DNA from: Okamejei kenojei | Taxonomy: Eukaryota | Length of the DNA stretch: 64,000 bases | NCBI GenBank assembly: GCA_035221665.1 | Contig: CM069164.1 | Coordinates: 26,970,001-27,034,000, forward strand | Reading direction: 5' to 3' | In this document: piece by piece, positions 1 through 64,000 of the stretch | Numbering within the stretch: position 1 is the stretch's first letter | Layout: each line of letters opens with the position of its first letter | Made by a program: the position numbers and the translations under genes | The notes under the pieces: generated by a model | What the model was told of the DNA's origin: nothing | Seen by the model: only the letters and a program-made list of their open reading frames with translations | Databases searched by the model: none

Positions 1-154
1 TGTTGGCTTTTCCCTGACTCTCGGGCTGTAGAAGGGTCTCGACCCGAAACGTCACCCACTCCTTTTCTCCTGAGATGCTCTCTGATCCTTTGAGTTACTC
101 CAGCTTTTTGCGTCTATCTTCGGTTTAAACCAGCATCCGCAGTTCCTTCCTACA
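1..154 (+). mobile_element. Penelope-like terminal fragment with degenerate hammerhead motif
   Basis: ctgtagaagggtctcgacccgaaacgtcacc...gagttactccagc...gcagttccttcctacac, the same family as the copies at 45-61 kb. Confidence 0.8.
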
Positions 155-1309
155 CTCAATATATTTTAATTGTATTTCAATGGAAAATGCTACTAGTGCC
201 ATTAATTCAAACATTTAGACCTGGTTTCAAGTCATAATTAAATACGTCAATTTGTATTTTTCCATTACACGATCTGCACATAGTTTAGAAACATTATTAT
301 TTGGATTTGAAGCACAATCTGCTTGCTTGAAATATCAACTATTCTTGAAACTTATACCCTGCACCAATGCAGATTATCAAAAACATAATTTTACAAGCAA
401 TATAATTATTTCAGAAGTTATTAAATAATTGCATGTTTGACTTTTAATTAAATACTTGCCTCCTTGTTGAAAGTTAATTGTAAACCAACCTGTTATTTCA
501 TCCACTAATGCACGTGGGAAATTCTACTGGACATTTAATGTTCATAGATTTTGCAGATGCATGCAATGAAACAGGGTCAGGAATGCATTCTGTCTGTCGT
601 TTGATCTATGAATACAAACATATAAAACCACATGAAATTTAGCATTGCTGTAACAGTTTCTATGGTTAACCATGTGTCTTTCAAATGTTTTAAAAAAAAC
701 CCCAGATAGAATAATAATCCCATGAGTGAAATTTTCAAACTGAAATTTAACAATTCAAGAGGACAATTGATTAAATCTTTGGCCTCTGGTGACACATTGA
801 CATTGCCTCCACGTTGCCTAAATGAGAATGGAAAGACTTTTTCACAGGTGAAATGCCCTCTAATGTTCTGCATAAGAGTATGAACAATTTTGGTATTGTA
901 TCCAAACTGACTGAAATTGATCAGGTAATCTGATATGGGACAGAATAAACAGTTAGAATGATCAGAATACATTTTATTGTTTTTACTATTATTATTAATG
1001 TCATTGATATTATTATTACATTATTATTAATATCAACAATAATATTTTAATAATAGATATTAATTACAGACGCCGTCCATCTTGATTAAATTAATTAAAA
1101 TCTACGGGTGTTTTAGGAAAATTAAGTTGACATTTCCACTAGTCATTACATAAACCAGAATGGCAGATCCTTTTTTTCTCAAGAACAAAATCCTGAGAAG
1201 ATGTGTTTCAAATGGTTAATTTGAAAGCAAAATTGTTATTTTGTGGGAAATTCCGTCATCCCACAGCATTGTAGTTCATTACAACGTAATTGAGACAATC
1301 AAAGATTCT

Positions 1310-1443
1310 TCAGAAGAAGGGTCTTGACCCGAAACGTCACCCTGTCCCTTCTCTCCAGAGATGCTGCCTGACCTGCTGAGTTACTCCAGCTTTAATATGT
1401 CTATCTTCGGTTTAAATCAGCATCTGCAGTTCCTTCCTACACA
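1310..1443 (+). mobile_element. Penelope-like terminal fragment
   Basis: gaagaagggtcttgacccgaaacgtcacc...ctccagagatgctgcctgacctgctgagttactccagc...cctacaca. Confidence 0.8.
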
Positions 1444-1949
1444 ATTGAGACCATCAATTTGCCTATTCTTCCAATGGAGTCGCACAAAACACACGCAGAG
1501 ATGTTTTCTTGGTTTTAGTGACTCATTTGACGGCAAACACATGATCTAAACTCTGAGCTATGGCATTGCACCTGGTGCAAGACTCGATGTGTAAAATCCT
1601 GACTGAGGAAACACTCATTTATATCCAAGAATTTAACCGAACATTTCACTCTTTACATCCACATTTTCCACTCTTGTGTATTTATATGATAAATGATGAC
1701 ATCAGCCGCCTTAAAACCCAAATAGGTTTCTTCCTCCCCCAACTAAAATATAGGCATGTCTTAATTACGGCACACATACATATTGATCAACTATGAACAT
1801 TTTCTGTCCTATTTAATTCAATAGGAGATGTCGTATGGTATATTGAAGGTGTAGGTAGAATATTGCTGGCATAATATGTTAAACTATTTTAATGACACTG
1901 AAATATTCTTAGCACACATCTATTAAAATGACAGATTTTTTTAAAGTAA

Positions 1950-2042
1950 TAAGGGATTGATGCAGGAAAGCGCCGCTGAGGTAAAAGATCAGCCCTGGTC
2001 TTATTGAATAGCGAGGCATCCACAGAAGGGCCGAATGGCCTG
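1950..2042 (+). mobile_element. Degenerate CR1-like LINE 3' end
   Basis: agatcagccctggtcttattgaatagcgagg...gaagggccgaatggcct matches the reverse complement of the CR1-like tail at 53160-53250. Confidence 0.55.
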
Positions 2043-5000
2043 GGTAGGTCTTCATCAAAACAGATTTGACTATTTGCGAGTTTATTAGCAGCGAAAAGGA
2101 TATTTGTTTCGAGGTTCAACGAGGCATAGTCCAAATGAACCAACGCATATGAGGTTCAGTTCGCAATGAAGTATCGGATTTCTCCATTATGAATAAAAGT
2201 ACTGTTAAATCACCTTCTCTGTTACATAATATTGTGTGCCAGTTTTACAGCCACAGATATAGTATTTATTAAAAACATTCTGTTAAGAAATAAAACTCAC
2301 ACACCGAGATATAAATCACATTTTCTATTGAAATTGATATTGCAAAGATCTCCTATTTTCCCTTCCTTTTCACAATCTACGTTTGGAGATGCTCAATTGC
2401 AAGGGGTGTGTTTTGAGGTACAACCGTGCGTGAAAAACAACTTCGCCTGTTGTCCTTGTTCCCACATCTCTACACATGTTAAAACACAAGTTATGGAGTT
2501 TGACTCTAAATTGAAGGGTCGAAAATACGGACCTGAAAACAGCAGTTTCCAACGCAGCAAATTTACTGCCTGTCAGAGAATCAATAACTGTTCACAAAAT
2601 TCACAGCGCAGCTACATTAAAGTAACTTTTCTTTTATCTTCCCGCCAGGCGATATATTCGTCAAGTGTCTTCAGCTCCCAGCCTTCCCTTCTCAAACGCC
2701 CCAAACCCCAGCTCGCTTAAATATCAGGCGGCAATCACCAAACAATTCTAATTACTTTGAAATATCAAACTATTCCAAGTGGAGGAAACGTGATCGGGAA
2801 CTGGGCTGCAAGTTCTGAGAGAGATAGCGCGGAGAAAAATAGGTTTACAGGAGATGCGAGGAAGGTGACAGCAGGTTCTGTGAAACATCGATTACTACAT
2901 TGCATAAGTAAAGTTGATATTTTGCTTCCCACTTTACCGCCGGCTTTTATTGTGGTCCCTAAACTCTTGCCATGAAGGATATGTTATACTTTCTTCTTGC
3001 AGCGATTTCCATCACTGAAGAAGGAAAGTAGTTATACAGTACACGCATTTCTGTCGGCTGCTATTGATCATAAATCAGCGATTTGAATAATGTTCGCTTA
3101 GAATTAGTGGGTAAGCATAATATTTCAAATAGGCAGCGTAGGAGAGAGCTTCTGGTTTTCCTTTGGACATAAATGTAAAGTTTGCCTGAAATAAAAAGCC
3201 AAATGGATCCACGTTGAAAAATACACGTTTTAATTATCTAAGGAAGCTGATTCGTGCATAACATAATTTCTGATTTTGGGGAGAAGGAAAAAAAAAACTA
3301 ATTAAATCCAGTATCTGAGGACTTGAGATGTTTGATAACTAAAATCTTCATCAGCAATTTATCTTCCTGTAGCATAAATTTATTGCAAAGCTGTGCTTTC
3401 ATAGCTCTGACGAGTCCTATTAATCTTCTTCACCAAGTTTTCGATAGGAGTCCACAGCTATTTGCGCCATGTAATCCACTAACATCTAAGTTGTCATCTG
3501 GGCAGAAGGGAGATTCTACCCCAGCCTAGTTATTTTGTACAGCTCGGAAGAGAGGACACATGCAATCGAATCCCAAACCTATTCTGTTCGAAGTGGTCAG
3601 TGCTACCATTCTATCTCACCCGGAATATTTTTTTCTTATGGTAATATAAATTCCAATCATCGAGGACCAGTCTCTAAGGATTGGGGAGCCGATGTGAACA
3701 TAATTGTAGAAAATGCAACAAAACAAAAAAAAAACAACCAAAAATCATTATGAGGTGTTATGATGCCGATAATTAGTTACCATGTAACTGCAGAGCAATG
3801 TAATAAATCGCATCAATTGTAATAAATATGGAGATGGGAAGGTTTCGGCAATCAAGTTCCATGCGTTTGGATCAAGTTGTCTTTGGAGTATGAAGGAGGT
3901 GGGGACAGTCGCAGTTCTGGGTTTGCCGAGAACTGGGTATGGAAGGTGACCGAAAACTTCAGCCATTATCTTCTTCCAAAGAGCAAAACTGGGTCTTCCT
4001 TAGAGAGAGAAAAAGAGAGTTGCATTCACCAGAACGTTGTTCGGTGGCTCATAATGTGCAGTGAGGTGGGTCTGGAATCTTTCTGGGGCTTAGGATATTT
4101 TGGGAATACAGAAAGAAATACAAAACTGTAAAAATGACTGATCTTGTCTTTGCTGTGTTAATTGGTATTATGAGAACTGCTTAGCTCTGAATTATGAAAA
4201 AAAAGCATCAAACACACAATAAATGCGAGTCTTACGTTGTAACCGGATAGCAGTCATTCTAGACAGGGGATTGCCGAGCAACCCTATTGCAATGTCACGG
4301 CACGGCAGAGTCAGACTTATCTCCCACTATTATCACCCTAACAAACTACATCCACTTTGGTTGTGAAGAGAAGAGGGAAGGGGAAAGGAAGAGATAGAAA
4401 AATCCTGGCGCTCTGCCTAAAGAGAAATCATTGAAACAAATTAATCCTTCGCCGGTTAAATTGACACGGCAATCCATCATTGCTGAGCCAAACCTCTGAA
4501 AGCAATCTACTGGCTCCGTGTACTCAGATTGGCCCTGGGGGCAGAGAGACAGATAGGGAAGGTGAGGGGGGTGGGGAGGAGAGGGTCTAACCTACACCTT
4601 TAAATGAACAACAAAGTGTTTATGGAAGGAATGCAAAAAACAAAACCCACACAAACACACACACACACACGCGAGAAACGTGAAAGTTAAAGCATCCAAG
4701 CCGGTGACGATTGACAGTTAAAACTACAGCGATTTGAAGAAATTCAAAGCAGATATCAGGTGAAAACGGCCACTACACCTTAAATAAACAATGTGGTTAT
4801 TGGGTTAAAAATAAATGCACATTGTCCCAGATCTTGCGGATTAGTAAAACAGAATTTAAAGAAAGAGACCAACATTTGGATTCAGGTTTAACACATGCCG
4901 CAATAGAAGAATGGCGAAACCGTGTCTTGGGATGGACAATGGAAGACTGAGTTATCAATGAGATGAAAAGTGATGCAGGCAAGGGGAGAGAGTCCCACTG

Positions 5001-8000
5001 ATTGAGTAATGAATGGGAGGGATATATTCATTGCACCATTATTGCTAGTCGTATTGAAAGTGGGGAGAGTGGGGCAAACGAGAGACTGATGACTTATTTA
5101 ATACTTCACTGAGATCTGAATTCTCGGTTAATACAATGTTGGGTTTTGAGGGGGAGAAAGAAAAGTTGCATGAGAGATGGCTGAGAGCGAGAGATGAGTA
5201 AAATTGTTCGACGCACAGCTATCCGGGGATACACGAAAACCCCATACCGATACATTAAGAGCAAAAACACTGTTGAAACATGGCGTTTCCCCAATAATTA
5301 AAGTGGACAGTGACAAATTGGTTTACATCGGTAACACAAATCGTGTCTGCAGTAGTTTAGAAGCAACTAGGAAAGTTAAAGAAAAGGTTTTGCAGGAGTA
5401 TTTTTTTTAAAGTTTGCTGTGTTGATTCACGCAATGCGAGTTACCATTGTCAAGATGTGAATAGTCTGGATAGGCACTCACTGCACAAATATACTAATTT
5501 TATCTTCTTTACTCAAACCTATCCTCAGTCCTCAGAATATATATCACTTTGTTAACCAAACTCTCACTTTCCTCTGCCGCAAATCATTTTTCTGACAATC
5601 CCCGCTGACAGCCCTTGTTTACTGTTTGTTTCTTGTGTCTTTATGTATCGATCACATTCCCCTGCTGCCTTTCAACATCATTTATTGTGGAACGTAAAAT
5701 GCGCCCTGCGTGTGTTGGGCTGTGTTTATACGTTCGGGATGGGATTGAATTAAGAACAATCACCAACTATTACCAATATTTATATTACCAATATATATAG
5801 CAATATATATACACACACACATATATATATATATATTGTTATGTATGGTGGGGAGGTTTCTTTTAAAAAAAAAGTGGACTCTGAAAATGAAGTACAATAA
5901 ATCGTGGGGAGACGAGGGGAGGGGTGTCGGGGTGCAAGAGAGAGGAGGGTTTCTTGTGAATTTAGTTGTTGCAAAAACAATGCAGTAAAAACTTAATAAC
6001 TTTAACAACCTGGGAGTTTACATGAGCTCATGCACAATAAACTATGACCGAAACTCCAATTGCAATATGATCCTTCAGTTTTAAACATATCAGTTAATCC
6101 TATATTTTCCCAATAAACCATACCTCAAAGAAGATTATGATGAGAGACCACCACTGGTTCTCTATCAGACATCCAGTTAAACATCAATCAGATTCTAGCT
6201 ACATTCTCGCTTACTCTAAATCTTTCCGCCCAGCCTTCAAACTCGATCAGTTTATTTTTAGCGTGTTCATTAGCCTGGTTAATCTTTGTTATATCTTGGG
6301 TCTGGATGGGTTAATCGGGGCAGCAGCGTGAGGCCCGGGGTCAGAGGTGCCTATCCTAGCCTTGGCGCGGGACTGCTCGCTGGAAGGTGAGAGGAAACGC
6401 ATTTTCCCTCTCACACAAAACGCACACACCATCATCCTCTTCCACCTGCAGCTCGCACTTTATCTCCAGGGAGTGCAAAACAGGAGATGACACTCTGCAA
6501 ATCGCTAATTAGACTTTCCCAGATACCTCGGGATGCAGTTTGCCTTTTTGCTTGTATACAGCTTTACAGCTAAATATAGACGGAATCTCAATTTGCTTAA
6601 AATGTTGTCTGGATTTGCTTCAGCAGTCATGTCGGGTTTTTTTTCTAAAGTGTTTATGTTTACATCAATGTTGTGACACTTAGTATTTATCCGTGGAATG
6701 CGTTGGAATGTATGGATATACTGTATTCATATAGGGCTGTATATAATGGGTCGTGCATCCATTCTATTCGTTTTGCAACAGCATTCAAGGCAAACGAGTT
6801 AGATGTTCAAATCCCCGAATCTTCCATGCACGTCTCGTCCCTCGCCATCTCTTTCCTGCCTTTCCATAATTTTATAATATAGTCTTAGTTTTATCCCTGG
6901 TCCGCCACCTCACCCCCACAGTCAAGAATCGCTTCCTAATCAGTGTCTATTGATTTCCGCACCTCTTTTTATCCTGTTATCCCCACATCTGAAACATGTC
7001 TTTTAAAACCTCTCTTTACACACAATGATTTACCCCTTTGCTTCGTTCTCACCAGCGAAAAACAATCGATATGCCCGTGTTATTTGTGTGTGATCAGTAA
7101 ATATTTAGTGTGGTGACATCTTCAGCATCCCTCCCAATCGATACAAGACCCAATAGGCGGCATGTTGTAATATGTAGACAACCATTGTCTACTGTTCTCT
7201 ACGGTGTACCTTTCAAGCCTTTTTCTTTCTTTCTGTTCCTCGGTTAAGATCAATTTCTTCTCGCCTCAACCCCTGAGTCACGCCAATAAACCTTCAGTGC
7301 GACACGATATATAATAAACCGTTTGTCTTGTTATCATCAACTTTGTAGTCATGAAAAAAAATGTGAGCATCTTATCAAAGCGACACTATACATTACTACC
7401 TATTAGTTTTATCCAAGTGCCTATTGGTAATGATCCCAATTTTAGTGGCGCCCTGCACTCCAAGATCTATGCATTGGCCAATAAATAAAATTGCCTAGAG
7501 TTTATTTCTGCCAGTGCTGCATTTGGCTATTATAATTGTTTATTTACGAAAGGTAACTTTTCACTATTGAACATTTCGCTAGTGAATAAAGTTCGCACAT
7601 CTGTCATTATTTTGACTGCTGAAAATCATCTTAGGAATTAAAGAGATATTATTTCAAATCCACTGCAGCGCTGTTAGTGTTGTTTTTTTATTGTCAAGCA
7701 GCCCTGGTGTGCTCTCTCATTGGCAACTACATTAAATTATTGAATGTCTCACATGTTGCGCCCGATTCCATACAATCAGTCGCTGTTGACTTTTTGTAAA
7801 AATTAAAGTATTAACTCAATATATTTAACATTATGTTTGCCTCAAACGAACCGTTTTGGTTACATTAAATACATTCTAGCTTCGTATTAAAGAAATAATA
7901 CGTTTCACGTATTAATTGGCCTTATCACAATCTAACCTCAAGTCAATGAAAAAATTCAGTGTCACACACATTTAACACAGTTAGGTATAGAGACAGGAAA

Positions 8001-9273
8001 CACCTTCAAACTAAGCAGTGGTCATATTATCAACAATTAAACCCAGTGTTCCATATTAACGATAAGATTTATATTCAATATACTTTAAATTGTTCCTCTT
8101 CGTTTGACAATTTCATCCTCTGAACACACCAATATTAGTTTTTAAAAGCACCGTGCTGTCCGTATATGCTATAGGTATATAATAATGTCCAGCAGAAATG
8201 GCTATGTGATGGGTGGCTTGAGATATCTATTGTGCCATTGGAAGTGGCTGTGTGGAAAAGTGGTGGAGCGGCTAATACTGGCAAGATTTGGAAGTGCACA
8301 TGTACTTAATGGTTTAATTGCAACCCCAGAATACGGAGGGTGAGCCGCAATCAGGCCAGAAATGTTGCACAAGATTTTTCTCTTGAAAGAGCGTCTATGT
8401 GTCCATTGAAGGGCGCTGATCCGAAAAGACAGAGGGGACAAATAAAAATCGATCTGAAGCGACCCTGGCCGTCCTTTTCACACGACTCACACACAATCCC
8501 CTCTCAACTCGGCCAAGACAAAGGCCTGGGGCTGGAAGGATTCTCCACCAGCTACAGATACCCTTTTGGAAAACACGGAGATAATTTTACACTGGACACA
8601 AACCATCACCAGATCTCGTCAAATCTCAAATAATTATTTACTCTTCTGCAAGCCGTTGATGGGGTAGGGCGGGGTGTTAAAATTTTTGGGAGAATGGCTC
8701 ATTTTTATACCCCGAGTCTGAAACAACTTCATAGGAGAAACATAGCAGGAATAAATTAACTTTGACATAAAGTTCACTAAACTCCAGAAACCACACAAAT
8801 CAGCCACTATAGGCGACGGGTAGAGGGGGGGGGGGGGGGGGGGGGGGGGGGTGATTAGGGTGTTGATGGTAATTTAATGTTTTTTATTCCCTCCTCTCCT
8901 TGCCTTATTGAAATAGTCGCAGCGTATTTCTTGTTTTTAACTGAGACATGTACGTTTGGCCTTCCATCACCTTCAACCCCCCCCACCCCCCCTTCACCCT
9001 CCCCACACCCAACCCACCACCCCCCCCCCCCCCAAAAAAAAAGACCATATATTGGAAACTTTTACAACCCCGAACTGACCAGAGCAAAGGAGCGAATTTG
9101 CGCAGGAGATTGGTATTAGTGGCTCGGGGGTTTAAAAGGCGCGCATCGCATTCCACTGCACTTTTCCGCAGTTCAGCGATTATCGATAGGCCCATAAAGT
9201 TTAAACGTAAAGACTGAGCGAAAGTTAAATTGCAAATCGAAAGTACTTCCCTGCATTTTCTGAATATTTATAT

Positions 9274-9276
<3 letters not shown>

Positions 9277-9314
<38 letters not shown>

Positions 9315-9320
9315 TCTCTC
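9277..9320. repeat. (TC)n microsatellite
   Basis: Direct observation. Confidence 0.95.
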
Positions 9321-9556
9321 GCCAAAGGCAACCTTGTTTTTATTTATCAGTTTACACTATCGGTCGTGCAAACAGATGACGGTCGATTAAATGAATGATT
9401 CTCTTCAATAGGCAAATTGATCAGGTGAGGAGGAGACTAGCCCTCCTTCAGTTCACCTGCCAGAAAAAACAAGATTCATCTCACTCAGTACTTTCCAACG
9501 CGGTTCCGCCAAGATTCACAACTTCCTGTGTCCAGCGCAGTCTCCAATCCTTCACG

Positions 9557-9608
9557 ATGCAAATAATTTCGGACACTGAACAAAGACAGTTGCAAGCAAT
9601 GATGTTTG
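9557..9608 (+). CDS. NR2F2: Candidate alternative first coding exon of a DBD-less NR2F2 isoform (MQIISDTEQRQLQAMMF)
   Basis: ATG in acgATG context; TTTG|GTATGT donor in phase 1, compatible with exon 2; aligns with the recalled human isoform b N-terminus MQAVWDLEQGKYGF. Confidence 0.7.
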
Positions 9609-12600
9609 GTATGTTTTTTTAATAAATATATATGTACTTTTGTTTACTTAATCGAGGGGGGAATACGCTTTTCTTGCTCAAAAACATTATCGTTCTTAAA
9701 CACCTGTGTTAATTAATCTATATTATTTTGACACGAAGCAGGTTTTGAATTTCGACCCATACTTGTAATCTGTGGCCTATTGAATATCAGTTAAAACAAT
9801 TAAAGTTTTGCTTTAATTATTTCTAGGTGTAATGGCAAAAAATCATTAAATCAAGGTCGGGTTCTCTTTCTGACTATTTTGATAATCCAACGCTCCGTTC
9901 TTATGCTCCGGGTAGTTTAGTTAATATACGTGTTTCCAAATGGATAGCACCGGTCGGAGATCCAATTGAACAGTGAATGGGTTACAGTGCCGCACGACAG
10001 TGTAATATTGGGAAATATGCAAAATAACCGGCAGAAATAAGCATACTCGCCAACCCCGAAATAAACCAAGGGGTTGGAATCTTTCTAAACCCGGCTCCAG
10101 TCGTTTACGCAAAAATCCAGCGCCTCTAACCCCGTGTTTCAATGAATTAGATTTGTTTTTCAATCATTGCTAAATTGCTGTGTAATAGTGGTTTGATTTA
10201 CAACGTTGAATATCGCCAGCGAGCTCATTAAAAACAACTTTTCTCTCAATATAAGAAATAAGAACTGAATCGTCGCAATATCTATCAAGTAAAACGTTGC
10301 TACAATCAACAGATTTAATTTGAACTGTGTATTAGAAATTGGTACTCACCGTTTTAATCTAGATCCAGATACTCATCTGATGATTTTTGTGTGGGAAATG
10401 TATATTTATTTATTTGAGGGGCGAAGGAGCCGGCATCATTTTGGCTTGGCTTTACTGTTTTAGATGAACCGTTTTTAGAAGGGGGAAAAAAGTCAATTAG
10501 CAATCGGTTGTTTTGGGAATAAGACCAATTCCTGGCACTTAAGTCAACCCAAGCGTAGAGGCAGATCTACACAAAACAAAGCGACGGAGATCACGCAGAC
10601 CCGCTCAGCAACGTCCGAATCAATTAGAGAAAAATCCTAAAGAATTAATCATATTAAAGGTGCAGAAGTTTTTTTTCGGGGTATAAAGGACGTGTTGTGA
10701 GCGAGGAGGCGCCGCGATCGCTTTGAATGGCTGTTCAGCTCCGGACTTCTATAGCGACACTCCATACGCTAGGTGGCAGCCGGATACTGTACAAGATTTT
10801 GACAAATTCTCCAGCATATGCTGCGATTTAACACTGTAAATTTTTCAGAAGCCCGCTGCACTGACAGCTCCCGGCGGTTATCAAAGTGCCACAAGTCACC
10901 GCTTAAAAACTGCAATGACTTTGAGATCACCGGGACACAATGGGAGCCACTTTTCCCCTATTCATTGTGTTGAGATGTAGAGAGAGAGGGCGAGGGAGGG
11001 TGGGAGAGGGGGAGAGAGCAAGAGAGAGGGGGGGATAGGGTGAATTCACAGGGAACTCAAATTCAATAGATTTAGCTGGTTATCAGAGAACAACTGGACA
11101 ATAAGTGGTATCTAGTTCGTGGTAGAAATAGGTTTCAATAAATATGCCACAGTTGGCATGCAACACAATATTAATTTACCAAAATCCTGTACACCTTCAT
11201 CCCTTAGAAACTATTTAAACTCCACTGATTAGTTTCTGATTGTCTCTTTAGTTTGGTGTCGGAACAACTCAAACTTACTTTTGACAGTATAATATAAAGT
11301 GTATCCTTACTGTCTTATTAAAAATACTAAATCACGATTCAATTTTATACCAGAAAACGTGTTTCAAACTTTTGCCTGCACCTCTTAAATGAGCGCTTAG
11401 CAACACGCATCCTTGGCTGGATAACGTTGATACGCTGGAGTTTAATTACTAACAAAATATCTTAATTTCCTATTTCCCCAAACTAACCGCCCAGTGCACT
11501 CCAGTCTATCAACTATCTGCTCAAATTAAATTAATAATTTTGCCAGGCCGATGAAGTTAAAACCACGCGTACATGTTCCTGTAAGTTGCAACATATATGG
11601 TGTCGGACCGCTTAACGGGAGGGTTTGTGTTCGTGTCTTTACCGACCCAAGTCTTTACCGACCAAACATTTTATCACACGCCAGTATTCGCTGGGAGGCT
11701 ACAGTGGTTACTGTACCCACATATTATGTGCATTCGGGTAGATATGTGATAGATGAGGAGAGGAGAGAAGAAAATTGTACCTCCCTCCAAGTAACGGTAT
11801 TTAACATTCTACCCATTGGACTTCAAAGTAAACACCTGTTTAATGCAATGTCCCCATGTGTGTGCGTTATATCCTTGGACGGGTATAATTTCTTATTTTA
11901 TACATTAACCGCGTAACAATGCGAGAGCATCGACAGGGGTGAGAATTTCTGAATATTCTCGGTAATACATACGATGATATCAATTTTGAACGGAAATATC
12001 AAGGGTAAAGGATGCATCTGACATGTGTTTTAAAGTGTGTGTGTATTAAATTGTATACTTTTTTTTAAATTAAAGTACCGTGAAATGTGAACATACAATT
12101 GGGCGCGAGCGGATTCTTGATAGCACCGAGCGTCCGACAATAATGTATTTTCCTTCATACATACCAATTCAATTACATGCAGTTATTTAGTATACTATAT
12201 AATTTTTCGGGAAGTATTAATTGCTGCATTAAAATATTGCTTATAAGACGACTGGACTCTCCAAAAACCATTGCATTTACGTGAATTTGAATATTCCTCA
12301 CGAGAATATTAGTCAATTCTGCTAGTTCATTCGAGTTAACTCTAGTTGCATTGCCAAGAGAGTAGCCCTATTTGTCCAGGATGACCACTGTACCTAATGT
12401 GACATCAATGAGAATGTCTATTTTTCCCCAAAATAAACACATGATACATTAAAATCCATTAATATTGGGAGACTAGGAAGAAAATCATATCGGAACAACT
12501 CAATTCTGAAGCATCGTCCGTCTTCCTTGTAGTTTCGGGCGTGTTGATGTATAACCACATTTCCTCATGTCTATATCAGTCTTCCTATATGTTACAATGC

Positions 12601-13584
12601 ATTTAGCTGATCAGTTATACGCATACTTCAAAGCTCTTTTTCACTCTTTAGTATTTCAAAGTTAACGCATTATTTATCCGAATTAATAATGGTTCATCAG
12701 ATGAATGAGATTCTCTCGAGTATTCATGGTTTTTTTTTCCAAGGCTAGTCACCTTGTCGAACGCACAGAAACAATTCTTTTCCATAAACTGACCGCAGCT
12801 GATTTCTGACATTATTTCACTTCGTTGCATTTGGCCGCATTTATTAAGTTTCCTAAAAAAAATCTAGCTAGCGTTAGGATGTCCCAACTCATACAATAGC
12901 AATCGTCGCTAACGTTACATCTTCAGCGTAAACTTCGGCCTCTGATTAAAAAAAATGATGCGGTTTTCTGTAATAATTTTGTCTTGCCGGACCTTACACA
13001 TTTGCAGCAATAGGCTTATCATAGAATCCCACAACATTGTATACACATAGTAGGCATATTGCAAACTCTGGAGTAATAATAACGCCAAATATACCCTTCA
13101 TATTTCAAAATTCCACCCTCACAAGGCGCGCTTGCATATATGATTGTAATTGGGAATATTCAATGTCTGCTGTTGCATGAGTTTTCTGTTGTTTTTAAAT
13201 TTAATTTCCTTTATTAGTTGATTTAATATAATCTGTGTATTAATTTGTATCTGTGGGTAGCCCATTTGAGAAAGTTGCATTTATTAAAGAAAAATCTACC
13301 GTCGCACCCATCAAAAAAACCATCTTTGAAAATGTATTTTTAATGAAAAGAAAAAAAGTGAGGGGAGGTATGGGGGTGTCTGAGGCGTGGAGTGTGGGGG
13401 GGGGGGGGGGGGAGAAGAGGCTTTTTTATTTGGGGGGGGGGAAACTAATTTTTCAAAGTGGACCCTCTGCGCATGGATTTCATGTAAATTTGCTGGCGGC
13501 CAGGATGTGTTAGATAATATGGAAGGTGCCCATCCAATGCGGTGCAGGGGGCGTGCTACAAGTTCCAGCCCCTCGAACCTAAAG

Positions 13585-13830
13585 CTCTGACCAGTCGGCT
13601 TTGATTGTCAGTCGCCAGAAGCCGGCGCTTGGCTCCGTCACTCGGCAGCGCCTTATAAGGAAATCATCTCCATAGAAACGTGTCAGTTTGAATAGTCGTG
13701 TCAAAGTTCACTATATACAGCCATCCGCGCAGATTCCCCCTTTCAGAAAAATTACTCCGCAAGCTCGCTCGTTCAAATCGGATTCACTTCCAACCCCTTT
13801 TGCATATTTGATCAGTTTGATTATCTCCTC
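13585..13830 (+). promoter_or_regulatory. NR2F2 main promoter and 5' block
   Basis: CCTTATAAGG CArG palindrome 13651-13660; X-box-like ATCTCCATAGAAAC 13666-13679; DR1 GTGTCA-A-AGTTCA 13698-13710 followed by CTATATA; resembles the recalled mammalian COUP-TF promoter. Confidence 0.75.
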
Positions 13831-14556
13831 TCTTCCTTTATTTCCCTGCCTCTTCTCGCATGAGAGAGGTTGCATAGCTCTTCCCTTTTTTTTGCACGAC
13901 GTCGATTCTTTTTTTTTGTAGTCCCTTTTCGCTNNNNNNNNNNNNNNNNNNNNNNNNNNNNNNNNNNNNNNNNNNNNNNNNNNNNNNNNNNNNNNNNNNN
14001 NNNNNNNNNNNNNNNNNNNNNNNNNNNNNNNNNNNNNNNNNNNNNNNNNNNNNNNNNNNNNNNNNNNNGCACGGCGAAGAATCTATGATCAGTTGATGGT
14101 CGGTCACTTCTACTCCGGTTCGTGCATCTGCCTGCAAGAGTCGAGCCTTTTTTTCGCTTTCAGTCTTTAACCTTTCGTCCCTCTTTTTCCTTTTTTGATG
14201 GGTTTCCTGAATGGCTGACTGCGTGTTGCCCTGGTCGTGGCCCCCCGACAATCGAATCTTCTCTTCCGATCGGGTCTGNNNNNNNNNNNNNNNNNNNNNN
14301 NNNNNNNNNNNNNNNNNNNNNNNNNNNNNNNNNNNNNNNNNNNNNNNNNNNNNNNNNNNNNNNNNNNNNNNNNNNNNNNNNNNNNNNNNNNNNNNNNNNN
14401 NNNNNNNNNNNNNNNNNNNNNNNNNNNNNNNNNNNTTCTCCTTCCTTCATTTTCTCCCCACCCCCGATCCAAAAAGACAAGACCTGTTCTTTTTGTGTGT
14501 GTGTGTTTTTTTTTTTTTTTTTTTTTTTTGCTGCCTGATAACACTCTGCCCGAGAT

Positions 14557-14968
14557 ATGGCAATGGTAGTTAGTACGTGGCGAGACCCGCAAGACGACGT
14601 GGCCGGAGCTCAAGTCACACAGCCACCTCCGCCTCAGCAAGGACCGCAACAGCCTTCTGGAGCACCCCTTACCCCGCAGACCCCCGGCCAACCTGGAGGT
14701 CCGGGCACGCCGGCCCAGTCTAACCAGCAGCAGAGTGAGAAGCAGCAGCAGCATATCGAGTGTGTGGTGTGCGGGGACAAGTCGAGCGGCAAACATTACG
14801 GCCAGTTCACCTGCGAGGGCTGCAAGAGTTTCTTTAAAAGAAGTGTGCGCAGAAACTTGACGTACACATGTCGTGCCAACAGGACCTGCCCCATAGACCA
14901 ACACCACCGCAATCAGTGTCAGTACTGTCGCCTGAAAAAATGCCTGAAAGTCGGCATGAGACGGGAAG
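14557..14968 (+). CDS. NR2F2: NR2F2/COUP-TFII coding exon 1 (N-terminus and C4 zinc-finger DNA-binding domain)
   Basis: [15 protein letters not shown]...[33 protein letters not shown]...[17 protein letters not shown]; phase-1 donor GAAG|GTATTG at 14968/14969. Confidence 0.97.
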
Positions 14969-15729
14969 GTATTGAGAATTAATTTATTTCAAATGTTTTA
15001 CCCGCTGACCTAGCTTAAAAAAGAGAAGCCGAAATGTTTAATTCTATAAAGTTAAAATGGGCTACCATGCTTGCATGTTTCACTCAATTGCTACCGCCTG
15101 TCTGTGTAGTTTATGGTTGAGAAACTCAGTTAAGTGTTCTTGCAANNNNNNNNNNNNNNNNNNNNNNNNNNNNNNNNNNNNNNNNNNNNNNNNNNNNNNN
15201 NNNNNNNNNNNNNNNNNNNNNNNNNNNNNNNNNNNNNNNNNNNNNNNNNNNNNNNNNNNNNNNNNNNNNNNNNNNNNNNNNNNNNNNNNNNNNNNNNNNN
15301 NNNNNNNNNNNNNNNNNNNNNNNNNNNNNNNNNNNNNNNNNNNNNNNNNNNNNNGTTGTAGAATAACCATAGAAAGCGTGTTTTGATTGTAATCTAATTT
15401 GGTAAAATGTGCTAGGTTACACACGCAACCGCAGGAGAAGAGAGGAGGGTGCTACTAATGCACCATGCAAGTTGGAGCAGTTTGCAAAGTCCATATAGGA
15501 AAATAAATCAGCCATTGTTGTAAAATATTTAATCAGTTTGTACACGCGTTAGGGAAATGACATGGCAAAATTGCATTGCAGTGCTTGGCTTAGCATGTGC
15601 AGTCGTGGTTTAAAATATGCACCATTCTGTTGCGGCATAGGTGAGATTTATTAAACAAAAAGGCAGTATCTGCGGCAGCTCTTGCATTTTTTGGGGGGTT
15701 GTATTGTGTGCAAAACTGTCTGAAAATGA

Positions 15730-16341
<612 letters not shown>

Positions 16342-16934
16342 TAATCAAAACAGCCATGATATCATATCAGGATGGAGATTCAGGCAAATATTCAGCGTCA
16401 TTTTCCGTGCACTTAGAGTGCTGGCATACACTCTCCACATAATACCCCTTAATATTGAAATGGCTGGAAAAAAGTCTTAATTTGCTGGAGCAACATATAA
16501 GTTCTAAAATATGATGAAAACACTCAGTGAGCTTTTTAACCATTTGCAGTGATTCGTGGCTTAAGCAATTGCTACATATTTCCCAACACATTGCATGGGA
16601 ATGAATGTACATTATTATTAAAAGAAAAATGCTGTGCGGTTGTAAATATTGAAGGAGAGTAAATTATTATATATATTTAATTTCTCACGTGTTCTAGTTA
16701 GTCATTCCCATTTATATTGTGTTCACAATTGCTGCACTTAAGTTATAATATTACCACAGCCGCTCATCTAGAGCTGCCATAGTGCGTTCAAGGATTGATA
16801 TCAGCAAACAGAAAAAAAACAGTTTATGTGAGTAAGCGGTCCACAATTCCTTCCTTGTTGTGTCAGAGTGATCTGGGGATCTAGATGACTCCCTGGACCT
16901 TTTCAAGTGCAGGAGTCGTGACCCAAACTTCCTA

Positions 16935-16936
<2 letters not shown>

Positions 16937-16975
<39 letters not shown>
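16937..16975. repeat. (TA)n microsatellite in intron 2
   Basis: Direct observation. Confidence 0.95.
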
Positions 16976-16977
<2 letters not shown>

Positions 16978-17753
16978 TCACTTCACACATAAAAATCGAC
17001 GCCTTTCCAAAATGTCTTTTTTAACCAAACTAATCAAATGAAAGTGAACATCTAGTTAGAGAAAAACAATATTCAGGCCACTGAGCTTAAGTGAGGGTGA
17101 CGTTTTGTGTGTTTGCTTTAAGTTAACACATGCCAGCTTTTATGAAGTAGTATTTTTCTTAGTCTTTTTTTATACTTGAATTACTAACCGACTTGGAAAC
17201 ACTTTTAAATGTTATGCGGTTTATTTTGTTTGTTCAGTCTACTTGATCCTACTCAACCAGGAGCAATCGATGACATTACCATTGCAGTTAATTTATTACT
17301 ATTTGTAAAATGTCAGGCCTGGTGTGCACCGAAGCAAGCTCACTGTTTGTGAGCACTTTNNNNNNNNNNNNNNNNNNNNNNNNNNNNNNNNNNNNNNNNN
17401 NNNNNNNNNNNNNNNNNNNNNNNNNNNNNNNNNNNNNNNNNNNNNNNNNNNNNNNNNNNNNNNNNNNNNNNNNNNNNNNNNNNNNNNNNNNNNNNNNNNN
17501 NNNNTGCTCGCCAGTGCAGGCTAAATCTGGTTTAAGTTTACAAACGCCAAAAAGTATTATGTAAAATGTGGCTGTGAATGGTTGCTATATCTGAGCTTTG
17601 TGCTTTCTTTGATGCCTGTAATAATATGCGTCTGCTGGGCTGGGTTTCGGTATAGCAAGATGCAATGACCAGGTCAGGTCATAACCTATGCTCTCTAATT
17701 AAAGGTCCCATGCTAGTGCGGGTGTCATATATTTAATCCTACACTTTTTCTAA

Positions 17754-18080
<327 letters not shown>

Positions 18081-19775
18081 ATAGGAAGGGGAAAAAAAGG
18101 CAAGTGACATTATTTTGCAAATTCCTTCCGTAAAGAAGGAAATAAAAGGCTGTTACAAGTTTACCTATGTGACGCACAAAAAAAAATGAAGAGTGGGAAG
18201 AATAAAAAAAAAGGACTGTGGATTTCAATGACTGTACACGAACTTAAAAACAAACGCATTAAAAAAAACTCTTCTGTGTCGTTCAGAACAACTTGCTACT
18301 TATCATTTTGTAACAAAAGGAAATTAGTCTTTTATTTTGGTTTATTTTGTAAACTTTTGAGAAATATCGATATAAAGATAAGTGCATTTAAACAAGAATT
18401 TCAAAATTAGGAGGAAAGAAAAATAACATTTTCCAAATTATTATAAATTGTCCGGTGTCTATGTATCTATAGCTGTTTTGTATTATTCCTGGTTTCAAAC
18501 CAGTCTCCTCTGTGATTCTCTACTAATAATTTTGATATAACCATTGCTTCTTATCAGATACGGTGTATCACGTGAATATGTTCTGCAAGAATTAAAACGG
18601 AACCCGCTAAAATGTTAGATGAAAAGGTTTTTTTTTAAAAAACAGAATCGCAACTTAATGCTGGAAGCGCACTTATAGTGTTAACTCAAAATACGTTTAA
18701 TTTGGGAGGGAATGGACTGCAGACCAATATTAAATGATACACACTTGTAATTTTAAAATCCATTGTTGAAAACTCGTTAATATTGACATGTGGGGGGTGG
18801 GGGCGGGAGTACAATGTGGGTATATATCTGAAAGCAAAGATCCTTTATGTGTCCGAGACACAGTACAATATTTTTCATTAAATCTATGTGGCTCAATTTA
18901 GTTCCTGTTGCAGTATAGAATCGTACGAGGTTCCAAAACACGCCTGTTTGTATATTTCCCACCCATTTGTAACAATGATAAACCCTTAGCCCTTCTAAAG
19001 GAAAAAACAACCACAATTTATTTTCTTGGATTCAGCATGGAACTCAATGTCGGCACTTACTATTTTACGTGTGGTTAATTAAGTATCTGGAGTTTACAGT
19101 CGTGTATTCAAGCTGAAGGGTTTTTTTAAGTGCAAAATTTCTGTACTGTAAAAGTTATGATTGGATTGTTTGGTCAGTCTTGTGTGTTATATTCAAGAAA
19201 AAAATGAAAGTATTCGGAGATTATAATATTATTTGATATATGGAACTTTTCGCTGTTACAATTGTATGTTCACCCAAGGAAAAAAAAATCTCATTACAAT
19301 GGTCAAACATCGCAGTTTACTGGAGTCATTACAATTCGTGCATTATTTGTCTTATTTACTCTATATACCTGTATAGTTTGCCGCCACAGTCTGTAGTAGT
19401 GGACAAACCACATGCTTTTTCAATGAAAGCATAAGTCGTGGACTCATGCTGCTCCTTGCCTTTAGGTCTTAGAGATGACACCCTAAAGATACAGTCAAAT
19501 GGCCCCTGTACGACACGCCGTACCCCTTTCCTTTTTAAATTCAAAATGCCATGGGGATTTTGACCACCGACCCTTATTTAGTTATAACTTAAGTGCCTGT
19601 GCAACCAATGTACATTAGACAGGTGTTAGGAAGCATGGATCATTATGTGTGTTAATGGTCAGGGTTTTGTTTTGAAGCTTATTGTGTCTGAAGTTCACGC
19701 ACATAACACACTTAAACAAGCAATTGCTACTAGGAACAGTGTTGATTGTAAATAAAATATATTAAATGAGATTTA
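18081..19775 (+). other. NR2F2: NR2F2 3' UTR with candidate polyadenylation signal
   Basis: Follows the stop codon; block 18410-18555 resembles the recalled mammalian NR2F2 3' UTR; AATAAA 19751-19756 and ATTAAA 19761-19766; true end uncertain. Confidence 0.6.
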
Positions 19776-20078
19776 TTCCAAAAAAAAAGTATGTCTGGAA
19801 AAATGTGGTTGCCAATTTTTGTTATTGGAAGATCTTCAAACGGAGGATGATGTGGCTGACGTTTGATGTGTAGCACTACAAGTGAGCCTGATTTTATGTA
19901 TATAAATATAAATTCATTTGAATTTTTATATATGGAAATAGACTGTGAGAGCATGGCCACAGGTCGCGAATACATTTTACATTTGTTACATACATGTAAA
20001 TGTTTGATTGTATAGAGGATATACATTTGGGCGAATGTTTGGCTTCAGTGCTCCCATATACCCTTGTTTAAAAGCAAA

Positions 20079-20112
<34 letters not shown>

Positions 20113-20143
20113 ACACACACGCACACATACACATACACACACA
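20079..20143. repeat. Imperfect (AC)n microsatellite
   Basis: Direct observation. Confidence 0.95.
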
Positions 20144-21164
20144 AAAAGCAAAAATAATAACAGAGCGAGCTGGCTTGGGTTGGCCAAGCTAAAGGTTCCA
20201 AGCTTTTTCCGGTAGTGCTGCAGTGTGGAAACTTGCATTTTGTCCCTTTTTTTAAAAAAAAAAAGAAAAAAAAACCTTTTTTTTGTATGTGGCTTTCCGG
20301 CCGCATTCTACATCATGTTATGGGTTGCACAAAAAAAAAGAATCATTTTGTATAGTTGATGGAACAGTGATCTTTACCTGTTATAGAGACAGATATGGAC
20401 CAGAAATGATGTATGATTGTCATTATTAACACGTTTGCAGCTGACCCGCGTTTTTTTTTACTTCAGGGTATTGCTACGCTGTTCTAACTTATAGATTGAG
20501 CCTTTTCAGATGTTTTTTATTGCAAGTACTATGTGTGTGGAGTTACTACGCCAGACTCCTGTTTGTGTTAGCTATTGTATACAGCGTTTTTGTTGTAAAT
20601 TGTTCTTGGTATTAAATTATAATTTATGGCTTTGAAACAAAGTCTCTCCCTGTTTCATTCCCTATTTTCTCAACTTAAATATTGATAACTCGAAGCTCTC
20701 GTTACAATCAACGACTCTGCACAGAATCTGTGCACGGTTCGAGGCTGTATACTGCATACAGTAAAGTTCACGGTCTCAAGTTTCTCACAATTTGTCTCCT
20801 TTAGGTTTAGTTTAGATTAGTTTTATAAATAGCAATCCCCCCCCCCCCCCCCTTCTCCCTCCGTCGAAATCCCCCTTCCACACTTAAAAAAAAGTTTCCC
20901 CCCCTTTCTCGCTGCGTTAGAACAATAAAATTAACCCCGGGTGAAACTGACAAAAGGGATTGAAATTGACGAGCTTGTCCTTTAACTGGCAAGATCTGAG
21001 GCCGTTGAAATATGGTGACGATCCCCTGAAGTGTCCATTTTTTCCTGCGGCTTTTAAAAAATCTGATCTTACTTCGCATTTCTCTGCTGCTAGGGGTTAA
21101 AAGAAACCAGCCAAACATGCTCTGCAAGCTTGTAGGAATCCAGCATGCCGCCCCTCCTCCCTAC

Positions 21165-21214
21165 CTCTCTCTCTCTCCCTCTCTCTCTCTTTCTCCCTCT
21201 CCCTCTCAAACACA

Positions 21215-21253
<39 letters not shown>
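21165..21253. repeat. Compound (CT)n/(AC)n microsatellite
   Basis: Direct observation. Confidence 0.9.
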
Positions 21254-21257
<4 letters not shown>

Positions 21258-24200
21258 GCAGCGAGGAGAGGGAAAGACTGGGCAATATGTGACTTCACTC
21301 GACATGCTCAGTAAACCCAAGTGATTTGCCTTTAACCGCTAATGACCAAACCTCGGCAAACTGAGGGGTGGGGGAAGCATATCAGATCATGTTTTACAAC
21401 GCGGCCAGGCGATCTTTAAACATCAACAAAAAGCCCCATTAAGAAGATATAACTCAATATTACACCACCTGCACTGCATCAAACCCTGTGCGATTTCTAA
21501 AGGCTGTTTTTAAATCTAGGTGCTTCTGTTGCTACATGAAGTTTGCTGCATTCTTTCCCTGTTCGCCTTTAATGTGTTTTATTGGGAGGTTGAAGGAGGT
21601 GGGGAGGGGGGGGGGGGGGGGGGGTTGTATTTGTAATCGGAGATCGAGCGTGTGAAAGTATGCGCTCAGCCGGCTTGGTGTTAGTGTCCTGTTAGCAGCC
21701 CAACATGGCGTCGTGTTTTCTGCTGCCGTCTCCAGGCGAGTTGTAATAGGAAACATATTTCAACCCCCTTTTGCTATTTACGTACAGGCCAGCTCTCATA
21801 AAACTATTAGCAGCGGGCAACATGCATGGGCTTTATTATATATATTCATATATATACATATTTACAATATATATGCTTATATTTGCAATCGTAACCTGAC
21901 AGCGATCCAAGGCTGGGGGGATTGAGAGAGCTCGGGTCTGTCGCTGGAAGCGCAGTTGTTTTCACGATAGGCAGTCAGATTTTACCCCTTAAAGACCTCG
22001 AGGTTAAAAAAGGGCCGACATTTCACGCGATCCTATTGTGGATTCACATTTAAATATGCAAAAATCGGCGGCCTCAGTTCAATCTCAACTCGCTGCAACT
22101 AATACAGACTGGAGTCGCAGGCTGCACACACACACAACCACACAACTATAATGTATATTCGCTGTCTCTCCAATGCTCTATTTACATCACTGCGCCCCAT
22201 AAACCCCGCTTCTCGGTTCTTCATTTATTGTTTTTTAATTGCAAAGACCAAAAGGGTTAAATTCAACCCTCTGCAGCAGCTCAGCTTAATGGGAGCGATG
22301 ACAAAAGCCAAAATGAAGAAAAGGGGCACGAGTGATTCAACTAAGTTTGGATTCCCCGTGCCTTCGACTTAAGGGAAAGGCATTTGCAGCGTGTGAGACG
22401 CAGACACCATCAGAATTCTAAACCTCTGCGAGCATTTATTTATTTAAACTGGGCTGAAAGTTGCTTCAGATGATCCCCCCCACCCCCCTCCCCTCCCAAC
22501 TATTTTCTCGAATCTCAAAGCCTCCCTACTGCGCTGTTGCCTAATTAATGGTGAAACGCAACTCAATCTAATTACTCAGTAATTTTAAAGCAGTTAAATG
22601 TGGGCATTGGTTGTAACAGGATTCCAGTTGATGAAAGAAAGTTTGCTTAAAATGTGTGCCTGTGTAGGCTCAATCAATATAAATGTATTTATTAACAAAA
22701 AATATATCCAGAATATTCTTTAGAGATAAGGCCTTTAAAAGCACCGGCGTTTAACAGGAAGGTCAGCGTTATAAAATAGACAGAATACGTTGCAACTGTC
22801 TTCTGTTCCTTACACATAATCCGCGACAAAATGTATTTTAATGCAGTCTTAAGGCAAAGATGATTGTCGTTATACTCGCCACCTCAAGGACTGCAATGCA
22901 ATTCTGCAGCAATTTGTATCATAGGTCTAGGGGGCTGATTTTAGTTGACAACGCGTGTGCTGGGTTTGAACTCTATAATTTGCACTCATGTCCCCGTATT
23001 AGGATCGCACAGGGAACTAATGAGCTCTTGCTTCGCCGAATGTCACATTTATTTATTTTCTTCAGCAGAAAGTTTCTGAAAAGAGCGGAGGGTTTGCACG
23101 ATAAAAAACTCTCAAGGTTGCTTGACGCAGCACAGAGTCCTGGTATTTTGTGTAAAGGTTATTCTTAAACATAGGAAGAGTCAACTTGGAATATGCAGCT
23201 GCATTTTACCACTTACCTTACACATTTAAAATGGAAGCGTAATCAATAAAGAGCCATATAATCATGAGCCACGTACACGCACACACGTACACATCCACAC
23301 AGTGCTAACATATTTTTAATTTAAAAGCAACTCGTAAAATATTTTTTAAAAATACCACAGGCGCTAAAATTATGAGATTTATTAGAGTAATTGTCCATGA
23401 TTCGCACTGTTTGGGGTTACGGCGTTGGACAGTCTAACACTGGATGGTTTTAAGGACATATTTACACGAGTTTTATTGCTGGTTGCCCTTTTTTTTAATT
23501 TCCGCAGAAGGCTGTCTATCTCAAACAGTTTTAGCTATGCAAAGAGGATAGAATGAAACTCCTGACGACAAGGGAACTGTTACCAATTACACTGCAATGC
23601 ACAATCTATCTCCCTTCTCGCTCACACTCACGCACACGCACACGCACACACACCACTGTCACAGGTATTTTGCCTTCACTGTGAAATACGCATCAAGGTT
23701 TGACGTTTACACACAGGATGGAAAAATGTAAACCGGATCACGAAATGCACATTGGACGACCCAACACCATGTGTCTGATCAAGACACTCACGATGATCCA
23801 GTTAAGGTGTGTGATTGAAAAAAGATTATGTTCCTGTGCCAAAAAAAAGGGCTGTTTTGCTGGGATTGAATTCCATCTCTTGAATGCACATTTGGTTGAC
23901 GCAGTGAAGTGAAGCACGTTTTAAAGAACGATAACCAGATTACTTACTCGCGTCTTTAATGCTCGAGTTTATATAATCAGACGCCCCACGCTCTCTCTAA
24001 AAGCATTTAATAAATGTCTATTAAAGTGTTACAGAAACGAGATAAATTTACTGTAGCTGCCGCCTTACAGGAAATAAATGCTAATGATAGATTCACCATC
24101 AGGGATTCGATCAGCAGTCTGTTCTGCGTGGCCCAGTTCTCCAAAACTCAAAGCTTCTACACTATTTATTTTCAGTTTAAATTGACATTTCTTAGAGGGG

Positions 24201-24528
24201 ATTAATTTATTGACAAACCCGTGGAATAACGCTTCCCTTTCCTACAATCTTCGCATCTTCAATTTTTCTTCATAAGCCCGTCATTTGCGAATCCCTTTCA
24301 GCGAACTTTTACAAGCTTCATTGAGATGTCTAAGTTCTGCTTGTCTGTCAAGTTATCTCTGTGCACACAAAGAAAGTGCTTCTAAATGGACTTAGTGCAC
24401 AGCGTGTGTGCTCTCTAAATGTTAGAAAATTGTGCCATCTACCCGCTATTCACAGAATTGTCACTTAAGGACCTACTTCGGGATTCAGCCACAAATTATA
24501 CACGGCGAGGACACGAATGTTTCAAAGT

Positions 24529-24566
<38 letters not shown>

Positions 24567-25036
24567 GATTTATCATCTTCATACCTGCACCACGGTAGAA
24601 GTTAACGGGTGCTACTTGTTTTAATCATAATTATTAATAGTTCTCTTTATTGAAACCCCTCTGATATTAAACCACCTGTTAAGGTCGATCCGAAAATCTT
24701 CCAGGTACACTGTAATACACTCTACGTCAATCTTCGCTTTCCGCGATGGTGTGGATGGAGTCCAACGTCTCTCTCGTTAGCTGTGTTCTGGTACTGTGTT
24801 CACGTCTGAATTATTAAAAGTTGGAGAGGTCAGTGAAATTGGGCAGACGCTTATATCTGCTCACAGGTATATGCTCAATGAAAGAATGGCGACAAGATCT
24901 CATCATGATCCAACGTTATGAAGAGGTACCTCTGGTTTGTCCCCCGTGAGTCATTTTGTCATTTTGACCTCCTGTCTCCAAAAAAAAACCCCCAAAAACT
25001 TTGGTTTCGCGATGGATGGACAAATATAAGAATCAC

Positions 25037-25088
25037 GCACACTTGTACATTCTTGCACACTTGTACATTCTTGCACACTTACACTCTT
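25037..25088. repeat. 18-bp tandem repeat, about 2.8 copies
   Basis: GCACACTTGTACATTCTT at 25037 and 25055, partial copy at 25073. Confidence 0.9.
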
Positions 25089-28000
25089 GTTTGCCACCAC
25101 TAAACGCAAATTACACCCTACCCTCTCAACAAACAAGAATTTCACTAAACGGGTCAATACATCTAGATCATTTATTTAACTTTTCTTTTTAAAAATCCAC
25201 TGACACTTGTCCCTTCACCCGTCTGCTGCGGAGGAGCGGTCTAATAAGGATTGATCTTGATGAAATACCAGCAATCGTTATTGCAGGAATCTGTATTAAC
25301 ACCGACAAGGGCACAATAAGAGAATATATTTCCAAGGATATCAGTTCTGTAACTTTAATGTTGAGTGTAGTCTAAATCGACATCAGTCCGTAAGTCGCAT
25401 TTGAACAAATTCCACTTCGGCTCAACACAAACCTGGCAGATAATAAGTTGTTCTTGCAAATCTTAGGAGTCTTTTTTTTAAATTTACCCCACGGCATTTA
25501 GACACGCTAACACAGACTAAATAATTAAAAGGACACTTGGATTTTCCATCCGGATTCATATGAATACTCTCGGAATATAAAGTAGATTGTTAACAAAAGT
25601 TTTGTTGGTTTTTGAGTGGTTTAGTGCTAAAGATGAGGCTGATCATATCATTGCTATGCAGCATAAATAAGACGTTCTGGGAGCCCCGGGTCAACCATCG
25701 ATCCCTTGCTATGGTAGGAAAGGACGGGTTAATATCGTCTCATTAGCATTCCCATTGCACGACCCTACACCCTGACAACTAACACTGATGCATTTGCACT
25801 GAGCTTAATTTAAAAGCTTTACCCAATCACCAAACACGAGTCTTATTTCCATACTTGTCGTTATTTGTATATTACTAGTAAGTGTAACGCACCCCTCACA
25901 ATTATTCCATATAGAAATATATTTTCATAGCCTCATTTTTTTCCTTTATTTCTTTTATTATGTGTCCTCTCCTCCTCCTCCTCCCCCATTTATTTCCATT
26001 CCCTTGACCCCCCTCTCCAACCTCGAATTATATTTCGTCCCTTTCATCACTGGGTATTCCTTCAAGATCCCGGCCTCTCGCTTTCTCTTTAAGCGCTGTG
26101 CATTAGATGAGATTTAGTCGACACTAAAGTGGCAAAGTTCAGATTGAGGGAATGAGAGGGTGTGTATATGAGGGGAGGGGGTGGTCGTCAGGGGGGAGGT
26201 GGGGGCAACACTGCAAACGGCGAACAAAAGGATGCCTGGGCTTGAAAACTATAGCAGGAATATGAAAATCGCAGTTTTGACTGGTGTATGNNNNNNNNNN
26301 NNNNNNNNNNNNNNNNNNNNNNNNNNNNNNNNNNNNNNNNNNNNNNNNNNNNNNNNNNNNNNNNNNNNNNNNNNNNNNNNNNNNNNNNNNNNNNNNNNNN
26401 NNNNNNNNNNNNNNNNNNNNNNNNNNNNNNNNNNNNNNNNNNNNNNNNNNNNNNNNNNNNNNNNNNNNNNNNNNNNNNNNNNNNNNNNNNNNNNNNNNNN
26501 NNNNNNNNNNNNNNNNNNNNNNNNNNNNNNNNNNNNNNNNNNNNNNNNNNNNNNNNNNNNNNNNNNNNNNNNNNNNNNNNNNNNNNNNNNNNNNNNNNNN
26601 NNNNNNNNNNNNNNNNNNNNNNNNNNNNNNNNNNNNNNNNNNNNNNNNNNNNNNNNNNNNNNNNNNNNNNNNNNNNNNNNNNNNNNNNNNNNNNNNNNNN
26701 NNNNNNNNNNNNNNNNNNNNNNNNNNNNNNNNNNNNNNNNNNNNNNNNNNNNNNNNNNNNNNNNNNNNNNNNNNNNNNNNNNNNNNNNNNNNNNNNNNNN
26801 NNNNNNNNNNNNNNNNNNNNNNNNNNNNNNNNNNNNNNNNNNNNNNNNNNNNNNNNNNNNNNNNNNNNNNNNNNNNNNNNNNNNNNNNNNNNNNNNNNNN
26901 NNNNNNNNNNNNNNNNNNNNNNNNNNNNNNNNNNNNNNNNNNNNNNTGCGTGTGTTTAAAGGTTCCTTTGAACTGCCTTTGTGCTGAGTCGGCGCTGCTT
27001 TTTGCCAATGCTAGTCACGGTCATACGAACTTTGTGTTAACCTCTTATGTCGAATGAATCTTTTCATTTGGAAGCCCATAAATCTCATTCCGTAGCTCCT
27101 TTTGTGCGGCACGCTACGACTTAGTAAGCCAAGTGTGCGCTGAACAACAACTTAAAAAAAAATAAAGCAGAGAGAGAGAGACAAAAAAAAGTTGCGACCG
27201 ATAAAAAAAAAGTACAACTTAAAAAAGAGATTCCAATGTAAAGTGCGGGACTGGCAACTCGCAAGAGGGACGTGGAAAGGGAACGGAGAGGAAACGAAGC
27301 TCACCACGCACACTCACAGTAAGCAAGCTCTTTTCTAAACAGCTCCTCCAAGGTTTACATGGAGACGATGATTTATCGTTCTGAAACCGTCATTATTTTG
27401 GTGAATTTCAAGTAGTTAGAACCTGCTGTGATTTGAGCCAAGTAGTAGAAATGGGACGGAGGAGTGTGGGTGAGAGGGAATGATAGGGGAGAGGGGAGAT
27501 AAATAAATAAACAAACAAACAAATAAATAAATGGTCATTTTTCAGAAGGATTTTGTAATTGAGGCGAAAGGCAACACACACACACACACACGCATACACG
27601 AAAAAGAATATTTTAACTGAAGTTTATGCTCAAGTGTCGCTAGTTGAGATTGGGGGAAGGGCCTTAAATGGTGTGCATGCGCGAAAGGGAATAATAGTAG
27701 AGAGAGGGAGGGAGAGACAGACGGAGGTAGAGAAAAGGAGGGTGAGAATGGGAGGGGGAGAGAGAGAAAGAGAGAGAAAGTTTAACATTGAATCATCTGA
27801 CCTGCAAAAGTCTCCAAAAGGAACTAGCAAGATTCCATGTATCCACTGTTACATTGGTCATTCCTAGATGTGATGCTTTATACGTGTTATGGTTGTAAGT
27901 GAGCCCTTTTTCTGTGGCGGGTTTTAGATTTATTTAAAATATTCTCATTAAGTTGCTGGCAGTGACGGTCAGTTCGTTCAATCCGATTGAGTGGTCTTGT

Positions 28001-54849: not shown

Positions 54850-55295
54850 TAGGCCATATCGAACAACTCCGCCCCCCCCCCCCCTTTCTCCCCCCTCCCT
54901 CCTCCCTTGTGCCCCACCTGGACTCCTAGATTGACACCTATTATTCCCCTCACCCTCCTCCGACATTCATTCCTCTGGCTTCACAATACGGAACGCTTCA
55001 ATCAATACGTCTCACACTTTCGGCTTTATTCGCTAGGCTTTGTTTCAACCATCTGCCTCCCTCCCCCCTCCCTCCTTCCCCCTCCGCCTGTGCCCCCCTA
55101 TTACCCGCCACGCTCCCCCCCCCCCCCCCCCCCACACACACACAGTGCCCCGCCCACCTACCACCTACATAACTGAGTTGTAGCGTTCTGAGGAAGGGTT
55201 CGGAGGTGAAACATCACCTCTCCGTGGTCTCCAGAGATGCTGCCTGACCCGCTGAGGTACTCGAGCACTTGGTGTCCCTTTGTGCAAGCCAGCAT
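54850..55295 (+). mobile_element. Degenerate Penelope-like 3' region, divergent subfamily
   Basis: C-rich stretch then tctgaggaagggtt...gaaacatcacc...ctccagagatgctgcctgacccgctgag. Confidence 0.6.
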
Positions 55296-55871
55296 ACGTG
55301 TAATCGGGCACCTTTGGGGGAACAGTGACAATGTTAACCACACTTTAGTGCGCTTGCTCTGACCCTTCTGGGTGACACAACACGTAACACAACATGATGG
55401 TGCAATGATCGGGATTGTAGGTGGACGTAGATCCTGGAAGTAGCAGAACCAGTGTCTAACCGGCAGAGATTTGTTTCGGATTCACGGAATGGAACGTGAA
55501 GATGCCACAATATTCACAAACCGCGCCTCTCGCTGGAAATCAGAGGCTTTCGACGCGTATTGTCTAAAACTAATGTCAGCACGAAGCCCGTTTCCACTTC
55601 CATTCCTTGTTGACAACACTGGACATGTAACCGCACCTCCAACCCTTGAGTTCCAGATCAGTCAACAATAACACGCGAATTAAACAATGATAAACAAAAA
55701 TCGAAACACTTGTTATAATTAATCTTAATAATTACGGAGATCTATATCGACCAAACATAACCATGGGAACATTGTGAAAATGCGAATTCCCATTGCTCCA
55801 CTGAAAGACTCACACTATTATTGATACTCAAGAAACCACGGATGCTTGAAATCGTAACCAAACAACAAAGC

Positions 55872-56040
55872 AACAAAGCGCTGGAGGACAACGATGACCC
55901 AGGGAATATCTGGGGGAGGGAATGGACAAACGATACCTCTTGTTCAGTCTGAAGAAGGGTCCTGACTCGAAATGTCGCCAGTCCACTCCCTTCACAGATG
56001 CTACCTGACGCGCAGAGATCCTCCAGCACTTCTTTGCACA
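55872..56040. mobile_element. Old Penelope-like inverted pair
   Basis: cagtctgaagaagggtcctgactcgaaatgtcgcc preceded by a decayed minus arm. Confidence 0.6.
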
Positions 56041-56306
56041 TTATTATAGGGAATGCTAAGATTATGCACCGCAGGTTAGATGGTCCCTTCAGAAAAGTCC
56101 ACCGATTCGTGGTGTTAAAGGAATTGCAATTGAAATCCATGATTGAACATTCTAACTCGTGGAATACACCGGGAAGAAATTGGGAATTCCAGAGTTAGAA
56201 TGCTCAATCATGGGTTCCAATTGAAAATGACGCCGTGACACAAACCGACTGCCCGACGAAAGAAAACACAATCCAATTTCTTGGGGAAAAAAAACATAAT
56301 ACAAAG

Positions 56307-56755
56307 TCTCCTTCGCTCCTTAGATGCTGCTGCACCCGCTGAGTTTCTCCAGCCTTTTGTCTACCCTCGATTCTCCAGCATCTGCAGTTCCTTCTTTAAC
56401 TCTTTAATACAACGTGTGTTGTTTAGTTTAGTTTAGTTTAGTTTATTATCACGTGTGCCGAGGTACAACGAAAAGCTTCTGTTGCGTACTAACCAGTCAG
56501 CAGAAAGACAATTCATGATTACAATTGGGCCTTCCACAGTGCACGGCGCTGGATGAAATCAACGGGTCAGGCAACATCTATGGAGGGAATGGTCAGAAGA
56601 CATTTCGGATCAGGACCCTTTCCGCAGACTAATGAAGTTTCACAACCCAAAACCTCATCTGTCATTTCCCCTCCGCAGATGCTGCCCGATGCACAGTGTT
56701 CTTCCCGCACCTTTTTTTTCCTTTTTCGCTCAGGATTCCAGCATCTGCAGCCTCT
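56307..56755. mobile_element. Cluster of Penelope-like fragment, Rex-like tail with (GTTTA)n, and old inverted pair
   Basis: 56307-56400 matches 54626-54718; gtttagtttagtttagtttagtttattatcacgtgtgccgaggtac; decayed arms at 56548-56752. Confidence 0.65.
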
Positions 56756-56945
56756 GTTTCCCCCCGTGTGTTATAGGTCGACTTCAACTTATTGTCCGGG
56801 ATAATATTCCCTTTTAAGAATCTAATTTGCACTGTGTGCTATTGACTCTGAGACTATTACATCCTTTGACCCATCCAACCATCCGATGCATACTGAGGAC
56901 ACATTGAGGGGCAGTGTATTTCTGAAACCAACTAACCTGGGTGTA

Positions 56946-57079
56946 AGTGTATGAAGGAACTGCAGATGCTGGCTTACACCTAAGATAGACACTAAATGCT
57001 GGAGTAACTCAGCGGGACAGGCAGCCTCTCCGGACAGAAGGAATGGGTGACATTTTGGGTCGAAACCATTGTTCAGACT
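56946..57079 (-). mobile_element. Penelope-like terminal fragment
   Basis: gaaggaactgcagatgctgg...ggagtaactcagcgggacaggcagc...ttcagact. Confidence 0.75.
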
Positions 57080-59019
57080 CTTTCTTCAGAACCTGCGTGT
57101 GTGTATGTGCTGTATTAATGATTGTGATCTCTGACAGCGTGAACTGTACTGGAACTACTCATATGGTTCCATGGTGGAGGTGAGGAGAATTGACCAGGAA
57201 TCTCGGAGCTGATCTTTATGCAAAGACCTCGACTTCCTTGGACCGCAGGTGAGGGCTTGAGCGGGTGTGATTGCCCCAGTGACCGGGACATGTCAACGCT
57301 CATTTTAATAGACTGCATTTTAATTCAAGCGACTCAGACGAAGTAATGAGAGATTGGGACCCGATCCCAAGAAGATTGAGGAATGAAGGCATTTAACCAG
57401 AATGGAAATAACAAAATGTGTAACAGAATTGCGTCCCAAAACAATTAATGTTTGCATTCCAGCGCAGTTCAGTTTGCGCGCCTCTTAAACGTGGCCCTCT
57501 GCAAAGTGTAGAGAATCACTTCTAAGATCAGTGCCGCACTGTAGTGCCCAATAGAGGAGTTGCAAGATAATTAATGCAACATTCTGGCAGGAAAATGACT
57601 AACAGCTTAGGGGTAATCACCTCTCATTCAATTAAAATATGTACATTTTCACATGATTTATTTTTCAGTAACTGTCTCTTGTACAAACTTGTCGGATTAA
57701 AAAGAAATAGTGACAGTATTATGCAACGGCTCATTGTTCCAGCGTGCGTCTATCCTGAAAGAGCATTTAATCGATTCATTTTCTTTTCGTACTCTGCAAC
57801 TAAAGTAAAATAACTTTAACTAATGAAATAATGGAATAGTTTAGAACACATAAAAGGTTGTTGCATAGTTTTAAGAATACAAACTCATCGGCATATCCGT
57901 TTGTATTTAACACTGAGTGCCATTGAAACGCTCGATTCATCAACTTGCGAACACTAATTTTCGCTGTTTGTTTTTTGCAGATTTCGATATTACGGGGGCG
58001 CCTTGAATTACTACGCCCTTACTTGTTCCCATTCACTTCTGGGACCAAAGGAACGCTGTGCTTCGCTCCGGAAGTCCAAACACTTGTTAAAAGTTGACGA
58101 AAGCACCATTGACGCCAGGAGCGAAACCTGTAAGTTTAAGGAGATTACCACTAAAGAACCCATAAATAAACAACTCTAGGCAATGACAAAGTACATTTGT
58201 CCTGCTTTAATATGAAATCATTCATCAATCAGCGATCAAACTGAAACATGTCAACGAAAATATGGCAAACAAATGATTTGCAGACAAACCAAGCCTTTAG
58301 GCTATAGTTATAAAGTCTTTAATATCAGGCACGAGAGAGAGAGAAAAAGACACAATTGATCACTGCAAATGGACACATTTGCCATCTCCTTTTCATGTAA
58401 TCGTTAACATGTTGATATTTCCAGTTGCCAGTTATTACAGATGTTGGCATCTGTCTGTGGCGCAGAGGGAAGAGACAGGGTCACAAATGTGGTCACCCCT
58501 TCATCTTGTCAATAAAAGGTCCCCCTCTCCACGTCACCAATAATGGCCACATGCCTACGCTCGTTGTGTTTTGTGTGGGGATTTTATTTGCTGTTCTAAG
58601 GCTGGCAGTATCTGCAGCAGGCACCGGGAACACGGAGACAGTCTAAGGCTGTGATCTAAGATCTCGGCCAAGACAGAAACCTGTAACAATATAAGTCTGT
58701 TGGACATACTGGCTAGGCTGTCACTTTTAATTTGCGCATGACCTGGTGGCCGAAATATGGGATAGAAGTGGCAGAAAGTGGGACTGAAAGCTAGTATTAT
58801 TGCTTTGACAGCTTCACTCATCTAGAAGTAATGCAAAATGCAATTTATATTTATACTCCCTGACCTTCGCTCCAAGAGGAAAGTATCTAATGAAGGGCCA
58901 GGGAGGCAGACTTAAGTTTGTCTACATTGTCGTTCTTCAACTGTTTAATTACAGTCGAGATGTAAATCAAACATCGGAAGAAGGCAATGGAGCCTGAAGT
59001 CTTGGCATTGCATTTTTGT

Positions 59020-59103
59020 GGGGTGGGGGGTGGGGGGGGGGGGGGGGAGAGGTGTGTGGGGGGGGGGGGGGGGGGTGGGGGAGGGGGGGTTGGGGGGGGG
59101 GGG

Positions 59104-59139
<36 letters not shown>

Positions 59140-59153
59140 GGGGGGGGGGGGGG
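59020..59153. repeat. Long interrupted poly-G tract
   Basis: About 130 nt almost entirely G; shorter poly-G/C tracts at ~8825, 24532, 28886, 33755, 38669 and 42862. Confidence 0.9.
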
Positions 59154-59454
59154 TTGCTTGAACGGGGCAGGAAGGAATAGGGAGTCCCAGGGATGTCGTG
59201 AAGAATGTCGGCACACACTCTTTATTAAATAAATGTTCAAGCGACAATCCCGGCGTTTGTTTTTTTTTTCCCCCGAGACCCAGTCACTGAACCGTGTTGA
59301 CTTCTAACCGTGGTACCAATGGCCATACGGTAGATTGTCTGGAGCAGCGCCAAGGATAGGTCTACACTGATACCAGAATAAGCTTTAGAGTGTATTGGAA
59401 CCCCTCCGTCACCGAATACTGTTTACAAGATGTAGTAGTTTTGGCGCCGCCTTT

Positions 59455-59815
59455 CTTTTATTCCCTCTTTTCCCTGCTCCCGTCAGGCAGAAGATACAGA
59501 AGTTTGAAAGAGTGCACCACCGGACTCTTCCCCTCTGTCGCCAGCCCTCTGAACGGCCCTTCCTTAAGACACGATACTGTCCGATTCCCCTCTAACCCCA
59601 TTGTGGGAATTGGACTTTGCCTGTGGAACCGATGTGTTAAAATGCAGAAAACTATATTTCACGCTCTATATCTCCCCCTTAGCTCTATCTGTTACACACG
59701 AGTTTGATTTGTTTGTATTCACGTATAGTATTATCTGATCTAATAGGATAGTATGCCACATAAATAAATTACACTGTACCGCGATACATGTGACAATAAT
59801 AAAGCTTAAACCTAA
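59455..59815 (+). mobile_element. Rex1/Babar-like LINE 3' end
   Basis: LFSLLPSGRRYRSL C-terminal motif followed by cactgtacc...catgtgacaataataaa tail. Confidence 0.75.
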
Positions 59816-60932
59816 TTCTTTCTTCCTTTTAATCTACAGACCCGTGGCTCGTTGTGCTTTATAATCCCTTGGCATGTGCTGATGACATCACACCATGCTG
59901 GTCGCCAGCTACATCCAGTCTCTTGCAACTGTCATTTAATGTCGCAAGCGAGTGAAAAATGACTATGAGACTCACTGGCTCCCCGAACTGACCTTGGGTA
60001 TTATTGGAATGACCTCCCATCGGTTTGACCAGAAGACCTTTGATATCTGCATGAAGAAAATATACGAGTGAGATGCCTTGTCTACCAATTGAAAGGACAA
60101 TAATCGGCGAGAATAGCACAGATCTCACGCTATTCTGCAGCTTATTTCTATCAACATTAAAATGTGATCAATACACTCAACTGGAATCTCTTCCCATTGC
60201 TTTGAGAATGCAATATGCGTCATTGCTTTATTACATTCATTTGAAAAAAAAGCCATATGTATGTTATGTGTCCTCCCTGTCAGTTAGAAATGAATCGGAT
60301 GGTCGATAGAGTTTAACTCCTGTCAAAGAGCATTCTATTACAGGCTATGACAGAATAGCGAGAGGCTGGGGGAACTCGGCGTACACAACAAGGGGGATCC
60401 CACGTTCAGAACCGCCCGTTCAGTAATCAGCCCAAGCCCTCACTAATGATCTGAAAAATATAGGTATACTGAATTCCTTGATGTAATCAGCTCTTCTCCA
60501 CTCAATCGCGCAGTCTACCCCGTCCCTAAACAAGCTCTAAACACTACCTTGGCCTAATCAGCTCACACACTCGAAGCACGTTCCATGACTAATACGATAT
60601 CCTCAAAACAAATTAATGAGGACTGATTACGGGAAAGCAGGTCCATTCCCGGCTCCACTTTCACCTCCCGCTACGTTCATCTTCCTCAGTCAGTCTCTTC
60701 ATCCCCCCTCTTCACATTTCATCAATTCCTTTTGCCCATACCCCCTCTTCACCGGCCCTACTTGCCTACCCCTTTAGTCCTCTTCTTCGTGCCTTCACCC
60801 CGACTTCTTATATCCCCTCTCACCCCGTACTACTAACACGCACTTGTATCTTTGTCCCTCTCATGCCCAGATTAATTCCGAACCAAAGTCGTTTTAAGGG
60901 AACTGTTGGACACCCACCACTTTCAGATGTAC

Positions 60933-61163
60933 AGACACAAAATGCTGGAGTAACTCAGCGGGTCGGGCAGCGTCTCTGGATAAAATGAATAGGTGACATT
61001 CCTATCGAGACCCTCCTTCAGACTGAAAGTCCGTAAAAGGGCCTCGACCCGAACCGTCACAAATCCCTTTTCTCCAGAGATGCTGTCTGACTCGCTGAGT
61101 TACTCCAGTATTTTGTGTCTATCTATCTTCGGTGTAAACCAGCATCTGTAGTTCCTTCCTATA
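60933..61163. mobile_element. Penelope-like inverted pair
   Basis: agacacaaaatgctggagtaactcagcg ... cgctgagttactccagtattttgtgtct. Confidence 0.85.
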
Positions 61164-61274
61164 CGTTTAGATATATGCCCTCATCAGCTGATAATATTAA
61201 GTTGCCGCCCCCTTATATGCGGCCAATATAGAATGTCCTGTCACATTATGTGCCTGTCTGGTATATTTCGCATT

Positions 61275-61465
61275 GATAGACACGAAGGCTAGAGTAACTC
61301 AACGAGTCAGGCAGCATCTCTGGAGAAAATGGATAGGTAACATTTCGGGTCGGGACCTTACTTCAGTATGACCCGAAACGTCACCTATCCGTTTTCTCCA
61401 GACGAGTTACTCCAGCATTTTGTGACTATCTTTCGTATAAAGCAGTATCTGCAGTTCTTTGTTTC
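61275..61465. mobile_element. Penelope-like inverted pair with 13-bp TSD (one mismatch)
   Basis: tatatttcgcatt 61262-61274 and tatatttcacatt 61466-61478. Confidence 0.8.
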
Positions 61466-64000
61466 TATATTTCACATTAAGATGAATTTGGCCACACAAC
61501 GCTCTAGATAACGGAGGTGTCCAGGAGGAAATGACTTAGCAGAGGCTCAGATGATTACTAAGTTAGAGCACCATTCAGAAAAATAAAATTAATTTTATTT
61601 CATACTAAAATTAATCAAATGAAAATGGGTGGCATAAACCAACATGAAAGACACTATAGGAACATGCAGCGTCTTATTCTACCCTCCTAAGCTACACACT
61701 TCCAAGCATTTTTTAAAATCAATACCAATATTGTCATGTGCACTTATGACCATTGGAGCACAGGAGTTGAGGTTGCACGTCGGTCAAAATGATAAAATAC
61801 TTTCTTTCCAAATGGACACCGGAGACAATGGGACTGCAGCATGCTGTATTATCTGTGCCTGAAACACGGGGATACAAATATTTCAAAGGCTGCAGATACT
61901 GACACTAATTTTTCTATGACCAAAATGATACTTAGCTTTAAAAAAAAAAGATTATTTAGCAGCGCGGCGTTGCGTCTAGTCAGTTATTCAATGTTACATT
62001 TCACGAGGAATGGCAAAATTAACAGCTCTTAATATTTCACAAATATATAATTTAAGGCAAGCAGCCGTTTTCATTTTGTAAATTGTGTCGCCAAATTTCT
62101 GACTAAACGGTCACCTAATCGTTCATCCGCGGGGAAACCCTAAAAGTTATTGTCATTAAATAAATACTTGACCCATGTATCACCTATAAACTTTGTCACT
62201 GAGCATTTCTGAGGCTTGTTAAGAAATGAATAATTTGCGATTTATATTAAAATAGACCCAATGAGTTGAATGGAATACACGGAAGTGACTGAATGGCTGT
62301 TAAAAGATCTTGTTCTCTGAACGATGATTTGCACATAATAAAATACTTGGAAAAAGTTAATAGTGTCAGGCATTTCAATAGCGGATGAAAGATGATCACT
62401 GGGTTTTGGTGAAATTTACACCAGCATTGTATATAGTAGAAACATTTTCCTCCTATTTTCCCCTGAAAATTACCTATAGATATATATTTTTAAAGAGGAA
62501 ACACAGGGACAAATAGAACTTAAATGGTTCTTACGAAAAGGTAAACAACTCAAGATGGTTGGTTGAACACACTTTTCCTTCTCCAGCATTCTCATATAAT
62601 ATCTTAGAGCTCTAACTCTGTTTCTATGTATGGAACAGTGCAAAAGTAATGTATGTCTGCTTATCCGGAATAGACTAAAGTTTGAATCCTTGCCCATTAG
62701 ACGTTGTAATATTCTTGGGCAAAGATAGAACAGGTAATGGGCAGCCACGCTGAGATATTATAATATTTATAATGAATAACAGCGATAATAAAAATGAGAT
62801 AAATCTAAAGTTCAAGGTAGCTGTATTCGTGAGTGTAATCAGCAATATGACAACATACATTGTTTTGGAAGTATACGCTTGGATCCATTTAATGAGGCAT
62901 ATTTTGTGAATTCCTCGTTCAGTGGACGAGGGTAATTATTCTACTATTTAAAAAAAACATTGTTCCACCACTGGTTTGTTATTTTTACCAATAATATAAC
63001 TTATTCAAACAGTAGCTGCTTGTCAGGTCCTATCCGGACGGTAAGAAAAAAGGGCGTATGTTTCTTGCACACCCTATTCTTCACTCTGGCAGCATCACCA
63101 AATATTGTTAGTCAGAGAGTTCTCATTCTAGAAAATCTATACATTTATATGGGTGTGGAACTACAGACGATAGAATTCTTGTGTAGGAATGCAATTTTGT
63201 TTATAAATTAAGAAAGTTGGCAGGTTTCAGTGATTCCAGACGAAACCCATTGCTTGCGTTCAATTGAACATACTACGATAGCATAATAAGACAACATAAC
63301 CTGCTAGACAATATACCATCATTGGGTAATAACTAGATACGGCACCATCTCCATCACCTGTTAAATATTGTTGCAAATAACTGCCTTTTTCGTGTAACTG
63401 CATCTGCGATAACTCGCACTGCAGAATTGGATAATTCTGGTTACCTACTGAGAAATTATGACCTTCCTGCTTTAGAATGCGAGGGAGATGTGTACTAAAT
63501 GCATTTCCTATAAAATTTATACACTGCTGATTTCAGTATCACGAGTCTTGCCCTTGCCTGCACGAAACAACTGCATGTTTTTTTTTTAATTCAAACAGCT
63601 TTAAACATTTTATTTGGGTTATCAGGCAGGGGGTTTGAAAATTCGATGCATGTTTTTCGTTCAATTCATGGCTGGGCAAACAACCCTTTTGGCTATAAAC
63701 AGAAACAGTCCAAGGAGATTGATGGCAATGTTTGTGGCGACTTGTTCGAACGGAAGGGACAGGTAACACCTAGAGGGAATCCTCGCTTGAAGTTCTAGAG
63801 CACAACATTTGAATTATAGATCCATCTTTCTTTTAACCATAATCTGCGCAGAACCATAACATTAATGGGCCATTAGAAGATTATTCAAAACAGACTCGAA
63901 TTGAGTATTGTAACTTATAGGTTGCGCCAGTTCATGTATTGATTAATAGTAAAAGTCGCAGGCACCAAACAGATGGTTTAGACACAAAATACACAAGGGT

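Follow-up and report, generated by a model that had tools for sequence, protein, structure and literature searches.

Our analysis of a 64,000-nucleotide stretch of the genome of the skate Okamejei kenojei, referred to here as the window, points to a small exon at positions 9557 to 9608 of the forward strand as the skate equivalent of a known exon of NR2F2, the alternative first exon that lies upstream of the main one and belongs to the transcript called variant 2, Iso2 or V2, and we place the probability of this reading at roughly 70%. The short isoform that it would open has no DNA-binding domain (DBD) and a complete ligand-binding domain (LBD), as judged from Pfam matches by exon and from alignment with the human LBD structure 3CJW. 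An earlier note on this DNA had presented the exon as hidden, which it is not, as its junction is already contained in the NCBI models of the thorny skate and the whale shark. Orthology of the skate exon with that of NR2F2 isoform 2 is nevertheless probable, and the evidence for it combines the anatomy of the exon, its presence in these two models and the likeness of its peptide to an amniote leader.

The gene itself, which encodes a regulator of development, is, as had been proposed, the NR2F2 (COUP-TFII) of a cartilaginous fish, and more precisely of a skate, as indicated by a protein tree and by an identity of 337 of 338 residues with Amblyraja radiata. The coding part of canonical exon 1 (14557 to 14968, forward strand) carries the A/B region and both zinc fingers, ends in a phase-1 donor and is skipped in the short isoform; shared exon 2 (15779 to 16306, forward strand), with an internal Met at 15796, encodes the hinge and the first part of the LBD, and the coding part of shared exon 3 (17806 to 18080, forward strand) encodes the remainder of the LBD to the stop. 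Splicing these three coding exons yields a full-length protein of 404 aa, in which the Pfam domain zf-C4 falls entirely within exon 1 (E 4.7e-32) and Hormone_recep within exons 2 and 3, and the LBD is identical to that of human 3CJW at 235 of 242 positions counted from the alignment. The tree comprised 13 proteins with a midpoint root, namely that of the window and 12 named full-length relatives (5 NR2F2 and 7 NR2F1, with no NR2F5 or NR2F6 rows), and in it the protein of the window pairs with the NR2F2 of the electric ray Narcine (96/92) inside a six-row NR2F2 set (100/99), not with NR2F1. Among 12 open reading frames of at least 120 aa in the 64-kb window no other gene is convincing, and Rfam gave 0 matches over the same stretch, which contains nine N gaps, two of them within the main 5' region.

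Several further features of the shared exons deserve mention in their own right. An alternative acceptor, with its AG ending at 15757, would extend exon 2 in frame by 21 nt (15758 to 15778, forward strand) and so place 7 additional residues directly behind the zinc fingers. The insert is identical in the Narcine model, similar inserts of 6–7 residues occur in models of Sceloporus, Anolis and Polyodon, and this type of insert is present in 4 of 12 full-length NR2F2 rows; from these alignments it seems to be conserved among jawed vertebrates at large, and it could alter DNA binding. At 15776–15781 lies a tandem CAGCAG acceptor whose second AG would remove the junction Ala, a residue that is missing in a Rhincodon NR2F1 model. 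In the second zinc finger (14866–14890), in what we take to be the D-box region, the skate has Thr for Asn ahead of the second cysteine of finger 2, where the compared Narcine, lizard, bat and frog proteins have Asn. Two substitutions in the exon-2 part of the LBD, Ala to Gly and Ser to Ala (near 16062 and 16117), are common to Amblyraja and are found neither in the whale shark nor in human 3CJW.

The proposed micro-exon holds up as described: its 52 nt comprise 17 codons plus one nucleotide, the translation matches, and it ends TTG|GTATGT. Its join to exon 2 is in phase 1 and in frame, and costs the protein both zinc fingers while leaving the LBD intact; exon 2 begins at 15779 after a CAG, and the split codon, G plus CA, gives Ala at the junction. 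In this short reading (9557 to 9608, forward strand) the ATG has an A at −3 and the amniote peptide of variant-2 type begins in register with the 17-codon segment; the product from ATG 9557 would be 284 aa long, with the frame open to the exon-3 stop at 18080. As in NR2F2 variant 2, the exon precedes canonical exon 1, and the expected distance of about 5 kb is accurate, the main ATG at 14557 being 4,949 nt past the donor. That donor, GTATGT (9609 to 9614, forward strand), opens a 6,170-nt intron spanning canonical exon 1 and is used at the same junction in both NCBI models; it matches U1 at 7 of 11 positions, which ranks it second of 53 GT sites in 9100–10100 and above the main exon-1 donor (6 of 11). 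A slightly better GT consensus occurs at 9424/9425, and a (TC)22 tract followed by AG (9277–9328) is a possible splice acceptor that would make the alternative exon internal. With 48 phase-1 candidates of the form ATG..GT, 10–25 codons long, ahead of exon 2, such anatomy alone cannot count as evidence, and this exon rises above chance because NCBI models of two other species join the same exon to exon 2.

The reading frame of the exon extends further upstream than the earlier note had recognized. It stays open for 54 codons before 9557 to an ATG at 9395, with an in-frame stop directly before it at 9392, and this long reading (9395 to 9608, forward strand; 71 codons plus one nucleotide) gives a 338-aa product from an ATG in weak context (T at −3). 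A search with the 71-aa frame returned two proteins among 20 candidates, the Amblyraja isoform X4 (99%) and the Rhincodon isoform X3 (75%). The former, a COUP-TF2-like protein of Amblyraja radiata (338 aa), has the same exon and junction without a DBD and accounts for the near-complete identity with the skate long form cited above; over the exon part 70 of 71 residues are identical. The latter, a COUP-TF2 of Rhincodon typus (339 aa), likewise joins the same exon to exon 2 without a DBD, and between skate and whale shark the last 17 residues of the exon agree at 15 of 17 positions and the last 45 at 37 (82%). Both are automatic models whose names are not tied to human Iso2, and the fact that these predicted transcripts, one from a skate and one from a shark, agree is what speaks most strongly for use of the junction. 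They differ from the short reading in their start, as both begin at ATG 9395, so that the claimed 17-residue beginning does not stand, and neither does the claimed conservation of its ATG: Met 9557 is kept in Amblyraja and replaced by Thr in Rhincodon, an outcome that the earlier note had named as speaking against its proposal and that is seen in one of two other chondrichthyans.

The Kozak rule holds that the context at −3 weighs on start-codon use, and a purine occupies that place at ATG 9557 and at two further in-frame ATGs, 9599 and 9602, from which products of 270 or 269 aa would follow. Given the weak context of ATG 9395 and two short out-of-frame ORFs (9376 and 9391) that overlap or precede it, leaky scanning to these later ATGs is likely by the same rule. 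Skate and whale shark have the initial 14 residues encoded from ATG 9395 in common; then, from about codon 15 to about codon 25, a compensated frameshift puts the two species in different frames before they rejoin. When the skate is read in the shifted frame, 8 of 10 residues over this stretch match the whale shark, so that DNA is kept where protein differs; part of the conservation here is at the level of DNA, and the extension upstream of 9557 is, on this comparison, probably not a functional peptide. A profile-free search of 1.84 billion representatives with the 71-aa ORF returned only two low-identity, multi-stretch matches, both of which we dismissed as compositional noise.

The same frameshifted stretch lends weight to the main rival reading, which we regard as unlikely, in which the exon is real and ancient but has been conserved as regulatory DNA or for the sake of transcription itself, the peptide being incidental. 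The exon would then serve as a promoter, as a 5' leader, through interference with the main promoter or as part of a promoter shared with an antisense RNA, and any protein would begin at a Met just before the donor or within exon 2. Consistent with such a view, all eight substitutions between skate and whale shark in the last 45 codons are reachable by a single base change, the loss of Met 9557 included (for which a one-step change, reasoned back from the whale shark protein, leaves ACG as the only possible codon), and humans also produce N-terminally shorter forms from exon 2 (PMC7016888). Against it, both skate and whale shark return to the frame that connects 9395 with the donor, for which chance would give 1 in 3, the phase of the donor is kept, the identity with a cobra protein described below starts exactly at an ATG, and human and mouse isoform b are given as 100% matched (PMC5785710).

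Homology of the skate exon with the amniote variant-2 exon is supported by peptide likeness, reached through a stand-in. The human isoform b leader presumably reads as the earlier note gives it, and we used stand-in comparisons in its place, chiefly the N-terminus of an NR2F2 model of the cobra Naja naja (UniRef A0A8C6VR15), which agrees with the leader so given at 10 of 14 places by eye. Like the skate form, the cobra protein lacks a DBD, and its first nine residues are identical to those of the skate 9557 peptide at six positions without gaps. This 9-mer pair has a BLOSUM62 score of 25, the highest among 1369 ATG-started 9-mers on both strands of the window and the highest among the 48 phase-1 micro-exon candidates, the next best of which scores 10; a score of this size is expected by chance at 7.9e-5 per ATG, or 3e-4 over the four ATGs of the exon. 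Across the whole window 0.11 such 9-mers are expected, so the match is strong only given that NCBI had independently chosen the same exon. It weakens past residue 9 (score 22 over 14), where the 14-residue boundary of the cobra leader is itself a deduced one, and the cobra model, a single automatic one, is unlike the skate form in carrying 34 further residues ahead of exon 2 and a different C-terminus. An alignment of the two leaders by MAFFT came out misaligned and was not used for searching.

Comparison with human sequence, as far as primers and lengths permit, bears out one part of the likeness that had been claimed and not the other. A published human variant-2 primer, reverse-complemented, spells F-A-V-Q-R over the junction, so that the F|A boundary common to human and skate stands; of the five bases on its exon side, four agree with the alternative exon of the skate and one with exon 1. 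Alignment without gaps as far as the junction does not stand, as human isoform b is 281 aa long (PMC5785710) and, after subtraction of the 267 shared residues, its first exon would encode 14 residues, against 17 in the skate. With a human 5'-UTR primer nothing distinctive turned up in the window; the best near the exon is 15 of 24, and at least seven better ones lie elsewhere.

These limits also give some room to the possibility that elasmobranchs and amniotes gained their upstream exons independently and that the peptide likeness is due to chance, since an LBD-only product would follow from any phase-1 donor that precedes exon 2, and 48 candidates for it exist. The match is limited to nine residues, with the window-wide expectation given above, and no intermediate lineage was found among the homologue matches. 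Yet only one candidate has a spliced NCBI model in two species, and the cobra match falls on that very candidate (3e-4), which also precedes the main promoter, as the human exon does, and ends in F plus G like the human junction; together these points make independent gain highly improbable in our view.

A survey of DBD-less models, covering 33 named rows among the homologue matches and excluding unnamed and full-length rows, places these proteins in a broader setting. Eleven are named NR2F2 models with a leader, of which three carry the alternative exon type and eight have unrelated leaders; none of the eleven carries this exon type in a chimaera, a ray-finned fish or an amphibian. Clustering at 90% hides forms of the 281-aa kind (281–284 aa) inside larger clusters, and missing lineages in the survey therefore say little. 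The eight DBD-less NR2F1 models show two recurring leader types, one of which heads a 144-member cluster; the leader of this cluster ends in a W..(K)SY-like stretch and has a local score of 20 against the cobra, where unrelated leaders reach 22. We considered the 'MFGY' leader of NR2F1 models as a paralogue of the alternative exon and rejected it, as it follows exon-1-derived sequence in an owl model and looks like an intron-1 cassette. That the skate exon is mere annotation noise, rare or mis-modelled splicing without a biological product, is scarcely credible, for although NCBI generated its 'isoform X' entries automatically and eight of the eleven comparable models have unrelated, junk-like leaders, the same exon and junction recur in skate and shark, where 45 residues are 82% identical.

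If the exon is indeed the counterpart of the Iso2 exon, a second, upstream promoter some 5 kb before the main ATG would drive the alternative transcript, whose phase-1 donor at 9608 would be spliced past exon 1 onto exon 2. A motif scan by consensus match gives a weak candidate for its core in an inverted CCAAT (9109–9113) and a TATA-like TTTAAAA (9131–9137) (together 9109 to 9137, forward strand), which may place the start site near 9160. No CpG-island signal marks the alternative exon, the CpG observed/expected ratio over 9001–9500 being 0.79 against a median of 0.76 over 113 segments of the window; the ratio is high throughout the 64 kb, which would fit a gene desert with little methylation around a developmental gene. 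Ribosomes would largely bypass the weak ATG 9395 and initiate at 9557 or at 9599/9602, so that the conserved product would be a short leader plus the whole LBD, with a flexible exact start. By analogy with mammals, this LBD-only product, unable to bind DNA, would pair through its LBD with full-length COUP-TFII and raise or lower its activity according to cell context, and it is in this sense that the skate short form may be a modulator.

Homology with the amniote exon would mean that the exon probably existed before the lineages of jawed vertebrates diverged. One may go further and suppose that a two-promoter switch between full receptor and LBD-only form dates back to the ancestor of all jawed vertebrates, and perhaps to a time before the duplication that produced NR2F1 and NR2F2, with selection keeping the donor phase and the LBD-only product while the start codon moves, the whale shark possibly using a near-cognate ACG; we hold this extended scenario to be quite doubtful.

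The exon itself is already in NCBI annotation, and its explicit link to Iso2 and its dating may be unpublished. The literature covered, which comprised few supplements and neither figures nor two primary papers that may discuss conservation (Yamazaki 2013; Rosa and Brivanlou 2011), contains no statement of the isoform in fishes, and no paper with the junction motif came up in it. As a class, DBD-less COUP-TFII isoforms are known in human and mouse (PMC7016888, PMC5785710), where reviews treat them mostly in the context of cancer and stem cells (PMC7016888), and one paper asks whether the DBD-less isoform is a new gene (PMC8997336). An article on Nr2f evolution covers the conserved phase-1 introns, and the word 'isoform' does not occur in its accessible text (PMC8608329); the accessible parts of two other articles add nothing on fish isoforms (PMC7486121, PMC5997157). 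An early origin of the isoform would favour a normal developmental role, for example in the neural crest, a site of human Iso2 expression (PMC10073109). While the skate exon reveals no new mechanism and is of modest evolutionary interest, a true orthologue in skate and shark would mean that the isoform predates the split between cartilaginous and bony fishes. That split took place about 420–450 million years ago, and an isoform of such age would invite exon-specific knockouts in fish.

The system with which the skate exon is best compared is variant 2 of human and mouse NR2F2 (NM_001145155; isoform b, Iso2 or COUP-TFII_V2, 281 aa), which shares with it an exon upstream of the main promoter, a phase-1 F|A join to exon 2, the absence of a DBD and a whole LBD. 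In human the first exon of V2 lies upstream of the V1 promoter and the variant-2 product is partly cytosolic (PMC8997336), while Iso2 is described as arising from an upstream start site switched by CpG methylation, as expressed in ES and neural crest cells, and as co-precipitating with Iso1 and moving its binding up or down (PMC10073109). The skate form differs from variant 2 in its leader, of 17 codons (71 from ATG 9395) against 14, and in its start codon, which is uncertain and lost in the whale shark. Human variants 3 and 4 (isoform c) resemble the skate form in being LBD-only and have the equivalent of the exon-2 Met at 15796; unlike it, they start within exon 2 and have no exon-encoded leader (PMC7016888, PMC5785710).
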